IMG/VR virus record: IMGVR_UViG_3300017766_002493
Coordinates: 1 to 64,000 of that record
Length of the DNA: 64,000 nucleotides
Source of the DNA: a virus
Strand: one strand, 5' to 3'
The translations under genes and the position numbers were made by a program. Shown one piece after another: positions 1-64,000 of this stretch. The notes under the pieces are model-generated. The model was not told the origin of the DNA. It saw nothing but the letters and a program-made list of their open reading frames with translations, and did not search any database. The first letter of the stretch is position 1. Every line of letters begins with the position of its first letter.

Positions 1-3000
1 CATAGTAGCATAATCTCTAGGAGTAAATCCTAAAGCTTTTAAATCTTTTTTCTGCTCTGTAGTTGGCTTATTCTTTTTACTAGGTTTAGGTTTTTCCTCT
101 TGTTCTTCTACTTCTCCTAAATCTATAGTGAGCTGTGTACCTGTTTTAGTTTCAGTATCTGTGACAGTTGTAGTAGTTGGTTCAGAAGGCTTCTTAAAGG
201 TATCTCTTTTTTGATTAATACTAGTCATAAGCTCAGGTGTCATAACACCTTGATTATCTATCTGATCCATTACAGCATCTAACTCTTTTTCACTTACAGC
301 ATTAGCTATAAGACTATTCCAATTGGTTGGAGTAGGAGTTGTAGTAGGCTTAGTCTCAGGTGTTGGTTCTGCTAATAATCCCGCTTTACGATTATACTCA
401 TTTAGTATTCTACCTGGGTTAGTATATCCTAGATAATTTCTAAATGCTGTACCAGCTACTATATCATCATCTTTAAGATTATTAAATTGTTCTTTAGTAA
501 CATTGATAAATCTTGGATTTAATCTAGATAGTGTTTCTAGATTATCCATATCATAAGCACTATTAACATAATCTTTAAATGCTTGAAGCAACCTAGGTAG
601 CAAACCAGCTTCTCTTAAGCTTTCAATACTTGAATCTTTTGTTAAAGCTTTAGATGTTGTAACTTCTGATTTAGGAGCTTCACCCGGTTTTCTTCCCTCA
701 ATGTAGGTAGTAGCAATATATAAAGCTTCATCTAAAAGTGTATCATTCTCTTTTACACCCAGCATTCTAGATAAAAACTTTCTTAGTTTTTCAGTAAACT
801 CTTCCCATAAAGATTTACCTGTATTTTCATAAGGTATTGTTTTAAGCCAAGTTTTAAATCTATCATTACTAAATAGTTCTGATAAAAATTCAAACTCATT
901 TTTGAGGCCATAAAACTCTTTATCGGTAGCACTCTTATATAAAACTTTATCTTTTGGAGGATTTTTTTTATAAGCTTCTTTTGCCGCTTCAAGTAATTTT
1001 GTTATATCTGCTCTAAATTCTGGATCTTGTGCTAATTTTGTAGAAGTAATTTCATGGATAAGCTCATGAAGAATAACTTTTTCTATAGGCAAAGTACCAC
1101 CTTCATAATCCTCTGACATATATCTAGGATCAATAATGGTACCTATTTCATTACCAGCTGCATCATAAGCAAATACTCCTGGGTTAGGCAATGTGCTAAA
1201 TGTTATTTCACTTTGTGGAGATATTTTAGTTAATAATCTTTTAGCTAATTCTTTCTCTCTAGACGTAGCATATGGACTAGTAATTATTTTATTAAGAATA
1301 TCTATTGTATTTACCTTAGATGATTTACTTAAATCAGGATCAAATCCCCAATATTGAGCATGATCTCTAAGTGTTCTCTTATCATTATTAATTTTGTTTC
1401 TTGTAGCAGTACTATATTTTAAATTTTCTGGATCAGTACTTCTATCTGTTATAGGCTTCTTAGTAAACTTTTTTTCACCAGATTTTTCATACTTATCAAA
1501 GAGCTCCATGATATCTTTGAACTTTTGAGACTGAGGATCTATTTGGTTTTTACTACTTATATCGTAAAAAGCCGATGGGACTTTACCATCAAGAAAATCA
1601 TCCATCCCATCTTGATCTAAGAAGACACCCATCTTATAAAGCTCTACAAAAAAATCATTATCCTTCATTCTATCTAAGAATTCTCTATAAGCTTTTTCAA
1701 TAAGGTCTCTCTTGTTTTGTTCAATGTATCTTAAAGCTTGTTCTGCTCTAGCTGCATATTCTAAGAATTTAGTTGGATTATGTAAAGTGTCTACATAATC
1801 AGCATATTCCTCCATATCAACTCCTAGTAGGAATAGATCTTTGTAATCTTGGAAAGACTTGTCTATATTTTTTTGTTGAACAATTCCCCCTCTTTTTCTA
1901 GCAATATTTTTTAAATATCTATCATATGCTGTATACAATTCCCTCGATGCCACATCAAAGAAATCATCTTCCTCAGCTTTTTCAACGGCTGTAAGATTTT
2001 TAGTTTTACCTATACGATTACCAGCCTTATCATAAGCGTATCCGCCTTTAGTTTTATCTACAACAACAGCTTCACCTTTTTTATTTAAAACTTTTGTTCC
2101 TGATTTAATCTTAGATGATCTTTTTAATTCATCAACTTTATCAGTATCTACTCCAGCATCTTCCTTGCTTCTCATCTGTCTTGCAAGTTGGATACCCATT
2201 ATACCATCTCTTACTGCTTTTAAATCTTCTAAAGTTTCTGAAGCGCTTGCTGCTTTTTTCTGAGCATCAGCATCACCCTTTGAATAAATTTCTACTTCGG
2301 ACTGAAGAGCTAAAATAGCAGAATCAATATTGTTTCTATTTACAATGTTGCTAAAGTCTGTAGCATTAGCTTCACCTAACGGTTGAGACTTAATTAAATT
2401 TTCAGTAACACTTTTTAATCTTTCTACAGATCTATCAAAATGATAAGAAGACATGATAGCTGCTTTCTTAGCTTCATCAAAAGATTTTTGTTTAAAAAGC
2501 TCTGATTGAAAAGCTTCTGGATTTGTTTGCTTATTATATTTTCCAGGATTAAAAGGATTAGGAAATCTCTTTTCTATTTCTTCAGTATGCTTCTGAACTA
2601 GATCTAGTTTATGAAGCATGTTATCTATTTTATTCTGATAAAAAGTTTCAGGATCTCCTTGTGATTTATCAATAGGACCAAAAGCTTCTTGTAATTCTTC
2701 TGGGGTTAATTGTTTATAATCTTCAAGCTGATCTTTTATAAGATTTAATTTCCCTGTAGAAATAAGTGTGTGCAAGTGATTACCAATAGCATCATCTGTA
2801 ATGGTATAGAAATTTCTCTTATCACCGGCCATGTTAGCTTCTTCAGCTTCTTTCTTATTATTAAACTGTATTGCTCCATTAACAGTAATAGCATCAAAAA
2901 ATCTTTCATCCATAGTAGCCGCATTTAAAGCATCTACAACAGAATTAGTATGTCTTTCTAAATCAAGTTGATGTCTATCATATCCTTCTTTATCAGTTAT

Positions 3001-4719
3001 TTGCCAAAACTTTTTTGGAGCCCATTCAAATACAGCAGCTTGTGGTATATGAGCCATAGAACCCATCAAGAAACCAGATAAGAAAGTATCTCTACTTTCT
3101 CCAAAAGGATTAAGCATTCCAGCATTATCAGCAAAAGCTCCCCATGTAGATCTTGATCCAGCAATAGCAGGATTAATAAATTGATTAGCGTAGTAATCAG
3201 TCATAGTCTTCTGAACCGCATCCTGATATACTTCTTGAAAACCTTCAGCAAAATTTGCTTTAGTATAATTTACAAATTTGTTTAAACCATTTTTTAAAAG
3301 ATTCTTAGGTCTATATGTCTCTGGCTTTGTTAAAGAATTTAGAGTAGACATGAAATCTGTATCAATCCTCTTCCAAGCTTTTTCATTAGCTTGTTTCCAA
3401 GCTTGATTAAAAGTAAGTTTACCTTTAATACCTTGTGTAAGTTCTTCTCTAAAAGCTTCCATTGGTTTAAAACCTTTGAATGCTTTATCAAATACAATAG
3501 CATTAGATGCAAATAACACCGGCAAGTTCCACCAAAAAGTTTCCCTACCAGCATTAGCTGCTTCTGCATATATTCTTTCCCAATCTTTTACTGTAGGAGT
3601 TTTACCCTGTGCGTATATCTCATCAGCAAGTCTATCTCTTACAGCTAACTCAGCACTACCACCTTCCATTGCAGATTCTGATGTAGCAGCTGTTACTCTT
3701 CTAGCATCTCTATATAATGCACCAAAACCTTTTGCTGTTTTAGCTAAGTCAAAAACAAGTTCTCCTTTTTTACCTAAGTCAGCTAGTTCATCTGCATATT
3801 TAAATGTTTCTGGTATAAGTCCTTCAGCAGCTGCAGTTAATCCTCTACCTAAACCTTTTGCACCAGATTTAGCTAAAGAATAAATATCTTTCATCTTATC
3901 AGCATTTCTTACCCAATCATAAGATTTACTAAGAGCTTTGCCATAAGTTTTTAAATCCATTAATTTTTTTAACTTTGCAAATTGAGAAGCTGATTCTGCA
4001 CTAGCTGTAGCAAGAGATGTTCCTCCAGATTCTGGTGCTAAAAAAGCAGCACCTGCCCACATAGCAATTTCTTCTGCAGCAAACTCTCCTAATATACCAG
4101 CAGTGTAACCAAAGTCAACTGTCATGTTATTTACAAAGCTCCCAAATCCTCCTCTTGTATCTGCTCCAATAGCATGAGCTCTTTCCATGTTTCTTGCTGC
4201 TTCAACATCTGTTAAATCAGAAGACCAAGAATTCCAAGGTAGCATATCTGTAAATCCAGATACAAACCCATCGCCCATAGCACCGAAACTTCTTTTATAA
4301 TAATCAAACCATGTAGCTTCTTTATTATATATTTCTTCATTATCTCTATATGGAGAAAATCCTCTATCTTTAAAAACGCTACCTACTTTATAATATCTTT
4401 CAAAATTAGCTCCATCATAATCTGCATTGTAAGATTCTTCTTTTGCATATTTTGCTACATCATTGGCCCATTTAGTATCTTGATAAGATTGAGTAATGTT
4501 GCTAAATAATTTATTATAATCTGAATCACCCGATTGTGTAGGAATAAGATTACTACTAGGAATATTTACAGGATATGGCTTAGGAGGTTCTGGTAAATTT
4601 AAATTACTAACTTCTATAGAATAAGGATTAACTAAGCCCGACATCTGCTCGGATTGTAATTCATTTAGACTAGGTATAGATTGATTAGCATCTACACCTA
4701 AGTTATCTGTTTCTGCCAT
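1..4719 (-). CDS. Giant virion cargo/ejection protein with zincin-like metallopeptidase motif, 3' part outside the window; possibly N-terminal part of a crAss-type virion RNA polymerase or companion protein
   Basis: Not in the ORF track because no stop is reached. ATG at 4719 (MAETDNLGVDANQ...). In-frame VILHELIHEI (HExxH) near 1050-1077 and NEFEFLSEL near 875-900. Frame checked at several points, not at every codon. No RNAP catalytic motif seen in the window. Confidence 0.7.
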   Translation of the reverse strand, partial: MAETDNLGVDANQSIPSLNELQSEQMSGLVNPYSIEVSNLNLPEPPKPYPVNIPSSNLIPTQSGDSDYNKLFSNITQSYQDTKWANDVAKYAKEESYNADYDGANFERYYKVGSVFKDRGFSPYRDNEEIYNKEATWFDYYKRSFGAMGDGFVSGFTDMLPWNSWSSDLTDVEAARNMERAHAIGADTRGGFGSFVNNMTVDFGYTAGILGEFAAEEIAMWAGAAFLAPESGGTSLATASAESASQFAKLKKLMDLKTYGKALSKSYDWVRNADKMKDIYSLAKSGAKGLGRGLTAAAEGLIPETFKYADELADLGKKGELVFDLAKTAKGFGALYRDARRVTAATSESAMEGGSAELAVRDRLADEIYAQGKTPTVKDWERIYAEAANAGRETFWWNLPVLFASNAIVFDKAFKGFKPMEAFREELTQGIKGKLTFNQAWKQANEKAWKRIDTDFMSTLNSLTKPETYRPKNLLKNGLNKFVNYTKANFAEGFQEVYQDAVQKTMTDYYANQFINPAIAGSRSTWGAFADNAGMLNPFGESRDTFLSGFLMGSMAHIPQAAVFEWAPKKFWQITDKEGYDRHQLDLERHTNSVVDALNAATMDERFFDAITVNGAIQFNNKKEAEEANMAGDKRNFYTITDDAIGNHLHTLISTGKLNLIKDQLEDYKQLTPEELQEAFGPIDKSQGDPETFYQNKIDNMLHKLDLVQKHTEEIEKRFPNPFNPGKYNKQTNPEAFQSELFKQKSFDEAKKAAIMSSYHFDRSVERLKSVTENLIKSQPLGEANATDFSNIVNRNNIDSAILALQSEVEIYSKGDADAQKKAASASETLEDLKAVRDGIMGIQLARQMRSKEDAGVDTDKVDELKRSSKIKSGTKVLNKKGEAVVVDKTKGGYAYDKAGNRIGKTKNLTAVEKAEEDDFFDVASRELYTAYDRYLKNIARKRGGIVQQKNIDKSFQDYKDLFLLGVDMEEYADYVDTLHNPTKFLEYAARAEQALRYIEQNKRDLIEKAYREFLDRMKDNDFFVELYKMGVFLDQDGMDDFLDGKVPSAFYDISSKNQIDPQSQKFKDIMELFDKYEKSGEKKFTKKPITDRSTDPENLKYSTATRNKINNDKRTLRDHAQYWGFDPDLSKSSKVNTIDILNKIITSPYATSREKELAKRLLTKISPQSEITFSTLPNPGVFAYDAAGNEIGTIIDPRYMSEDYEGGTLPIEKVILHELIHEITSTKLAQDPEFRADITKLLEAAKEAYKKNPPKDKVLYKSATDKEFYGLKNEFEFLSELFSNDRFKTWLKTIPYENTGKSLWEEFTEKLRKFLSRMLGVKENDTLLDEALYIATTYIEGRKPGEAPKSEVTTSKALTKDSSIESLREAGLLPRLLQAFKDYVNSAYDMDNLETLSRLNPRFINVTKEQFNNLKDDDIVAGTAFRNYLGYTNPGRILNEYNRKAGLLAEPTPETKPTTTPTPTNWNSLIANAVSEKELDAVMDQIDNQGVMTPELMTSINQKRDTFKKPSEPTTTTVTDTETKTGTQLTIDLGEVEEQEEKPKPSKKNKPTTEQKKDLKALGFTPRDYATM

Positions 4720-4725
4720 AATAAA

Positions 4726-7700
4726 TTATTTATTAAAAAGTTGTTGAGGATCCTTTACTCCTTTTATTTTAGAAATATCATCTAATCTTTTTTTGTTTAT
4801 AGCTGAAAGACTAGACATATCTCTTAGAATTTTCTGTTGATATAAGTCTGCATCAAACATTGCAACAGGCTCTTTAGTTGTTACTGTTTCAACAGACTTT
4901 GTCCCATCATTATTAACGCGTATAAATTCCTTTTGCAAAATATACATATTACCATCTTTAGTAATTATACTTTTACCTCCTAAAGGAATATTATCAACAA
5001 CTTGTTTATCTGTTTTTAATCTGAAATCAACCATGCTAGGAGATGTTGTTTTATACAATCTTGTATTAGCAACATAACTACTTGGTAACTCTACAGCAAT
5101 TGGTTTTGATATATTATCTAACAGTTCTTTATCTTCATTTGTAGTAAACAATGGAGATTTCTTCTCTTCACCGGTTCTATAAATCTGATTCCAACTTTCA
5201 TTAGGATTAAGATAGATGTATGATTTACCATATCTATTACCCGATATTCTAGAAAACTGAAACTCGGAAGTAATATTTTTAATTTTTTCTTTATCACCAG
5301 ATTCTAAATCAGCTATATACTGATTAAGTTTAGCAATAGCTCCTTTGTCACTATCTTCGTAAGTATACTCTTCATCTAATGAAAAATCATTCTCAGGTCT
5401 AACTACAGCATTATTTTCTATAATAGCTTTCTTAGTTGCTGTAAGTAATTCTATTAAATCTTGAGCATCTTGAGAAGATTGAGGATTACTAATATCCCAA
5501 GGTGTTACATTTGCTACATATGTTTTAGTAGCTTTAGCATTTGTACCCTTTGGCATGTTTGGATCCATAGCATCCCAAGCTGGTGTTTTAAGCATTTCAT
5601 ATCCATCAAAGGAAGCTTTACCTTTTTGTAAAGCTTCTTTTGCAAACTCGTAAGCTTCATCTTGCTTAGTTAATGTTTTTAATATAGGATTTTTAACTTT
5701 ATATTTATTAACAATAACATCTTGTTCTCCTACTTTTTTAATAGATCCTCCTTGAAATTTGTTTTGATTTTTTGCCGCCCATTCTTTTGCAAAAGCATCT
5801 ACATCACCATCAGCAAATCCCATTGAAACAGAATTTTGTAAAGCTTCTTTAATAATGGTTCTTTCCATAAGGTCTTCTCCATCAAGCTTTTTGATAGCTA
5901 TTTCACTATTAATGAAACCTTCATATTCATTTTTTGCAGCAAGTCTACCTTTTTCTACATGAGCTGTAATAGCTTTATAATCTGCTAAAGCATTATTATA
6001 ATTAGCAGCATCTTGTGTTAAAGCTGCTCTATTTGCATCAAACCATTTAGAATAAACTTGGCCATCTGCTGTAGAAGCATCTGTATATTTTTTAAACTTA
6101 GTATTGATTATATCTTTTTGAGTTAAGCTTAAACTTTTAAATTTTTCAAATTCTTCTGGATCTTTATCTAATAGTTTTATAGGATTTATATTTGTATTAG
6201 GTCCTAATACATCTTTTAAAACATTTAACATAGATGTTCTTTGAGAAGGATCTGAAGCCAAAGCATCTTGCATAGCTATAACACTATTACTTATGTTAGA
6301 ATTCATAGCAGACTGAACATCTAATAAACTTTTTACACTTTGTTCTTTATTAAGTTTAACAGCTTGAGCCTGATCTATTACCGGTGTTGCTGTGTTTCCT
6401 TTATCAACAATTTGCGGATTAATCTTTATTGCTTTTTCAGCTGCTGCTATTGCGGCTTCTTCTTCTTTTTTCTTTTTAGCCTCATAATCTTTCATCATCA
6501 TTTGGCCTCTGATATCTGTACCAGGAACATATTCATTTGTTCTAGGATCAATATAGCCTTCTTTGTTTCTGGTTTTTTCTAAATCCCAAGCATGTTCTCT
6601 AGCAGCTTTTGCTATAGGATTTTCTTTAAACTCTCTTTCTGTAGTAAGGTTTGCATACTCTGATGCAGCCAATAAAGATTTTCTTTTTAGCAAATCAATA
6701 GCAGCTGAGTTATCGAAGTAGGATAAATAAGCTTTCATGTTTCCAATATTGTTTTTAAAAACCTTCATGGAATTAGCAGCCTCATCATATACTTTTACAT
6801 TTTTCTCAGCATCTTCAACTTCAGCTTTAGTATCTCCCCACTGACCAAGCCAATCATCAGATTGTGGTAATACACCAGTAGTTTTAACATGCTGATCTAT
6901 ATCTTTACTTTTTTGATTAGCAACATCAGCATTTGTTTGAGCTTCTTTTTTACCATTACTAATAGATTGCTCTACCTGGTTATAGTATTCTTGAATATAA
7001 GCCATGTTAGCTTCATCTTCACTTTGATAGTTAGACAAGTTAGATGCTACCCAATCTTTTCTATTTACATATGTATTAGCTTTAAGATACTCCATCATAC
7101 CAGGTTCTTCACCAAACTTGGATACATAAAATTCTGATAATGGTTTTACCATCTCAGTACCATTAGTAGTCTTAACAATCCAATCACCTTTTACATCATC
7201 ATATACAACTTTAAAGCCTGCATCTTTTGCAGCTTTCATAGCCTTGTCTTGAAAATCTTGAGCAGCTACATAATTTACATTTTCAAAACCTAAAGCTTCT
7301 TCTTTAGTAGCATTTTTAAATTCTTGAGCTTTATAATCTAAATACTTATCTCCACCGTCCCACCAAGAACCACCGCACTCATCAGGTTTAATACAATTAC
7401 GCATTGCCTGTGATCTTTCTTTTTGATTGTAGTAGTTTTTAGTCCAAGTCATATCTTTTATAAGATCTTTATCTTCATAAAAACCTTTGAATATAGATTT
7501 TGCAGCTTCAACATTTTGATCTAATGATAAATCTAATCCAGATATTCTTTGTATAGATTGATCAACCGATTTAAAAAACATATCTCTTTTAGAAATATTC
7601 TCATCTCTCATTAAAGGAGAATTTAAAAGAGTACTATAAATAGAACTAAGTTGCTTATGATTAGCATCATATCTACTTTGTTTAGTCTGCAACATATTGC

Positions 7701-7776
7701 CCAACATATTAAAGTCGGGTCTAAATGGTTGTGCTTGAGGTATATAATCCGTTATTCCAGGGATATAAGTAGCCAT
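4726..7776 (-). CDS. Large virion cargo/ejection protein (1016 aa)
   Basis: Long helical/coiled-coil-type ORF between the tail genes and the giant protein, as in crAss-like cargo clusters. Confidence 0.6.
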   Translation of the reverse strand: MATYIPGITDYIPQAQPFRPDFNMLGNMLQTKQSRYDANHKQLSSIYSTLLNSPLMRDENISKRDMFFKSVDQSIQRISGLDLSLDQNVEAAKSIFKGFYEDKDLIKDMTWTKNYYNQKERSQAMRNCIKPDECGGSWWDGGDKYLDYKAQEFKNATKEEALGFENVNYVAAQDFQDKAMKAAKDAGFKVVYDDVKGDWIVKTTNGTEMVKPLSEFYVSKFGEEPGMMEYLKANTYVNRKDWVASNLSNYQSEDEANMAYIQEYYNQVEQSISNGKKEAQTNADVANQKSKDIDQHVKTTGVLPQSDDWLGQWGDTKAEVEDAEKNVKVYDEAANSMKVFKNNIGNMKAYLSYFDNSAAIDLLKRKSLLAASEYANLTTEREFKENPIAKAAREHAWDLEKTRNKEGYIDPRTNEYVPGTDIRGQMMMKDYEAKKKKEEEAAIAAAEKAIKINPQIVDKGNTATPVIDQAQAVKLNKEQSVKSLLDVQSAMNSNISNSVIAMQDALASDPSQRTSMLNVLKDVLGPNTNINPIKLLDKDPEEFEKFKSLSLTQKDIINTKFKKYTDASTADGQVYSKWFDANRAALTQDAANYNNALADYKAITAHVEKGRLAAKNEYEGFINSEIAIKKLDGEDLMERTIIKEALQNSVSMGFADGDVDAFAKEWAAKNQNKFQGGSIKKVGEQDVIVNKYKVKNPILKTLTKQDEAYEFAKEALQKGKASFDGYEMLKTPAWDAMDPNMPKGTNAKATKTYVANVTPWDISNPQSSQDAQDLIELLTATKKAIIENNAVVRPENDFSLDEEYTYEDSDKGAIAKLNQYIADLESGDKEKIKNITSEFQFSRISGNRYGKSYIYLNPNESWNQIYRTGEEKKSPLFTTNEDKELLDNISKPIAVELPSSYVANTRLYKTTSPSMVDFRLKTDKQVVDNIPLGGKSIITKDGNMYILQKEFIRVNNDGTKSVETVTTKEPVAMFDADLYQQKILRDMSSLSAINKKRLDDISKIKGVKDPQQLFNK

Positions 7777-7842
7777 TTTTTATCTAATTTTATTTTGTAA
7801 ATATAATACAAAAACTTTATAAGTTTATTAAACTTATAAGGT

Positions 7843-10584
7843 TTATACTCCTGAACCGCTTATCACATTATTTGCTTGTGAAAGAAAACTCATATCTGGT
7901 GCTTCTGCTCCAATTCCTTTTTGGTTCTTAACAATGTTCCAAATAACTTCATCTTTAACACCAGGTAGTTTACTTTTAGCAGTATTAAATGCTGTAGTCA
8001 AATCTTCAGTTGAATATCCGGTTGTATTTATAGGTTTTGGTACACCTGTAAAAAACATGTCACCTCCTCTACGAGGACTGATATTAAACTGAGGATTCAT
8101 TTGATTTAAATTGTAAGCATTAGAAGCATTGCTTATAGCATTATTTAAAGATGTAACAAAGTTATCTCCATATGCTATTTTAGTATTTCTATATTGCTGA
8201 TTAGCAATAGTATTCTTATCAAAAAGTTTTGTGGCTAAATCAGCATTTAACATATTAAACCTGTTTAATATATCTGCATTTTGCTCAGCAGATCTATTTG
8301 CTACACCAACATTAAGGTTATTGTATCTACCTAAGATATCAGCAGCATTCTTAGCTCCTGCCCCAGATAACTGAGAAGCAGCAGATGAGAATTTCTTTCT
8401 GCCTGTAAATCCAGCTAATACATTAGCCATAATATTACTCTGCTCTGCATTAGCTGCTAATTCTCTTTCTGGACTATAATATTCATTTTTGATAAGAGAT
8501 GGATTTAGACTTGCTTGCCAAGGCATATACTTTTTAGCTGTTAATAGATTACCTAAATCAAAAGCCATTCTATTTTCATCCTGAATAAAATATTCTTTCT
8601 TTGGCTTGTAACCAAAACCATAAGGCATGTTAGCATTGGTATTTACATTATTAACATCAGTGGTTGTTTCATCCTCTTCTGTTTCTGTTTCACCTAACTC
8701 TTTCTCATTTCTTTTTTTACCGGTAATAGCTGCATATTCTCCAGCCGTGGTATTAGTATAAACAGCATCAGCATCCGATATAGAGCCAGCATATTTACCA
8801 GCAATCTTTTCATCACCTACACCTTTTTGTCCAATGATAAAAGGTGATAAACTCTTATTGATTTCATCATCTTTAATCTCTTTGTTATCTCTTGCCTTTA
8901 AAAGGTTATCATAACCAATATATGTAAGTTGTTGTAAAGCTTTAGACTTAGCATCTTTAGGCATAGGGGTACCTGTTTTTTCATAAAGATCATCTAAGCT
9001 TGTATACTTTAAATTTGCACAACGCTGCTGATCTTCTTTACTATTAGGTTTTCCTTGAGCATCTTTAGAACAATCTGTAAGTTTTTTTCCAGTTGCATTA
9101 TTAAAAAACTTTAATACGCTTCCTTGACTCATATCACCAGGTTTAATACCTAAGTCTTTACTAAGCTGTTCTATACCTTTGATATTTCTAGTATTAAATT
9201 CTATAAACTGATCAGCTAATTCATCAGCAGTCATCTTTTCAATATCTGCTTTTTTAAGACCAGCATGACTAACAACTGATTTACCACTTTTATTTTTTTG
9301 ATCAAAACTTTTTAAAATATTTGCTTTAAATTCTTCAGCTACTTTAGGATTTTTAAAAGCGCCTTTAATCATCTCAATGTTTTCATCAGCATTTGAACCA
9401 GCATAATCTTTTTCTTCTACTGTATAGTATCTACCATTTTTATCTTGAGTATAAACAGTTTTCTTACCACCAGCATCTGCAAAAGCTTTATCTCTAGCAG
9501 CTTCATATTCTGCATCTGTAGCATATGCACTACGTTTAATTACTTCAGCATCCGCAGGTACAACTTGTTTCTTAACCTTTTTCTTTTTAGTAGTTGTTGT
9601 TGTAGTTTGAGTACCAGTGTTTACACCATTTAAATAAGTGTTACCTGAAACAAAGGTTGCTCCATTTCCTCCACCACGAGTACCATATCCAATTACTTCT
9701 CCATCACTATTTACAACTTCAATTATATTTGCTTGAGGATTAAATCTGTATCCTACAGGTTGTCTTCTATTTCCGAACATAGGAAATGGATCCGCGGTTC
9801 TCCCTGGCATAAGATTATTCAAAGCTTGTAGAAGAGGATTATCTCCTCTGTTTCCTCTACGAGCTTGTGGAATAAACTTATTAATACTCTTTCCATATTT
9901 AGCCATGTCACCATAAGGATTCTCTTGTTGAGCTTGTGTTGGTTCCGGCGGCATAATTGATTGAGGATCTATACCAGTCATCTCTACATAGGATTGAGAT
10001 ATTGGTGGTATCCCACCCTCTTTAAATCCTTTCATAGATTCTTGATATAAAGCTAAACCACCTAGCTTAAGATTGTATTTAGCAATCATAGCCTCTGCAG
10101 TTTTTCTTTGAAGATCATCTGAATCTGGATCTAGAAGCATTGCATAGTAATCATTGATATTATATTGCTTAGCAATTTCTGCCGGAGTTAATCCACCATT
10201 CTTAAGCTTCTTGTTAAACATAGCAAGAACTTCTTCATCTTTTATTTTTAGAGCTGGTGTATCTGAAAAAATAAAAGAAGGAGAATTTTTAGGCACAGAT
10301 AAATTAGTACCACCTTGTGAGTGTCTTTTGCCACCAATAATATATTGCTGAGGAATACCTCCATTCATATAATCAGCAACAATAGTCTCACCTTTCTCAG
10401 CTTCTAGATCAGGTTTACCTTTTGTTGGACCAATACTCTTTTTAACCATTATTGGTTTATCGGACATCTGACCTGGCATAGCTGGCCAATTTAATGTATT
10501 AGCATTAAAGCCCATAGCAGGGTTAACTCTAGGTCCACCTTTAGCTGCTTTTGGAAGTCCTGTTATTTTTACTTTTCTTAGCAT
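7843..10584 (-). CDS. Virion cargo protein (913 aa)
   Basis: EAEKGE...GGKRHSQGG motif typical of crAss-like cargo proteins; N/Q/A-rich C-terminus; synteny. Confidence 0.6.
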   Translation of the reverse strand: MLRKVKITGLPKAAKGGPRVNPAMGFNANTLNWPAMPGQMSDKPIMVKKSIGPTKGKPDLEAEKGETIVADYMNGGIPQQYIIGGKRHSQGGTNLSVPKNSPSFIFSDTPALKIKDEEVLAMFNKKLKNGGLTPAEIAKQYNINDYYAMLLDPDSDDLQRKTAEAMIAKYNLKLGGLALYQESMKGFKEGGIPPISQSYVEMTGIDPQSIMPPEPTQAQQENPYGDMAKYGKSINKFIPQARRGNRGDNPLLQALNNLMPGRTADPFPMFGNRRQPVGYRFNPQANIIEVVNSDGEVIGYGTRGGGNGATFVSGNTYLNGVNTGTQTTTTTTKKKKVKKQVVPADAEVIKRSAYATDAEYEAARDKAFADAGGKKTVYTQDKNGRYYTVEEKDYAGSNADENIEMIKGAFKNPKVAEEFKANILKSFDQKNKSGKSVVSHAGLKKADIEKMTADELADQFIEFNTRNIKGIEQLSKDLGIKPGDMSQGSVLKFFNNATGKKLTDCSKDAQGKPNSKEDQQRCANLKYTSLDDLYEKTGTPMPKDAKSKALQQLTYIGYDNLLKARDNKEIKDDEINKSLSPFIIGQKGVGDEKIAGKYAGSISDADAVYTNTTAGEYAAITGKKRNEKELGETETEEDETTTDVNNVNTNANMPYGFGYKPKKEYFIQDENRMAFDLGNLLTAKKYMPWQASLNPSLIKNEYYSPERELAANAEQSNIMANVLAGFTGRKKFSSAASQLSGAGAKNAADILGRYNNLNVGVANRSAEQNADILNRFNMLNADLATKLFDKNTIANQQYRNTKIAYGDNFVTSLNNAISNASNAYNLNQMNPQFNISPRRGGDMFFTGVPKPINTTGYSTEDLTTAFNTAKSKLPGVKDEVIWNIVKNQKGIGAEAPDMSFLSQANNVISGSGV

Positions 10585-10585
10585 A

Positions 10586-12967
10586 TTAATCTAAAAATTC
10601 TATTGTTCCACCTTCTGCCATAAATCTTGCTATATCTTTATCGGACAAATACATTATATCTCCTACTTGGCCGCCATCAGGATATAAGTTTCCACCATAT
10701 CTGCTTATGTTGCTATTTTGGAATGCTCTTCCTTGATCATGTAATTGAAAACCTGTTTGATATGGATCTTGTAAACTTGCCGCATTATAAGGATCAATCA
10801 TATTGAATCCTTTATCAACACGATTATCAGCAAGGTAATTAGCATCAGCAGATGTTTTAGCAAAAGCTTGATCTTCTAATCCTTTTCCTATTCTATGATA
10901 ATTAACTAAATCTGTTGTTGCTTGCATTATGCTAGGCATAGATTTCATAACTTTTTGACCTACACCCGTAAAAGGATTAAGATTTTGATCATACTGATAT
11001 CCTACATCTTTAGTAATTAAATTACTATTATCAAATCCACCTGCAGCTTTTGGTAAGTAATAACCACCATAAGCATAGTTACCAGAACTAACATCTTTCA
11101 TATATTGAACACCTTCATCCATTAAATTGTCATCTTGATTATTATAATCAATATCAGGTGACATTGATGGATCTTTTACATCCATAAATTGATCTTTATA
11201 TTTTGATGCATCAAAACCCGTTTCAGAATCTATTGGTTTTTTCCAATTAGCTTCTGATGAAAGAATATTTGTAGGTTTATTACCTTTAGCAATAGCTCTT
11301 TCATTTCTTCTAATATCTCTTTTTTCTCTCATTCTATCAAAGAATCCTGGTTTATTTGCTTCAGCTGGAGCAGCAGGATTAGGAGATGCACCTGGACTAG
11401 TTGGTGCAGCTCCAGGTTGAGTAGTTCCAGTACTTGAATTACCTATATTATATTTTATACTAAAACTTTTTGGTCCTAAAAGTTTATTAAATAACTTTCT
11501 ATTTTGTTGTGAATATTCAAGACTAATTCCTTTATCTTTAAGATACTGTTGAGCAGCAGCTAATTGATTAGGATCCATCTTAGACATATTACCAAAATTA
11601 AAATTACCTGTATTTCCTGAAGCATTTCCATAAACATTACCAGCATTTGGATTAAATATTCCTGGACCATAGCTTCTTAATCTAAACTTACCATATTGGT
11701 TTCTACCTTTATAATCAAAAGGATCACCAAAGGTTGGAGCAAAAGCATATCTTCCTGATTGATTAGGATTTGTTCCAAAGTATTGACCAAGTAGTTGTGC
11801 TAAATCATATGACTGATTTTGTTGACCAGCATTACTAGTAGGATATTTTTCTTCTAATTGTTTTCTTAGTATTTGAGCTTGATTTAAACCAGCATAAGGA
11901 TCTTGATTAGTTCTGCTTGAAGGAGGAGCTGGTATAAAAGGTTTACCTTTTGCAAATAAATTACCTGGATCAGGACCTATATTTTTACTAAATCCTCCAC
12001 CTGGATAAAATCTAGGTACATTAAAGCTACCACCACGAGCTGCCTCAGCTCCTGCCATTGTAGAAGCAGCAAAGTTTTGCGCAGCTTCTGTTTGAGCATT
12101 GATAGCATTTCTATTATTCATAAACTGCTTGCCAATATCAAATAAATTTTTACCAGCTTGTTGTGTAGAATTCATAGCTTGATTTTTATATTCATCTGCC
12201 ATGTTATTATACATATCAGCTTGAGCTTGTGCATTAGGATTTCTCATAGAATCCCAATCATAATCCATACCTCCACCATAGTTAAAAGCCATTGGCTCAA
12301 CTTGGTTATTTTGCATTAGATTGTTTAAGATAGCTTTACCTTCATCTTCTGCTCTTGATATAGTAGCATTTTTTTGTAACTTACTAACAAAGTTATTTCT
12401 AATCTTTTCAGGATAGTTAATAGGATCTGTATCAGCTTCCATTTGAGAAGCATTACCTCCATAAGCATATTTCATGTAGTTGTCTACAAAGTTTTTAAGA
12501 AATGTTTTCTTATCTCCTTTAGACATACCTCCAAAATCCATAACAGGTGGCATCTGACCATAACCCAGTGGTGAAGCAGATCCTCCGTATTGACCACCTT
12601 CTTCCATGTGTTGGCAATTTACACAGCTATCACTACCTGTATATTCTGAACTCCACCCTCTACCGCTGAAGAATACATCTGCTGGTGGTTGTTGAGGATA
12701 AGCTATTCCACCATTTGCGTATTGAGGTTGCCAAGGATAACCACTGAAGAAAACATTTTCAGTAGGTTGTTGTGGATAGGCTATCCCTCCTTCCTGGTAG
12801 AAAGCTGCTGGTATAGCAACCATATTTGATACGGGGCCACCTTTAGCCATTTCTTGAGAATAAAAATCATCCCACTTTGATTCATCATCAAACATATCAT
12901 AGAATGTTTCTCTGCCTTCAGGAGTATCTGGTAAACCTACATAAGCTAATCTTTCTGCTGCTGTCAT
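10586..12967 (-). CDS. Low-complexity cargo protein with many xxxGG motifs (793 aa)
   Basis: G/N/Q/M-rich; about 15 xxxGG motifs; internal repeat GGIAYPQQP..VFFSG. Confidence 0.55.
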   Translation of the reverse strand: MTAAERLAYVGLPDTPEGRETFYDMFDDESKWDDFYSQEMAKGGPVSNMVAIPAAFYQEGGIAYPQQPTENVFFSGYPWQPQYANGGIAYPQQPPADVFFSGRGWSSEYTGSDSCVNCQHMEEGGQYGGSASPLGYGQMPPVMDFGGMSKGDKKTFLKNFVDNYMKYAYGGNASQMEADTDPINYPEKIRNNFVSKLQKNATISRAEDEGKAILNNLMQNNQVEPMAFNYGGGMDYDWDSMRNPNAQAQADMYNNMADEYKNQAMNSTQQAGKNLFDIGKQFMNNRNAINAQTEAAQNFAASTMAGAEAARGGSFNVPRFYPGGGFSKNIGPDPGNLFAKGKPFIPAPPSSRTNQDPYAGLNQAQILRKQLEEKYPTSNAGQQNQSYDLAQLLGQYFGTNPNQSGRYAFAPTFGDPFDYKGRNQYGKFRLRSYGPGIFNPNAGNVYGNASGNTGNFNFGNMSKMDPNQLAAAQQYLKDKGISLEYSQQNRKLFNKLLGPKSFSIKYNIGNSSTGTTQPGAAPTSPGASPNPAAPAEANKPGFFDRMREKRDIRRNERAIAKGNKPTNILSSEANWKKPIDSETGFDASKYKDQFMDVKDPSMSPDIDYNNQDDNLMDEGVQYMKDVSSGNYAYGGYYLPKAAGGFDNSNLITKDVGYQYDQNLNPFTGVGQKVMKSMPSIMQATTDLVNYHRIGKGLEDQAFAKTSADANYLADNRVDKGFNMIDPYNAASLQDPYQTGFQLHDQGRAFQNSNISRYGGNLYPDGGQVGDIMYLSDKDIARFMAEGGTIEFLD

Positions 12968-13025
12968 GTTGTTTTAAATTATGCTGTTAATATACAATTA
13001 TTTTTTAAACTTATTATATTTATTG

Positions 13026-16000
13026 TTAATAGTTATTTAACCATCCTTGAGTTGAACCACCTTTATTCATTTTTCTTGAGTGCTCTTTAAGATATTTTAC
13101 AGCATCAAAAGATCCACCAAACTTTTTAATAAACTCGTAGTATCCAGTTTCTATAGGATCTTCACCTGCTATAGGATTATTTTTTACATAACCTTGTTTA
13201 TTCCAAGAATTCCATGCTCTTTTAGCTCTCTTCTCTTTTTCTAAAAATCCGGTTATTTTATTTGGTAAATCTGTATCTGCAAAATGCTTAAAAGATCTAA
13301 GATTTCCTTTAGTATCTTTTATACCATGATGAACACCTCTATATAAAGTTAAACCAAAACTATTATTATTATTATATTCTATTTCTTTTATTTTACCATC
13401 AGCTATTTCATAAGCAGCTTGTTCAAAACCTTTTAATCTATCTGGATCAGAAACAGCATTTGGATGAACCTCAAGTAACTCATCATAAGCTCTACGAGCT
13501 AAAACATCTCTTGCTTCTTCTTTAGTATAATTTTTAGCACCATTTGCAAATTGTTTTCCAAAAGCATAACCATGTTGATTATAAGCAAGACCTGTAGAAT
13601 TAATAGTATTACCACCAAGATTTATAGTTCCAAGTATTTTTCCATTCTTATCTACAAGATGTTTTGGAGCAAAATAACTTCCAGTTGTTACTACAGATAA
13701 TTGATCATCAGGATCTAATCCTTGCGCTTTTAATTCTTCAACTCTTTCTGTTCTTAGCCATTTAGTAGATTTAGCATCTTCTAACTCATGTTCTAATTTA
13801 CCAATAATAAATCTTCTCTGCTCACCTTTAGGATCTGCATAATCTTCATCAATTGATTTTTTTAACTCATTTATACTAGTTTCTAAATCTTCTATTCTAG
13901 AATCTAATTGATTTGTAGGTAAAAAGTGTTGGTCAAAATTTTGTACTATAGGATTAACACCATCTCTATCCTTTTGTAAAACATCAGAATAAGAAATACT
14001 ACCTGTAGATTTTTTATTTGTTTGTAAAACTTTATCTGTAATATCTTTTACTTTTTTATTAGGTATTGCTTCTACAATTTCTCTTCTTAAAACAATAGGA
14101 TCTACAACCTGAGTTGCAGGTTGATTGTATCCAAGTAAACTATTAATAGTAGATTCTGATAATTCATCGTTTCTACTACTAGCTGGTGAAGAAGAATACA
14201 AATCAATAACACGATTTTCTCTAGCAAAACGAGAAGCAATATCATCTGCAGATAAAGTTTCTCCCGATCTTCTAAATTGATTTCTAAGATTACCCAATAT
14301 TGAATTATAAGCTTCTCTAAATTGATTTGCTTGTGGTAATATTATTTCTGAAGGAGGAGGAGGAAGTTGATTTGAAGATGGTTCAACATTTGAAGCTCTT
14401 CTTTGTCTTAGATATTGTTCTATAGCATCTCCAATATCAGCACGGTTTACATCATAATATCCTGCATCCGAAGAAGATGGCTCATTGCCATATGGTGGAG
14501 TATAATCTTCATAAAGATCACCAAATGGATTTATAAATGAATCCTCAACATTTTGTGTAGGATTTGGATTATCTATTATTCCTCTTCTATATAGGTCATC
14601 TAGAAACATAGCATTCTCTTGTCTGCTAAGATTATCAAAACCTTGACCAACAAGATTTTCAAATTTATTAAACCCTTGTTTTAAAAACTTACCAATTCTT
14701 GGAGCTTCTTCATAACCTTTTTTACCAATTTGATATACACCTTTACCTAAAGCTACTGTACCTCTACCTAATCCAACTACAGCTTCTGGTGCTCCTACAG
14801 TATTAAAAGGATTCATAAGCGCAGCATCTAGTGGATTTACATTACCCATAGATTTACCTGATAATACACCAGGTATATCTCTGTAATCTGACCCTGTAGA
14901 TAAACCTCTATTCTTTAAAACATTAGCAATAGCTTGACCAGGAACATCCATAAACTGAAAAGCATTAAGTGCTCCAGTAGGAACTCCTAAAAGCTTTTCA
15001 TTGTGTATTTCTTCTTGTTCTCTTTTTGTTAAACCTGGAGTTAATGGTGCATATTTATTAGGTAAAGTACCCGGCATATAACCAGCTAGTTCTTGTAAAC
15101 CTGCTAAACTCTTTGCATAAAAACTTGGTTGAAGAAGAGTTTCATATTTTGAATTAGCTAATATTTCTTTTTCTTTGTTTGATAATTGATCTACCCAGTC
15201 TCCTCTTTCTGATAAATCAATTCCACGACTCTTAGCTATTCCTTCTATGATAGCACTATTCTTAAGATAGTCATATTCATTTGCTATATTGTTTTCTATA
15301 CTAGATGCAAACTGAGAAGGATTTACACCAAAAAGTTTATTTAAACCTCTTGGAGATTGTCTTATGACATCTTCTTTTCTTCCTCTTACAAAAGCTTCTA
15401 AAGGATTTGTCTTTTCATATTCTTGAGATAAATCACTCCACTCAGGTGCTTCAGCTTCAATAGTTACTTCTGGTAAAGTATACATCCCTGTAGTAGGATC
15501 AAATACCGGTTGTCCACCATCATCAAATTTAGAAAGTGGATTATAATATTTTTTACCACTAGGTCCAAACAAATCATAGTTTCTAGCAAACAATGTGTTT
15601 ATACTAGATTGAATATTCTTTGATGTAAATTTAGATTTGGATTTACTTCCACCTCTTTTATATTCATTTAATGATCCACCGTATTTATTATTAAGAACAT
15701 TATAAGCATCTTCTCCTTTATCAGTATACTCTAATAACTTTTTAATCCAAGGTTTTGCTAATTGTTCACCTTTTAGCCCTTGTTTTACATAAGGTATAAG
15801 TGAAGCTATTATTCCTGCATAATCCCCACCTTCTTGAGGAGTTCCTCTTAATTTGTTAATACTTATGTTTGCAACATTTGTAACAATACCTGGATCAGCT
15901 AATTGTGCTACATCCCACATTCCTTGTAATACAGCTCTTTGATCTAAATTATTAGGATTATTTGCTTGTTGCCAAGATTCTCTACCTTGTTCTAATTTTT

Positions 16001-17108
16001 TCTTATTATAATAATCAAGCTGTTCTTTTAATGCTTGTTCTTTTTTTTGCTTTTCTGTCTGCTTAGGCATTTGAGAAAAATTCAAATTATTAAAACTTGA
16101 ATTTTTTGGTGGTGGTTGTACTCCACCGGTTCTATATTTATTATCATACTTATCTAGCCAGCCTCCTTCTCTTTTTAATTCAGGCTCAGGTGTTTGTGGT
16201 AGTCTTGATTGAATTGGTTGCATATCTGGTAATCTTGTGTTTTTAAAATACTCTTGTATATTCGCTAACTCTTTTTCATATTTTGGTACAGCTCCTGTAT
16301 ATCTATAAAATTTATAATGTTCTTGATCATTTCCACCAGCACTTCTATCAGATATATCATAAAATAATCTGTTTCCTTCAACTGCATTATATACTTTTAC
16401 TTTTTTAGCTTTTCCTTTTTCATCTAATATAGGAGCTTCTGCTGCTATAGTAGTGTGATGAGGCCTATCTACAAGCTTAGCATCAGGATCTCTATAATCA
16501 GATGGAGCCATCCCATATACGATTGTCATATCTCCAGATTGAGCTTGACTAGCAGGTATTTCTTGAAAAGGCAAAGTTCCTTTTTCAACACCTCCAACAA
16601 AACCATAGTTACCTCCAATCATTGGAACATCCTTAGCACCAGCTTCTTGATAATTAAAACATCCGTAAGGTGTACAATATAATTCTCTTGTAGGAGAAGA
16701 TTGATAATCCCAATTATTATTTTTTTTATCCCATCTAGCAATATTATAAGTACCTTTTCCTGGTAAAACAGATTTTAAATCAGATGGCATTGTTTTAATA
16801 AACTGTTGTAACTCTTCTGGATTCTTAGCATTAAGCATTTTTTTAAAATGCTGATAAGCAGGTCCTTGTTCTTTAAGTATCTTATCATCAGCAGCATCAA
16901 TTTTTTTTGCTGCCGGTATAATATTACTTCTTACTTTAGATACTCTTGCTTTTTCTTTTTCTATTAATTCGGCTAAATTTTGTCTTTTAGCAAGCATATC
17001 TAAATACTCTGCTTCTACAGCTGCTGAAGAAGGAGGGTTTTTTGGCGGTGTCTCAGGATCACCTCCTCCATCATATTTATCTAACCAACCTGTATTTTTC
17101 TTTTTCAT
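13026..17108 (-). CDS. Multidomain cargo protein (1360 aa), possible N-terminal Cys/His peptidase (CHAP/NlpC-like) and C-terminal GNAT-like domain
   Basis: LYCTPYGC...GDMTIV...PHHTTIA near the N-terminus; GWLDKY-like motif three times; FGLTLYRG...AKRAW near the C-terminus. Confidence 0.5.
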   Translation of the reverse strand: MKKKNTGWLDKYDGGGDPETPPKNPPSSAAVEAEYLDMLAKRQNLAELIEKEKARVSKVRSNIIPAAKKIDAADDKILKEQGPAYQHFKKMLNAKNPEELQQFIKTMPSDLKSVLPGKGTYNIARWDKKNNNWDYQSSPTRELYCTPYGCFNYQEAGAKDVPMIGGNYGFVGGVEKGTLPFQEIPASQAQSGDMTIVYGMAPSDYRDPDAKLVDRPHHTTIAAEAPILDEKGKAKKVKVYNAVEGNRLFYDISDRSAGGNDQEHYKFYRYTGAVPKYEKELANIQEYFKNTRLPDMQPIQSRLPQTPEPELKREGGWLDKYDNKYRTGGVQPPPKNSSFNNLNFSQMPKQTEKQKKEQALKEQLDYYNKKKLEQGRESWQQANNPNNLDQRAVLQGMWDVAQLADPGIVTNVANISINKLRGTPQEGGDYAGIIASLIPYVKQGLKGEQLAKPWIKKLLEYTDKGEDAYNVLNNKYGGSLNEYKRGGSKSKSKFTSKNIQSSINTLFARNYDLFGPSGKKYYNPLSKFDDGGQPVFDPTTGMYTLPEVTIEAEAPEWSDLSQEYEKTNPLEAFVRGRKEDVIRQSPRGLNKLFGVNPSQFASSIENNIANEYDYLKNSAIIEGIAKSRGIDLSERGDWVDQLSNKEKEILANSKYETLLQPSFYAKSLAGLQELAGYMPGTLPNKYAPLTPGLTKREQEEIHNEKLLGVPTGALNAFQFMDVPGQAIANVLKNRGLSTGSDYRDIPGVLSGKSMGNVNPLDAALMNPFNTVGAPEAVVGLGRGTVALGKGVYQIGKKGYEEAPRIGKFLKQGFNKFENLVGQGFDNLSRQENAMFLDDLYRRGIIDNPNPTQNVEDSFINPFGDLYEDYTPPYGNEPSSSDAGYYDVNRADIGDAIEQYLRQRRASNVEPSSNQLPPPPSEIILPQANQFREAYNSILGNLRNQFRRSGETLSADDIASRFARENRVIDLYSSSPASSRNDELSESTINSLLGYNQPATQVVDPIVLRREIVEAIPNKKVKDITDKVLQTNKKSTGSISYSDVLQKDRDGVNPIVQNFDQHFLPTNQLDSRIEDLETSINELKKSIDEDYADPKGEQRRFIIGKLEHELEDAKSTKWLRTERVEELKAQGLDPDDQLSVVTTGSYFAPKHLVDKNGKILGTINLGGNTINSTGLAYNQHGYAFGKQFANGAKNYTKEEARDVLARRAYDELLEVHPNAVSDPDRLKGFEQAAYEIADGKIKEIEYNNNNSFGLTLYRGVHHGIKDTKGNLRSFKHFADTDLPNKITGFLEKEKRAKRAWNSWNKQGYVKNNPIAGEDPIETGYYEFIKKFGGSFDAVKYLKEHSRKMNKGGSTQGWLNNY

Positions 17109-20100
17109 TATCTAGGAGAATAAAGATTTTTATTTGACGCTAACATTATCATCATTTTTTTATTACCGCATACTAATCTACGCAAAAGTACTAAGTTAGT
17201 ATAATGTCTAAACTTTTTTCTTTGCAATTGATTTTTATTGTAATTTAAATTGTTAGGATTTAGTATTCTTACATAGCCATTAGCTTGTGTATTAAATATT
17301 AATCTTTCAGCAAATGTACCTGTCATTGTAGTAGGTGGGTACGGAGAATTAATAGGAAACTCTCCGCGGCTATCTGTAATATCCCAAAACTGATTAAAGC
17401 GATATTTGTTTTCTTCCTTAGAATAAAGTATCTGAATATTATTTGTTCCTACTTGAGGATACTGTAATATTTTAGCTGAATCATTCTTAGGTGTTAAGTT
17501 TAACTTAAGTAATCCAGAGCACTGTTCTGTATTATAAATAGTAGCTTCATCAAAGTTGAAATCTAAAACATGGTATCTATCATAGCGATTTTCTGCATAG
17601 ATAAATACTTCCATAATATACTCAACACTTCTTAAAGAGTTTACTATTGGACCAGTGTGCACATTCCACTCTATCTCAAAAGGATAATCTATACCATAGT
17701 AGTTGCAATATAAATCTACTCTTTCATTATGTATCCAAATACCATTCTCAACATTAGGATTAGCATTGATATTTTTAATACTCATGAAAGTATTTTTACC
17801 AGGTAGAAGAAGATCTGGATGCCAATCATGATATGATATAAAAGCCTGAAGCTTTGGATCATAACTAACTGTCCAAGAAGCATCTTCAAAATATTGAGGA
17901 TCTTGTAAAGTAGTGGTACCCAGTGTTTGACCATCTACAACAATATTAAAGATGTTCTTCTCCTTATAAGTAATTGTTGTACTCGCAGGTAAATCAGTCC
18001 TTAATTTATAATCCTTTTTAGTAAAATATAATATTTGGTTCTCATTATCATAAATCGATTGACAACCTACACCAATAAAAGGGTTTTCTGTTAAAGCAAA
18101 ATTTGGAAAATCTTTAACTAACTTATAAGGTAAGTATTCAGCAAACCACCATTTCATATTAGCATTAGATAGTTCCTGGATACCATCTACCAAAGCAAAA
18201 ACTTTTCCTAAACTCTGTGATATCCAATATGTTCCAACCGGTGTAGTAATAACACTCAATCTATCTTGACAAGAACCATATTCGTATGGCCTATCAGCAT
18301 TTACTACATTTTGACGAGGCTGTGAAAATAATGCGCCGTCACCTATAGTTAAAGCTGTACCAGATGTAGTTTGTAATTGATCTAATCCTCTGAAAATTAA
18401 AGGAGAACCGTTTTCAAAAAATATTACAGCTCCACTTTTATCAATAGGTTTTATACAACTAGGTCGCGATAAAAATTTCTCATAGTTGTTAGCTAAGAAA
18501 TATAACCAGTAATCTTTATCAGCTTCTTGATTAGCTGGTAAAGAATATATTATTTCATTAGGATCATATACATAACATGTCTCTGATAGTTGTGGATCAT
18601 AAGATCTCTCTTGACAATCTCCCCATGATACATAAGCTATAAAGTTTTTTGACATTGTAAAGCTTCTATCATATTTAAAGAAGTTTCCTGATTTAATAAT
18701 GCTAGTATTAAATAAATCTTTAATCTCTCTAATCGGGTAGAAATACTCGGTATCTAACTCGCCATAATCTCTAAAATCAACATTGATTTCTGATTCTACA
18801 AAGAAGTCTCTAACACCTGATGAAAACAAGTAGAAATATTGATACTTAACAGCAAAGTTTAATTGATCTAAACCTGATGCAAAACTACAAGTATATTCAT
18901 CAAGATTATATAATCCAGATGGAAGTATTCCTCCTAGGGATGCTCCGTTAATATCTAAAGTTGCAATTAATCCAAATAATCCTCCTGTAAAATCTGTTAT
19001 CTCATAAGTAGTAGTATCCAACCAATATCTTGGAAAACCTACCATTCTATGTTCTAGATAATTAAACTCAAAAAAATCTGGTTGTTCAAATAACCATTCA
19101 TAGAAAAAGAAAAAAGTATTTTTTTCAGTGTGCCTACCAATATAAACATCACCATTAAAAAGAACATCTGATTTTGATATATTTCTTCTTCTTTGGTAAC
19201 ATATACTTACGGGTACTTGTTTAACAGTATTTACTTGACCATATTGATTTCTTATTCTTTGTTTATAACCAACATAGTAACAAGATGATGTTGTATTAAA
19301 TTCTTTAGCAACAGGATCTTTTACTCTAGGTACATTGAAAAAGTTATCTGGTCCTTCAGCTAAAGCTGGAACATCGTATACTCTTTTTCTAGTATCATCT
19401 ACTATAGATGGATCTGCAATACTTGTATTGGTTTGCAATACAACATAATTAGCTCTATATAGATTATTTATTCTAAAAGATGTTCCAAAGTCTACATAAG
19501 ATGGTCCTATGTATTGCTGATTAATAATACTTTTTCTACGATTTCCTGCTGATGGAGGTGGAGCACTAGCTGAATAAAAACAATGAGAATTATATTTTAA
19601 AGCATATTGTCTAGGTGTTAAAAATGCTTTAATAAGATCTAATACAATTTGAGCATTCTCTGTTAAATTATATAAATATTGTATTGCTGAAAAAGGAGGA
19701 AGTACTCCAACTCCTGAAAAAGAATCATATAAACCATCACCTAATTCAATAACAAAAGGATCCCCATTTAAAAAGGGTGCACCAACCGCAGAAGGAATAG
19801 CATTTGCTAATCTTATTGCTGCTAAGAAACTTGTTGTACCAGAAACACCTACAAGATTTTGTACTATATTAGTTAAACCTGTGTTATAAGTAATATTTGC
19901 GCCTTGTGTTATACCTGCCATCAAACTTTGAGCAGCATCAGCAACATTGTACCAGCCATATATACCAGGATTTAATGCTCCGAATAAACCGATACTAGCA
20001 CCAGTAACTGCTCCGCCATCTGTAAAACCTGAAGTATGAGGTGAAGTATAAGTTAATTTTTTTTCACCATTTAATTTTTTTGATGTTAAAACTAAGCCTA

Positions 20101-22216
20101 GTAAAAAAGAAACTATCATGGCTGAGTTTGATATAATCTTATGCTTAGGATGTTTTTCAGAATATTCAAACTTACCAGTAGTAGTACCATATATATTAGA
20201 ATATACTTTTAACTCTTTACCTGATAGATAAGGATTATCATAATTTGTATCTGGCGAGTGAAAAGAAAATATATCTTTTCTATAAGCTATTTGTGGATCA
20301 TAACCATTTTCTCCACCATTAAATAAACCAAAGAAACAAGGTACATTACTTGTTCTAGTATTAGATAAAAATGGATCTGGTCTTAAATCATTGTAAGGAT
20401 AATTAGCAAATAAACCTGTACGATTAGAACCTGATTCAAGTGTATAAACACGCATGTTGTTTATAATACCTTTGAATAAAACACTTCTATTACCAGTTCT
20501 TGTTCCTCTTAATATTTCGTATCCTACAATGTTTGGAATAGCAACACCATTATTATCTACTGGAGGTAATATGTTTTCAAATTTTACACCCATTATTCTA
20601 ATAACAGGGCCTTGAAAATAAGCAGAACCTGATGCATAGTGATTAGAAGCAGGGTTTGTAAAATTAATATAGTTATCTGGAAACTTGTGATGTCTTACTT
20701 TTTCTCCACAAAGATCATAATCAGATAAACCATTCACTGTTCCAGAATAAGGTATGTTAGTTACTATAGACCAAGGATGGGCACTTGCATTCCACACATC
20801 TGCTTTATTATCTGGATACTCTTCTGTAGATTCCCAATATCCCATGTAGCCTGCAGCTACTTCCCAACCACCATCTGGTAGTTGTGATGGAACAAAACTA
20901 GGATCTGTATAAGCTGTATTTTCTACTAGCCATTTATAATTAAAAAATCCAGCTGTTTCATCTGATAAAGAATCTGTAACAACTAGATTTTTTTCTCCTG
21001 GTAAAGAAGGTCTACCGGGTATATGATACGATGCTGATTTATCACCAGTATCGTATAACCATCTAATAAAAAAAGCATACACTTCATCGCGCATGTATCC
21101 TGTATTAGATCCACCATTCTTATAATAATCTGCAGGATATTCTGCAGCTGACCACTTAGTTACAATCTGATTAGCTAAAGGTTGATAGTTAAAATCAAAT
21201 TTTGATTTAGGACCAACTCTTATTAGGTAATCATTAACATTATACATCGCATCACTTTGATTGTATATAGTAGTTCTAAATGGTATATTTTCTATTGGAA
21301 CAACTGGCCATTCAGGATTAATAATATCTATAGATATTCTTTTTTGCTTAGTACTATAAATACCAACTCTTCTAGCAACAGTTTGTTGAGCAACGATGTA
21401 GATTACTACAACTTCTACTTCATCAAAATTATCATCAGTATCGCCAATGATAATATCAATAGAACCAGCAACATTAGTATGATTATATAAAGGCTGTTGA
21501 TTAGATAAAGGAAAATAATCACTTACTCTTTCTCCATCTATAGTATAAGCCATAGTTACTATGTACATACCATTAGCTAATGTCCCACCATTTGTACCTT
21601 TTTGTATACTATAACAAGGTGGTATCATTCTCATTGCTAATCTTGTTCTTTCACAATCTAATACTTCTGTATCTGTACAAGTAATACATCCAACAGGATC
21701 ATAATTAGCAGGAGCATTATTAACATCTACTTCATTTTCATCAAGACAATTTTGTACCCAAGGTACATCATTAAGATCTAATACTCTAGAAGGATTTAAA
21801 CCATCATCCCAGTAAACTCTAAAAGAGCAATTACTAGTATATCTAGATACACCTTTTATAAGATTAGTATGATTAAAATTTAAGCAAGAAGCATTTACTA
21901 CCTTAGTATAAGAACAAACTTTTTCTTCATATATACCTATTTCAGAATTAGTATTATCTGTAGAAAATATAGCCCACTTATCAGCATTAAGATGAATAGC
22001 TCCTATAATAGGATAAGGTGCTTTTGTACAAAATCTATTTCCAGGCTCATTGCCCAGTTTACCTAAGTCACCTGTTACCGAATTGGTTATAGCATTTCTT
22101 GCTTGTGTCCAAGAGTTCTCGGGCAAGTGAAAATCATTAACATCTTCTACTAATGATTTATCAAACCTTCTTGTTTCAGAGTTTGATGTATTTTGTGAAA
22201 AATTATCTTTAGCCAT
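17108..22216 (-). CDS. Tail stabilization/muzzle protein (P22 gp10-like position in crAss-like phages)
   Basis: 1702 aa; N-terminal ...NSWTQARNA...LGNEPGN, GYMRDEVYAFFIRW and C-terminal WTVSYDP...FISYHDWHP motifs; follows the ring protein genes. Confidence 0.75.
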   Translation of the reverse strand: MAKDNFSQNTSNSETRRFDKSLVEDVNDFHLPENSWTQARNAITNSVTGDLGKLGNEPGNRFCTKAPYPIIGAIHLNADKWAIFSTDNTNSEIGIYEEKVCSYTKVVNASCLNFNHTNLIKGVSRYTSNCSFRVYWDDGLNPSRVLDLNDVPWVQNCLDENEVDVNNAPANYDPVGCITCTDTEVLDCERTRLAMRMIPPCYSIQKGTNGGTLANGMYIVTMAYTIDGERVSDYFPLSNQQPLYNHTNVAGSIDIIIGDTDDNFDEVEVVVIYIVAQQTVARRVGIYSTKQKRISIDIINPEWPVVPIENIPFRTTIYNQSDAMYNVNDYLIRVGPKSKFDFNYQPLANQIVTKWSAAEYPADYYKNGGSNTGYMRDEVYAFFIRWLYDTGDKSASYHIPGRPSLPGEKNLVVTDSLSDETAGFFNYKWLVENTAYTDPSFVPSQLPDGGWEVAAGYMGYWESTEEYPDNKADVWNASAHPWSIVTNIPYSGTVNGLSDYDLCGEKVRHHKFPDNYINFTNPASNHYASGSAYFQGPVIRIMGVKFENILPPVDNNGVAIPNIVGYEILRGTRTGNRSVLFKGIINNMRVYTLESGSNRTGLFANYPYNDLRPDPFLSNTRTSNVPCFFGLFNGGENGYDPQIAYRKDIFSFHSPDTNYDNPYLSGKELKVYSNIYGTTTGKFEYSEKHPKHKIISNSAMIVSFLLGLVLTSKKLNGEKKLTYTSPHTSGFTDGGAVTGASIGLFGALNPGIYGWYNVADAAQSLMAGITQGANITYNTGLTNIVQNLVGVSGTTSFLAAIRLANAIPSAVGAPFLNGDPFVIELGDGLYDSFSGVGVLPPFSAIQYLYNLTENAQIVLDLIKAFLTPRQYALKYNSHCFYSASAPPPSAGNRRKSIINQQYIGPSYVDFGTSFRINNLYRANYVVLQTNTSIADPSIVDDTRKRVYDVPALAEGPDNFFNVPRVKDPVAKEFNTTSSCYYVGYKQRIRNQYGQVNTVKQVPVSICYQRRRNISKSDVLFNGDVYIGRHTEKNTFFFFYEWLFEQPDFFEFNYLEHRMVGFPRYWLDTTTYEITDFTGGLFGLIATLDINGASLGGILPSGLYNLDEYTCSFASGLDQLNFAVKYQYFYLFSSGVRDFFVESEINVDFRDYGELDTEYFYPIREIKDLFNTSIIKSGNFFKYDRSFTMSKNFIAYVSWGDCQERSYDPQLSETCYVYDPNEIIYSLPANQEADKDYWLYFLANNYEKFLSRPSCIKPIDKSGAVIFFENGSPLIFRGLDQLQTTSGTALTIGDGALFSQPRQNVVNADRPYEYGSCQDRLSVITTPVGTYWISQSLGKVFALVDGIQELSNANMKWWFAEYLPYKLVKDFPNFALTENPFIGVGCQSIYDNENQILYFTKKDYKLRTDLPASTTITYKEKNIFNIVVDGQTLGTTTLQDPQYFEDASWTVSYDPKLQAFISYHDWHPDLLLPGKNTFMSIKNINANPNVENGIWIHNERVDLYCNYYGIDYPFEIEWNVHTGPIVNSLRSVEYIMEVFIYAENRYDRYHVLDFNFDEATIYNTEQCSGLLKLNLTPKNDSAKILQYPQVGTNNIQILYSKEENKYRFNQFWDITDSRGEFPINSPYPPTTMTGTFAERLIFNTQANGYVRILNPNNLNYNKNQLQRKKFRHYTNLVLLRRLVCGNKKMMIMLASNKNLYSPR

Positions 22217-23268
22217 TATCCGAGTCTTGGTATTGTTGGTCCAGGGTTTAATCCATAACGCGGTCTACCATAAGGTAAACTCTTAAACATATCATAGTAT
22301 TTAGAATACTGAGCTGTTCTATTAAGTTCCCACAACTGTTTCATCTCTGCAAAGTTAGGAGTATTAACAATTGAAAGAGCTTGATTTCTCGCAGCCCTGT
22401 ATCTATTTTCTATTAATTGTAGTTTTTGTCCAGCTGTAATCTCATCATTCATAATAAGATTTTCTAGTATTCTTTGTTTTAAAGCATACTCATAATACTC
22501 ATTAAGCATATCATGATCAGGAACAAGAAGATTGCCGTCATCATCTTCTAGCATCCCTTGATAGTTGATATATAAACTACCACAGTCAAAAGATGTCCAT
22601 ATAAAATTATCTTTTATCCACGCTGAGTCAGGTGAATTAAAATTAATATTAGGACAATCGCAATCTACATTAGCTGCATTGTTAACTATCCTAATTGGAA
22701 ATAATCTTTTATATATTCTTGATTGTGTATTTACAATCTGTACCAGCTCATAAGCTTCTCCTTTACAATTTAAATAAACTCTTGGTTTATTACAATAATT
22801 ACCATAAGGTTCTGTTGGATTGTAAGTTGCTTCACTTGCATAAGCTGACGAAGGTAGCGGAGCTCCATTACAACCACATGGCTGAGGAGAACACTTACTA
22901 CAATTAACAGTTGGTGTTGCACAAAAGTCAACAGATGCCGGTGTAGATTTGTAAGGAGTAATCAATGGTCTATCTTCTATCCAAGTACCTTGAGGCATAG
23001 CTTGATGAACCTCATATTCATCACAAACAAGAGCAAAGTTTAAAACAAAGAAATCATCTGGTAGTTTTGCTTTACCTTTTTCTACTTCTAAAACAGCTTG
23101 CTTAGTCATGAAGATTCTTAAGCCTAAATCATAGTTAACTCTTTTAGCAACTTTGATTAATTGATGAGGCTCGATCATATTTTGAAGATTGTAGTTTTGA
23201 AAATCTACGAATACTTCATCTAGTAATTGATCAAAGGTTCTATATTTTAAGGTATAATTGTAGCTCAT
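22216..23268 (-). CDS. Tail tubular/ring protein (P22 gp4-like)
   Basis: Directly upstream of the muzzle gene; LPDDF and Y...DDDGNLLVPD motifs; Cys-rich insertion. Confidence 0.65.
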   Translation of the reverse strand: MSYNYTLKYRTFDQLLDEVFVDFQNYNLQNMIEPHQLIKVAKRVNYDLGLRIFMTKQAVLEVEKGKAKLPDDFFVLNFALVCDEYEVHQAMPQGTWIEDRPLITPYKSTPASVDFCATPTVNCSKCSPQPCGCNGAPLPSSAYASEATYNPTEPYGNYCNKPRVYLNCKGEAYELVQIVNTQSRIYKRLFPIRIVNNAANVDCDCPNINFNSPDSAWIKDNFIWTSFDCGSLYINYQGMLEDDDGNLLVPDHDMLNEYYEYALKQRILENLIMNDEITAGQKLQLIENRYRAARNQALSIVNTPNFAEMKQLWELNRTAQYSKYYDMFKSLPYGRPRYGLNPGPTIPRLG

Positions 23269-23939
23269 TATCTAAGTATATTTTGATTATCATCAGGACC
23301 ATCACTAGGTACTTGACCTAAAGTTAATAACTCTTTTAGCGTCATCTGCTCTACTTCGGCAAATAAATATTCTGGTATTCTAATTTGATTATCTTGATAC
23401 ACATTACACTCTCCTGCAGTATCACATTTATATGCATCCAGATTACCTTCCCATAAAGCTTCAACTCTTATAGCATCCCATTCTATATTAGGAAAATATA
23501 AATGTTGTTGCATGTACCAGTAATATTTTTCTTTGTTATATCTAAAGTTTTTTGTCTTTTCCATTGATACAAAAGTACTTGGCTGTGTTCTAATCATAAT
23601 TACACTTCCATCAATAGATGTCACGCTTCTTATAATTGGTCCAAAGTTACTTTCTAATATCTCAGGCAACTTATCTTTTGTACGCTTAATTATACAATTA
23701 GATTTAATACCACCACAACAAGCTTCTACTTTATCTACCTCGATTAATTCAAGACAAGGTAATACTTCAAATAAACTTTGAAACTTCATTATCTTATTTA
23801 TATCATCTTGTCTCTTAATTAAGAGTTTTGCATATTTGTATATTACACTAGCAATAAATCTATCTGTTAAGAAAGGATCTTCCTTTACAGATTTTAAAAC
23901 ATTGCGTACTCGTGATATGCTATCGCCTATTGTTGTCAT
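23268..23939 (-). CDS. Tail ring/adaptor protein
   Basis: 223 aa; D..LTDRFI, PCLELIEVDK..CC, RTKDKLP; synteny. Confidence 0.6.
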   Translation of the reverse strand: MTTIGDSISRVRNVLKSVKEDPFLTDRFIASVIYKYAKLLIKRQDDINKIMKFQSLFEVLPCLELIEVDKVEACCGGIKSNCIIKRTKDKLPEILESNFGPIIRSVTSIDGSVIMIRTQPSTFVSMEKTKNFRYNKEKYYWYMQQHLYFPNIEWDAIRVEALWEGNLDAYKCDTAGECNVYQDNQIRIPEYLFAEVEQMTLKELLTLGQVPSDGPDDNQNILR

Positions 23940-23940
23940 A

Positions 23941-24519
23941 TTAATCTAAATCAAATTCGTTATAATTATCTGGTATTGGTGTTCCTTTTTTAACAATAAA
24001 ACTTTTAGTACTTTGTCTAAATAGTGAAGATACCAACTGATAATCTTCAACAACAATATACTTTGGCCAGTTCTCAGCATAAGCTTTTGAAACAGCATTA
24101 GTAAATTCTCGCGCCCCTTTAAACGCCCAAAGTTTTTTATTTGCAAAGTTATATTTACTTGCGTAGTTTGTGTAAAATATTTTAGCTAAATATCCATCAG
24201 AATTCAAATTTCTTTTTAAAACAAATTGGCCAAGCTCTGTTGACTTTTTGTAATCTAAGTTTTCTTTCTTAGGAGATTTACAAGAACCTAGGAAAACATA
24301 ACCTAATCCTTCAGGTAATTCTACCCCGTCTCTATTTTCTACAACAGCTTCTCTAAGTTTTTGATTAAAAGAACCTATAATAGCTTTAAACTTTTCATTA
24401 TCAATCTTAGAATGAGGATTTTTTAATTTATATTTATTATACAAATCTTCATTTAAAATTGATAGAGAACTTTGTCTATATCTAGGTGCTTTTTTATCAG
24501 GTCCTTTGAAAACTTTCAT
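23941..24519 (-). CDS. IHF/HU-like DNA-binding protein
   Basis: Basic; DGVELPEGLGYVFL beta-arm-like motif; conserved position before the tail ring genes in crAss-like phages. Confidence 0.6.
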   Translation of the reverse strand: MKVFKGPDKKAPRYRQSSLSILNEDLYNKYKLKNPHSKIDNEKFKAIIGSFNQKLREAVVENRDGVELPEGLGYVFLGSCKSPKKENLDYKKSTELGQFVLKRNLNSDGYLAKIFYTNYASKYNFANKKLWAFKGAREFTNAVSKAYAENWPKYIVVEDYQLVSSLFRQSTKSFIVKKGTPIPDNYNEFDLD

Positions 24520-24582
24520 ACTAAATAAATTACCGTTAATATACTAATATTTTTTACTTTTTAAAAATAATCATTTTAAAGC

Positions 24583-24607
24583 AAAAGGCCCAGTTACCTG
24601 AGCCTTT
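24583..24607 (-). terminator. Intrinsic terminator
   Basis: Minus strand AAAGGCTCAG-GTAA-CTGGGCCTTTT. Confidence 0.7.
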
Positions 24608-24653
24608 CTTGCCTGCCAGTCACAGTGGAAACCAACCAAACCATGACAATTTT

Positions 24654-25871
24654 TTATATTATTGCACAAGCTACAGGGCCTATAATGTTTATATCAGGAT
24701 GTGTTAGTAAGCTTCCTTTAACATAACACACAATCTCAATAGGTATTGGACCAGGTACTTCTCCTCCTACATATATTAAAGAATCTTGTACCGTTTTTAA
24801 ATCTGAGCAACGAATATAAGAATAGTTATATGTTCCATAATTTCCTAACGCAAGTGTTAAATTAACTTGTTCACAATCATAGCAACATAAATCTTCTCTT
24901 TGTTCTACTTCCCAATTATTAGATGCTGTAGGATCTGGTAAAACTTGAGGATGACACATGTTTATAGTATCATCAGGTTTAGGTTTTCCAGTTCCGTCTA
25001 TATTATAATAGCTTATTATTTCACCACTACAATCCTCACCAAATACATATTCTGCATCACACTCTTCAAAGTCGAATACTAAATCAGCATTTCCTGTATA
25101 ATTCATCGTAGTAGATAATCCATAACCAGATCCCGGGGTGTCAACAACACAATAATAAATACTACCGGTTGAAACAGTATCAATTGTTATAATTACACCA
25201 CTTCCAATACCTCCCATGAAAGTGTTATCTAGTTCAACAGTATCTCCTGGAGCATATCCTGTGCCACCTAATGTAGCAACTGGATTTAAAAATGAGATTT
25301 GTCCTGAACCGTTTATAGTAACTTCAAAGGTTAAACCTATACCTGTTCCTGTTAAATTTACAGCAGGCACATTTGGATAATAACCACTTGGTGTATATCC
25401 TGAACCTGGATTAGTAATAGTAACATCTCCAGGATCTAAAATGGTTCCATCTGTAATATAACAAGTACCCGTTGCACCAGATCCAGAACCTGTAAACGTA
25501 ATAGGTATATCAACTCCTGGAGTATATCCAGATCCTGAATTATCTATATTAATATCGGCTATTCCTGGTAGGCAAGTTGCTTGCCAAAATAAACAAGGAT
25601 TATCTGGTGTAAAAGTTATATTTGGAAAAGAAGTTCTAGCAACTAAAGATGATTCTGGTTCACAAACAGGTTGAACATATCCTTCATAAACAATTGGATC
25701 ACATGATTCATTAAAAACAGTAACACTTATAGTAACTGTTTTTGGTATTCCTGCTATACAACTTGTTGCAATAGTAGAACAATCATATAAAGTATCTGTT
25801 GTTTCTTTCCAACAAACTCTATGATTTATACTAGTTTGTGGAGTAAATGTTATACTAAGTGTGGCTATCAT
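24654..25871 (-). CDS. Virion appendage protein with GSGY repeats
   Basis: Repeated (N/P)GSGY(T/G) and GTGY beta-strand units; acidic; Cys-rich termini. Confidence 0.55.
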   Translation of the reverse strand: MIATLSITFTPQTSINHRVCWKETTDTLYDCSTIATSCIAGIPKTVTISVTVFNESCDPIVYEGYVQPVCEPESSLVARTSFPNITFTPDNPCLFWQATCLPGIADINIDNSGSGYTPGVDIPITFTGSGSGATGTCYITDGTILDPGDVTITNPGSGYTPSGYYPNVPAVNLTGTGIGLTFEVTINGSGQISFLNPVATLGGTGYAPGDTVELDNTFMGGIGSGVIITIDTVSTGSIYYCVVDTPGSGYGLSTTMNYTGNADLVFDFEECDAEYVFGEDCSGEIISYYNIDGTGKPKPDDTINMCHPQVLPDPTASNNWEVEQREDLCCYDCEQVNLTLALGNYGTYNYSYIRCSDLKTVQDSLIYVGGEVPGPIPIEIVCYVKGSLLTHPDINIIGPVACAII

Positions 25872-25875
25872 TATT

Positions 25876-26472
25876 TTATAATTTAGTTTTTAATATTAAA
25901 GAAACAGATACGCAACTTGGTTCTCCTCCAATATAACTTCTTACACAAACATAATATTCTGTGTTAGGAGTTAAGCCTGTGATAGTTGCATTAGGAGTAG
26001 TGCTTGGACCAACGGATCCAGCTACTACAAATACTCCAGTACTAACCGGTGCATAGTAAACATCATAACTCTCAACAGCTATTCCTGCTGTCCAACCAAT
26101 ATTTATACTAGTAGAAGCTATAATATTAGAATGTAAACCATAAGGAATTTGATCATTAGTAAAGCTACTGCAATTATTATAAGCAAGATATCTTTGAAAA
26201 AAATCACAAAGTCTCTCATTTTGATTTACTACAAAAGGAGGTTTAGGCGCATTAGCATATACTCCAATATTTTCATTTAATCCTTGAGTAGGAATCTCAG
26301 CATCTATATAAGCATAGCTGTCTCCACTATGAACAATACAACAATCACTAAAGATTTCTGCACAAGGTTCTGGTTCAGGACAATTTATACTACCACAAGA
26401 TGGAGGAGTGGTTAAACCTTGATCCTCGCATCCGCATGGTGTTGTTTTACATTTACAAGTTTTACAGCTCAT
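25876..26472 (-). CDS. Cys-rich structural protein with C-terminal fibronectin type III domain
   Basis: STSINIGW...SYDVYY...TITGLTPNTEYYVCVRS is an FN3 signature. Confidence 0.7.
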   Translation of the reverse strand: MSCKTCKCKTTPCGCEDQGLTTPPSCGSINCPEPEPCAEIFSDCCIVHSGDSYAYIDAEIPTQGLNENIGVYANAPKPPFVVNQNERLCDFFQRYLAYNNCSSFTNDQIPYGLHSNIIASTSINIGWTAGIAVESYDVYYAPVSTGVFVVAGSVGPSTTPNATITGLTPNTEYYVCVRSYIGGEPSCVSVSLILKTKL

Positions 26473-26473
26473 T

Positions 26474-27970
26474 TTATGGTATTATTATTTCTGATGATAC
26501 ATTAATTGGTGCTAAACACAATGATGGTATAGTTGTTACTAAAGTAGGAGGACAATTATATTGCTCACCTGCAGCTGGTATAACTAATACTCTTACTCTA
26601 TAAGTTGTACTTGGAGTTAATCCTGTAAATGAACCTGATAAAGTAGTAGGGCCAGTTAAGGTAACTGTGTTAGATGCAATCAATACTAAACCAAACTCAT
26701 CCCATAATTGAACAACATAAGTAGCTGTTCCTGCTACAACAGATCCCGTATATCCTATTGATGTGCTACTTGGACTAAGTGTTAAAGTAGGACAAAGAGC
26801 ATTATTAAACACAGTAACTTGTAGAATACTTTGACATGTTACAGTTGCTCCAGATGTATTGTTTAAACATAAAGTAGCTGTAATAGTTAAGTTATCTGCA
26901 GTATTAATACCTGTTCCTGTTAAGTTGTATACTAATCCTGTTGCGTTATTCAAGTTAGCAACTACATCGCCGGTTCTAGTAATTGTATTACCGCTTTGAT
27001 CAGATATAGTAAAGGTGGTTGTACCAGGAGCACACTGAACTAATCCTGAAGGAATAGATCCTGTTACTACTAAGTGTAAATCGGTACCAGTAACATATCC
27101 ATCTAGAATAACACTAACACCTTCGCATCCGCTAGGACAACAAGTTTGTTGAATATTATTTACAGCAGCTCTCATATCACAGATTGTTAACCACATGTTA
27201 GTGATTGAATCAGCTAAGTTCTCTACTGTAGAATTCCAACCTACTAGACTACCCATAGAACTAGCAGAGTTACTTAACTGAGGCTGATTAGTTAAATCAG
27301 GACACTGAAAAGTAATTGAATTTAATATATCTATAGGTAAACCTGTTGCACCTTGCAATAAACAGAATTGAGTAATCAACTCTTGTAAAGCAACATTCAT
27401 AGGTACACCTACATTACTAGGACTTATTAAACAACCTGGTAGAACTGACGGTAATGTAAAAGTAGGAGGCGGCGCATTTTCTAATGCTTCAATTCTAATA
27501 TTGTATTGAGCTAATATAGAATTGATTGTAGTAATTTGACTTACTAGATTACACACCTTATTTCCTATAGCAAGAACATAATCTAAAACAGTCATTGTTG
27601 TAACAAGATCACCTGTTCCATTAGTATATTGGAAACAAGGTGCAATAACTACTTCTTCATCAAGTTCTTTATTTGTTGATGGAGTCGGAGTACCTCCGCC
27701 ATCGCAGCAGGTGCAAATCTTATCAATTAATATTTGTATTAATTGTTGAAAATTACTTGGACCACAACCTGTATTTAAACATTCAAGATCATAATTATCA
27801 ACATTAGTTTGCTCTAGTAAAGTACACAATTCTGTAGCTAACTTATAAACAACAAGTGATATACTATCCCCTTTACATAAGGAAATACAAGGTATATCTG
27901 GACCTTGCCATATCACACAATTTGATGATATAGGATTGCAAGATGGGTTATCAGCATTTAAAGGTTTCAT
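26474..27970 (-). CDS. Cys-rich coiled-coil fibre protein with C-terminal FN3 domain
   Basis: CNPISSNCVIWQGPDIPC start; heptad segments; FTGLTPSTTYRVRV. Confidence 0.65.
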   Translation of the reverse strand: MKPLNADNPSCNPISSNCVIWQGPDIPCISLCKGDSISLVVYKLATELCTLLEQTNVDNYDLECLNTGCGPSNFQQLIQILIDKICTCCDGGGTPTPSTNKELDEEVVIAPCFQYTNGTGDLVTTMTVLDYVLAIGNKVCNLVSQITTINSILAQYNIRIEALENAPPPTFTLPSVLPGCLISPSNVGVPMNVALQELITQFCLLQGATGLPIDILNSITFQCPDLTNQPQLSNSASSMGSLVGWNSTVENLADSITNMWLTICDMRAAVNNIQQTCCPSGCEGVSVILDGYVTGTDLHLVVTGSIPSGLVQCAPGTTTFTISDQSGNTITRTGDVVANLNNATGLVYNLTGTGINTADNLTITATLCLNNTSGATVTCQSILQVTVFNNALCPTLTLSPSSTSIGYTGSVVAGTATYVVQLWDEFGLVLIASNTVTLTGPTTLSGSFTGLTPSTTYRVRVLVIPAAGEQYNCPPTLVTTIPSLCLAPINVSSEIIIP

Positions 27971-27990
27971 CTTTTATATAAATTTTAATA

Positions 27991-30900
27991 TTATAAACAA
28001 GTTCCATCAACACAATTATTCTCAACAATAACGCTATAAACAACTCCTGCTTCTGGACAAACTGGTCTAGGATAAGTTTGAGCACATACTTTTAGTAAAC
28101 TCAACTCTTCATCTTCTCCCAAAGTTACATAAGTTAATTGCCCATCGCAAGAAATATATTTAAATTCTACAGTACCCGATGTTACTTGTAATCTATAACA
28201 TTTACAAATTAAAGGTAACAACTCTGATGTAGCTGTGTTAATAGCTTTTAAATCTAATAATCTTTTTTTAATATCTTGAGAATCAAAGTCTTCTTCACAA
28301 CAACTATTGATACCATATCTAATAGCAGACATCTTATCCAAAGCTTGTTTAGCAAAAGCACAGTTTACTCTTTCAGTATACTCTGGAGGACATCCTGGTG
28401 TTGTATATCCCGGAGGTATTCTTCTAGGAATTAACTTAGATTCTGGTTCTGGTGGTGGAGGTAAACATTCTACACAAGTATCAAAAGAAGCAATAATTAC
28501 AGCATCTATTGAACCGTTGCAATTTTGTATAGGAGGTAAAACTGTCCAACAAGTATCACAATATTGTATTTTAATTACTTTACCTACATAAGCAGATAAA
28601 TTATTTTTAATTAATAAAGTGTTTTGGTCATCTTCACAATCAACTATTAAATAACACTCTGGTATTTTTTGAGTTTTACACTCTAAACAATCATCAAAAG
28701 ATTCTATTATTGCAGGTAAGGTTAGTGTTAAAGCACCATCACAAGTTTCTGATTCTTGTACTTCATAGCAATAACATTCACCTATTTCAGGATAAATAGT
28801 ACAAGGATTTTGCTGATTACAAACTGTGCAATTTTGATAGTATTTAGCTCCTGTTAAATCTGCAAAATAATAAGGTTGTCCTTGCTCTTCCGTTTTCTCA
28901 TAAGTCCAACATTTTGTAGAACCACCTGATGGACCATCTATATTAGGTATAACAAGTACACCTACTGACAAATATCCTTGAAAGTTATTAGTTACATATC
29001 TAACATCTGTTGAATCACAACAATTTATTAGTTTACCTTTATAAATAGGACTATCTCCCGGAATAGAAAAAGGAACACCAGGGTCTGTCGGAGGTGTTGG
29101 ATTACTTGGAAAATTATCTGCACACAAGTAAATAGTATCTCCTACATATTGTGCCAAATCATTTGTAACAATGATTGGAGGCACACCTTCTAATATACAA
29201 TTAGTAAGAACATAGCATTTTTCACAACTACATGTTTCTAATTGTGTAATTACTTCTACTAGATTATCACAATTATTAGTTTGTTCAACAGTAACACATC
29301 TTTGTATACCATTAACTTCTATAAGAATATTTTGACCAACAACTGTTGATAAATCTGTAAATGTATCAATAGAAGGAATTGTAGGATCACAAAATACTAA
29401 TCTGTAATTTACAACACAATCCGCGCAAGTAGCAACGGTTTCTACTTCTTGTATAACAGTAGAAAAATTAGTAGTTTGTTCAGGTATATTATCTGTTATT
29501 TCTACTAACTTTAAACATCCTGTTATATCTATTCCAGATTCGTTAGATATACTTGTTATTACAAGATTTATTAAATCTTCTGGGCATAAACCAATATCAT
29601 AACAAACACCATCAAATCTTAAAACAAGTGGTTCTCCCTCAATCTCATATGGAAGATTTGTGCAGCAATCATTAAGAGTATAATAAGAATATTCTTGACA
29701 AGGAGCTTCTAATGTTTTAATACAAGCTAATCCATCACAAGTAGTTAACATGTATCCATCAGGACAAGTAAAAGCATGTATAGGATTACTAGCTGCGGTA
29801 AATAAAAACCTTAAGTTTCCAGTATATGAACCTGCTGGAATATTTTGATCAAATCTATAGGTTACAGAATCTATTACTTCTACTACATAAGCATTTACTG
29901 GAAAACCTGGTGAGTCAAAAAATCCTTGTAGATCATAAGAATTAGATATAGGACCTCCGCTTATTGTTACAGTATCTGTACCTGTAGCAATAAGAGTCAT
30001 AGGTCTAGCTCTTTTCCATAATGTAGAAAATCTTCTATATGACTCAATCTCAGCTAAAGTAGTTATTGCTGTAAATTGAGAATATGAACATTCTAAAATA
30101 TCACAAGCTAATCCACCACTTGCCGCATAGTTAAAACATTCTACTCTAACAGAATGGTATCCTGCAGGTAAAGTAATTTCAAAAAGATTAACAAAAAATA
30201 AAGCCTGTGTAGCTCCATCTCCATTAAGCATTTCTACAGCAAGAACATCATCTACAAATATTCTTAAACCATTGTTACCAACAATAGTTATTACATATGT
30301 ACTCTCTACTTCAGGTTGCAAACAAGCTGTAAATCCAGCCCATTGGAATTCAACAGGTATACCTATATTATAGTTCCAAACTCCATTATTAAGCTCATAT
30401 CCTGTAAAAAAATTTGCAGGAGTAGTAGGAGAAGGAATAATTTGAAGATAATCAGAAGGAGTAACCTCAGCACCTTGACCATAATTAAGTGTACTAGATA
30501 CTATTGTACTTTGATATAAAGGATAAGGGTAACTAGCTGTTGTTCCTGGACTTGTACTATTAATAGGTAATCCTAAAGGATTAGGATTAGGATAAGGTCT
30601 TGTAAAATCAGGAGTTGTAATAGCACTATGTTGTCCACCACCTTGAGGAGGAGGATTAATATTTGTCCAACTATCTCCAGTTAAAGGATTACTACCCAAA
30701 GTAGGAATAGTAGTCATGTTTGTTAAACTAGCTGGAATAGAACTTTGAGGAACTGTTAAAAGAGGCCAAATGTAGTTGTTTAAAGAACCATAATTTACAA
30801 TACCGTATTGAGGATCATAACTCACATTATTTCCACAAAACAACGGAGAAGATGGTGATATAGCAGATATAAACTCTGTTTTTATACAACTTGTTCCATC

Positions 30901-31209
30901 TTGAGATGGTTCATATCCTTCTGGACACACACAACCTCCACCACAAGTTTGACAATCAGAATCTTGGCAATTATCTTGTAAAGTAAAATCTTCAATAGGA
31001 GGAACAAGATTATAACCATTAACTGTGGTATCTGTATTTACTGTATAAGTATAACATTGACCACTAATTAAAAAAGGGTCTGCTCCATTATAAAGATATG
31101 TATTACCTATCGTTAGGTAACTATTAACTTGACTTGTTTGTATTTGGTATTCTATAATAGCTCCATCACAACAAGATACAAATGTTACTTTATAAAAGAA
31201 ATTAGCCAT
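27991..31209 (-). CDS. Large Cys-rich repeat structural protein with PA14-like insert
   Basis: Repeated Y.L..C...L..YVG..I...C modules; two CP.GY EGF-like segments flank NNGLRIFVDD...LPAGYHSVRVE (PA14-like). Confidence 0.55.
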   Translation of the reverse strand: MANFFYKVTFVSCCDGAIIEYQIQTSQVNSYLTIGNTYLYNGADPFLISGQCYTYTVNTDTTVNGYNLVPPIEDFTLQDNCQDSDCQTCGGGCVCPEGYEPSQDGTSCIKTEFISAISPSSPLFCGNNVSYDPQYGIVNYGSLNNYIWPLLTVPQSSIPASLTNMTTIPTLGSNPLTGDSWTNINPPPQGGGQHSAITTPDFTRPYPNPNPLGLPINSTSPGTTASYPYPLYQSTIVSSTLNYGQGAEVTPSDYLQIIPSPTTPANFFTGYELNNGVWNYNIGIPVEFQWAGFTACLQPEVESTYVITIVGNNGLRIFVDDVLAVEMLNGDGATQALFFVNLFEITLPAGYHSVRVECFNYAASGGLACDILECSYSQFTAITTLAEIESYRRFSTLWKRARPMTLIATGTDTVTISGGPISNSYDLQGFFDSPGFPVNAYVVEVIDSVTYRFDQNIPAGSYTGNLRFLFTAASNPIHAFTCPDGYMLTTCDGLACIKTLEAPCQEYSYYTLNDCCTNLPYEIEGEPLVLRFDGVCYDIGLCPEDLINLVITSISNESGIDITGCLKLVEITDNIPEQTTNFSTVIQEVETVATCADCVVNYRLVFCDPTIPSIDTFTDLSTVVGQNILIEVNGIQRCVTVEQTNNCDNLVEVITQLETCSCEKCYVLTNCILEGVPPIIVTNDLAQYVGDTIYLCADNFPSNPTPPTDPGVPFSIPGDSPIYKGKLINCCDSTDVRYVTNNFQGYLSVGVLVIPNIDGPSGGSTKCWTYEKTEEQGQPYYFADLTGAKYYQNCTVCNQQNPCTIYPEIGECYCYEVQESETCDGALTLTLPAIIESFDDCLECKTQKIPECYLIVDCEDDQNTLLIKNNLSAYVGKVIKIQYCDTCWTVLPPIQNCNGSIDAVIIASFDTCVECLPPPPEPESKLIPRRIPPGYTTPGCPPEYTERVNCAFAKQALDKMSAIRYGINSCCEEDFDSQDIKKRLLDLKAINTATSELLPLICKCYRLQVTSGTVEFKYISCDGQLTYVTLGEDEELSLLKVCAQTYPRPVCPEAGVVYSVIVENNCVDGTCL

Positions 31210-31215
31210 TAATCT

Positions 31216-31419
31216 TTATTTTTTAAAAATACTACCGCTTGATGATACATTAGATGGTGCTATTGTATTATTTCCTGGTAGATTAGTGTTAGCATTTTTA
31301 CGTGTTTTAAGTTGTGTCTCATAAGCATTGATGCAAGATGCACAGCAACTTTTTCCGTCTGAAGCTGTTCTTTTATTACAGCCGCAGCCCATTTTCATTC
31401 TACAATTGTTACAAATCAT
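31216..31419 (-). CDS. Small Cys-rich, likely metal-binding protein
   Basis: CNNC..MGCGC...CCASC; AAAAACCAACCAAT leader. Confidence 0.6.
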   Translation of the reverse strand: MICNNCRMKMGCGCNKRTASDGKSCCASCINAYETQLKTRKNANTNLPGNNTIAPSNVSSSGSIFKK

Positions 31420-31438
31420 ATTGGTTGGTTTTTAAGGT

Positions 31439-31990
31439 TTAACACGATTTACAATCTAATTTATCTAACATCTTGATTGCGTAGTTGTAAAGCATCATTC
31501 CTCTATCAGGTTGATGACAATATTCTACTTTAGCTTTAGCCGCATCAAGATAAGTTTTTATTAATCTTAATCTATTCAGTTTGTCTTTCATCTCTGCAGA
31601 TGGCTCACAAGAAGGATAATCCATTTCACATAGTAAATTATTATATCTCCAAAGAGCTTGAGTGATTCTCAAGTGATTATATTCAACATATACTAATTCA
31701 TTTGGTGAAACACTATATTTTATAATATAGATTCCATCAGATAAATCCCAGTAATTAGTCCCACACTCTGTAGTTTGAACACCAAAATCACAAGCTGTTA
31801 AATTTAAAGCAAATCCTTCTTCTATTTGTGGGTATTCAAAATTTTCTGGAACTGCAAATCCTGGTAGAGTAACTTGCAATAATTGGCACTTAACATCTAA
31901 GTTTGGTGCATAGATGCTAGTATCCATAATACGCAGAATACTTTTATTCATAGTATCCGGCACCTCTAAACTTAATACATGTCTTGCCAT
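31439..31990 (-). CDS. Structural protein (possible fibre hub/adaptor)
   Basis: LSDGIYIIKYSVSP motif; first gene after a terminator, heading the appendage operon. Confidence 0.5.
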   Translation of the reverse strand: MARHVLSLEVPDTMNKSILRIMDTSIYAPNLDVKCQLLQVTLPGFAVPENFEYPQIEEGFALNLTACDFGVQTTECGTNYWDLSDGIYIIKYSVSPNELVYVEYNHLRITQALWRYNNLLCEMDYPSCEPSAEMKDKLNRLRLIKTYLDAAKAKVEYCHQPDRGMMLYNYAIKMLDKLDCKSC

Positions 31991-32013
31991 AATTTTTTTC
32001 TGCTAATATAAAC

Positions 32014-32052
32014 AAAAAAGGAGAGAAGAGTCTACACTCTACTCTCCTTTTT
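32014..32052. terminator. Intrinsic terminator, probably bidirectional
   Basis: AAAAAAGGAGAG...CTCTCCTTTTT inverted repeat with A and T tails. Confidence 0.75.
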
Positions 32053-32073
32053 ATTGTTTAATAAGTTAATTAA

Positions 32074-33645
32074 TTAATCAGGATTTGTAGGGATGATATC
32101 GCAAGGATTACAAGAATATACTACAAAAGGTTCACAGTTGCCAGCATTTTCAGCTACTTTAGTAAGGAAATCTTCTAAATCGCTAATTCTAACACTAGTG
32201 ATGATTTCTACTAAGTACTGATCATTATCAAACACACCAGTTGGGTTGTTGAAACGAGGTACATTGTGTAAGATATAGTAACGAGTATATAAAGCGTTAC
32301 GATCTACAGCATCTAAGATATCATTACCTTGAGTAATCTCCCTGATACGAATATCACTGTGCACATAGTTTTGTAAGTAAGATTGTGCTAAGATTACATC
32401 ACGTAATACTTGCTCACCAAATCCATTACCCATTAAAGCAGGACACTCAGTTACTACACAGATTCCTTCAAAAGTACAAGGATCTCCAGTGTAATCAACC
32501 ATTGATGCTAAGATTTTAACTGGTTCTTTTTCGAAGAAATCAGTGATTTGGAAAGAACATGTTAAGAACTTAGTTTCAACATATGCTCCAAATAATCTTA
32601 AACCACCACATTTATCTTCTCCGTATCCTGGTGATACGTAGTTAGTCCACCATTGTGATGCAGATACAGATGCTCCTAATGGATCTTCAGTAGTTCCTGG
32701 AGCATACCAAGCATTACCATCCTGATCATAAACAACCGGGAAGATGAATGGATTGATATATTGATTTTCTTTTAATCTCTCAGCCCACTTAATAAACACT
32801 AAAGTAGAATCTACCGGAGTTGGAGTAGGACCTTCGCAACATCCTGTGTAAGCATCAAGTGTTTGGTAAGCGTTGTGATTTAAGTAACGCAAAGCAGGAG
32901 AACCTTTAACATCAATTCTTAAGTAGTAAGTCTCACCGCATAAGAACTGATAGCAGCAACCTGCAGCTTGACCTGCAACAGTAATTTCTACTGTAGCTGG
33001 AATAACTGGTGCTGCGCCACCATTACCTTGTAAATCAGCTGTTAAAGTATCACCATTAGCGTAACCTGTTCCTTCATCTACTAATGTAAATGAAACAACT
33101 TCACCATCAGATACTATAAAGTTACCAGTAGCACCTGAACCTGATCCGCCAGTTAAAGCTACATCATTATAGGAACCATCTAATAAATTTGCACCATCAT
33201 TATCTAAAACTGCTGTAATAGCTTGATCATCAGTATAAGGAGTGTTTCCAACAGAAACAACTGCTTGTTGAGGAGTACATGCTTCTACACCATAAACTTG
33301 GCTAACATACTTAGGATTGATTACCTTAGATTTGTTAGACTCTTGGTATCCACCATGGAAAGGACCAATCTTGTCTCTTCTTAAAAGAGAAGATCCTGCA
33401 ATCATAAATGGACAATCTGCAGCATTATCTGTAACATAAGTTTTAGGATTAATAATTCCAATGTAACCTTGATAAGATCCACCTGGTGTAGAGTATCCCA
33501 TTGTAGCAATATAGCTAGAAGGAACATTTTTAGTAATAATAAAACCGTAATCCGTTTCTGGATTTTGAGCATTTGGAGCTACCGGTGTTAATGTTGGCCC
33601 GTTGGCCAAGAAGCGTTTTGTAAACGCGTGATTAAAATAAGCCAT
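32074..33645 (-). CDS. Virion structural protein (possible auxiliary capsid protein)
   Basis: 523 aa in the capsid operon; contains a LTGGSGSGATG...GTGY insert. Confidence 0.5.
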   Translation of the reverse strand: MAYFNHAFTKRFLANGPTLTPVAPNAQNPETDYGFIITKNVPSSYIATMGYSTPGGSYQGYIGIINPKTYVTDNAADCPFMIAGSSLLRRDKIGPFHGGYQESNKSKVINPKYVSQVYGVEACTPQQAVVSVGNTPYTDDQAITAVLDNDGANLLDGSYNDVALTGGSGSGATGNFIVSDGEVVSFTLVDEGTGYANGDTLTADLQGNGGAAPVIPATVEITVAGQAAGCCYQFLCGETYYLRIDVKGSPALRYLNHNAYQTLDAYTGCCEGPTPTPVDSTLVFIKWAERLKENQYINPFIFPVVYDQDGNAWYAPGTTEDPLGASVSASQWWTNYVSPGYGEDKCGGLRLFGAYVETKFLTCSFQITDFFEKEPVKILASMVDYTGDPCTFEGICVVTECPALMGNGFGEQVLRDVILAQSYLQNYVHSDIRIREITQGNDILDAVDRNALYTRYYILHNVPRFNNPTGVFDNDQYLVEIITSVRISDLEDFLTKVAENAGNCEPFVVYSCNPCDIIPTNPD

Positions 33646-33714
33646 TGTTTTTTGTTTTTGGGTTTATAAATAAATAATGTCTAAAAATAATATTATAAAT
33701 AAAAAAATGCAAAT

Positions 33715-34155
33715 TTATTTTAAGAAAAGTAACTTATACTTACCAGAATTTATAGTGCTCTTAATAGTGTCTAGGTCATTTACTATTTCACTATAAGGCA
33801 TCTTAGCTTGTAAGTTAGATACCATCTGAGTTATCTCTCTAAGATAAGCGACAGCATCAGCTACTGATCCTAATTGTCTTGGAGCTACATCTTTATATTC
33901 TAATAATTTTTCTGAGGCTCCTTGAAATGCTTCTGCTAAATCATCAGCATGTCCCGGTAAAGCATCATATAATTCATTCAAAGCTTTGTGTGCAGCATAT
34001 GATCCTGCACCAGTTACTTTAAGGTGTAACTTATGAATAGATGTTGCAGCATTCATAAGCTCAGATACGCAAGCACTTACCATAGTATCTAATCCACCAC
34101 TAGCAGGGGCACTGTATTCTGCATTTGTTCTTTGTAATAATCTTGGCTTTTCCAT
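33715..34155 (-). CDS. Ferritin/Dps-like four-helix bundle protein
   Basis: HKLHLKV..GSYAAHKALNELYD.L...ADDLAEAFQG matches the ferritin/Dps-like metal-ligand pattern. Confidence 0.75.
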   Translation of the reverse strand: MEKPRLLQRTNAEYSAPASGGLDTMVSACVSELMNAATSIHKLHLKVTGAGSYAAHKALNELYDALPGHADDLAEAFQGASEKLLEYKDVAPRQLGSVADAVAYLREITQMVSNLQAKMPYSEIVNDLDTIKSTINSGKYKLLFLK

Positions 34156-34163
34156 TATATAAA

Positions 34164-34868
34164 TTAGTTATTTCCTTCTACTGATTGTTGAGCTCTAGTA
34201 TATTGATTCATTGATTCAATATCACCAGCTAAAATTTTAACAGCCTCATCTACAAATAACTCTACTAAGTCATCTTTAAACTCGCATTCTACTTCTTGAG
34301 TAGATGCTAATTGTGTATAAGGATCTACACAGTTTAGTATTTGTATTCTTACAGGTTGTCTATAATATGTTAAGACAACATCTTGAACTTCAAACTTGTT
34401 GTCAGTGTATATTCTAAATTTATTATCAATTAATGTTACAAAAGTTTCTGCCCATTCAAAGCTTGGTTGTTTGTTCTTATCCCTGAGTAGTTCATCCACA
34501 TTAGCTTCTTCTGCCAAGTAGATAACCATCCGGCGAGGATCTTCACAACAATTATTTTTAGATTTAGCAGATACTCTTTTCCATTCTAAATAATTTGTTG
34601 GTAAAACTGATGATTCATAATACAATTGTTTGTTACTCATGGTTATAGTTTGTGTAACCATAAGCTTTTGCAAGTCATCAATTCTTCTTTTGGATTGTTC
34701 ATCACCTTCTTGCTTCTGGTTAATACCATGCAAGTTACGGCGACACCACTCAACCATACCCTTATTAAAAGCTTCAACAACTTGCCAACATTCTATATTA
34801 TCATAGTCATTACTAGCAAGCTTATTAAGCCTTTGTTTTATTTTAAGATATATGGTTTGATTGTTCAT
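34164..34868 (-). CDS. Head-tail connector/ring protein
   Basis: KLASNDY...EQSKRRIDDLQKL...LTYYRQP; conserved position downstream of the MCP in crAss-like phages. Confidence 0.6.
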   Translation of the reverse strand: MNNQTIYLKIKQRLNKLASNDYDNIECWQVVEAFNKGMVEWCRRNLHGINQKQEGDEQSKRRIDDLQKLMVTQTITMSNKQLYYESSVLPTNYLEWKRVSAKSKNNCCEDPRRMVIYLAEEANVDELLRDKNKQPSFEWAETFVTLIDNKFRIYTDNKFEVQDVVLTYYRQPVRIQILNCVDPYTQLASTQEVECEFKDDLVELFVDEAVKILAGDIESMNQYTRAQQSVEGNN

Positions 34869-35032
34869 TATCCTTTAACTTTTTTCAAATTTGGGTTTGC
34901 TTTCTTAGCCGCTGGTGAAGCTTTTCTAGTAGAAGAGGCTAAGATAGCTCCTGCTGCTTTCATACTAACACCTGATTTTTTTGCAATACTTTTTTGAGCT
35001 GCTTTAAAGCCCATTCCTTTTTTTGCTGCCAT
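34868..35032 (-). CDS. Basic micro-protein (54 aa)
   Basis: Hand translation MAAKKGMGFKAAQKSIAKKSGVSMKAAGAILASSTRKASPAAKKANPNLKKVKG; fills the gap, stop overlaps the next ATG. Confidence 0.7.
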   Translation of the reverse strand: MAAKKGMGFKAAQKSIAKKSGVSMKAAGAILASSTRKASPAAKKANPNLKKVKG

Positions 35033-35035
35033 GTT

Positions 35036-35284
35036 TTAACATTTCCACTTTCTAAGTGATTTATTAATTCTACTATCTGGATCTCTGGCTGTTTTAGCAC
35101 TAGTTAATTTCTTCTTCATCCCTTCCATTCTAGCACAAAAAGATTTTTTTCTAGGTCCTCCTTCTGGTTGTGGAGCTTTTAAGTTTCCACCAGTTTCTCT
35201 ATTATAAGAAGCTCTACCTTTAGCATTAAGTCCACCACTTGGTGACTTACCTGCTTTTTTTTGCCATGCTGGAGACTTTGCCAT
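35036..35284 (-). CDS. Basic small protein of a widespread phage family (DUF6321-like, from memory)
   Basis: MAKSPAWQ...GGLNAKGRASY...SFCARM...SRINKSLRKWKC. Confidence 0.7.
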   Translation of the reverse strand: MAKSPAWQKKAGKSPSGGLNAKGRASYNRETGGNLKAPQPEGGPRKKSFCARMEGMKKKLTSAKTARDPDSRINKSLRKWKC

Positions 35285-35285
35285 A

Positions 35286-35435
35286 TTATTTTTTCTTAGC
35301 TGTTTTAGCAGAATTAATAAAATCTTTTTTACTAGGAGCTCCCTTGCTACCTGGCTTACGCATTTTCTCGCCGGAGCCCGCAGCTATGCGAGCTCTCTTA
35401 GCGTGAATATTATCATACAGACCTTTCTTAGCCAT
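35286..35435 (-). CDS. Basic micro-protein (49 aa)
   Basis: Hand translation MAKKGLYDNIHAKRARIAAGSGEKMRKPGSKGAPSKKDFINSAKTAKKK; tight packing. Confidence 0.7.
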   Translation of the reverse strand: MAKKGLYDNIHAKRARIAAGSGEKMRKPGSKGAPSKKDFINSAKTAKKK

Positions 35436-35438
35436 TGC

Positions 35439-35567
35439 TTAGCAAGCTTTACCGCCCATCTTCTTTTTAGGCACAGCACCTTTTGGAGGTGTGCTTGTAC
35501 CACCAACTTTCCCTGTTGGCTTTTTTACAACTGTAGCTGTAGCATTTTTTTTAACTGCTTTTTTCAT
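35439..35567 (-). CDS. Basic micro-protein (42 aa)
   Basis: Hand translation MKKAVKKNATATVVKKPTGKVGGTSTPPKGAVPKKKMGGKAC; 2-3 nt spacing to neighbours. Confidence 0.6.
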   Translation of the reverse strand: MKKAVKKNATATVVKKPTGKVGGTSTPPKGAVPKKKMGGKAC

Positions 35568-35569
35568 GG

Positions 35570-35767
35570 TTATAAAGATTTAGGATTAGTATTAGCCGGA
35601 GCATTTTTTCCACCTTTGTATTGGGTTGGATTAGTCACTACAGTAGGGTAAGAATTTTTACCACCGGTGTAGCGAGTAGGATTCTTAACTACTTCTGGAT
35701 AAGAATTCATCCCACCTTTGTATTGTGTAGGATTTTTTACTACTTCTGGGTATTCGTTTTTTGCCAT
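35570..35767 (-). CDS. Micro-protein made of three 17-aa tandem repeats
   Basis: N(E/S)YP(E/T)VV(K/T)NPT(Q/R)Y(K/T)GG x3, a 51-bp tandem repeat. Confidence 0.7.
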   Translation of the reverse strand: MAKNEYPEVVKNPTQYKGGMNSYPEVVKNPTRYTGGKNSYPTVVTNPTQYKGGKNAPANTNPKSL

Positions 35768-35769
35768 AA

Positions 35770-36039
35770 TTATTTATTTTTTGCTTTTGTCATTCTTACT
35801 GCGCGACCTGGTGTTAGATAATCCTTTGCTGCTGCTATATCTTTTTCCATTGATTTAAATTTTTTAGGATTAATATTTTTTATCGCTTCTGCCTTTGCTA
35901 ATAGATTTGTATAATAATGTGTACTGTCTTGTCCTGTTTGAACAGGTCCGATATTTCCACCATCATTAAAATATTTAATAACACCCATGTTACGCGCATC
36001 TAGGTTTTTAGAATCAGCTTTTTTATTTAAGTTTTTCAT
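35770..36039 (-). CDS. Small basic hypothetical protein
   Basis: ORF in the packed operon; DSTHYY motif. Confidence 0.55.
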   Translation of the reverse strand: MKNLNKKADSKNLDARNMGVIKYFNDGGNIGPVQTGQDSTHYYTNLLAKAEAIKNINPKKFKSMEKDIAAAKDYLTPGRAVRMTKAKNK

Positions 36040-36058
36040 TGCTTATTTTTTATGGTTT

Positions 36059-37084
36059 TTATTTTTTCCAATAAGTTTCTATTCTTGTTAATAGTTCTCC
36101 AAGGATCTTATCATTTAAAGGATTCTTTAGATACTCTATACACTCTGATGAGTTACGACCCATCATAGATTGTGAAGCCATATGATAAATCATGCCATCA
36201 GATTTTGTGGCTATTAATTTATAGAAGTTAGCATCTTTAACCAAAGCTCTTAACTTAAGACTTTCAACATCTTGTTCACAAGCTTCTAAGAAAGTTTCAG
36301 CTGCTCTTCTTAAATTAGTCTCAACACCTTCACCTGTTATATATTTATCCATGTTGTCATAGATAACATCTAGAGGTGTAGATTTTTTATATTGAGCACT
36401 GTTGCCATCAACAACTTTTGCAACATACATAAGCTTACTTGGATTCTTTTTAAATATAGCTTCGAGTTCAGATAAAGCTTTATTTCTAAGTTTCTTAACT
36501 TCTGTTTTAGTAGCAATTGTTGTAACAGCTTTATCTAAATAAAACTTAGGTGATACAGCTCTGCTTCTAGCATCTTCATAGCTTTTAGCTACGATAGAAA
36601 ATCCACCAGCTTCAATAGCATATAATTTAATTAAATCATATGAGTTAGCTTCAGGATCTAGAGGCACAGGCTGATTACCACATCTTACAGTAATCTTGCT
36701 CCAAAAACTTTCATTACTTGGAGATAACAATTTTACTTTGTTCCAAAAATCTGGATCTTTAGGATCTAAGATATTTGTTGCTAATTCTGCTTCTAGTTTA
36801 GCTACAACTTTATTAATCTCACTAATTCTAGCTTCTCTTTTCTCAGGATCTTGAATTAACTTTACATCTGGAGCAAAAGGATTAAGACCAGTAATGTATC
36901 TTATAATTCCATTGTTTTCTACACAAGCTAATTGCTCTTCATGAAATACGCCATCAAAAAGCGCTATTCCATAGTTTTGCAATCCTAGGTTATCTACATT
37001 AGGATCAAAGAACGGTTTAATTGTAATCTTACCTTTTTCAGATACGGTAGGTATTTCTACCATTGTCATGTTTGTTTTACTCAT
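36059..37084 (-). CDS. Conserved crAss-like capsid-operon protein directly downstream of the MCP
   Basis: 341 aa; synteny; C-terminal IEYLKNPLN. Confidence 0.6.
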   Translation of the reverse strand: MSKTNMTMVEIPTVSEKGKITIKPFFDPNVDNLGLQNYGIALFDGVFHEEQLACVENNGIIRYITGLNPFAPDVKLIQDPEKREARISEINKVVAKLEAELATNILDPKDPDFWNKVKLLSPSNESFWSKITVRCGNQPVPLDPEANSYDLIKLYAIEAGGFSIVAKSYEDARSRAVSPKFYLDKAVTTIATKTEVKKLRNKALSELEAIFKKNPSKLMYVAKVVDGNSAQYKKSTPLDVIYDNMDKYITGEGVETNLRRAAETFLEACEQDVESLKLRALVKDANFYKLIATKSDGMIYHMASQSMMGRNSSECIEYLKNPLNDKILGELLTRIETYWKK

Positions 37085-37106
37085 TTTGTTGGTTTTTGTT
37101 GGTTTA

Positions 37107-37212
37107 GGGTGACTTGTACCTAGATCAGGTTATGAACCTACTTGCCTAAAGCAACATCTAGGTGATGGCACTTTGGAGGGGAGAATGGGATTGGTCTCCC
37201 CCCGAGTGCTAA
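37107..37212 (-). other. Structured intergenic RNA element (hairpin plus three-way junction)
   Basis: GCACT/AGTGC and GGGGAGA/TCTCCCC stem, then ACCTAGAT/ATCTAGGT enclosing two small hairpins. Confidence 0.55.
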
Positions 37213-37215
37213 TGG

Positions 37216-38841
37216 TTAGAATGATCCACCTGTGATTGGGTTTCTCATTACAATTTTCAATACCTTGGTAGGATCTTTTACCCAGATAGCAGGCATGGTC
37301 TGTGTCATATAAACACGGTATCCATTAAACTGACCAACTGAAGCAAAACCTTGTGTACGGCCCATGTAATCCATAGTACCGTTTTGATACCACCATTTCA
37401 ATTGGTTATCCCAAGATAACTTCAACATGAAGATGTTGTCATTTCCTGTATCAGTGATATCGAAAATGATGAAGCTATAAGATGATAAAGGATTACCATC
37501 AATGATTGGGTTCTCAATATCATTGGTATGTAAGTTATCAAAAGCAGGGTTCAATACAAACTTCACATTTGCTAAGAATGGAATCACATAAGATGTGAAA
37601 GCAAATCCGAAGTTCAAATCCATACCTTGACCAGAGATAGCTCCGATACCATTGTTAGATGCAGCTTGGATTACTAAACCAGAGTTAACAGCTTCACGCT
37701 TGATAGCTTCGTTTACTAATCTCATACCACCCATACCTGTTTGAACAATTAATTGTCTCTTAGGATCTGGACCTTGGAATTCCACACGACCAGCGTAGAA
37801 GTTATATAACTCAGCGCGGAACAATTCAAGTGAGAAACCTGATTTGTTGTATACGCGTTTGAAAGAGTTATCCAATTGTTTCCATAAACCTACTGATAAA
37901 CGGATATCATCTGGACCATCTTGCTTAACGCGACCACCATGACCCCACATTAAGTAAGTCTCAATATCTTGAGCTACCTTAGTTAAGTGAGCTGCTTCCA
38001 TAGTTGTCATAAAGGTACGAGTTAAAGTACCATTACCCATAGCACGCTTAACATAATCTTTACCCATTTTAGCAACCATATCTTCAATCTTAGAGATTGA
38101 TGGATCCATTGTTTTATCAAAGTTTCTCCAGATCTCAGTTACAGGTACTGTGCCATCAGCATTCATACCACCACGAGTCATTAAATCAGCACGAGAAGAT
38201 ACTGAATAGTGAACATGTGCTTCAGCTCCACCTACGAAGTTATAGAACTCGCGGAAACCAGCACGTGTTGCGATATCAGAGAATCTTTCGCCATACTCAC
38301 CACGAGCAGAACCTTTACGGAAGATTTTGGTTCCATTGGTTAAGTATTTGTTGTCTAAGAACTTATAGTTATCATTGTTAACTAATTGAACGGTGTAGAC
38401 AAATCCATCGCTCATTGGAAGGATATCATCAGCAGTGATATACAACTCGCAACCGTTAAACTTATCATAAGTGATGATATCACCATGACCAAATTCTCTA
38501 CGGCTGATTTTGATTTTGAAGGTTGTACCATCAATACCTTTGTTGTAGTTTTCTGGCTCAATATCTTCAATAATGAAAGGAAGATCTTGTGACACAGGAG
38601 TTTGCCATTTGTATTCACCACGCGCATTATCAACCATGATAATGTTTTTACCACCAAAAGATGATAATTGGTAAAGAGGCATTTCTACTTTTTGTGCCAT
38701 TGCCCAAATGTCTACTGGACCCATATCCATAGGTTCAGCATTTTTTAGCATACTCACTAAGTGATAAGAATCAACATGTGAACTCGCTTGATAGTTGGTA
38801 TCTCTTAGGAAAATACCATTGTTTAAAACTGGAGTGCTCAT
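37216..38841 (-). CDS. Major capsid protein
   Basis: 541 aa; portal-scaffold-MCP order; visibly higher GC and distinct codon use typical of a highly expressed gene; EYKW and C-terminal IWVKDPTK motifs as in crAss-like MCPs. Confidence 0.85.
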   Translation of the reverse strand: MSTPVLNNGIFLRDTNYQASSHVDSYHLVSMLKNAEPMDMGPVDIWAMAQKVEMPLYQLSSFGGKNIIMVDNARGEYKWQTPVSQDLPFIIEDIEPENYNKGIDGTTFKIKISRREFGHGDIITYDKFNGCELYITADDILPMSDGFVYTVQLVNNDNYKFLDNKYLTNGTKIFRKGSARGEYGERFSDIATRAGFREFYNFVGGAEAHVHYSVSSRADLMTRGGMNADGTVPVTEIWRNFDKTMDPSISKIEDMVAKMGKDYVKRAMGNGTLTRTFMTTMEAAHLTKVAQDIETYLMWGHGGRVKQDGPDDIRLSVGLWKQLDNSFKRVYNKSGFSLELFRAELYNFYAGRVEFQGPDPKRQLIVQTGMGGMRLVNEAIKREAVNSGLVIQAASNNGIGAISGQGMDLNFGFAFTSYVIPFLANVKFVLNPAFDNLHTNDIENPIIDGNPLSSYSFIIFDITDTGNDNIFMLKLSWDNQLKWWYQNGTMDYMGRTQGFASVGQFNGYRVYMTQTMPAIWVKDPTKVLKIVMRNPITGGSF

Positions 38842-38871
38842 TTTTTGTTTTTTGTTTTAGGTTGTTATTAA

Positions 38872-40155
38872 TTATCGTTTAAAAAAGTTTTGACTTGGTC
38901 TTTGAAGCTTTTGTTGAGAAGACTGTTTCTTGTTATCCTGATCAAAATCATCAGATGTTGTAGAAGATATCTTATTTTTTTCTTCTGTTTTTAACATTCT
39001 AACTGTTTTCTCTGTTGCTTCTTTTTTGCCTATTTCTCTTACTTTGTTTCTATATGATTCAGGATCAGCTAGTAACCAAAGAGCTTCAGCGATTAAATCG
39101 TGTCTAGGTTCTACCCATTGATACTTCTCTAAAAGGTGTCCTAACATATTAGTAGGCTTACCTGATATAGAAGGATAATTAGGCTGTACTAGTCCAGCGT
39201 ATAATAAACTCTGTGTTTTTTTATCTAACTTGATACCGTTAATTTCTGCAGGTTCAAGGACTTTATACACATTATTCATATACATTTGTGCTTGAGCGGC
39301 TTGTTGTTTACGCATCTGCTCTTGTTGTGCTAACTGTCTAGCTACAACTTGTTCTTGCATAGCATCCAACTTTGGTTTAAATTTCTTAGCTTTAGCACCT
39401 AACTCATCACGGTCTTTCCAACTGGTAATTTCCTCTTCAATTTCTTCAGCGGTACCAAATTGGGTTGCGTGCAAGTAAGATCTAACAATTTGCTCCTGAT
39501 CATTATCTTCAGAAGGATCTAATTGTCTAACCTCTTCTACTTGGGCCAGGGTTCTAAATAAGCCTTTTAAATCCGCACCACCATCAGCTACATATTTTGC
39601 TGCAACTTGTAATTCTACTGGCAAACTATCAAAGAACTCAAGAGGAATCTCTTCTCTTGCTTTTCTTTCTCTTTCTTCAAAGTTTGCTTCAAATAACTCT
39701 TCAAAATCTTGAACAGTATATTTTTCTAAAGGTTTATCATCATCAAATGGAATAAGCTTCTTCTGGTCGATAAGCTTTTTAGCAAGCTCTAACATACCAT
39801 TCTTATCCATCTTAGGACGACCACCTTTATCAGAACCATCGGGTGATAATAATGCATCTATGTTTTTATCATCGTCATCATCACTTGCCGGTGCACCACT
39901 TGTAGTAGTTGTTGAAGCACTTGCTTGTGTAGATGCTGGTGAAGAACTACTAGAGTCATCATCGTCATCATCATCCTTATCAAGGAACGTCATATCTACT
40001 GGTTTTGAAGTAAACAAGTTAGGTTTTTTAACTTCTTTGCTTCCACCCTGATCTGGGACCATCACACTTTCTCCTGTGGGAGATCCTAAAATCGAGTCTA
40101 AATCTGCTACATCTACTGTACTAACAGTAGTTGTACCGTTGTTGTTATCTGCCAT
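38872..40155 (-). CDS. Scaffolding-like acidic protein
   Basis: Acidic disordered N-terminus, coiled-coil Q-rich middle, between portal and MCP. Confidence 0.6.
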   Translation of the reverse strand: MADNNNGTTTVSTVDVADLDSILGSPTGESVMVPDQGGSKEVKKPNLFTSKPVDMTFLDKDDDDDDDSSSSSPASTQASASTTTTSGAPASDDDDDKNIDALLSPDGSDKGGRPKMDKNGMLELAKKLIDQKKLIPFDDDKPLEKYTVQDFEELFEANFEERERKAREEIPLEFFDSLPVELQVAAKYVADGGADLKGLFRTLAQVEEVRQLDPSEDNDQEQIVRSYLHATQFGTAEEIEEEITSWKDRDELGAKAKKFKPKLDAMQEQVVARQLAQQEQMRKQQAAQAQMYMNNVYKVLEPAEINGIKLDKKTQSLLYAGLVQPNYPSISGKPTNMLGHLLEKYQWVEPRHDLIAEALWLLADPESYRNKVREIGKKEATEKTVRMLKTEEKNKISSTTSDDFDQDNKKQSSQQKLQRPSQNFFKR

Positions 40156-40269
40156 ATTTGTTGGTTTTTGTTACTGACAATTATAATAATCTCAAATATA
40201 CGATACTTAAACTTAATATAGTTAAAATGATATAGCGCAAAAGAAAAAATTTCGCATTATATCACTAAG

Positions 40270-43044
40270 TTACTTTTTCTTCTCCTTATTTTTTTGTTTT
40301 GCTTTCTCGTCATACTTGTTTTTATTCTCTCTAGCTATCTGTAAATCAACATCTTTAAGGTTTCTTTGATTCTGTAACTTTTCTCTTTCTAGATTTACTT
40401 TTTCTCTAAACTGGGATTGTTTATTAACCTCTTTAGTTTTATCAAAATTCATGATTTGATTAAACTCATTAGACTGTTGAATTTTATCTAGAGTATCTTG
40501 GAAATCACTCTGCATATTCTGATTAATATCTTGCATAGCACCATAGCCTGCAGATTTAATCTCAGCAACCAAGATATCTTTTCTTCTATTCTTTTCTTCT
40601 TCAAGAGCTTTAGCATCAAGCTCCATTTGTTTTTCTTTGGTACGCTGTTCAACTTCCATCTGCTTCATCTGTTGCTCATGCTGCATTTGTTCTTGACGAG
40701 CTGCGTTAGCTTTATCTTCTATTCCTTTCAATGTAGAAGAAAGCTCAGATAAAGAGTTACTTTGTATAACTTCACCAAGATCATAGATACTTGCGCCGGC
40801 TGTATTATTACTCATAGCCAATTGACGCATTTGTTCTAGTAATGCTCTATGATTGGATCTAGTTGTAGCGTAAACATTTATATCTCTTAGCAATAAAGTA
40901 GTACCATTTATCTCAAAGTTTACTTTTTCTTCTTTGCTAGTCATGTATTGTAATCTTAAAGAAGGTTTTTTAGAATGGTAAAACTGTGCTAAATCAGTTC
41001 TCATCTGGTGTACTCTAGGCATTAGATAATCAGAGTGTTGTATAAAATACATCTCTGTTTGAGCATAAGATCCAGCCACAGCTTGTTCTATACCTTTAGC
41101 TGTTTCAGTTTGTCCTATTTGCTGACCCATTCTCTGAGGAGTAATACCTATAACTTCAAAAGCTTGTTGCTTAAAATAGTTAGCCATCTGAATCCTAGAC
41201 ATCATCCTTTGAGTTTGCTCTAGATTCATCACTTGGAAGTGTTGGAAATTTAAAGCATTTTCTGTATTAGTGATGCTCGTATCTAGAGGTAGCATTTGGA
41301 AATTCTTCATTGCTACATAGGCTTTTGCTAAATTATTTTTACCCCAATCTTCACCCAAGGAATGTCTAGGTAAAGCATTCTGATCCAACATGATCACGGT
41401 GCCCAATTCATCTACCAGGATATCTGCTATCTGATTGTTAACAATGTTGTATCCAATCTGATAAGGTTTCATCAAATCTACTAAAGCTGTAGATCTAGTA
41501 TTTCTATCTCCAAATACAGATCCTTCTACCGGCAATTTGCATCCATACAAAGTATTATCACCTTTGAATTGGAATCTAAGTGGACCAATAACATTTTTAT
41601 CAATGCCTAGGTAAATAGGATTTACACCACCTGGATTATTCATACCCCAGAATGTAGGATGATTAGGGCCAATTTTTACTCCGCCCCAAGTTTGATTAAT
41701 CCAAATCCAATCTATATGCTCTCCAAATACTAAGGTGTCTTTGTTTTTATTTTTAACAAGCATGTTGTTATAAACAGGCTTATCTGTTACTTTATAAGTT
41801 TCATCTACTACATCAGTAATAACTTCACCTGCTTCTGTAACTCTAGTTAGATGACCTACTTTACGCTGAGACTTCCAATAACAAGTAGTTACACGAAGCA
41901 TGTAAGCCATACCCATATCAAAGTAATCTTCCGATTCACCCATGATCCAGTTAACAATATCTCCACCATTGTAGACAAAATTATCCCACATAGATACAAA
42001 TTGTCTATAAGCTAATGATGGCATATTAACATTCCACTCATGGCTTTTTGTAGCATCGTAATAAGCACCATCATTTTGGTATCCTTGAATAGGATAACCA
42101 GCTGATCTAACCGGGTAGATAGCCTCTATAGATTCTAACTGCTCTTGGTTCATGATATAGCCGTACTTGTCTATAACATCTGCCACAGTCATCATCTCAA
42201 TTTTACCAACCCAATTACCTTGGGAGATATATCTTACATCAGGTGATTTATGGTAGAAAGTTAATACAGGATTCCACAATTCTACATCATAATCATCTTC
42301 CATCATCCTAAAGTGCCAGAATTCTCTATCAGTAATTAAGCTATCTCTGAATCCTCTTTCTTCTAGCTCATCCATTCTAAATCTTTCTTCATCAATAGCT
42401 AACTGATGAGAAGCCCATTCTTCTGCAACATTTCTGTAGCTTTTGCTAAAAAAGTCTTGAATCTCTGGTAATGTTTTTAGATTTTCGGGAGCCAATTGTT
42501 GTTGCATCTGCTGTTGCATCTCAGGATCATTAGGATCTGCACCAGATTCTAACATCTTAGTTATCAACATATTTTGAGCATCTTCCAATAATACAGCTTC
42601 AATAGCTGCGCGTTTCTGCTCCATCAATTCGTTGTAAGAATACTCATCAACAGCTGTAAAAGATATCTTGCTATTTCTTTTAGCAAACTCAGCTGTCATG
42701 GTATTAATAACATTAGGAATAATTGGATAAAACTTTAACTCTAAAGCTGTTGAATCATCTTTAGTTAAAGTCTCAACCAGATCGCGCATCTCGTTATCTT
42801 CTTGAACAATATAATCAGTTTTATCAATGATCCCTTTAGCAAGCTTATAATTTTTCATAAGCCTTCTAGCATTTCTTCTGATTTGCTTAAGACCTTGCCA
42901 CTCAAGCCAGTCCATGTTCCAAGACACCCATTCTTTGTCTTTTTCACTTCTTGGAATAAATTGAACAGGTTGAGTAATACTACCCATCCTGTTATACTCA
43001 GCTTTAGCTCCTGATTTGAGCTGCATTGCATTTAATACTTTCAT
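40270..43044 (-). CDS. Portal protein
   Basis: 924 aa after the terminase; FYPIIPNVIN, LVDLMKPYQIGYNIVNNQ, IGITPQRMGQ motifs; coiled-coil C-terminus. Confidence 0.85.
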   Translation of the reverse strand: MKVLNAMQLKSGAKAEYNRMGSITQPVQFIPRSEKDKEWVSWNMDWLEWQGLKQIRRNARRLMKNYKLAKGIIDKTDYIVQEDNEMRDLVETLTKDDSTALELKFYPIIPNVINTMTAEFAKRNSKISFTAVDEYSYNELMEQKRAAIEAVLLEDAQNMLITKMLESGADPNDPEMQQQMQQQLAPENLKTLPEIQDFFSKSYRNVAEEWASHQLAIDEERFRMDELEERGFRDSLITDREFWHFRMMEDDYDVELWNPVLTFYHKSPDVRYISQGNWVGKIEMMTVADVIDKYGYIMNQEQLESIEAIYPVRSAGYPIQGYQNDGAYYDATKSHEWNVNMPSLAYRQFVSMWDNFVYNGGDIVNWIMGESEDYFDMGMAYMLRVTTCYWKSQRKVGHLTRVTEAGEVITDVVDETYKVTDKPVYNNMLVKNKNKDTLVFGEHIDWIWINQTWGGVKIGPNHPTFWGMNNPGGVNPIYLGIDKNVIGPLRFQFKGDNTLYGCKLPVEGSVFGDRNTRSTALVDLMKPYQIGYNIVNNQIADILVDELGTVIMLDQNALPRHSLGEDWGKNNLAKAYVAMKNFQMLPLDTSITNTENALNFQHFQVMNLEQTQRMMSRIQMANYFKQQAFEVIGITPQRMGQQIGQTETAKGIEQAVAGSYAQTEMYFIQHSDYLMPRVHQMRTDLAQFYHSKKPSLRLQYMTSKEEKVNFEINGTTLLLRDINVYATTRSNHRALLEQMRQLAMSNNTAGASIYDLGEVIQSNSLSELSSTLKGIEDKANAARQEQMQHEQQMKQMEVEQRTKEKQMELDAKALEEEKNRRKDILVAEIKSAGYGAMQDINQNMQSDFQDTLDKIQQSNEFNQIMNFDKTKEVNKQSQFREKVNLEREKLQNQRNLKDVDLQIARENKNKYDEKAKQKNKEKKK

Positions 43045-43045
43045 C

Positions 43046-45250
43046 TTATCTTATATTTTTAAACATATTTCTTGGAGGCTTACCACCGGAAATAGAATTC
43101 CCCTTCCCCATATGGCGAAAAGGACTGCTCACTAATTTATATAAATTATTCTCTTTTTGCAAAGATTTTGTTTGTATATGTTCAACTCTTTTCTTTAGAC
43201 CCCTATTAGATTGCTGAATCTTTGCAAAAGCAATCAAAGCAGCTAAAGAAACTAATCTATCGACATTGACACCATCATCATAAGCTTCCATCTCTTTCAT
43301 GGCCATAACATCAGGTATCCTTGATATACCATAGGTTCTTTTTACCACTGTTCCATCTTCCTTGGTTTCAACATCAATCTCTTCTTTTAAAAATTCAATA
43401 AGATAACTAAGTAAGTGTGTTTTAAATAAAATACCAGTATTCTTCCAGCCATATTCTTGATAAACATTTCTATTAGCTCCAAGGTCTTTTAGAAACATTA
43501 TTTGATCTTTAGGTACTAGGTATTTTTGTTTATGCTTACTAATCATATATTGAATGAACAAAGATATATTGTTTTCTATGATTGTCCATGCATTATACCA
43601 TTCAATTATTAACTCTAATCTTTCATGGGTTCTATTTATATCGTCAAATCTACCACACCAGGCCGCAACAATTTTATCATGTTCTATAAAAGTTTCTACT
43701 AATTCTCCTTTAATTCTCTTTACTTCTACAGCTCTTTTGTAAACATAGATGGAACAAAGAGATTCTGATGTAGTTGTTTTACCTTCTGATACTGGGTCAA
43801 TTGATGCGTAGTATGTGCCCCATTCAGCATTTTTATCGGGTTTTTCCCAGACAACTATTGCACCTGTTTTATCTTCTGTGTCTTTAGTTATTGGAAACTC
43901 AGATATAGGTATTTTATTTGTAAGCTTATGTTCTATCTTGTTATCTACTAGATTCCTGTGTAACTCTACAAGCTCATATGGAAAATCTTTATCAAGTATT
44001 TTTCTTTTATGAGTGCCTACTAATTCCATTGGAAATATAGAAACTTTTCTATAAGCAAATGCTTCGCTTATATTAATTGGGTGCTGAGATATACGAAGCT
44101 GATATTTTTCTGGAGATAAATCTTTTTTCCAAGTTTTTCTCATAATAGCAATAGCTTCTAAAGCTTCTTCTACTTTAGAATTACCATACTCATCAATGTA
44201 AGGAGGCATAGACCACTGCTCTGGAATAAATAATCCGGTGATTGCTACAGTGCCCTGATCATCTAGTAGATTTGTTTCTACTCCATATATATCATTAGAT
44301 AAAGGTCTAAGTATCATTTCTTTTAAAGGAACACACTGATCTAAATCACCCACAGATCCTGCTGCAATAAATAAACCTGTAGTCATATGACCAGATTGTA
44401 GAGCAGGTCTAAGGAACTCATAAGTCTGATCCATCTTAGGAGCAATACCTGCTTCTTCGTGGAAGAATATGGTACAAGGTCCACCGACACCCGCCGTTGG
44501 ATCTTTCTCAAAAGTTAACATGGACATTACACCTTTTAAACCTTTTAAGAACTTTCTACCTTGAGTGCTCATCTCTTCTATCTGCTGTTGCCAGTTACCT
44601 ATTTTACCAGGATTCATTGGTCGGTACCAAGCCGTATGCTGATTTAAAAAAGATCTATATTCTTCTAGAAATTTCCAAGAACCTTTCTCATTAATATAAT
44701 CTTTTAAGCTGGCGCCCATTTTAAGAATAGGTGTTTCTTCAAACCAAAGAGTATTAATAAGTTTAGCACAGTGAAAATAAGAAGAAGCTATCTGTCTTTT
44801 CTTTAGAATAGCAGCATGCTTATAATTTAACTCAGCTAGTAACTCATATAGAGCCATATGATACTGAGCATCCCTGATAGAAGCAAAGTCAAACTTTTTT
44901 TGCTCTTTATCATTGATTCTTAAAAAGTTAAGGAACATGTAATAGTCTCTAGGTATATACCAAACTTTACCATTGTTTTTATAAATAGCTCCTTTTCTAC
45001 ACTTTGTTTTTTGATCGTCCCAATAGTTTATAAAGTCTCTGCTTTTAAAAGGTGATCCACAATAAAATCCATTTTTATTAAAATTCCTAGCTTGCTGATT
45101 AAACAATAAAGATGTTTCATCAAACTCGTATTTACCAGGTTCTTTAAAACAAGTATGGACAAATTCTCTAAAGTCATCTCTTGTTTCAAAAGATGTTGTT
45201 GTCCAGGTACCGTTTTCCCAAGTAGGAACTTCTATAAAAGGATTACTCAT
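43046..45250 (-). CDS. terL: Terminase large subunit
   Basis: Walker A-like LKKRQIASSY, Walker B IFFHEEAG, nuclease YYASIDPV...IIENN...NVDRLVS. Confidence 0.9.
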   Translation of the reverse strand: MSNPFIEVPTWENGTWTTTSFETRDDFREFVHTCFKEPGKYEFDETSLLFNQQARNFNKNGFYCGSPFKSRDFINYWDDQKTKCRKGAIYKNNGKVWYIPRDYYMFLNFLRINDKEQKKFDFASIRDAQYHMALYELLAELNYKHAAILKKRQIASSYFHCAKLINTLWFEETPILKMGASLKDYINEKGSWKFLEEYRSFLNQHTAWYRPMNPGKIGNWQQQIEEMSTQGRKFLKGLKGVMSMLTFEKDPTAGVGGPCTIFFHEEAGIAPKMDQTYEFLRPALQSGHMTTGLFIAAGSVGDLDQCVPLKEMILRPLSNDIYGVETNLLDDQGTVAITGLFIPEQWSMPPYIDEYGNSKVEEALEAIAIMRKTWKKDLSPEKYQLRISQHPINISEAFAYRKVSIFPMELVGTHKRKILDKDFPYELVELHRNLVDNKIEHKLTNKIPISEFPITKDTEDKTGAIVVWEKPDKNAEWGTYYASIDPVSEGKTTTSESLCSIYVYKRAVEVKRIKGELVETFIEHDKIVAAWCGRFDDINRTHERLELIIEWYNAWTIIENNISLFIQYMISKHKQKYLVPKDQIMFLKDLGANRNVYQEYGWKNTGILFKTHLLSYLIEFLKEEIDVETKEDGTVVKRTYGISRIPDVMAMKEMEAYDDGVNVDRLVSLAALIAFAKIQQSNRGLKKRVEHIQTKSLQKENNLYKLVSSPFRHMGKGNSISGGKPPRNMFKNIR

Positions 45251-45464
45251 GTATCATTTTTTTAATAAGAGCTTTATCACCATTAGTCTTCAAAATTATA
45301 TCCACTAAAGTACTATGCTTTTTGGAAGTAATTTTGTTTACTAATTTACCATTAAAATAATCTATTGAATCTTCTCTTTTAAAAGCAGTCCAAAGATTTT
45401 GAATATGGTTATAATGGAATAACCAGTCATAGAGGTTGTTTTTATTTTTCATATTATTGATCAT
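45243..45464 (-). CDS. Hypothetical protein
   Basis: Overlaps both neighbours; start may be the second Met. Confidence 0.55.
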   Translation of the reverse strand: MINNMKNKNNLYDWLFHYNHIQNLWTAFKREDSIDYFNGKLVNKITSKKHSTLVDIILKTNGDKALIKKMIHE

Positions 45465-45966
45465 AAGCTAAATCTGCGCCACCGCGGTTTCTACCTTTTT
45501 GTTCTTCTTGCAAGTCCTTAAAGATACCTTTAAAAGAGTTGCGTATAGCCTCAAAGTTTTTAGCAGCTGCTAACACTGCAGGCAAGTTTCCATCTCTACC
45601 ATGGGTAAGCGGTGTATTCTCCATGTAGTCTGCTAGTCTATCCATCATCTTGGCCATCCCACTATAAGCTCTAAGTGTAGGAGTTTCATATAACTTAATA
45701 CACTTTTCTAGAGCCTGTACAATTTCATCTTCGTCTGTAGAAAAATCAGCATCTATTTCTTTTAATATCATATCCTCTTTTTCATCTTCCGGCATATTAA
45801 AAAAAGGATTTAAATCTTCATTTCTACAGCTCATATAAAACAAATACTTATAAACTGTGAGATAGTCATCAGGATGTTTATCCATAATAACTTTTAAAAA
45901 GTTAAGAGAATAACAATGCTCTGTTGGTATAAGTTTATCTCCTTGTATATCGAATAGTTTTATCAT
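45454..45966 (-). CDS. Conserved protein upstream of terL, candidate terminase small subunit
   Basis: 170 aa, helical, C-terminal RGG; position. Confidence 0.45.
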   Translation of the reverse strand: MIKLFDIQGDKLIPTEHCYSLNFLKVIMDKHPDDYLTVYKYLFYMSCRNEDLNPFFNMPEDEKEDMILKEIDADFSTDEDEIVQALEKCIKLYETPTLRAYSGMAKMMDRLADYMENTPLTHGRDGNLPAVLAAAKNFEAIRNSFKGIFKDLQEEQKGRNRGGADLAYDQ

Positions 45967-46075
45967 GTTTTTGTTTTTTAAGTTTTTCTACCGTTGGGCA
46001 AGAAACACTTTTAGGTTTTTTATCTTCTATTTTATTTTTCCAAAATTGTTGTTGCTGATATTCATCATTGCTCAT
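45935..46075 (-). CDS. Possible 46-aa hypothetical protein
   Basis: Hand translation MSNDEYQQQQFWKNKIEDKKPK...; fills the gap between ORFs. Confidence 0.35.
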   Translation of the reverse strand: MSNDEYQQQQFWKNKIEDKKPKSVSCPTVEKLKKQKHDKTIRYTRR

Positions 46076-46320
46076 TTTATACCTCTTACTTCTCGGTTAT
46101 GTAATATTTTAAATTCTTCATAAGGAATATTTAAACAATAGGCTACACTATATGGTAAAACTACAATTGTATAAGGTTCAAGTTCACCATCTTCTGTATA
46201 GGATTCTCTATAAGCAATAACGCTGAATAAATCTATTGTGCAATTTGCAATTATTAATTGTTCTATTCCTAAATCTTCTTTTAGCTTAATGTTTTCTAAC
46301 ACTACTTCAAAATCTGTCAT
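46072..46320 (-). CDS. Hypothetical protein
   Basis: ORF in operon. Confidence 0.55.
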   Translation of the reverse strand: MTDFEVVLENIKLKEDLGIEQLIIANCTIDLFSVIAYRESYTEDGELEPYTIVVLPYSVAYCLNIPYEEFKILHNREVRGIK

Positions 46321-46323
46321 AAT

Positions 46324-47157
46324 CTATTTTTTAATTAAGTTATTTCTATTATCATGTAACCAATTGATCATATCAATTACTTCTTTCTTCAAATAAGGTA
46401 AATCATATGGAACAATGTTTTTTACTATTGGTTCTCCTTTATCATTTCTTTTTGCTACAGGATAACCATATTCATCAATTGATTCTGATTCAAAGATAAT
46501 ATGATGAATTTGAATTTTACCAGAATTATATCGCGGATTGTGTTTTAATATTATATACATATACACACTCAACTGTAAAGCATAGTGATTGTAATTACAA
46601 TTGTCTAGATGGTTGCAACAGTGCAACATCTTTTCTTTTTTACCTTCCCAATTTTTAAAACTTTCTGTTTTTATTTCTTTGTTGGTTTTGTAATCGTATA
46701 TATCTACAAGATTTTTAATTACTTCTACTCTATCAGATTGGCCACAAATACCAGCAGATTTTAAATAAGCAAAATGCTCAGGATAAATTCCTTCTACTAG
46801 TTTTTGCTCTGGAGCTATCTTAAGATCTCCTTCATAGATAGGTCTTATTATTGAAAGATCTCGTCCTGCTCTATTAATAGTATTGTGTCCCAGAGTATCT
46901 TCTTCTCTTTGGTTATGATACCAGGTTCCTAAATCAGTAGCTCTTTTACCTTCTTTTTCCCATATAGTTTCTATAACCTCTGGGGATAAACCGTACCACT
47001 TAGATTTTCTATTTCCTGATGCTTTTAATGCTGCAGCTTTTGAATCAAACTGAGGTTTAAATTGAGAGATAAATGTTGTAACACTTATCCAATCTATATT
47101 TTCATTAGGATCAAGACTCTGATACTTGTGATTTTGTGCTTGAAAAGTTACTGACAT
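46324..47157 (-). CDS. PD-(D/E)XK family nuclease
   Basis: GTWYH, E..., GQSD...IYDYKTNK, YALQLSVY motifs. Confidence 0.85.
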   Translation of the reverse strand: MSVTFQAQNHKYQSLDPNENIDWISVTTFISQFKPQFDSKAAALKASGNRKSKWYGLSPEVIETIWEKEGKRATDLGTWYHNQREEDTLGHNTINRAGRDLSIIRPIYEGDLKIAPEQKLVEGIYPEHFAYLKSAGICGQSDRVEVIKNLVDIYDYKTNKEIKTESFKNWEGKKEKMLHCCNHLDNCNYNHYALQLSVYMYIILKHNPRYNSGKIQIHHIIFESESIDEYGYPVAKRNDKGEPIVKNIVPYDLPYLKKEVIDMINWLHDNRNNLIKK

Positions 47158-47189
47158 TTTGAGTTGGTGTTTGAGTTGGTTTTAAATTA

Positions 47190-47519
47190 CTAGTCTTTAT
47201 CAGGATCATAGTTTATTTTAGCATAGTAGATGTCTTCTTCTGCATAGGTCATAAGAGCTTTCCATTTAGGACCTTTTGGATGTGGACACTCTGAAGCTAG
47301 TGATCTTGCTTTTAGAGATAACTTACAACCACATTCTCCACAACAAGGTTGGCTTCCTGGTAAAACACATTTGGATCCTTCCCTGTCTACTAATTCACAA
47401 TCATCACAAATAGCTAATCTATCAAAAGCTATTCTTTCTATTTTAGGATGTTTTATCCAAGTATTTCTAATACCCTCTATAATTTGTTTTCTATTCTTCC
47501 AAATTTTTATGAGATTCAT
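47190..47519 (-). CDS. Cys-rich putative zinc-binding protein
   Basis: RLAICDDC...CGECGC.L..KAR....CP...W. Confidence 0.65.
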   Translation of the reverse strand: MNLIKIWKNRKQIIEGIRNTWIKHPKIERIAFDRLAICDDCELVDREGSKCVLPGSQPCCGECGCKLSLKARSLASECPHPKGPKWKALMTYAEEDIYYAKINYDPDKD

Positions 47520-47922
47520 TACTTTGTTTTTTAGATTTAACTTCTTTCTTTTTCACCTTATCTTCTTTTATAACTTCTACAAGTTTTAAAAGATTTTCTA
47601 ATCTCTTTTCTATTTCAACTTTCCACTGATGTTTGAGAAAAGTCATATTCTCAGGATCATTATTTTCTAAGAATGTTTTATGCATATTCAAGGTTTCTTC
47701 TACCAGGGATTCTTTAATCCTAAAAGATCCAAACTTTGCAACTACAACTCTAGGAGATTTAGTTTCTGTCAGCGCTTTTCTTACTTCCTTCCAATAAATA
47801 TCAACTATATCTTGCACTGTATTTTCAGATACCTCAAATTCTTTAGCAACTTCAGGTATAAAACTATTACTTTTTCTAGGCAGCAATGTATACAAATTTA
47901 AAATCCAAACAAATATTACCAT
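47491..47922 (-). CDS. IHF/HU-like protein (true start probably slightly downstream)
   Basis: IPEVAKEFEVSE..VQDIVD.YW.EVRKAL...VVVAKFGSFRIK fits the HU/IHF fold. Confidence 0.65.
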   Translation of the reverse strand: MVIFVWILNLYTLLPRKSNSFIPEVAKEFEVSENTVQDIVDIYWKEVRKALTETKSPRVVVAKFGSFRIKESLVEETLNMHKTFLENNDPENMTFLKHQWKVEIEKRLENLLKLVEVIKEDKVKKKEVKSKKQSNESHKNLEE

Positions 47923-48238
47923 CGGCCTGTATCTTAAGCTCAGGATTCAATGATATTTTCTTTTTGTTTTTACCTTCTTTTACAATAAAACTGGTTTTCT
48001 CCATTTTTGTTAAACAGTTTCTAACAGATTGAGTTGTTTTAAAAATCTTTTTGTTAGAAGCTTGTACGCAAAAATCTGCTAAGTCAAATTCACCTGTAAC
48101 TCCTAGTAGAGTAAGGCAATCCAACTCAGCCTCACTCATTACTATTTTATTAAGATAGCAATGAGTAAGCAGCTGAAATTTAACAATATCCCAGAGATTA
48201 AGCTTTTGACGCTTGTCAACTAGATTAACTTTTGGCAT
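47876..48238 (-). CDS. Winged-helix DNA-binding protein (RepL-like)
   Basis: TTQSVRNCLTKMEKTSFIVK...ISLNP wHTH pattern. Confidence 0.5.
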   Translation of the reverse strand: MPKVNLVDKRQKLNLWDIVKFQLLTHCYLNKIVMSEAELDCLTLLGVTGEFDLADFCVQASNKKIFKTTQSVRNCLTKMEKTSFIVKEGKNKKKISLNPELKIQADGNICLDFKFVYIAA

Positions 48239-48253
48239 TGATAAAATTTTTAA

Positions 48254-48538
48254 TTACTGAGTTTTTAATTTTCTTGACTTAGGAGCCTGCTCAACAGGTT
48301 GCTCTTCTTCCTCTGGTTCTACCTCTGCTGGAGGAGGATTAGTCAAATTTGCACCTCTAACAATAGCTACCAGTCTTCTTAATCTAGCTTCTTCAATATC
48401 GGCTAGTAAGTTATCATAATGTTTTCTTTTTTCTAAAAGAGGTATTTCCTCTTCATAAAACTGAAGCATAATTTCCCTTTGTTTTTGGATTTCTTCAGGG
48501 GTTGCTTGTCTGTCTTGCGCGTTGGTTTCTTCTGACAT
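48254..48538 (-). CDS. Hypothetical coiled-coil protein
   Basis: First gene after a promoter-like box. Confidence 0.6.
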   Translation of the reverse strand: MSEETNAQDRQATPEEIQKQREIMLQFYEEEIPLLEKRKHYDNLLADIEEARLRRLVAIVRGANLTNPPPAEVEPEEEEQPVEQAPKSRKLKTQ

Positions 48539-48566
48539 GGCTATAATATTTTAAATTAAACTTAGA

Positions 48567-48574
48567 CAAATATA
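48567..48574 (-). promoter_or_regulatory. Bacteroidota-type -7 promoter box TATATTTG
   Basis: Matches TAnnTTTG; identical boxes near 40193, 49226 and 49466; TATATT variants near 7800, 12988, 24538, 32005 and 60999, all intergenic and upstream of minus-strand genes. Confidence 0.55.
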
Positions 48575-48606
48575 ATAAGATAAGTTTAAACTTCCAAGAG
48601 TTAAAT

Positions 48607-48634
48607 AAAAAAAATCCCTAGATTTCTCTAGGGA
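48607..48634 (-). terminator. Intrinsic terminator
   Basis: TCCCTAGA-GAAA-TCTAGGGA followed by a T8 tract on the minus strand. Confidence 0.8.
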
Positions 48635-48659
48635 GCAATTTAAAATATGTAGTAAGTAA

Positions 48660-48893
48660 TTATTCTTCTTTCTTATCTTCTGTAAAGAAGTTTGTAATAA
48701 ACTTACCAGCTACACCTAATACAAAAGCTACTACAATTATAGCTTTTACTTCTTTAGGGGTAAAGATTTCTTTCATCTTATCATACTCTAATAGAGCACC
48801 TGCTGTTATAAAAGTCCCGGTAGCTAAGATAGCATCACCAATCTTTCTCCACTTTTTAGGAGTTGGAGCCCAATATTTATCTTTTAGTTTCAT
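48660..48893 (-). CDS. Holin-like membrane protein
   Basis: 77 aa; APTPKKWRKIG then two hydrophobic helices and a charged tail. Confidence 0.6.
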   Translation of the reverse strand: MKLKDKYWAPTPKKWRKIGDAILATGTFITAGALLEYDKMKEIFTPKEVKAIIVVAFVLGVAGKFITNFFTEDKKEE

Positions 48894-48894
48894 A

Positions 48895-49200
48895 TTAGTG
48901 TTTTACTGCTGCTTGTAATTGAATTTGAACTAGTTGCTCAACACTTGCTGAGAGTTTTGTTACTGTTTGTGCTAGTGTTCTTAGTTCTAACTGAGTAGTT
49001 TGCTCTAGTCTTTTTACATCACTGTTAAGCTGTAGTTCTACTAGCTCTATTCTACCTTTGTTTTTACCAACCTCTTCTATTGCTTTTTTAGTATCACCGT
49101 GGATTATCTTTAAAAAGTATCCTAATATTAAGAGTAGGATTCCAATTAATCCTCCTGCTATACCCATAATAGTTTCTGCTAATTCCAATGTCATATGCAT
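48895..49200 (-). CDS. Membrane-anchored coiled-coil protein (lysis-associated?)
   Basis: One N-terminal TM helix followed by heptad repeats. Confidence 0.5.
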   Translation of the reverse strand: MHMTLELAETIMGIAGGLIGILLLILGYFLKIIHGDTKKAIEEVGKNKGRIELVELQLNSDVKRLEQTTQLELRTLAQTVTKLSASVEQLVQIQLQAAVKH

Positions 49201-49259
49201 AATAAATAAATATATAATAATATAACAAATATAATTTATATTTCAAAGGAATGCAAACA

Positions 49260-49287
49260 AAAAAAGGTAGAGATTAATCTACCTTTT
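49260..49287 (-). terminator. Intrinsic terminator overlapping a stop codon
   Basis: AAAAGGTAGA...TCTACCTTTT inverted repeat. Confidence 0.7.
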
Positions 49288-49444
49288 CTAATGTTTTTTC
49301 ACTTGTCTTTTCTAGTTCTTTAGCTATTACTATTAAAGCTGTTTGAACTGCTTGGTGATCTTTAAGATTACCTACAAAAGCTGCTGCAACATTTTGAATA
49401 ATTTTGAGAGCTTCTTCTTTAGACATTTGAACTTGTTCACTCAT
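49274..49444 (-). CDS. 56-aa hypothetical protein (possible fibre chaperone)
   Basis: Hand translation MSEQVQMSKEEALKIIQNVAAAFVGNLKDHQAVQTAL...; AAAAACCAACAACC leader, promoter box upstream. Confidence 0.6.
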   Translation of the reverse strand: MSEQVQMSKEEALKIIQNVAAAFVGNLKDHQAVQTALIVIAKELEKTSEKTLEKVD

Positions 49445-49476
49445 GGTTGTTGGTTTTTAATGAGCAAATATAATAA

Positions 49477-52110
49477 TTATATTGATTTTACAAAAGCAGG
49501 ATCTCCTAATAAAAGATTACTAGATTGTCCTGGAGTTAATATATTTTGTATACTAGGATCTCCTTTGGATATTCCATTAGGTAAACTGTTAATATATCTT
49601 ATACCTCTTGTGTTTGTAGAGCTTTTTTTAGAATCAGTTATTAATAATAATTGTTGTGGTCTTGATAAAGTGCAATTAGTAATATTTACAAACTTTGCTA
49701 TTTTCTCAAAGTTATCAGTAAATGTTACAGTATAATTTGATGCAACAGTAGAAGCAACTATTGTTTTAACATTAGGTGTTCCACAAAAAAACTCATTCAT
49801 AGTTAGTGAAGCTGCATTACCTAAAAGTACACTTCTCCAAGCAGTTTTGTGCATATTTGTAAGAGTATGATTGAAACTTTGATTTAAGTATAAATCACAT
49901 TTACTTGCATCAATATTACCTCTTATTAAGTTTATTATTCTTGCTGCTCCATTTGCAAAATTGATAGGAGTGCTAATGGTTATTTTACCACCAGTATCAA
50001 AGTACAAATTTGTATTTATAGGATAAATTATATTTAAACTTGATATAACACCATTACCTACCATATAAATATTTCCTGCTCCTTGAGTTGATGCAGGCGC
50101 ATTAAAAAATACACTACCACTAACATAAACTGTTCCTGTAATTGAAGAAACACCTGTATTACCACTATATGTTAAATTATTTGAACAATAAATTATTCCT
50201 GAATATGTTATTGTTGTATTTGTTGCTCCAGAAGAAGAATTATTTATATTGCAATTTCCGCAATAAATATTAAAAGCACCGCTTATGGTTCCTTGACCAC
50301 CACAAGTAAAAGTGTTTGAAATATATAAATTATTTGCTAATGTCATAGTATTTGCTCCACTACTAGCAAAGAAAAAATTATTCCAAGTAATATTAGGAGT
50401 ATTTATTGTAGCATTTACAGTTTGAAAAGTATTAGAATTTGTAATAACATCTCCTAATGTATGTGTTAGTGTACCTGTAGCATAATAAACATTAGCACCT
50501 AAAGTAAGAGTGCCACTTGCTTTGTTTATTGTAAGGTTATTTGATAGATATACCGCAGAACCATGCGACCAAGTTTGGCTTCCTGTACCATTAATAACTA
50601 TCGGAGTAGATGCCCCACTTGTTGTTATATTAATTGCTAAGTTTCCTTCTACATTTACAGTAAAAGCCCCAGCAAATGCAACTGTTGTGGTTTGAGTAGT
50701 CAAATCACCAAATGTTGTATTGCTTTGTATAGTAGTGTTATTACCTAATCGAATAGGTATTGATGAAAAAGCATTTGATATATTTAAAACACAAGATGTA
50801 AAAAGTATATAATTATTACCTGTTCCTGATATAGCAACATTTCCTGATACATGAGTTATCGTTGTTGTTTGAAAACTTGGATAAGTATTTTGTCCACCAA
50901 CAACATTTGTTGTAAAAGTGCAAGTTCCTGATGTATTTATTGTAGTAGATAATGAATATCCTCCAGAATAAACTGTTCCACCAGCTAAATAAAAAGTACT
51001 ATTTCCAGTGTATATTAAAGTGCAATTTCCACTAAAACCTGAACCTTGTCCAATACCTATACTTACCGTATTACTTACTGTTATATTTCTTAAACCATTT
51101 AAAGCAACAGCTCTTCTGTTTGTTATTCCAGGTTGGTCAGGATATGTTAATGATGTAATGTTTATATCATTAGGTAATGTTATATTAATATTTGAGTTTC
51201 CAACAACACTTGTATTACTTACAATAAAACCGCCAGTTGGATTAAATAATCCTGTACCACTAAAAGTTAAAACTAAACCACCACCTAATCCTGTTGCACT
51301 AAAAGTTCCTGCTATATTAAAATCACTTGTTAATGTTAGAGATACAGCTCCACTATTTATAGTAACATTAAACCAATTAATTCCATTAGTATTTAATATT
51401 GTAGATGCTCCAATATTTAAAGTAGAGCTTCCTGCATTTACTGTTCCACCACTTGCGACATAAGTTAATGTTCCTGTATTATAATTTAGTGTTCCTGATA
51501 AAGTAAGAACACCACTTGATTTATCAATAGTAAAATCATTTCTAATCTGATGACTACCACTTGCTGTTAATGTTTGGGTAGCTGTGCCAGTTATTTTTAT
51601 TGAAGCACTACCTGTATAAGTACCATTACCCGAAATAGTAACATTTCCAAATCCTTGAATTTCTTGTGTAGGGTCAAAAACATTATTCCTTGTTATTATA
51701 GGACTTGTAGTAGAAGATAATGTTAATAAAGCATTTATTTTAAAAGTATCTAATAAATTAACTTGTGGTGATGTAGCACCAATAGTTATTGGTATATTCC
51801 AATTAGTATTTGCTGTTGTTATACTTTGTGTTGTTGTGCCACCTATAATTATCCCACTTGTTCCTGCATAACTAAAAACTGATGCGCTTCTTGTTAGATT
51901 TCCAGTTATTGTAAGATTAGCATTAAAAGTTATAGTATTTGTATAACCTGTAAAATTTATATTAACACATTGAGCAGAAGAACTTATTGTTACTTGACCT
52001 GATATTCCATTTAAAATAACATTATCAGTAATTAAAGGAACTGAACCTCCTACCCAAGTAGAACCTACATTCCAATTACCACCACCTGCTGCTGCTATAA
52101 TAGTAGCCAT
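49477..52110 (-). CDS. Beta-helical tail fibre/spike-like adhesin
   Basis: T/N/G/S/I-rich; GNWNVGSTWVGGSVP start; duplicated ~60-aa unit (TIDKSSGVLTL / TINKASGTLTL). Confidence 0.6.
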   Translation of the reverse strand: MATIIAAAGGGNWNVGSTWVGGSVPLITDNVILNGISGQVTISSSAQCVNINFTGYTNTITFNANLTITGNLTRSASVFSYAGTSGIIIGGTTTQSITTANTNWNIPITIGATSPQVNLLDTFKINALLTLSSTTSPIITRNNVFDPTQEIQGFGNVTISGNGTYTGSASIKITGTATQTLTASGSHQIRNDFTIDKSSGVLTLSGTLNYNTGTLTYVASGGTVNAGSSTLNIGASTILNTNGINWFNVTINSGAVSLTLTSDFNIAGTFSATGLGGGLVLTFSGTGLFNPTGGFIVSNTSVVGNSNINITLPNDINITSLTYPDQPGITNRRAVALNGLRNITVSNTVSIGIGQGSGFSGNCTLIYTGNSTFYLAGGTVYSGGYSLSTTINTSGTCTFTTNVVGGQNTYPSFQTTTITHVSGNVAISGTGNNYILFTSCVLNISNAFSSIPIRLGNNTTIQSNTTFGDLTTQTTTVAFAGAFTVNVEGNLAINITTSGASTPIVINGTGSQTWSHGSAVYLSNNLTINKASGTLTLGANVYYATGTLTHTLGDVITNSNTFQTVNATINTPNITWNNFFFASSGANTMTLANNLYISNTFTCGGQGTISGAFNIYCGNCNINNSSSGATNTTITYSGIIYCSNNLTYSGNTGVSSITGTVYVSGSVFFNAPASTQGAGNIYMVGNGVISSLNIIYPINTNLYFDTGGKITISTPINFANGAARIINLIRGNIDASKCDLYLNQSFNHTLTNMHKTAWRSVLLGNAASLTMNEFFCGTPNVKTIVASTVASNYTVTFTDNFEKIAKFVNITNCTLSRPQQLLLITDSKKSSTNTRGIRYINSLPNGISKGDPSIQNILTPGQSSNLLLGDPAFVKSI

Positions 52111-52123
52111 AACTTATAATTTA

Positions 52124-52588
52124 TTAATAATCTCCTGCGTAAGGTGTAGCATCTAATTGATCACCAGAAGCATATGCTGTTACTCCATTACACATAGTAA
52201 TAACTAATTTTTGTGTAGATTTTAAAATTATTGGTTGATCAAATGTAATCAATGTTGTAGGTCTTACTGTAGTATTTGTAACATTGTTTGCTACCATACC
52301 TGAAAAAAGATATTCAGTAATAACTCTTGGATTAGCATTTGCTGCTATATCACAAATAAATATTCTTACTATTTTATTAGTAAAAGATGCAGCTGCAGCT
52401 GTTACTGTAGCAGATGCAGTTAATCTTACACCATCTACTCTTGTACCATTAGTTCCTGCTACTACTAAATCAAATGAGTCAGGTGTTCCAGTAGTTGTTA
52501 AAGTTGTAGTACTTGTATTATAAGCTGTTAATCTTGCCGGTGTTATATCACCTGATAATATAAATATTGGAGTTGTATTTGCTGCCAT
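52124..52588 (-). CDS. Fibre-associated structural protein
   Basis: MAANTTPIF...AGTNGTRVD...GDY beta-rich small protein within the fibre cluster. Confidence 0.55.
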   Translation of the reverse strand: MAANTTPIFILSGDITPARLTAYNTSTTTLTTTGTPDSFDLVVAGTNGTRVDGVRLTASATVTAAAASFTNKIVRIFICDIAANANPRVITEYLFSGMVANNVTNTTVRPTTLITFDQPIILKSTQKLVITMCNGVTAYASGDQLDATPYAGDY

Positions 52589-52608
52589 GTTATATTGTTT
52601 TTGTAAAG

Positions 52609-54123
52609 TTAAATAAAATTATAATAATTAAATAATGCTGCTGATGCTGATGAACCGCCTCCTCCAGATATTGTAGAAGGAACTAGTAAACCTAAACTTG
52701 TTAATGCATTAGCTATACCTTGAGCATCTGTTACTGGTCCTGGTTGTACTACAGGAGGATTTCCAAAGAAAGATAACTTAGCTCCTGTAAAACCTATTGT
52801 TGTACCTGCTCCACTACCAATACTCATATAGGTTCCTAAAGGATAATCAATAGCATCTCCTTCCATTATAAAGTTACCTTTAATACCTAACGCAACACCT
52901 ACTCCTGTAGTATTAGTTATTGGAGGATTAACATAAAGTGTAATAGGTGTTCCATCCCAAGTACTAGGAGGACCTGGATATGTAACAGTATAATTAGGTG
53001 ATAAAATTTCAATCTCTTTTTGAACATCTCCCGGAGCATTAGGCGCGGTTGCTGATGGCCATTCTTTTGTACCAGGATCTATAATCATAGATGATATAGG
53101 ACCTGATTGATTAGTATTATTAGGATTAGTGTATCTAAAGTTTGTTATAGTCGAGGTAGAAGAAGCTCCTTTTAACTCTAATATATCTACTCCGTTAAAC
53201 TGAACTTTAGTAGTACCATCTGCTGCAGTATTATTGATAAGGACCGTATCAGTACTAGTTGATCCTACAAATCCTATAGTAGATATGTTTAATTGACTAG
53301 TAGTTAAAGTATAAGTTGCAAGATCAACATTAGCTGTAGCTCCTATGTAAGGAACATAACCTGATAAAGATCCTGAAGTAAGATACCCTGCTGGGTTACT
53401 AGATAAAGGATAATAAGTTAATGCTGCTGTAGCTACATCTAATATTAATGAAGTATCTACTGATAAAACATTAGGTGTTAATTCTAATAGACCATAACCA
53501 GCTGTTACAACTTGTGCAGCATTAAATACTACATAACTTATAGGGTCGGTTCCAACTATAATAGTTCCTGTTGTATTAAGTATATAACCTAATCCACCAT
53601 TATTTGTTCCTTGTTGTACAAAACAAAAATCACCATATGCTAATTCACCACTAGGTGAGTTGTCTGCATCCGGTGCTCTTTCTAGTTCAAAAGGTGTTGA
53701 TCCATCCCCGGGAACATTAACTACATAGATACCATTTTCTAATCCTGATACTTGATCTTTAATTAATACTCTTTCTCCACCTGTAAAAGTTACAGTGTCT
53801 ATACTAAGAGCTCCCGGAGCTGTTGCTATTAAAGTTGCACCTACTCCAGCAATACCATTACTATAAATAACCGATGGTAGAGGAGCTGTTGTAGCAGCAA
53901 CTACTGGAGAGTGAAAATTTAAACCTATTGCTAGATTGTCTACATATTGTTTAGTAGCAGCACCTAGTGCTGTTGTGGGATCTGCATTTAATATTAAATC
54001 ACCAAGCATAGTATCACCTGCTAGATTAACAGGTGTATAACCTAAACCAGCAGTAATAGTAGTAAAAGTAAGGTCAGTAACTAAATCAAGCTGACCTGAT
54101 ATAGGATTATATTTATATGCCAT
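52609..54123 (-). CDS. Tail fibre protein
   Basis: GYTPVNLAGDTM, ADPTTALGAATKQYVD, ERVLIKDQ...ENGIYV...ERAPDAD phage fibre motifs. Confidence 0.7.
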   Translation of the reverse strand: MAYKYNPISGQLDLVTDLTFTTITAGLGYTPVNLAGDTMLGDLILNADPTTALGAATKQYVDNLAIGLNFHSPVVAATTAPLPSVIYSNGIAGVGATLIATAPGALSIDTVTFTGGERVLIKDQVSGLENGIYVVNVPGDGSTPFELERAPDADNSPSGELAYGDFCFVQQGTNNGGLGYILNTTGTIIVGTDPISYVVFNAAQVVTAGYGLLELTPNVLSVDTSLILDVATAALTYYPLSSNPAGYLTSGSLSGYVPYIGATANVDLATYTLTTSQLNISTIGFVGSTSTDTVLINNTAADGTTKVQFNGVDILELKGASSTSTITNFRYTNPNNTNQSGPISSMIIDPGTKEWPSATAPNAPGDVQKEIEILSPNYTVTYPGPPSTWDGTPITLYVNPPITNTTGVGVALGIKGNFIMEGDAIDYPLGTYMSIGSGAGTTIGFTGAKLSFFGNPPVVQPGPVTDAQGIANALTSLGLLVPSTISGGGGSSASAALFNYYNFI

Positions 54124-54125
54124 TA

Positions 54126-54866
54126 TTAAGTGTATTGAATATTAGTTACATTATCAGTTGCAAGATAATAAGTAAATATTTCTGTTATTGTTTCACTACC
54201 TATAAGTGTTGTTCCTGTATGTATAACAGTAGATACTCTAAAATCTCCAGTTCCAGGATCTATATAAGTAATAGCTCTATTGTAATCATCTGCACCTTTT
54301 ATTCTTTCTATCTTAGATGTTACATTGTTTTTAACATCTACTAGGGTCAGTTCTGTAGCTAATGTAGATAAAGCAACATCTAGATTAACATTAGTAACAT
54401 CTACATTTGTTGAGTTAGATATATCTACTTTATCATCAGTAAAGTTAAGATTTCTAATATCTAAGTCTGTTGCATCTACAGTTATAGAGTTACCACCATC
54501 TTGGATGTTTACTGCAGAAGCTCCAGCACCATTTAATACCGTTACTCCACTAGGAGATGATATTGGTGTAATATTTCCAGGTGCTGGTGGTGGAGTAATA
54601 GTAGTTTGTAAAGTTTGATTAAACCACATTTCTGCAGCTAATGTTGAAGTAGCTACATCTATAATATCATATCTTACTATGATATCTCCTGTAGAATATC
54701 CTGGACCATTAGCTGTGGCTTGGTATGTAGTAGTTCTTGTTTCATAATCTACTCCTGGTAAAGCAGCAATACCATCATTAATAGAACTTAATAATTGTAG
54801 AGTCCTAAGTTGATAGGGGAAATTGTTACCCTTATTACCTTGATCTTTTGTATTACCTATTGACAT
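54126..54866 (-). CDS. Fibre/structural protein with shared N-terminal anchor
   Basis: MSIGNTKDQGNKGNNFPYQLR start; DGGNSITVD..DLDIRNL motif. Confidence 0.55.
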   Translation of the reverse strand: MSIGNTKDQGNKGNNFPYQLRTLQLLSSINDGIAALPGVDYETRTTTYQATANGPGYSTGDIIVRYDIIDVATSTLAAEMWFNQTLQTTITPPPAPGNITPISSPSGVTVLNGAGASAVNIQDGGNSITVDATDLDIRNLNFTDDKVDISNSTNVDVTNVNLDVALSTLATELTLVDVKNNVTSKIERIKGADDYNRAITYIDPGTGDFRVSTVIHTGTTLIGSETITEIFTYYLATDNVTNIQYT

Positions 54867-54878
54867 AATATATTAAGT

Positions 54879-55133
54879 TTATTGGGGTTGATCTTCTTCT
54901 GTATTGTGTTTTTTATTAATCCATTTGTCTACTGAGGCAATACCAAAACATGCTATAGTTATAACTTCAAATGAATTAAAAATAAACTCATTAACTAGTA
55001 AAGGTTTATTAGCTATACCAGTGCCTATATCTACAATAGCAAAGATAATCATTACTATAAAAGCTATGAAACCAACTACTGCTTTTTCATTGATATTATT
55101 GTTGTCATTAAACATTGTCCAAAACTGTTTCAT
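54879..55133 (-). CDS. Holin-like protein
   Basis: 84 aa, two TM segments, charged C-terminus, downstream of the endolysin. Confidence 0.6.
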   Translation of the reverse strand: MKQFWTMFNDNNNINEKAVVGFIAFIVMIIFAIVDIGTGIANKPLLVNEFIFNSFEVITIACFGIASVDKWINKKHNTEEDQPQ

Positions 55134-55152
55134 TTTATTTCTTTTTTATTTG

Positions 55153-56262
55153 TTATTTTTTATTACCTTCTTGTGTAGCATATTTAATTCCCATAATTGT
55201 TCCTACAATAGAAAAAGCATTTGTCAATAAAACACTAAACATATTGCTCCAAGTTGAGCCAATAATTTGTGTATCCTGCTTTGTCATTATAGCTACCCAA
55301 TACAATGTTGTAGTTACTAATCCAACTCCAACTATAACAGCCAATGCAACTCTAACAATTATTTTTATTAGTTCACTTTGACTCTTTTTCATCATCACAT
55401 CTAAGTCATTTAAAGCTGCATCCTTTTCTATCTCTATTGCATTTTTAAGTTTTTGAGAATTTTCTAACTCTACTGTTAAAGTCTTTGTGAGCTCATCTAT
55501 TTTTTTCTTGTTGTTTACAGACTCAGTAACATTAGTTGCAATCTTAACTACATCAGTAATATTCCCTTTGCTATCTAATACAGGGTTGTAAGATGCTTGT
55601 AAGTAAACAATAGAACCATCCACTTTTTTTCTTTCAAATATTCCATCAAAGTACTTGCCCTTTCTTAAATTTTCCCAAAACTTAATATACTCATCAGATT
55701 TAGAATAATCATAACTAACAAAAATACTGTGATGCTTTCCAACTAATTTATTTTTTTCATTGGCTTTAAAGCCCATTGTTTCTAAAAATATAGAATTAAC
55801 ATCTGTTATAAAGCCTTCAGTATTAAAGCTAATAAGTGCTGTACTTCTGTTAATTGCATCTATTTGTTTCTTGCTATTGACAATTAAACTAATATCAGTA
55901 GCAATCTTCATTATCTTGGTGATCTTATTATCCTCATCAAAAATAGGATTATAAGTTGCTTGAAGATTAATAAGCTTTCCATCTTTTTTTCTTCTTTCAA
56001 ACTCTCCTTGATAATACTTGCCACTTCTTAGTATATCCCAAAACTTTTCATATTCAAGTGATCTTGAGTAATCTTCACACACAAAAATACTATGGTGTTT
56101 ACCAATGATCTCTTGATGATTACCTTTACCATAACCCATTGCTTCTAGAAAGATGTCATTAACCCCTGTTATAATTCCAGTTAGGTCAAAGTATATTATA
56201 GCATTGCTTCTGTTTATTGCTTCAAGCCTGCTTAATAACTCTTCTTTAGATAGGTTTTTCAT
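55153..56262 (-). CDS. Tandem PAS-PAC protein with coiled coil and two C-terminal TM helices
   Basis: Two copies of AINRS.A.I.F...G.I...N.IFL..MG......GKHHSIFV......EY..FW..LR.G.Y..G.FER.K.DG....LQA.YNP..D......KIAT; no signalling output domain. Confidence 0.85.
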   Translation of the reverse strand: MKNLSKEELLSRLEAINRSNAIIYFDLTGIITGVNDIFLEAMGYGKGNHQEIIGKHHSIFVCEDYSRSLEYEKFWDILRSGKYYQGEFERRKKDGKLINLQATYNPIFDEDNKITKIMKIATDISLIVNSKKQIDAINRSTALISFNTEGFITDVNSIFLETMGFKANEKNKLVGKHHSIFVSYDYSKSDEYIKFWENLRKGKYFDGIFERKKVDGSIVYLQASYNPVLDSKGNITDVVKIATNVTESVNNKKKIDELTKTLTVELENSQKLKNAIEIEKDAALNDLDVMMKKSQSELIKIIVRVALAVIVGVGLVTTTLYWVAIMTKQDTQIIGSTWSNMFSVLLTNAFSIVGTIMGIKYATQEGNKK

Positions 56263-56268
56263 TTTTTA

Positions 56269-56814
56269 TTAGAACTCTTTTAAAAGTGTATAAGTAAAAA
56301 ACTTATTTTTTGTAGCTTTTCCTGCAGCTAAAACTTTAGCAAAGTCTGCAGGATTATTTAAAACTTGGCAACCAGCTGACCACTTGTCTATAAGTTTAGA
56401 AGCAAACTTTTCATTAGCTCTATGGATATTTATACCAAACAAACCTCTGTCTATAGCAGCTGTTTCCTCAGCTTTGTCATCAAGGTTTTTATCACGGAAT
56501 ACATCAACAGGTTTAGCTTGACAAAAAGCTTCATATTTACCTTGATGCATACCTATTTGCCAAGTATCTACATACTGATTAGCTTTAAGTAATGCTGCAC
56601 CTTTTGGATTAAGCAAGTTCTTTAACCAGTGTGTACCCGGGTTTGTAGTGCAAGTAAACCATTCTACTTTATCACCTGCTATAACACCAAACAAGTCATC
56701 AAACTGGTTTGGTAAATTAGCTGTAGATCTTATCCCTACAAAGTGAAAGTCAAACCATCTGTAGTTGTGTTTTTGAAATTGAGCTTTAAGCTCTTCTATT
56801 GTGTATTTTTTCAT
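56269..56814 (-). CDS. Putative endolysin with L,D-transpeptidase-like (YkuD-type) catalytic motif
   Basis: GINIHRA...WSAGCQV His/Cys motif; next to membrane proteins. Confidence 0.65.
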   Translation of the reverse strand: MKKYTIEELKAQFQKHNYRWFDFHFVGIRSTANLPNQFDDLFGVIAGDKVEWFTCTTNPGTHWLKNLLNPKGAALLKANQYVDTWQIGMHQGKYEAFCQAKPVDVFRDKNLDDKAEETAAIDRGLFGINIHRANEKFASKLIDKWSAGCQVLNNPADFAKVLAAGKATKNKFFTYTLLKEF

Positions 56815-56825
56815 AGTTTAATATT

Positions 56826-58418
56826 TTATCTACTTACTTCTTCCCAGTCTAATGAAACATATGCTCCTAAAGTTCCTCCTGTAGCATCAATAGCCATTTC
56901 AATAACCAATTCAAAAGCAGTTCCTGTAAAAGTATCTCTTTCTAATTGACTAGCAAATATTGCTTCTTTTAATATATTGATACTTGGAGAACCTTGATTA
57001 GATGAATTTACATATCCTTGTGCTAATATTCTACCACCTGCAGCAGATGTACCTGTAAGGTTATATTCTACAGATGAATCTACTCCTGCTGAAACCCAAG
57101 ACCCTCCTGTTGTTATAGCAGATTGTACAATTCTCCATGCATAATTTTTACCATTACCTAATCCTAATAAAGATACCGCTGTAGTTATAATTATAGCATC
57201 TAATCTAGTAGACTTTAATCTAATAGCTACCATTGGATAATAAGTTCCTGCTACAGCAAAAGTTTTTGGAGTAGTAATAGGTGTACCAACAGCTTGTTGA
57301 GCTCCTCTTAATTCATATCCTCCTTCAGATATTACTGTAGAGCATACTTGTTTTAGTGTGCTAGGATTTGCAGTTACTCCAGTGTTTGTAATCTCATATC
57401 TTAAAGGTAGAGATGCTGTAGTTATATAGGTGGAAGTAATAAGATTAGCATGGTTGAATCTATGACAAAGTATAAATACTCCATCTATTACAAACCCTAA
57501 TCTTACAGTTCCTTCACCTAACCACTCAATATCCATAAATAGAATTTGAGCTTTGGTGATATCAAGTGTTACTCCAGATGGACCTGTTCCATCTAAAGTA
57601 TCTACATTCCAAGAACTTTGATCAACAACAGTTTCTGTAAGAACACCGGTTACTAAACTTCTTTCAACAAAGCTTAAAGTGCTATTATTTAGTTGTAGAT
57701 ATAAACCATTTTCTGTACCAAAGTATCCTGCTCTTTGTCTTAAGTTTGTTTGAGCAGGTGCCATTACAAAAGTATCAAATACTAATAATGACTTACCTGG
57801 TTGATAAGAAAATACTTTATAGGTTTCTCTAAGTACTTCTGATCCACTAGTAGTATCTACATTTAGATTTACTAATCCCTCATTTGCACTAAATACAGCT
57901 GCTCCTCCACTTGCTGTTGATGTAGCCCACAGACCATTGTCTTTGTATCTATGAGAAGAATCAAATAATGTCAACGGTTCAGATACTCTCATTCTACCAA
58001 AAGCATCACTACTCATTGGAGCAGGTGTTACTGCTACATTGACTACTTGATCAGATGGTAATACTACGGGTGTACTAAGAGCAGATGGTTTTTGACCCAA
58101 GGTGTTTATCCTTGAAGTAAAAGTTGCATCAGCTAACCTAGTAGAAAGTAATACATCTAAATTATCTGTTTTACTTTTTATATTACCTAAAGTACTCAAG
58201 ACTAAAGCTTGAGTAGCTTCTTGATTAAGGTTGGGTAATATAAGATTGGTAGTATTTGTATTATCTTTTATATTGGTAAGTAACTCAATAACCTCTGCTA
58301 AAGATAACCCACTTGCTTCACAACATTCCTGTATAGCAGCAAGTAGTTGAAGATTTCTTAATTGATAAGGAAAGTTATTACCTTTATTACCCTGGTCTTT
58401 GGTATTACCTAAACTCAT
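56826..58418 (-). CDS. Structural/fibre protein with shared N-terminal anchor and lectin-like beta-sandwich body
   Basis: MSLGNTKDQGNKGNNFPYQLR start; DAFGRMRVSEP, YQPGKS, EWLG.G.VRLGF motifs of a common phage virion family. Confidence 0.6.
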   Translation of the reverse strand: MSLGNTKDQGNKGNNFPYQLRNLQLLAAIQECCEASGLSLAEVIELLTNIKDNTNTTNLILPNLNQEATQALVLSTLGNIKSKTDNLDVLLSTRLADATFTSRINTLGQKPSALSTPVVLPSDQVVNVAVTPAPMSSDAFGRMRVSEPLTLFDSSHRYKDNGLWATSTASGGAAVFSANEGLVNLNVDTTSGSEVLRETYKVFSYQPGKSLLVFDTFVMAPAQTNLRQRAGYFGTENGLYLQLNNSTLSFVERSLVTGVLTETVVDQSSWNVDTLDGTGPSGVTLDITKAQILFMDIEWLGEGTVRLGFVIDGVFILCHRFNHANLITSTYITTASLPLRYEITNTGVTANPSTLKQVCSTVISEGGYELRGAQQAVGTPITTPKTFAVAGTYYPMVAIRLKSTRLDAIIITTAVSLLGLGNGKNYAWRIVQSAITTGGSWVSAGVDSSVEYNLTGTSAAGGRILAQGYVNSSNQGSPSINILKEAIFASQLERDTFTGTAFELVIEMAIDATGGTLGAYVSLDWEEVSR

Positions 58419-58642
58419 TATAGAGATTTTAATTTGTTAATTACATCTGTATCAGTCCATTGACCAATAGCATCATAAGCTTCACCTTCCCATAGAACAA
58501 CTAGACCAATTTCATCAGTATAAGCTTCTACTCTTTTTTGCTCAGGTAAATCTTTTAGTTCTCTAATAGTAATTTCAGTTACTGTTACTTTAATTTCTTT
58601 AACAACAACTATTTCTTTTTGTGTTTCTAATGTTACTTTCAT
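58418..58642 (-). CDS. Small acidic fibre-associated protein
   Basis: LWEGEAYDAIGQWTD motif; translationally coupled. Confidence 0.55.
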   Translation of the reverse strand: MKVTLETQKEIVVVKEIKVTVTEITIRELKDLPEQKRVEAYTDEIGLVVLWEGEAYDAIGQWTDTDVINKLKSL

Positions 58643-58652
58643 TTTATTTATT

Positions 58653-59666
58653 TTAAGGTTTTCTTATTCCTTCTATTGCTCCAGTTGTTGAATTATAATA
58701 TAAATAAGTAGATCCGTTTGAGGCACTTGCAAAAATAGTAGATTGTGCAAGAGCTCTAGTAGCAAATTCTGGTAAAGAATTATTACTAATAATAAATCTA
58801 TTACTTTGTGGATTAGAGTTTCCAGCATTATAACCTAATGCTATAACATTAGTTGCATGACTATTACCACCAGCAAGTTGACCTATAAATATAGAATTAC
58901 TAGAATTATATGCATTTTGTCCAGCTGAAAATCCTAAAAATATAGAATTATTAGCATTAGATGCATCTAATCCAGCATTTTCACCAATAAATGTAGAATT
59001 ACTAGAATTAGATGCACCAATTCCAGCATTTTTACCAATAAAATTATAATTACTACTATTGTTTGCTAAACCTCCCGCTAGCCATCCTATAGCATTACTA
59101 TATGTTGAATTTTCAGATCCAGTATTAAATCCTATATAATTACAATATATAGCATTACTTTTTTGGTAGCCAGCGGATGAACCTATAAAGTTAGAATTAC
59201 TAGAGTTAGTTGAATTTTGTCCCGCTTGAATACCTATAAAGTTAGAATTATTACAAGTACTAGATCCAAAACCTGCTTGGTGTCCTATAAAATTTGCATT
59301 ATATGTAGTTGTTGATGAATTAAAATTAGCACCAGCTACATAACCCATCATAATAGAGTTGGTTGCTGTATTATTATAACCAGCATCTTCACCAAAAATA
59401 ATAGAACGCCAAACACCATTAGTAGGTTTTGCTAAAGGAATTTTAGAATATAAAGTAGGTGCTGTTAGATCACCTGTTACTCCTATAGGACCAGCTACTT
59501 CACTAAGAGGTATAGCAAATGCTGGATAAGCATCATTAGCTGCTTTACTTTTTCTATTACCCGGTTGGTATACACCTACTTGTAGGTAACTATTATTAGG
59601 ATCAATCTCTGCAGAAGTTACTATTCTACCTTGAGTGATAAGTGTTTGTAAGATATAATTATCCAT
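58653..59666 (-). CDS. Beta-roll (YadA-head-like) repeat adhesin
   Basis: About a dozen ~17-aa NS.FIG..AG repeats. Confidence 0.7.
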   Translation of the reverse strand: MDNYILQTLITQGRIVTSAEIDPNNSYLQVGVYQPGNRKSKAANDAYPAFAIPLSEVAGPIGVTGDLTAPTLYSKIPLAKPTNGVWRSIIFGEDAGYNNTATNSIMMGYVAGANFNSSTTTYNANFIGHQAGFGSSTCNNSNFIGIQAGQNSTNSSNSNFIGSSAGYQKSNAIYCNYIGFNTGSENSTYSNAIGWLAGGLANNSSNYNFIGKNAGIGASNSSNSTFIGENAGLDASNANNSIFLGFSAGQNAYNSSNSIFIGQLAGGNSHATNVIALGYNAGNSNPQSNRFIISNNSLPEFATRALAQSTIFASASNGSTYLYYNSTTGAIEGIRKP

Positions 59667-59669
59667 AGC

Positions 59670-59792
59670 TTATTTGGATTTTTGTTTATCTCTTAATTCA
59701 TTTAACTTTTTTATAGCTATCTCTAATTTTTTTTTATCTTTAATAATTGAAGATAATCTAGTATCTAGTTTATTTTTTGCTTTATCTGTCAT
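59670..59792 (-). CDS. Possible 40-aa basic peptide
   Basis: Hand translation MTDKAKNKLDTRLSSIIKDKKKLEIAIKKLNELRDKQKSK; fills the gap. Confidence 0.4.
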   Translation of the reverse strand: MTDKAKNKLDTRLSSIIKDKKKLEIAIKKLNELRDKQKSK

Positions 59793-59806
59793 GACTATAA
59801 TTTTTA

Positions 59807-60208
59807 TTAGTTATACATTGTGATTTCTAAAGTACCTTGTGCTAAGAAAGGATTTCCTAATAAATCATTAATAAATACTCCGCTTTCACTTGTAAATATT
59901 ATTGCTGCATTAGGATCACCTAAAAATCCTAAAGGTATTGCTACAAAATTAACTTCATTTGCAGCAGTTGTATTAGCAAAAGTAATTTGTACTTTTTGAT
60001 CTTCTGTAAAAATAGGTTTATTTGCAACTACATAGTATTCACCATCTCCACTATACTCATATGTAAATGCTACACCAGTATCATTATACAACTCAGTAGC
60101 AACAGGTGCATCAGTCCCAGACTGTGATAATTGTGCTACATATTTTTTTACAATTTTCTCACTAGCTTTTTGCCAGTTAAAGATTTTGGGTAAATTAAAC
60201 TCTTTCAT
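59807..60208 (-). CDS. Small beta-rich structural protein
   Basis: KKYVAQLSQSGTDAP...LYND...GEY...LEITMY resembles a fibre C-terminal module. Confidence 0.5.
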   Translation of the reverse strand: MKEFNLPKIFNWQKASEKIVKKYVAQLSQSGTDAPVATELYNDTGVAFTYEYSGDGEYYVVANKPIFTEDQKVQITFANTTAANEVNFVAIPLGFLGDPNAAIIFTSESGVFINDLLGNPFLAQGTLEITMYN

Positions 60209-60225
60209 TGTTTTTATATTATTAA

Positions 60226-60972
60226 TTATATACTAAATTGTCTTACTGCGCGCACATAGATTGTGCTGTCCTTACTGCCGCTGCTGATATCCCCATTGGT
60301 AAAGCCGAAGCCCCACGCGCTGTCGTTGCCGCTCTCCGTACTACTCCAATAGTCACTAAATTCTAATTGAAAACCACCAGCAATTTCTAATCCTCTAGAT
60401 ACTTCTAACATATTACACCATAGTTTATTAAGTTCTTGTGCAGCAGGAAGATACCAATCATTTTTTCCACCATTGGTTGATGCTTCACATAAAAAAGCAG
60501 CACCAGATATAGCACCTGGTTGAGAAGTTATAATACTTTGATTTGAAGAACCATTCCATAAACTAGTAGCATTATTTGCAGTGTTATCAATATTACTCCA
60601 AACAGCTGGTCCTAAATTTTGCGTATCTACTACTAAATAATTTTGAGTATTACCTGTTAAATATCTATGGAATATAACTCCACCTTGTGCTGCAACATGT
60701 TGACCTATCTCATATTGAAATTGAGAAGAAGGTACAGCAACTAAAGGATCATCTATTGTACCAGTACCAGTAATAGTAACACCATCAGTAGTTACTTCTA
60801 TTAAGTCTTTTGCTTTGATAGCATAGATAGGGTACTTTGTAGATTTGAAACTATCAGTAGTATACTTATTAGTATACTTACCAATTATTAGATAATCTTC
60901 TTCTGGATCTACATTTGCAAGATCAAGGATTCTTCCTTGTGCTTTGAGTGCATCAAAATTTACTACATCCAT
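60226..60972 (-). CDS. DUF1566/C-type-lectin-fold receptor-binding protein, DGR target-like
   Basis: QGGVIF, GGKNDWYLPA.QEL, YWSSTE...AW...VRAVR.F motifs. Confidence 0.8.
   Translation of the reverse strand: MDVVNFDALKAQGRILDLANVDPEEDYLIIGKYTNKYTTDSFKSTKYPIYAIKAKDLIEVTTDGVTITGTGTIDDPLVAVPSSQFQYEIGQHVAAQGGVIFHRYLTGNTQNYLVVDTQNLGPAVWSNIDNTANNATSLWNGSSNQSIITSQPGAISGAAFLCEASTNGGKNDWYLPAAQELNKLWCNMLEVSRGLEIAGGFQLEFSDYWSSTESGNDSAWGFGFTNGDISSGSKDSTIYVRAVRQFSI
60243..60357 (-). other. DGR variable repeat (VR) signature
   Basis: Hand count gives 64/120 G+C for 60241-60360 in an AT-rich gene; variable positions are NNC/NNT codons as expected from AAC/AAT template codons. Confidence 0.75.
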
Positions 60973-61222
60973 GATTTATAAAAATAAGTGTTTATTACAA
61001 TATACAAAATAGTTCCTAAATATACAATAATAAAATCACAAAGACAAGAGCATATCCAACAATTCTTGCTGAGGAAACATATCCACGTTTAAGTACCATA
61101 GTATATATAATAAGATAAATATAAATAACACGGGTATAAAAGTAATAAATTATAATACCTATCCCATAGCGGTTTAGAAAAAAAATTTTTCCTGGAAATT
61201 TTTGTGAACTAGAGAGTGTGAT

Positions 61223-61287
61223 GGGGCGTCTATATTCGGCCCCCGCCACACTTCACCGGGGGGCCCTACCCCCGTCTTCGTGGTGGC
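61223..61287. other. GC-rich nested inverted repeats at the strand switch (candidate terminus/packaging/origin element)
   Basis: GGGGC/GCCCC, GCCAC/GTGGC and CGGGGG/CCCCCG pairs. Confidence 0.4.
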
Positions 61288-61472
61288 TTGGTTCCGATTT
61301 GCGGGAATAAAATAAAAAGAATTCTTATGATGGAGAAGTGTGATGGGTCAGTGTGTCTTGGTGTGACTTCGTCACGTGTTGTCTATGTGTTGCTTGTGTT
61401 CTACAAGTAGAACAAGCAACGAAGTATGTTTATATATAATATAGTATGTATGTGTATGTTGGAAAACAAGAT

Positions 61473-61485
61473 AACCCCTTTTTTT
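61473..61485 (+). promoter_or_regulatory. Early-region repeat motif AACCCCTTTTTTT (copy 1)
   Basis: Five intergenic copies in 2.3 kb. Confidence 0.6.
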
Positions 61486-61528
61486 ATCTGTTGTTATATT
61501 CGCGATATAATAACTAATTGTAGGTCTA

Positions 61529-61682
61529 ATTGAACCTTCGGTGCGTGAAGATACCAAATGCTTCACCCTTGCCATATGCTTGGCTCACGGTTGTTAGGAA
61601 CAAGACAACCTCACAATTCGGGTCGCAACTGTTGAAAAGACCTGAGCCGAGACCCTACACCTTGTGTGTAGGGCAGGTTAAT
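61529..61682 (+). ncRNA. Candidate multibranched structured ncRNA, family not recognised
   Basis: Seven nested, compatible helices found by eye (see findings); strand inferred from G-U pairs and the upstream motif. Confidence 0.55.
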
Positions 61683-61703
61683 ACAGTTTTTTATCAATTG
61701 ATT

Positions 61704-61716
61704 AACCCCTTTTTTT
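61704..61716 (+). promoter_or_regulatory. Early-region repeat motif (copy 2)
   Basis: AACCCCTTTTTTT then TAACCAATTAA before the ATG at 61745. Confidence 0.6.
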
Positions 61717-61744
61717 CTTTACTAACCAATTAATAATTATAACT

Positions 61745-61924
61745 ATGAAAAGAAAAGGTTTGGGCTTCTTGCAAATGCCTGTGATTGAGCACATTGATAA
61801 TGTTCAACCAAAGCAAACAGCACCTGTTAAACGAGTTAAGGAAAAACTTGTATACACAGGTAAGTTGAATCTTCGTGTTAATAGTAACGGGACCATTGAG
61901 TGTCTTGATCAATTACCTGATTAA
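61745..61924 (+). CDS. 59-aa early hypothetical protein
   Basis: Hand translation MKRKGLGFLQMPVIEHIDNVQPKQ...CLDQLPD; between motif and terminator. Confidence 0.6.
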   Translation: MKRKGLGFLQMPVIEHIDNVQPKQTAPVKRVKEKLVYTGKLNLRVNSNGTIECLDQLPD

Positions 61925-61937
61925 CAGATAATAAATT

Positions 61938-61963
61938 AGGGAACTCTTCGGGGTTCCCTTTTT
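61938..61963 (+). terminator. Intrinsic terminator
   Basis: AGGGAACTC-TTCG-GGGTTCCCT-TTTT with a UUCG tetraloop. Confidence 0.8.
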
Positions 61964-61974
61964 AATTTTTTATC

Positions 61975-62103
61975 ATGAAGATTATCAGAAGATACACAGC
62001 ATTTGATGGAACACAAATGGTTGTGTATGAAGATAATACAGGTTATCAGAACACTGTTCCACTTTATATCTATAATAAACTAATTAAAAACAAATCAAAA
62101 TGA
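61975..62103 (+). CDS. 42-aa early hypothetical protein
   Basis: Hand translation MKIIRRYTAFDGTQMVVYEDNTGYQNTVPLYIYNKLIKNKSK; ATGA overlap with the next gene. Confidence 0.5.
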   Translation: MKIIRRYTAFDGTQMVVYEDNTGYQNTVPLYIYNKLIKNKSK

Positions 62104-62315
62104 AAACAACAAAAGCAATCGCAGTTTGGTTTATTGCCTATATGGTAATATACCTTATCCTATCAGCAGTAGGATGTCTATTCTTTAAAGGTGATGGTCA
62201 ACACTTCGCCTATTCGGAGATAGCAGGAGACAGAGCATGGTTCATGGTATATTCTTTATTCATTGGCTGGTGGGCAGCTAGTGTAATATCTATGGATTAC
62301 TATGAGACAAAGTGA
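62100..62315 (+). CDS. Small two-TM membrane protein
   Basis: Two hydrophobic segments. Confidence 0.65.
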   Translation: MKTTKAIAVWFIAYMVIYLILSAVGCLFFKGDGQHFAYSEIAGDRAWFMVYSLFIGWWAASVISMDYYETK

Positions 62316-62325
62316 AATACCAATT

Positions 62326-62358
62326 AATATAACACACTGCAAGTCAGTGTGTTATATT
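62326..62358 (+). terminator. Long perfect hairpin (terminator or RNase III-type site)
   Basis: AATATAACACACTG-CAAGT-CAGTGTGTTATATT, 14-bp stem. Confidence 0.65.
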
Positions 62359-62382
62359 TGGTTTTTACTATCATCAACCACA

Positions 62383-62395
62383 AACCCCTTTTTTT
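62383..62395 (+). promoter_or_regulatory. Early-region repeat motif (copy 3)
   Basis: AACCCCTTTTTTT then TAATCAATTAA. Confidence 0.6.
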
Positions 62396-62422
62396 ATTAA
62401 TAATCAATTAAATTAAACAACC

Positions 62423-62845
62423 ATGAAAACAATCAATGAAATTGCTTTGGCAACAAAATTCCCACAAGAAACAATCCCTTCACTTATAGAGATTGTAAAT
62501 GCAACAGTAAATCCTACTGTAGCAATGGAAACATTATTAGGTATTTACACGGAACCTACCATTAGTCAAGTTAAAACAGATACAGATAAACTTTTATTCT
62601 TTATTAGTTATAACAAATGGGATGACCGTGTTTCATATTACTATAATGATTATGATTCTAAGCATATTTATGTTAGCAAGGATACTGATTCAAACCTTAT
62701 CAATGAAGATAATTATAAGGACTTTGAGGTTAAGTATAGTTCTAACAATTGCTACGGATTCCGTGTAAAACTATCTACTATGAAAAGATATGAAGGATAT
62801 GAATCTCTTGAATCTTGGAATAGAAGACCTGATGCAGAAGTGTAA
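62423..62845 (+). CDS. Early hypothetical protein
   Basis: 140-aa ORF between motif and terminator. Confidence 0.7.
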   Translation: MKTINEIALATKFPQETIPSLIEIVNATVNPTVAMETLLGIYTEPTISQVKTDTDKLLFFISYNKWDDRVSYYYNDYDSKHIYVSKDTDSNLINEDNYKDFEVKYSSNNCYGFRVKLSTMKRYEGYESLESWNRRPDAEV

Positions 62846-62855
62846 ATGCTTAATT

Positions 62856-62881
62856 AAGGGGAAGAGAAATCTTCCCTTTTT
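62856..62881 (+). terminator. Intrinsic terminator
   Basis: GGGAAGA-GAAA-TCTTCCC-TTTTT. Confidence 0.8.
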
Positions 62882-62902
62882 AACTTATTTAAAACAATTA
62901 AT

Positions 62903-62916
62903 AACCCCTTTTTTTT
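62903..62916 (+). promoter_or_regulatory. Early-region repeat motif (copy 4)
   Basis: AACCCCTTTTTTTT then TAACCAATTAA. Confidence 0.6.
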
Positions 62917-62943
62917 ACTATAACCAATTAAAAACAAATAACT

Positions 62944-63315
62944 ATGGAAACAATTTTGTGCAACACAACAGCGAAAAATTTAAAAGCAATTGCTTTTGGC
63001 AGCCACGGTAGCATCGGTAATCAAAGAACCTTAAAATGCCGCTATCCTTACAGCGTAGCATTAGACATCTTAAACGGGCTATCTAATGATGACTTGAAAA
63101 AGATTTCTATTGCTGAGGGCAAAACTACTACACAGGGAACAAGAATGATTTATTTAGCAATCATTGAAACCTTTGATAATAGTATTTGGCGATTCTTTGA
63201 AAATGCTAGAAGAAATGCATATGCTAATGAGCTTCGCAAACAAGCAGATAATATGATTACTCATGGAACTAAGAAGAATCATATAGATCTTATTATCTAC
63301 AATTCTAATTATTAA
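62944..63315 (+). CDS. Early hypothetical protein
   Basis: 123-aa ORF between motif and hairpin. Confidence 0.7.
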   Translation: METILCNTTAKNLKAIAFGSHGSIGNQRTLKCRYPYSVALDILNGLSNDDLKKISIAEGKTTTQGTRMIYLAIIETFDNSIWRFFENARRNAYANELRKQADNMITHGTKKNHIDLIIYNSNY

Positions 63316-63317
63316 CT

Positions 63318-63341
63318 AAGGGGGCAGCAATGCTCCCTTTT
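63318..63341 (+). terminator. Probable intrinsic terminator
   Basis: AAGGGGGCA-GCAA-TGCTCCCTTTT. Confidence 0.65.
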
Positions 63342-63353
63342 AAAATCTTAACA

Positions 63354-63554
63354 ATGACAACAACACTAACACCGGAGAAAGAAATCAAGGTTGCTTATAT
63401 CAAGGATATAGACGACCTGGTAAAAAGATTATATGATAGGCACTTGATAACCAAAGAGTTTGATGAATTCTATGATTCAAGTTGTATGGATTTACATACT
63501 ACAAGAGACCTATTATATAGAGAATTGTTTAACAAAATTAATATTACACTATGA
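63354..63554 (+). CDS. Early hypothetical protein
   Basis: Start moved to the ATG at 63354 because the track start lies inside the hairpin. Confidence 0.6.
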   Translation: MTTTLTPEKEIKVAYIKDIDDLVKRLYDRHLITKEFDEFYDSSCMDLHTTRDLLYRELFNKINITL

Positions 63555-63703
63555 AAACAATCAAAGCGAGAAAAGAAATCTTATTTGTAATAGCATACTT
63601 TGCTTTAATGACAGCAGTGGCTTTACTATCATCCTCTTGTACAACTGCAACACACACAGCGAGTTTTAGAGTAGATGCTTGTCCTACTTGGGCGAAGAGA
63701 TAA
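63551..63703 (+). CDS. Small putative lipoprotein (50 aa)
   Basis: Hand translation MKTIKARKEILFVIAYFALMTAVALLSSSCTTATHTASFRVDACPTWAKR; basic N-region, hydrophobic core, LSSSC lipobox-like site; ATGA overlap. Confidence 0.6.
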   Translation: MKTIKARKEILFVIAYFALMTAVALLSSSCTTATHTASFRVDACPTWAKR

Positions 63704-63710
63704 TCGTGTT

Positions 63711-63746
63711 GAAAACAAGGTGCTAATCACACCTTGTTTTCTTTTT
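63711..63746 (+). terminator. Intrinsic terminator
   Basis: GAAAACAAGGTG...CACCTTGTTTTC-TTTTT. Confidence 0.75.
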
Positions 63747-63768
63747 ATTATTTTTTCAATTATTTAAT

Positions 63769-63781
63769 AACCCCTTTTTTT
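63769..63781 (+). promoter_or_regulatory. Early-region repeat motif (copy 5)
   Basis: AACCCCTTTTTTT then TAACCAATTAA. Confidence 0.6.
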
Positions 63782-63812
63782 AACAATATTAACCAATTAA
63801 TTTTTATTTATT

Positions 63813-64000
63813 ATGAAAGCAACATTCAGAAACGAGACAAAAACAAAAGCAGGACAAATCCAGTACATCTATAATGTGCTTGATGCAACACCCGAAGAAA
63901 TCGCGTTGTTAAAAGAGATTAAAGGAGAATATTATCGTGATGATAAAGTAACAGGTCAACCACTGATCTATACTTTCTTCTATCAAGGTAAAAATACTAC
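63813..64000 (+). CDS. Early hypothetical protein, truncated by the window edge
   Basis: MKATFRNETKTKAGQIQYIYNVLDATPEEIALLKEIKGEYYR... open to the end. Confidence 0.6.
   Translation, partial: MKATFRNETKTKAGQIQYIYNVLDATPEEIALLKEIKGEYYRDDKVTGQPLIYTFFYQGKNT

Follow-up and report, generated by a model that had tools for sequence, protein, structure and literature searches.

Can a phage carry a sensor of host state inside its lysis cassette, and use it to set the moment at which the host bursts? Burst size and phage fitness depend on when lysis occurs, and to our knowledge the lysis inhibition of T-even phages is the only well-understood case of phage lysis timing that is adjusted by a signal. 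The question is raised by three genes of an uncultured lake phage with a complete, 120-kb crAss-like genome (IMG/VR record IMGVR_UViG_3300017766_002493), of which positions 1 to 64,000 were analysed and are here called the window. The original prediction, made from the sequence alone, was that a PAS-domain membrane protein encoded between an endolysin and a holin-like protein is a holin or antiholin gated by the physiological state of the host.

Organization of the cassette

Three co-oriented open reading frames (ORFs) on the minus strand of the window encode proteins of 181, 369 and 84 amino acids, and are separated by gaps of 6 nt (lysin gene to PAS gene) and 19 nt (PAS gene to 84-aa gene), an arrangement already noted from the sequence and confirmed by the ORF coordinates (Table 1). 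The cassette is flanked by two virion fibre-like genes in a variable region, and no lysogeny genes are visible in the window. A promoter and terminator scan returned no terminator-like site inside the cassette on the minus strand, and 17 promoter-like sites compared with 23.9 in shuffles, which is no excess. Short contigs from metatranscriptomes (three freshwater libraries from three studies) match the flanking structural genes at 99–100% identity, and one covers positions 56546–56881, that is, the start of the lysin gene and the gene before it, with DNA carry-over as a possible source. No contig from the three libraries falls on the PAS gene; as these are contigs only, this indicates neither expression nor silence. 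Searches of the complete 120-kb genome for Response_reg, HATPase_c kinase, Phage_holin_4_1 and Phage_holin_10 gave no match, as would suit a sensor fused directly to the hairpin that works together with the 84-aa protein.

Table 1. Genes of the cassette and parts of the 369-aa protein, in window coordinates
Feature	Coordinates	Strand	Basis
Endolysin-like gene, 181 aa	56269..56814	-	PHROG matches, YkuD-like model, invariant His/Cys
PAS-PAS/signalling helix/2-TM hairpin gene, 369 aa	55153..56262	-	Pfam PAS families, viral relatives, dN/dS, model
PAS-A, residues about 20-125	55888..56205	-	PAS_3/PAS_9/PAS; aligns to FAD-binding MmoS PAS-A 3EWK; dN/dS 0.067
PAS-B, residues about 141-245	55528..55842	-	PAS_4 at 142-249; aligns to Aer PAS 8DIK; dN/dS 0.074
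Linker/signalling helix, coiled-coil candidate, residues 246-297, continuous with TM1	55372..55527	-	Model helix 246-326
TM1, residues about 298-326	55285..55371	-	Max KD 2.58, model helix, dN/dS 0.116
Short outer loop, TM2 and Lys-rich tail, residues 327-369	55156..55284	-	Residues 331-363 invariant, dN/dS 0.019
84-aa 2-TM holin-like gene, charged C-terminal tail	54879..55133	-	ORF, two hydrophobic segments

A tandem PAS sensor that ends in a membrane hairpin

The 369-aa protein matches the Pfam family PAS_3 over two stretches with 83.1 bits (cut-off, 25.6; E = 1.7e-23), and also PAS_9 (60.2), PAS (50.3) and PAS_4 (33.8); NCBIfam assigns it to TIGR00229 sensory_box (2.5e-25), and no PHROG family was found for it. 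Membership in the PAS families (PF08447, PF13426, PF00989 and PF08448) was judged by the curated cut-off together with the PAS fold, and the protein passes the cut-off and has the fold. In its AlphaFold2 model (mean pLDDT, 87) two PAS folds with pLDDT above 90 are followed by an unbroken helix from residue 246 to 326, a five-residue loop and a second helix from 332 to 365. Two hydrophobic segments, at about 298–326 and 341–359, precede a short Lys-rich tail, and the topology is presumably N-in/C-in. Pfam, hydrophobicity and the model therefore bear out the predicted PAS-PAS-coiled coil-2TM architecture with a short charged tail. TM2 carries a stripe of small or polar residues, read from the sequence (S343, T347, S351, G354/T355 and G358); such stripes occur in channel-forming helices.

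The 124 residues that remain after PAS-B form only helix, loop and helix in the model. No MCPsignal, HAMP or kinase output domain was found in the protein, for which Pfam lists the PAS families and two sub-threshold DUFs, so the output domain is missing, as had been noted. The label 'methyl-accepting chemotaxis protein', which the automatic JGI annotation attaches to many homologues, is rejected because a C-terminal MCP signalling domain and HAMP are both absent.

The best structural matches to the model are MmoS, DosP, NifL and FixL, and the solved PAS domains closest in sequence are those of MmoS, Aer and NifL. The flavin pocket of Aer includes H53, N85 and R115, with H132, N164 and R195 as the MmoS equivalents (excerpts of PMC9668731). 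When these sites are counted by hand along the alignments, both phage PAS domains keep the His, and have Arg at the Asn site and Ala at the Arg site. With one of three mapped pocket residues kept, an FAD-binding redox PAS of the Aer/MmoS type appears doubtful. The PAS pair is 27–46% identical to long cellular multi-PAS proteins and 30–38% identical to 29 phage kinases; derivation from phage kinases is unsupported, given the identity of up to 46% to cellular proteins.

The neighbouring lysin and holin-like genes

The 181-aa protein matches PHROG 3000 at 3e-35 and PHROG 33083, annotated as 'endolysin', at 1e-18, and no Pfam family, YkuD included; in longer relatives a PG_binding_1 domain is present at the N terminus. 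The structures nearest to the model of the 181-aa protein are Pgp2, Csd6 and Bd1075, which are YkuD-fold L,D-carboxypeptidases/transpeptidases (VIA-align Z, 8.1–8.2, which is borderline; rmsd, 3.1–3.4; 117–120 residues aligned), and the model reaches Z of 6.4–7.7 with many L,D-transpeptidases. All 75 of the 75 rows with Z of at least 5 were drawn from a Foldseek list whose top rows all share the YkuD fold; the Foldseek E-values are only 6.9e-3 or larger, and the model has a pLDDT of 78 and two low-confidence loops. Among 25 relatives, His131 (within GINIH) and Cys149 (SxGC context) do not vary, and the two residues fit what we take to be the YkuD catalytic His/Cys motif. The protein is thus a candidate YkuD-fold (L,D-transpeptidase/carboxypeptidase-like) peptidoglycan peptidase: the PHROG match and the invariant residues favour the L,D-transpeptidase-like endolysin that had been proposed, whereas the fold match is borderline and Pfam YkuD is missing.

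The 84-aa protein has the two hydrophobic segments and charged tail expected of the predicted two-TM, holin-like third gene. It has no family in Pfam, PHROGs or NCBIfam, its look-alike clusters in the Atlas are 90–100% viral, and the mean column identity of its family alignment is 37%.

A viral family with a near-frozen hairpin

Relatives of the 369-aa protein occur at 162 viral loci with 83–98% identity, and near-full-length relatives number in the thousands. The cellular side, searched with a single genome per species across 185,579 species, holds only five short contigs of metagenome-assembled genomes, placed by binning in five different phyla. Homologues are thus viral and not chromosomal; mostly chromosomal homologues would have counted against the original prediction. 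Among cultured-phage records, the protein is matched through its PAS region only, in three unannotated records.

Strong purifying selection acts on the protein: its dN/dS is 0.075 as a whole, 0.07 for either PAS domain and 0.019 across the loop and TM2, with dS of about 0.9–1.3. The overall dN/dS and the recurrence at 162 viral loci indicate that the cassette genes are real rather than chance ORFs. Residues 331–363 form 33 consecutive invariant columns among 49 distinct sequences. A cause at the DNA level (a recombination site, an RNA element or recent transfer) is rejected because synonymous variation across the invariant stretch, at 2.8–2.95 codons per conserved residue, is normal and as high as elsewhere. 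In 63 distinct sequences the stretch from residue 46 to residue 364 is free of indels; the ORF parser accepted ATG starts only, and nine PAS genes were called from an internal ATG though full length by tblastn. Across loci, the PAS protein (83–98% identity) is far more constant than the lysin (about 37%) or the 84-aa protein (34–55%).

Linkage to lysis genes

A recognisable lysis gene lies within three ORFs of the PAS gene at 78 of 80 viral loci, and the other two have none nearby. The linkage of such PAS and two-TM proteins to lysins, which the original prediction had proposed to check, is thereby upheld, although the loci belong to related phages and the counts are not independent events. 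An endolysin is found within three ORFs at 69 of the loci and directly adjoins the PAS gene at 56. The 84-aa family adjoins it on either side at 41 loci and, by ORF calling, is not within three ORFs at 33; this family or a Pfam holin lies within three ORFs at 56 of the 80, and others have further small membrane genes. Lysin class, holin type and order all vary: the genes around the PAS gene come in 59 different orders, the endolysins fall into five classes (GH24, PHROG-3000 type, GH19, M15 and Amidase_2), and the holins include Phage_holin_4_1. By eye, the outer flanks also differ, with structural, glycosyltransferase-like or ribonucleotide-reductase-like genes. The PAS gene keeps its place beside lysis genes while the outer flanks and lysin classes change. 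No kinase-like or receiver-like neighbour was seen among the neighbour clusters of at least two members read in the 80 loci, with ten representatives passed through Pfam and PHROGs.

A related hairpin encoded with a kinase and receiver

The same hairpin also occurs in a PAS-less form of 216–232 aa, with 6118 matches and none among 50,697 cultured-phage records. The 226-aa protein of one such locus (L086) is 61% identical to the hairpin (E = 2e-29), the two forms can be aligned, and the TM2 core does not vary among 23 PAS-less relatives either. A domain of roughly 65 residues stands at the N terminus in place of the PAS pair, and in the helix that corresponds to the linker all four indels are of exactly seven residues.

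In these sister phages the operon runs from a histidine kinase through a lone receiver to the hairpin protein, which comes last. A receiver-only gene is directly upstream of the hairpin gene at 57 of 64 parsed viral loci and a histidine kinase lies within four ORFs at 53 of 64 (Pfam-checked), with the parsed set excluding 21 of 85 loci in which the parser (ATG-only, motif match) found no hairpin ORF. The receiver has no output domain, and the module has no DNA-binding output. A hairpin served by a kinase and receiver of the phage is what a membrane output under signal control would look like. At 19 of the 64 parsed loci the gene directly downstream of the hairpin gene encodes a GH19 endolysin, and an endolysin and a Phage_holin_10 gene often follow. 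Of the 61 loci among these that are PAS-less, a lysis gene was recognised within four ORFs at 35 and none at 26 (all eight flanking ORFs being present at 43 of the 61), so the module is not bound to the lysis cassette.

Kinship of the hairpin with holins

The 369-aa protein has traits of a holin, namely transmembrane domains, a Lys-rich tail and a gene 6 nt downstream of the lysin gene, but its length far exceeds that of usual holins. Searches with its last 85 or 125 residues returned no holin family from Pfam or PHROGs at E-values up to 10, the Atlas gave no usable match to a named hairpin look-alike, and NCBIfam gave nothing useful for the hairpin. Profile–profile alignment with the 84-aa family (hhalign) yielded a probability of 0.4% and an E-value of 0.17 over 10 columns; judged by their profiles, the hairpin and its neighbour are not homologous. 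An antiholin of the dual-start or duplicated type was considered and set aside, as the kinship with the controlled holin was not found in this comparison. A complex prediction for the hairpin and the 84-aa family, run without controls, gave a score of 0.01 and a mark of 0.32, and counts on neither side of the question of binding.

A search for shorter forms gave 1750 matches. The 18 that were read begin inside PAS-B, in the linker or at an internal Met-(Met)-Lys-Lys before TM1, and seem to be truncated or to stem from gene calls that were split; a few forms of 81–82 aa, on contigs of 4.5–24 kb, could be genuine. The suggestion that the transmembrane part might exist alone as a holin was not upheld, the 18 of 1750 matches read being N-terminally cut pieces with no convincing stand-alone form among them. 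Holins normally evolve fast, and we know of no lysis protein for which so nearly frozen a sequence would be usual; the near-frozen hairpin could point to a host target unrelated to lysis.

A proposed regulator of lysis timing and its alternatives

We give an even chance to the reading that the 369-aa protein is a phage-specific, sensor-gated regulator of lysis timing, in which a cytoplasmic tandem-PAS sensor is joined by a rigid helix of fixed length to a membrane-hairpin effector. The functional side of this reading is drawn from the gene neighbourhood. For the signal flow, the membrane effect and any effect on lysis timing, we infer the following course. A cue in the cytoplasm of the infected cell would alter the PAS domains, the continuous helix would transmit the change to TM1 and TM2, and the hairpin bundle would switch state and alter the membrane, most likely by opening or closing a small leak that sets the firing moment of the real holin, after which the endolysin would be released. 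The likeliest real holin in the window genome would be the 84-aa protein; in relatives it may also be Phage_holin_4_1 or Phage_holin_10. Because the hairpin stays constant while holins and lysins are exchanged, its target would probably be some general property of the membrane, or a host component that is conserved, rather than one holin. The PAS form may be a one-protein version of the kinase–receiver–hairpin relay of the sister phages. A wider generalization is possible but doubtful: many uncultured lake phages would carry a modular, frozen two-helix membrane switch, driven by a phage-encoded relay or by PAS domains joined to it through a helix that keeps register. In the PAS form, a single protein would then read the metabolic or redox state of the infected cell and fire lysis with any holin or endolysin, since its action would be on membrane energisation or a conserved part of the host.

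Two alternatives keep the protein closer to what was originally predicted, a holin or antiholin; the predicted architecture and the adjacency to the lysin stand, and the hairpin has neither a matching holin family nor homology to the 84-aa protein. It seems quite unlikely that the PAS-hairpin protein is itself a sensor-gated holin whose oligomerization releases the endolysin, with the 84-aa protein as helper or antiholin. The holin-like hairpin with its inferred N-in/C-in topology and charged tail, its place beside an endolysin, the stripe along TM2 and a window genome that lacks Phage_holin_4_1 and Phage_holin_10 speak for it; yet a separate holin is usual, the 84-aa family or a Pfam holin accompanying the PAS gene at 56 of 80 loci, so that the hairpin need not be one. 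The frequent succession of PAS-less hairpin gene, endolysin and Phage_holin_10 gene, the absence of the hairpin from holin families and a near-invariance atypical of holins (compare 37% mean column identity in the 84-aa family) weigh in the same direction. A classic antiholin, which would bind the 84-aa protein as its holin within the membrane and keep it blocked until freed by the PAS domains, is improbable. Such a partnership would suit the 41 of 80 loci at which the two genes adjoin and the shared two-TM form and inferred topology, and T4 RI and RIII, acting on holin T, offer a precedent (excerpts of PMC11413866). At 33 of 80 loci, however, ORF calling places no member of the 84-aa family within three ORFs, the same hairpin is also found with Phage_holin_4_1 or Phage_holin_10, and the two hairpins are not homologous. 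The 84-aa family varies while the loop and TM2 are unchanged, so there is no sign of co-variation, and the invariance of this part through exchanges of holins and lysins argues against a classic antiholin co-evolving with one holin.

A function outside lysis is unlikely, but has some features in its favour. The protein could be a late, membrane-anchored sensor that tunes respiration or transport, excludes superinfecting phages or blocks a host membrane protein, the lysis position being a hotspot for membrane-protein morons. A loop and TM2 frozen across phages on contigs of 90 kb to 480 kb fit a conserved host target, the cassette lies in a variable region between two fibre-like genes, and the 26 PAS-less loci without a recognised lysis gene point the same way. 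Against this, lysis linkage at 78 of 80 and 35 of 61 loci is far above chance for one or two lysis genes among hundreds (a rough estimate that ignores relatedness), and the PAS gene holds its position as flanks and lysin classes turn over. We can hardly credit that the protein is the decayed remnant, without a function of its own, of a PAS chemoreceptor or kinase that the phage acquired from a cell, even with the chemotaxis label of many homologues and the 27–46% identity of the PAS pair to long cellular proteins. The selection analysis contradicts it (dN/dS of 0.075 with saturated synonymous sites), length is fixed, near-full-length relatives number in the thousands, dS of about 0.9 excludes a single recent clone, and the C-terminal module, without MCPsignal or HAMP, is a separate virus-borne family.

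If the sensor-gated regulator of lysis timing is correct, it would be common for environmental phages to gauge the condition of their host ahead of lysis, and thousands of viral proteins would couple PAS sensors or a two-component relay to a lysis-cassette hairpin. Bacterial-type signalling would then have a new output domain, a membrane effector in place of an enzyme or DNA-binding domain. Whether phages time lysis by host physiology would become directly testable with three small genes, and laboratory strains could gain a compact lysis part that is gated by a signal. The 33 near-absolutely conserved residues under saturated synonymous change are a puzzle in themselves, and point to a conserved target.

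Relation to known systems

In the passages of the full-text literature that were accessible, there is no description of a PAS or two-component sensor coupled to a membrane protein of a lysis cassette. In staphylococci, the LytSR two-component system controls the holin/antiholin-like LrgAB and CidAB, and this cellular system acts through a DNA-binding transcription regulator. It shares with the phage modules the tie between two-component signalling, holin-like membrane proteins and cell lysis; in contrast, the phage receiver has no output domain, and the window phage has sensor and membrane protein in one polypeptide. Vibriophage VP882 encodes VqmA-Phage, a soluble transcription factor with a PAS sensor and a DNA-binding domain, which reads a small-molecule cue and controls the switch from lysogeny to lysis. 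It too is a phage-encoded PAS sensor, and it decides when the host is killed, as the window protein may do; unlike the window protein, it is not a membrane protein of a lysis cassette.

Dual-start holin/antiholin pairs and pinholins, such as lambda S105/S107 and S21 of phage 21, resemble the window protein in their N-in/C-in two-TM hairpin, charged tail and place in a lysis cassette, and the TM2 stripe recalls pinholin helices. The window protein differs in its 369 residues, its 297-residue cytoplasmic extension and its lack of kinship with the holin-like neighbour or with any holin family found. Since the pair of internal Met residues ahead of TM1 is not conserved throughout the PAS family, a shared dual-start scheme is unlikely. 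The Escherichia coli aerotaxis receptor Aer has one PAS domain and a membrane hairpin whose outer loop is very short, and continues into HAMP and MCP signalling domains. Aer and the phage protein have in common a cytoplasmic PAS domain at the N terminus, from one sequence subfamily, and after it a hairpin in the membrane with a short loop; the phage protein stops after the hairpin and has two PAS domains. On the pocket residues listed in the excerpts, it differs from Aer at two of three mapped flavin-pocket positions (8DIK; PMC9668731).

The nearest functional precedent for the proposed role is T4 lysis inhibition, in which holin T is controlled by the antiholins RI (periplasmic) and RIII (cytoplasmic), so that a protein of the lysis system receives a signal and shifts the firing time of the holin (excerpts of PMC11413866 and PMC8385771). 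As far as these excerpts describe the T4 proteins, there is no likeness in sequence or architecture: RI has its sensing side in the periplasm and a single holin as its partner, whereas the window protein joins a cytoplasmic PAS pair to a hairpin that is invariant across holins, and for which holin binding is only a possibility. The closest relative in construction is the uncharacterised kinase–receiver–hairpin module, which has the same C-terminal helix and two-TM hairpin with a shared invariant TM2 core, is viral and often lies by an endolysin. The window protein differs in carrying its own tandem PAS domains in a genome without kinase or receiver, and the PAS form is more tightly linked to lysis genes (78 of 80 loci, within three ORFs) than the PAS-less module (35 of 61, within four ORFs).

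A sensor protein inside a phage lysis cassette

The three cassette genes lie as originally described, co-oriented on the minus strand with gaps of 6 and 19 nt. A terminator scan found no terminator-like sites between them on that strand, and a promoter scan gave promoter-like matches at a frequency not above that of shuffled sequence. The cassette is surrounded by late structural genes, among them those for portal, large terminase, major head protein and fibre-like proteins, and is flanked on both sides by virion genes. The two flanking proteins have about 28 nearly identical N-terminal residues and diverge beyond, as would fibres with a common anchor and alternative tips; relatives often retain the 530-aa gene but have a different cassette and a different downstream gene. 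Short pieces of the phage, 99–100% identical, occur in three freshwater metatranscriptome libraries. One contig joins the end of the 530-aa gene to the start of the lysin gene and may reflect read-through transcription; DNA carry-over could also explain it.

Features of the cassette, its surroundings and related loci
Feature	Position	Strand	Basis or remark
Large terminase	window 43046-45250
246-aa virion gene	window 54126-54866	minus	flanks cassette
84-aa 2-TM gene	window 54879-55133	minus	ORF
PAS-PAS/2-TM gene, 369 aa	window 55153-56262	minus	ORF
Endolysin-like gene, 181 aa	window 56269-56814	minus	ORF
Metatranscriptome contig match	window 56546-56881		freshwater, 100% identical
530-aa virion gene	window 56826-58418	minus	PHROG-1645 structural; flanks cassette
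Spanin-like gene (cluster C13)	L012:1719-2195		158-171 aa with relatives
PAS-PAS histidine kinase, secreted 245-aa protein, second kinase, receiver-only response regulator, then hairpin protein	L086:1548-10136		Pfam

The virus record (120,123 bp, GC about 32%) has direct terminal repeats and is rated complete; the window covers its first 64 kb. Cultured phages resemble its large terminase only distantly, with about 25% identity for the nearest of them: crAss-like phages of Bacteroides, Flavobacterium psychrophilum phages and one Azobacteroides phage. By these sequences the virus belongs to a distant freshwater crAss-like lineage and, because the nearest cultured relatives of the terminase infect that kind of host, its own host is likely to be a member of the Bacteroidota.

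The original reading of the 181-aa protein as an L,D-transpeptidase-like endolysin is reasonable but not proven. The protein matches PHROG 3000 (3e-35, without an assigned function) and PHROG 33083, annotated 'endolysin' (1e-18). An N-terminal PG_binding_1 domain (8.7e-14) is present in longer relatives, and neither His131 nor Cys149 varies among 25 relatives. The closest structures to its model (pLDDT 78) are the YkuD-fold L,D-carboxypeptidases Pgp2, Csd6 and Bd1075 (Z 8.1–8.2, r.m.s.d. 3.1–3.4 Å over 117–120 residues), with many L,D-transpeptidases next in the structural ranking, but the Foldseek E-values are weak (6.9e-3 or higher). The 84-aa protein has the two hydrophobic segments and the acidic/basic tail of a holin-like protein; it matches no family in Pfam, PHROGs or NCBIfam, and mean column identity within its own family is 37%.

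The predicted layout of the 369-aa protein was borne out: two PAS domains are followed by a long helix and a C-terminal two-TM hairpin. Pfam detects PAS_3 in two stretches (E 1.7e-23), with PAS_9, PAS and PAS_4 likewise above cut-offs, and no PHROGs family is matched. Hydrophobic segments at about 298–326 and 341–359, within the last 75 residues, have Lys-rich stretches on either side, which under the positive-inside rule would give an N-in/C-in hairpin with cytoplasmic PAS domains. In the AlphaFold2 model (mean pLDDT 87, from a 38-row alignment), two PAS folds are followed by a helix (246–326) that continues unbroken from PAS-B into the membrane; a loop of five residues then connects it to another helix (332–365). 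Small or polar residues form a stripe along the sequence of TM2 (S343, T347, S351, G354/T355 and G358), a pattern often seen in channel-lining helices.

The PAS pair falls in the sequence neighbourhood of MmoS, Aer and NifL, and its top structural matches are MmoS, DosP, NifL and FixL. It is 30–38% identical to PAS domains of phage kinases, no closer than to cellular ones. PMC9668731 names three flavin-pocket residues of Aer/MmoS; when these were mapped by hand along alignments, both PAS domains had kept the His, with Arg in place of Asn and Ala in place of Arg. Because the Asn and Arg sites are changed in both domains, a flavin of the Aer/MmoS type is not supported as the ligand, as judged by these three residues.

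A viral family with a nearly invariant hairpin

In IMG/VR, 162 stretches encode a relative of the 369-aa protein, the best 80 of which are 83–98% identical over the full length. The C-terminal 120 residues gave 3386 protein matches at E ≤ 0.01; the best 120 all have PAS domains and are 83–94% identical over the C-terminal part. Among the matches listed from 50%-identity clusters, this part is shared by a single full-length representative (371 aa, 76%) and by two others that are shorter, and the remaining 147 are longer cellular multi-PAS proteins that align over the PAS region only (27–46% identity). It had been proposed to look for the membrane part alone, as a holin; the hairpin-only proteins in the databases look instead like cut pieces of the full gene. 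One genome from each of 185,579 prokaryotic species yielded five matches, all on MAG contigs of 3–32 kb binned to five phyla (Saprospira, Flavobacteriales, Saccharibacteria, Ignavibacteria and Verrucomicrobia), a pattern that looks like viral contigs mis-binned into MAGs. With 162 viral stretches against five MAG contigs, the homologues are not mostly chromosomal.

Purifying selection on the PAS protein is strong in every region. Across 300 random pairs drawn from 54 full-length sequences, with synonymous divergence of about 0.9–1.3, dN/dS was 0.075 for the whole protein, 0.067 for PAS-A, 0.074 for PAS-B, 0.077 for the linker, 0.116 for TM1 and 0.019 for the loop and TM2. Residues 331–363 form 33 consecutive invariant positions in 49 distinct sequences; the codons of this stretch are as variable as elsewhere in the gene, so the constraint is on protein rather than DNA. 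Between residues 46 and 364 there is not one indel in 63 distinct sequences. That the protein is a decayed chemoreceptor fragment is scarcely credible.

Linkage to exchangeable lysis genes

We called ORFs in the 80 PAS-gene viral loci, grouped the products of the three genes to either side of the PAS gene into clusters, and assigned names to these from Pfam and PHROGs. The expected linkage to lysins was found: at least one lysis-type gene lies within three ORFs in 78 of 80 loci, although lysin and holin labels derive from one representative per cluster and a simple ORF parser, and the loci, from related uncultured phages, are not 80 independent events. An endolysin occurs within three ORFs in 69 and is directly adjacent in 56; the 84-aa family is directly beside the PAS gene in 41. 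Lysis-type neighbours comprise Phage_lysozyme (GH24), the window's PHROG-3000 lysin, GH19, Peptidase_M15_3 and Amidase_2, together with three clusters of Phage_holin_4_1, the 84-aa family and spanin-like proteins. More than one lysin class is present in 31 loci (two in 29 and three in 2; for example, L041, L063 and L076), and side-by-side pairs of GH24 with M15 or with PHROG-3000 endolysins are common. In 10 loci the second gene upstream of the PAS gene belongs to one cluster whose products resemble unimolecular spanins by eye: they begin with a lipobox-like signal and end with a TM helix.

Gene order is fluid, with 59 different local orders among the 80 loci and the lysin and 84-aa genes found on either side of the PAS gene. 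Where the PAS protein is 85–88% identical to that of the window, the lysin is only about 37% and the 84-aa protein 34–55% identical. The PAS gene is thus the most conserved member of the cassette, and the other parts are freely exchanged.

A PAS-less branch with a kinase–receiver module

On one of the MAG contigs (L086, Verrucomicrobia) the hairpin, 61% identical, sits on a 226-aa protein without PAS domains. The hairpin gene there is directly followed by two genes that by eye resemble subunits of the T4-type type II topoisomerase, and the contig is probably a fragment of a large phage rather than bacterial DNA. The PAS-less form, in which a coiled coil links the hairpin to a conserved domain of some 65 residues at the N terminus, gave 6118 matches, the best 120 of which are all 216–232 aa and without PAS. 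It occurs in more than 507 viral loci on contigs of up to 483 kb and has no match among 50,697 cultured-phage records. In an alignment of 23 of these proteins the TM2 core is again invariant, and all four coiled-coil indels are exactly seven residues long, which preserves the heptad register from the N-terminal domain to TM1. By its distribution, the hairpin appears to be a module that occurs independently of the PAS pair.

In this second survey, again of related uncultured phages, the simple ORF parser located the hairpin ORF in 64 of 85 loci, to which the counts refer (the other 21 lie outside them). Immediately upstream of the hairpin gene is a receiver gene in 57 of the 64; 53 have a kinase no more than four ORFs away, and in 19 the next gene downstream encodes a GH19 endolysin. 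One neighbour, of 55 aa, is Phage_holin_10. Profile searches of the complete genome of the window phage found no receiver, HATPase_c kinase, Phage_holin_4_1 or Phage_holin_10. Given this lack of kinase and receiver, the PAS protein appears to be a one-protein version of the kinase–receiver–hairpin relay.

A candidate effector of lysis timing

The genomic context suggests that the 369-aa protein is a sensor-gated effector of lysis timing, a reading to which we give about an even chance. The hairpin would be the output, because a length-conserved helix couples the sensor pair to a nearly invariant hairpin, because the gene sits in lysis cassettes and because elsewhere this hairpin is placed under a phage phospho-relay without a DNA-binding output. 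A signal would alter the PAS domains (or, in the other branch, the receiver-bound N-terminal domain), and the helix would transmit the change into the TM bundle and so alter the membrane. The hairpin could act on a general property, for example through a small controlled leak that would reduce the proton-motive force, or on a conserved host membrane component. As it stays constant across holin types and lysin classes, an action of this general kind is favoured, and binding to one specific holin is less likely. A drop in proton-motive force is the established trigger of the lambda and T4 holins.

The original prediction was of a holin or antiholin gated by host state. The sensor–hairpin layout and the lysis linkage agree with this, but the hairpin matched no holin family in Pfam or PHROGs even at E values up to 10, and we consider it unlikely that the protein is itself the holin. 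The hairpin and the 84-aa protein are not homologues either (hhalign probability 0.4%), and the hairpin is fixed while the holin type varies; a classic antiholin of the 84-aa protein is therefore more doubtful still. A membrane sensor directed at the host, with no part in lysis, keeps a small but real chance. Of the 64 loci in the second survey, 61 are PAS-less; within four ORFs of the hairpin gene, an endolysin is present in 32 of these and a recognised lysis gene of any kind in 35, and the other 26 show none.

Relation to known systems

As the original prediction anticipated, full-text literature searches found no account of a lysis-cassette membrane protein coupled to a sensor of the PAS or two-component type. 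The arrangement appears new as a system, with a role that its context suggests. Its nearest functional precedent is T4 lysis inhibition, its nearest architecture the N-terminal half of Aer (a PAS domain with a membrane hairpin) and its nearest concept LytSR with LrgAB/CidAB; the 369-aa protein belongs to none of the three.

What the first reader, a model, noticed from the sequence alone, without database searches (positions are those of the whole stretch)
61529..61682. Unrecognised ~155-nt multibranched RNA as first early transcript
Seen, all mutually compatible: AACCT 61533-37/AGGTT 61675-79 closing; TCGGT 61538-42/GCCGA 61646-50; hairpins GTGAAG 61545-50/CTTCAC 61561-66, GCCA 61571-74/TGGC 61581-84, GGTTGT 61589-94/ACAACC 61605-10, TCGGGTC 61618-24/GACCTGA 61639-45 and CCCTACAC 61653-60/GTGTAGGG 61666-73. 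It is GC-richer than its flanks, has no convincing ORF, lies between motif copies 1 and 2 and is followed by a T-run. It is not a tRNA. Inference: a novel phage ncRNA, such as a decoy against host defence, an antitermination element or a ribozyme.
Basis: partly seen in the sequence, partly recalled or inferred. Interest (0 to 1): 0.75.

Follow-up and report, generated by a model that had tools for sequence, protein, structure and literature searches.

The report
Early phage RNA with swappable insert
A lake phage distantly related to crAss-like viruses carries, at the head of its early genes, a compact folded non-coding stretch whose middle is replaced by unrelated pieces in sister strains; it is probably a new small RNA, but neither its expression nor its job has been shown.

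Summary
The minimum-energy fold of 61529-61682 (+) reproduces all seven helices (-51.1 kcal/mol, z -3.25). The stretch is one of four GC-rich islands in a 120-kb AT-rich phage genome. It matches no Rfam family or tRNA.

Covariation could not be tested. Only four distinct copies exist, all 97-99% alike: 0 double changes and 3 one-sided changes, all pair-keeping on the + strand. No RNA evidence covers the element. The T-run is not conserved and no terminator is predicted. After correcting for composition the fold ranks 257 of 6000 genome windows.

New finding: the linker between hairpins 3 and 4 (61611-61617) is a swap site. Sister strains carry unrelated inserts of 135, 112 or 200 nt there, and the scaffold still folds. 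One insert shares a 9-bp frame helix with a second structured RNA candidate. That candidate lies just upstream of a Ro60-like gene.

Best reading: a lineage-restricted early non-coding RNA that acts as a platform for exchangeable modules; its function is unknown.

Earlier notes of this scan describe similar "frame plus swappable insert" phage RNAs on other DNA. I did not check them.

The parts
61473..61485 (+). Copy 1 of the early-region motif AACCCCTTTTTTT; candidate promoter element for the unit that holds the RNA
   Evidence: 5 copies in the window and 7 in the whole genome. All are on the + strand within 61473-64999. 0 of 100 shuffles reach 5 copies. Promoter function is inferred, not shown.
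61529..61682 (+). Core scaffold of the structured RNA candidate. Two nested closing helices: P1 61533-37/61675-79 and P2 61538-42/61646-50. Hairpins: H1 61545-66, H2 61571-84, H3 61589-61610, H4 61618-45, H5 61653-73.
Evidence: P1, P2, H1, H2, H4 and H5 are kept in the MFE of all 4 distinct variants; H3 is kept in 3 of 4. 98.8% of cells are paired over 42 pairs.
61611..61617 (+). Linker between H3 and H4. This is the swap site where sister strains carry unrelated inserts of 135, 112 or 200 nt.
   Evidence: Seen in L007, L093 and L092=L094. The run X14 contig has 135 letters between 61612 and 61613. Run X7 contigs break at 61609, 61612 and 61616 with three different loose ends.
61687..61692 (+). 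T-run after the element; not a conserved terminator
   Evidence: It reads TTTCTT in L007 and L093, and 61690 is T>C in X7 and X14. No terminator-like site is found here.
61704..61716 (+). Copy 2 of the motif, heading the first early ORF (61745-61924) and its terminator (61938-61959)

Best explanation
The stretch encodes a structured non-coding RNA, found only in this narrow phage lineage, at the head of the early region.

The constant part is about 147 nt. Two nested end-to-end helices clamp a five-way junction of four hairpins, and a fifth hairpin branches between the two helices. The linker between hairpins 3 and 4 is a docking site. There sister strains carry nothing (this window) or unrelated structured modules of 112-200 nt.

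I read it as a stable RNA platform. It would be made from the first copy of the early motif as soon as the early genes are switched on. It would present a strain-specific module to a protein or RNA partner, as a decoy or adaptor in the phage-host conflict.

Shown: the fold, its composition, its restriction to one lineage, the swap site, and the module type shared with a second RNA candidate.
Inferred: transcription, the promoter role of the motif, stability, release as a discrete RNA, and any partner.
For: Fold and composition:
- The fold beats shuffles on the + strand more than on the - strand (z -3.25 against -2.28).
- It is a GC-rich island in an AT-rich genome. Only 4 of 3000 windows reach GC 0.49, and all lie in this intergenic region.

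Substitutions:
- The three substitutions inside stems among the 4 distinct copies are 61564 C>T, 61620 G>A and 61657 A>G. All keep a pair on the + strand through G-U. Each would give a C-A mismatch in some copy on the - strand.

Swap site:
- The scaffold halves are near-invariant. The segment 61610-61616 is replaced by three unrelated inserts in fetched loci.
- Run X7 shows a likely fourth insert (loose ends compared by eye).
- The boundaries fall within 1 nt of the ends of H3 and H4.
- All full-length variants still fold with the scaffold: z -3.54, -2.39 and -2.68.

Shared module:
- The 200-nt insert contains the inverted pair CAGTTGTAA...TTACAACTG. The same pair frames the 3' domain of a second structured candidate at genome 65881-66311 (z -4.66).
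- 6 such pairs (5 distinct) occur in 1.22 Mb, all at these RNA loci. The two 9-mers occur 22 and 28 times in total, so my estimate of chance pairs is about 0.15.

Place and precedent:
- The element lies after copy 1 of a motif confined to the early region.
- In crAss-like phage phi14:2, two early intergenic regions give abundant, persistent non-coding RNAs of unknown function (bioRxiv 10.1101/2020.03.07.982082, passages read).
Against: - No compensatory double change: 0 of 42 pairs, and 38 pairs never vary.
- The copies are 95-100% identical over the whole neighbourhood, so the scaffold is no better conserved than its flanks.
- After correcting for composition the fold ranks only 257 of 6000.
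- No RNA evidence: the two RNA-run contigs lie at 61987-62227 only.
- There is no terminator and the T-run is not conserved. A discrete RNA would therefore need processing.
- One variant (X7, 61679 T>C) breaks the terminal P1 pair.
- The model found the element in 2 of 51 related records. It was absent from complete relatives and from 6 loci with a 37-70% identical Ro60-like gene.
- The same intergenic region has other large indels, for example an 806-nt gene insertion near 61085. A DNA-level plasticity zone would explain part of the pattern.
- A single insertion site in an unpaired linker is only weakly unlikely. Multiloop and junction linkers make up about 13% of positions (my count from the structure).
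Confidence: 0.4

Rival explanations
1. It is a cis-acting 5' leader of the first early mRNA. Transcripts started at motif copy 1 would run through the fold into ORF 61745-61924. The fold would protect the 5' end, serve as a processing site, or modify the polymerase so that it reads through the early terminators, as a put-like antiterminator does.
For: No terminator lies between the element and the ORF, and the T-run is not conserved. Only 62 nt separate the fold from the ATG. The early region is punctuated by intrinsic terminators at 61938-59, 62326-58 and 63711-41: 7 terminator-like sites found against 2.0 expected.
Against: The ORF has its own motif copy at the same 40-44 nt spacing as the other early ORFs, so it does not need the upstream unit. 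A leader does not explain why unrelated 112-200 nt modules are swapped into it. Nor does it explain why one module is of the type found in a second RNA elsewhere. No riboswitch or leader family matched.
Confidence: 0.2
2. There is no RNA function. The stretch is part of a DNA-level plasticity zone at the late/early strand switch, such as a recombination hot spot or a site of promoter, origin or protein binding. In this view the fold is a by-product of GC-rich inverted repeats.
For: The same intergenic region shows other large indels between sister strains: an 806-nt insertion with a 292-aa ORF near 61085, a 12-nt insertion and a 7-nt deletion. The scaffold is no better conserved than its flanks. 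There is no covariation. The composition-corrected rank is moderate. The minus strand also folds better than shuffles (z -2.28).
Against: The nested long-range helices P1 and P2 span 150-350 nt and are kept whatever the insert. Cruciform-type DNA elements do not need that. All three stem substitutions are G-U-compatible on the + strand only. The inserts end at helix borders. The framed module is shared with another structured non-coding locus.
Confidence: 0.2
3. It is a Y-RNA-like partner of the phage's Ro60-like protein (genome 66892-68277). The end-to-end stem would bind the ring protein, and the variable module would recruit or block a host factor such as an exoribonuclease.
For: The 461-aa DUF2828/DUF7788 protein gives a model with pLDDT 77. 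Its 13 best Foldseek matches in PDB are all Ro60/TROVE chains, led by Thermus phage phiLo Ro60 at E 6e-8 and TM 0.51. phiLo Ro60 binds two phage-encoded Y-like RNAs and co-opts host PNPase (PMC12135203, passages). The element has a 5'-3' terminal stem and lies on the same strand. One of its insert types shares a frame with the RNA candidate directly upstream of the Ro60-like gene.
Against: The element has no CGAA or GNCGAA motif (sequence read; motif from PMC4201824 and PMC12135203). It has no tRNA-like domain and no Y_RNA or YrlA match at E up to 10. It lies 5.2 kb from the gene, beyond the 4 kb used to define YrlA. Relatives with a 37-70% identical Ro60-like gene have no copy of it. Better-placed candidates lie next to the gene.
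Confidence: 0.1
4. It is a small protein-coding gene: either the + ORF from the ATG in the H1 loop, or the - ORF 61372-61575.
For: Open frames exist on both strands. The - ORF stays open in all variants and has one weak PHROG hit at E 0.032. In L007 a 70-aa + frame runs through the insert.
Against: There is no Pfam hit. The two substitutions inside the + frame, 61564 and 61577, both change the residue. The + frame ends after 25, 70, 37 or about 19 codons depending on the insert (the window's and L093's lengths were read by eye). The - ORF runs across the early motif and an AT-rich repeat, and its conservation is uninformative at 97-99% DNA identity.
Confidence: 0.03

Closest known systems
Early long non-coding RNAs of crAss-like Cellulophaga phage phi14:2 (intergenic regions g004-g005 and g005-g006; bioRxiv 10.1101/2020.03.07.982082, passages read)
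   Same: Non-coding stretches at the start of the early region of a Bacteroidota phage that has a crAss-type terminase. They are transcribed in the early direction, are abundant and persistent, and have no known function.
   Different: There is no sequence or model similarity. Model R1 on phi14:2 1-8000 gave only an 11.7-bit hit on a tRNA-like T arm. The phi14:2 regions are far longer (about 1.7 kb free of ORFs). No swap site has been described there. Expression of our element is not shown.
Y RNAs and Y-like RNAs (YrlA of bacteria and mycobacteriophages, PMC4201824; Yrl1 and Yrl2 of Thermus phage phiLo, PMC12135203)
   Same: A small RNA whose 5' and 3' ends pair into a stem that encloses a variable, modular interior. 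It is encoded on the same strand as a Ro60-like gene in a phage.
   Different: It lacks the CGAA/GNCGAA motif and the tRNA-like domain. It has no Rfam hit. It lies 5.2 kb from the gene rather than within 4 kb. Binding has not been tested.
Cis-acting antitermination RNAs of the HK022 put type
   Same: A folded RNA directly after an early promoter and ahead of several terminators.
   Different: put consists of two simple stem-loops of about 70 nt. Here there are seven helices with a swappable module, and the downstream units appear to have their own promoter-like motif.
Ornate phage-associated RNAs ROOL and GOLLD (PMC12286853, seen in a search listing only; Rfam families)
   Same: Uncatalogued-function structured RNAs of phages that tolerate embedded variable or foreign modules.
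   Different: Those are 500-800 nt and form multimeric cages. There is no Rfam match here, and this core is about 150 nt.

Membership tests
Y RNA / YrlA-type RNA | 5' and 3' ends pair into a terminal stem that encloses the rest of the RNA | tested here: met
   P1 and P2 close the whole element in the MFE of all four distinct variants.
Y RNA / YrlA-type RNA | GNCGAAN0-1G (CGAA) motif near the 5' end, the presumed Ro60 contact (PMC4201824, PMC12135203) | tested here: not met
   There is no CGAA anywhere in 61529-61682 (sequence read). The nearest is GCCGAG on the 3' side.
Y RNA / YrlA-type RNA | tRNA-like domain with D and T arms | tested here: not met
   ARAGORN finds nothing. There is no tRNA, YrlA or Y_RNA match at E up to 10.
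Y RNA / YrlA-type RNA | Encoded within 4 kb of a Ro60 gene on the same strand | tested here: inconclusive
   It is on the same strand, but 5.2 kb lie between its end at 61682 and the start at 66892 of a gene whose model matches Ro60.
tRNA / tmRNA | Cloverleaf with anticodon, recognised by ARAGORN | tested here: not met
   0 genes in the window and in the other 56 kb of the genome.
Known self-cleaving ribozymes (hammerhead, twister, pistol, hatchet, HDV-like) and other Rfam families | Match to the family covariance model | tested here: not met
   0 matches at gathering score in the window. In 61100-62000 the best hit is RT-6 at 20.6 bits against a gathering score of 46.7, and it is on the - strand over one hairpin. 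Nothing was found in the insert-bearing variants.
Stand-alone sRNA gene with an intrinsic terminator | GC-rich hairpin followed at once by a conserved U-run | tested here: not met
   No terminator-like site at 61650-61700. 13 nt lie between H5 and the T-run, and the T-run is broken in L007, L093, X7 and X14.
phi14:2-type early non-coding RNAs | Abundant early-strand transcript from an early intergenic region | not testable with these tools
   The place and strand fit. The only RNA contigs found lie at 61987-62227. There is no similarity to phi14:2.
put-like cis antiterminator | Acts on the transcribing polymerase to suppress downstream terminators | not testable with these tools
   Only the position, after a promoter-like motif and before three terminators, is consistent.

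The most novel reading that the evidence does not exclude
This element and the larger RNA candidate at genome 65881-66311 belong to one undescribed class of modular phage RNAs. In this class, constant scaffolds carry exchangeable 'framed' hairpin cassettes: a fixed 9-bp helix around a free interior. The cassettes are shuffled between loci and between strains. The RNAs would work with the phage's Ro60-like ring protein as programmable adaptors or decoys against host RNA-degrading or defence factors. The cassette turnover would be the trace of an arms race fought with RNA rather than protein.
Probability: 0.12. Interest if true: 0.8.

Novelty: new variant of a known kind. Interest (0 to 1): 0.5.

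Why it matters
Phage non-coding RNAs made at the very start of infection are known to exist (phi14:2), but none has a function. This one is small enough to study, and it has a natural series of alleles: empty, 112, 135 and 200 nt, and probably more. These alleles mark which part is scaffold and which is payload.

If the payloads prove to be functional modules, this would be a natural 'RNA display' system in a virus. It would also be a handle on what phage Ro60-like proteins do. If the element is only a by-product of a recombination hot spot, that is a useful caution against reading stable folds in GC-rich islands of AT-rich phage genomes as RNA genes.

Tried and rejected
Homologue hunting, mostly empty:
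- blastn of the intergenic region against 50,697 GenBank phage records found nothing.
- 4 loci found through the neighbouring 248-aa gene had no similarity.
- 80 loci were kept from 220 relatives of the 530-aa structural protein. Only L007 carries the element, by blastn and by model R1 (84 loci, 976,547 bases).
2 of 51 had a match.
- The first early ORF as query returned only L007's contig.
- Exact-pattern scans: viral contigs gave only L007's contig. Metagenome contigs gave 0 for the first pattern and 3 for the second.
- Model R1 was run on 6 of the 10 loci with a Ro60-like gene. L097, L098, L101 and L105 were left out for lack of upstream sequence. The best hit was 13.3 bits on the wrong strand. 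blastn over all 10 loci gave no hit to the element.
- L018 1-5600 with filters off gave only a terminator hairpin that resembles H5.

Other negative or unhelpful results:
- The RNA runs X22 and X23 cover only 61987-62227, so they say nothing about the element.
- A diversity-generating retroelement was rejected. No template repeat for 60200-60400 exists anywhere in the genome.
- The three inserts have no match in GenBank phages. They have no match at E 0.01 in the own genome or the fetched loci. An 11-mer scan gave only chance-level noise apart from the frame.
- A loop-loop kissing pair between H3 and H5 was rejected. With the MFE loops there is no 5-nt match, and 1220 of 5000 loop shuffles give one.
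- The ORF-less unit after motif copy 6 is not notably structured (z -1.34).
- A search for 'DUF2828' returned 5 papers, none on phages or RNA by title or abstract. Searches for crAss-like non-coding RNAs and for structured phage RNAs with variable regions listed nothing that describes this element. I read listings only.
The phi14:2 tables with transcript coordinates and the YrlA tables may bear on the comparisons.

Full report
Setting. The window is the first 64 kb of a 120,123-bp virus record with terminal repeats. Long minus-strand ORFs include portal, large terminase, major head and other virion proteins. The terminase is about 25% identical to those of crAss-like phages of Bacteroides, Flavobacterium and Cellulophaga. 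Public runs that hold the stretch are freshwater or lake metagenomes. The late genes end, with their start codon, at 60972 on the minus strand. Small plus-strand ORFs start at 61745. The finding lies in the 770-nt gap between the two.

The observation. The energy is -51.1 kcal/mol against -38.5 +/- 3.9 for shuffles, z -3.25, and 2 of 200 shuffles fold as well. The reverse complement scores z -2.28. GC is 0.43-0.49 against about 0.3 around it. In a scan of 6000 windows of 154 nt over the whole genome, the window ranks 7th by raw energy. After regression on composition it ranks only 257th. Just 4 of 3000 plus-strand windows reach GC 0.49, and all lie in 61161-61521. So the fold is real and better than chance, but not an outlier once its GC content is allowed for. 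ARAGORN finds no tRNA. Rfam gives nothing at gathering score in the window or in the other 56 kb. With E up to 10 it gives only sub-threshold noise.

Surroundings. The motif AACCCCTTTTTTT occurs seven times in the genome. All copies are on the plus strand between 61473 and 64999. Copies 2-5 sit 40-44 nt before an ATG and mostly follow intrinsic terminators. The element follows copy 1. No terminator-like site follows it, and the T-run at 61687-92 reads TTTCTT in two of the four variants and in two runs. A transcript from copy 1 would therefore run on into the first ORF unless it is processed. Upstream, 61195-61440 is a second GC-rich block that folds better on the plus strand (-79.7 kcal/mol, z -3.28) than on the minus strand (-58.8, z -2.44). 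'First early transcript' is therefore not secure.

Relatives. A covariance model was built from the single sequence (R1). It found the element only in L007 among 84 loci around relatives of a structural protein, and in 2 of 51 whole records. Complete relatives lack it. One exact 20-nt pattern brought three metagenome contigs. The result is four distinct copies: the window, L007, L093 and L092=L094. They are 95-100% identical to the window over most of the neighbourhood, so conservation of the scaffold carries no weight. Over 42 pairs there are 0 double changes, 3 one-sided changes and 38 invariant pairs. The three one-sided changes are 61564 C>T, 61620 G>A and 61657 A>G. All give or resolve a G-U pair on the plus strand, which would be a C-A mismatch on the minus strand. 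This is a small but directional hint for a plus-strand RNA. Two further changes lie in loops (61555, 61577). One variant in run X7 (61679 T>C) opens the last pair of P1.

The swap site. Between hairpin 3 and hairpin 4 the window has a 7-nt linker (61611-61617). At that place L007 has 135 extra nt, L093 has 112 and L092/L094 have 200, and the inserts are unalignable with each other. Run X14 carries the 135-nt form. In run X7, contigs stop at 61609 and start at 61612 and 61616, with three different loose ends. By eye, the first loose end equals the start of the 200-nt insert with one change. The second has the same 9-bp stem as the end of the 112-nt insert but another loop. The third matches none. 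So at least four, and probably five, alleles coexist in otherwise near-identical phages. The borders fall within one base of the helix ends. The scaffold helices P1, P2, H1, H2, H4 and H5 are predicted in every variant, and H3 in three of four. None of the inserts has a convincing ORF, an Rfam match or a relative in GenBank phages.

A shared module. The 200-nt insert contains CAGTTGTAA, and 72 nt after its start its reverse complement TTACAACTG. The same pair frames the 3' domain of a second non-coding candidate at genome 65881-66311 (446 nt folded, z -4.66). It also occurs twice in L007, where that candidate is a tandem pair, and once in the more distant L018. In 1.22 Mb of fetched DNA the two words occur 22 and 28 times. 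The 6 close pairs (5 distinct) all lie at these loci, and from those densities I estimate about 0.15 pairs by chance. The interiors are all different. So at least one insert is a module of a type used elsewhere in these phages. This argues that the inserts are RNA parts rather than junk, and that the element is a carrier for them.

A possible partner. About 600 nt after the second candidate lies a 461-aa ORF with DUF2828 and DUF7788. Its family is large and mostly viral. An AlphaFold model built from 27 sequences (pLDDT 77) matches Ro60 over its full length. The 13 best PDB hits are all Ro60/TROVE chains, led by the Ro60 of Thermus phage phiLo (E 6e-8, TM 0.51). That protein binds two Y-like RNAs encoded upstream of its gene and engages host PNPase (PMC12135203, passages). 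Our element shares the terminal stem and the strand. However, it lacks the CGAA/GNCGAA motif and the tRNA-like domain that define such RNAs (PMC4201824, passages). It has no Rfam Y-RNA hit, lies 5.2 kb away, and is missing from relatives that keep the gene. I therefore do not file it as a Y RNA. The link stays a hypothesis.

Precedent. In crAss-like phage phi14:2, two early intergenic regions are transcribed at higher levels than most genes from the earliest time point, and they persist. The authors call them long non-coding RNAs of unknown function (bioRxiv 10.1101/2020.03.07.982082, passages). There is no similarity to our element.

Verdict. The interpretation 'novel phage non-coding RNA' is the best reading (0.4 for a modular trans-acting platform, plus 0.2 for a cis leader and 0.1 for a Y-like RNA). 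It is not proven: there is no covariation, no transcript evidence and only a narrow lineage. A DNA-level plasticity zone with an incidental fold keeps 0.2, because the same region has other large indels. The swap site and the shared framed module are new. They raise the interest above that of an ordinary orphan hairpin cluster. Earlier notes of this scan report comparable 'frame plus exchangeable insert' RNAs in other phages. I did not test those.

Noticed in passing
window 61195-61440: A second GC-rich, ORF-poor block lies upstream of motif copy 1. It folds better on the + strand (-79.7 kcal/mol, z -3.28) than on the - strand (-58.8, z -2.44). It contains two similar GTGTGATGGG-type starts near 61220 and 61337. 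It is 97-100% conserved in the sister strains. It may be another RNA or a DNA-level element.
   Followed up: partly
L088:1881-2311 (genome 65881-66311): A non-coding candidate of about 430 nt (z -4.66 for 446 nt folded). Its 3' domain is framed by CAGTTGTAA/TTACAACTG. In L007 it is present as a tandem pair with different interiors, and L018 has one framed unit. Only a 41-nt piece is conserved upstream of the Ro60-like gene in L102.
   Followed up: partly
L088:2892-4277 (genome 66892-68277): A 461-aa DUF2828/DUF7788 protein whose AlphaFold model matches Ro60/TROVE-vWA proteins over its full length; the top 13 PDB hits include phage phiLo Ro60. At least 5856 relatives were found in the protein collection.
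   Followed up: yes
window about 61081-61089; L094:1541-2419: L093 and L094 carry an 806-nt insertion here. It holds a 292-aa ORF on the late strand with a peptidoglycan-binding-like N-terminus (read by eye, not searched). Run X7 has a 12-nt insertion and a 7-nt deletion nearby.
   Followed up: partly
window 62100-62315: The 71-aa early ORF is only 61-65% identical in L007, L092 and L094, while its flanks are 95-100% identical. It is a swapped allele of a small, probably membrane, protein.
   Followed up: no
window 60241-60351: A GC-rich patch (0.57) at the 3' end of the 248-aa gene, which another reader called a DGR variable region. It has no template-like repeat anywhere in the 120-kb genome.
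   Followed up: partly
L088-L090 (genome 64001-120123): Rfam finds no family at gathering score. There are also no tRNA genes.
   Followed up: partly
window 61589-61642 and the frame words: The core GUUGU/ACAAC recurs in the H3 stem, in the H4 loop (CAACUGUUG) and in the frame helix. In the 200-nt allele the MFE pairs the 3' frame strand with the H3 5' strand instead. This may be chance or a shared recognition element.
   Followed up: no
L095:4459-4630 (phi14:2): The end of the phi14:2 non-coding region contains a tRNA-like T arm and acceptor end. It is the only hit of model R1 there, at 11.7 bits.
   Followed up: no
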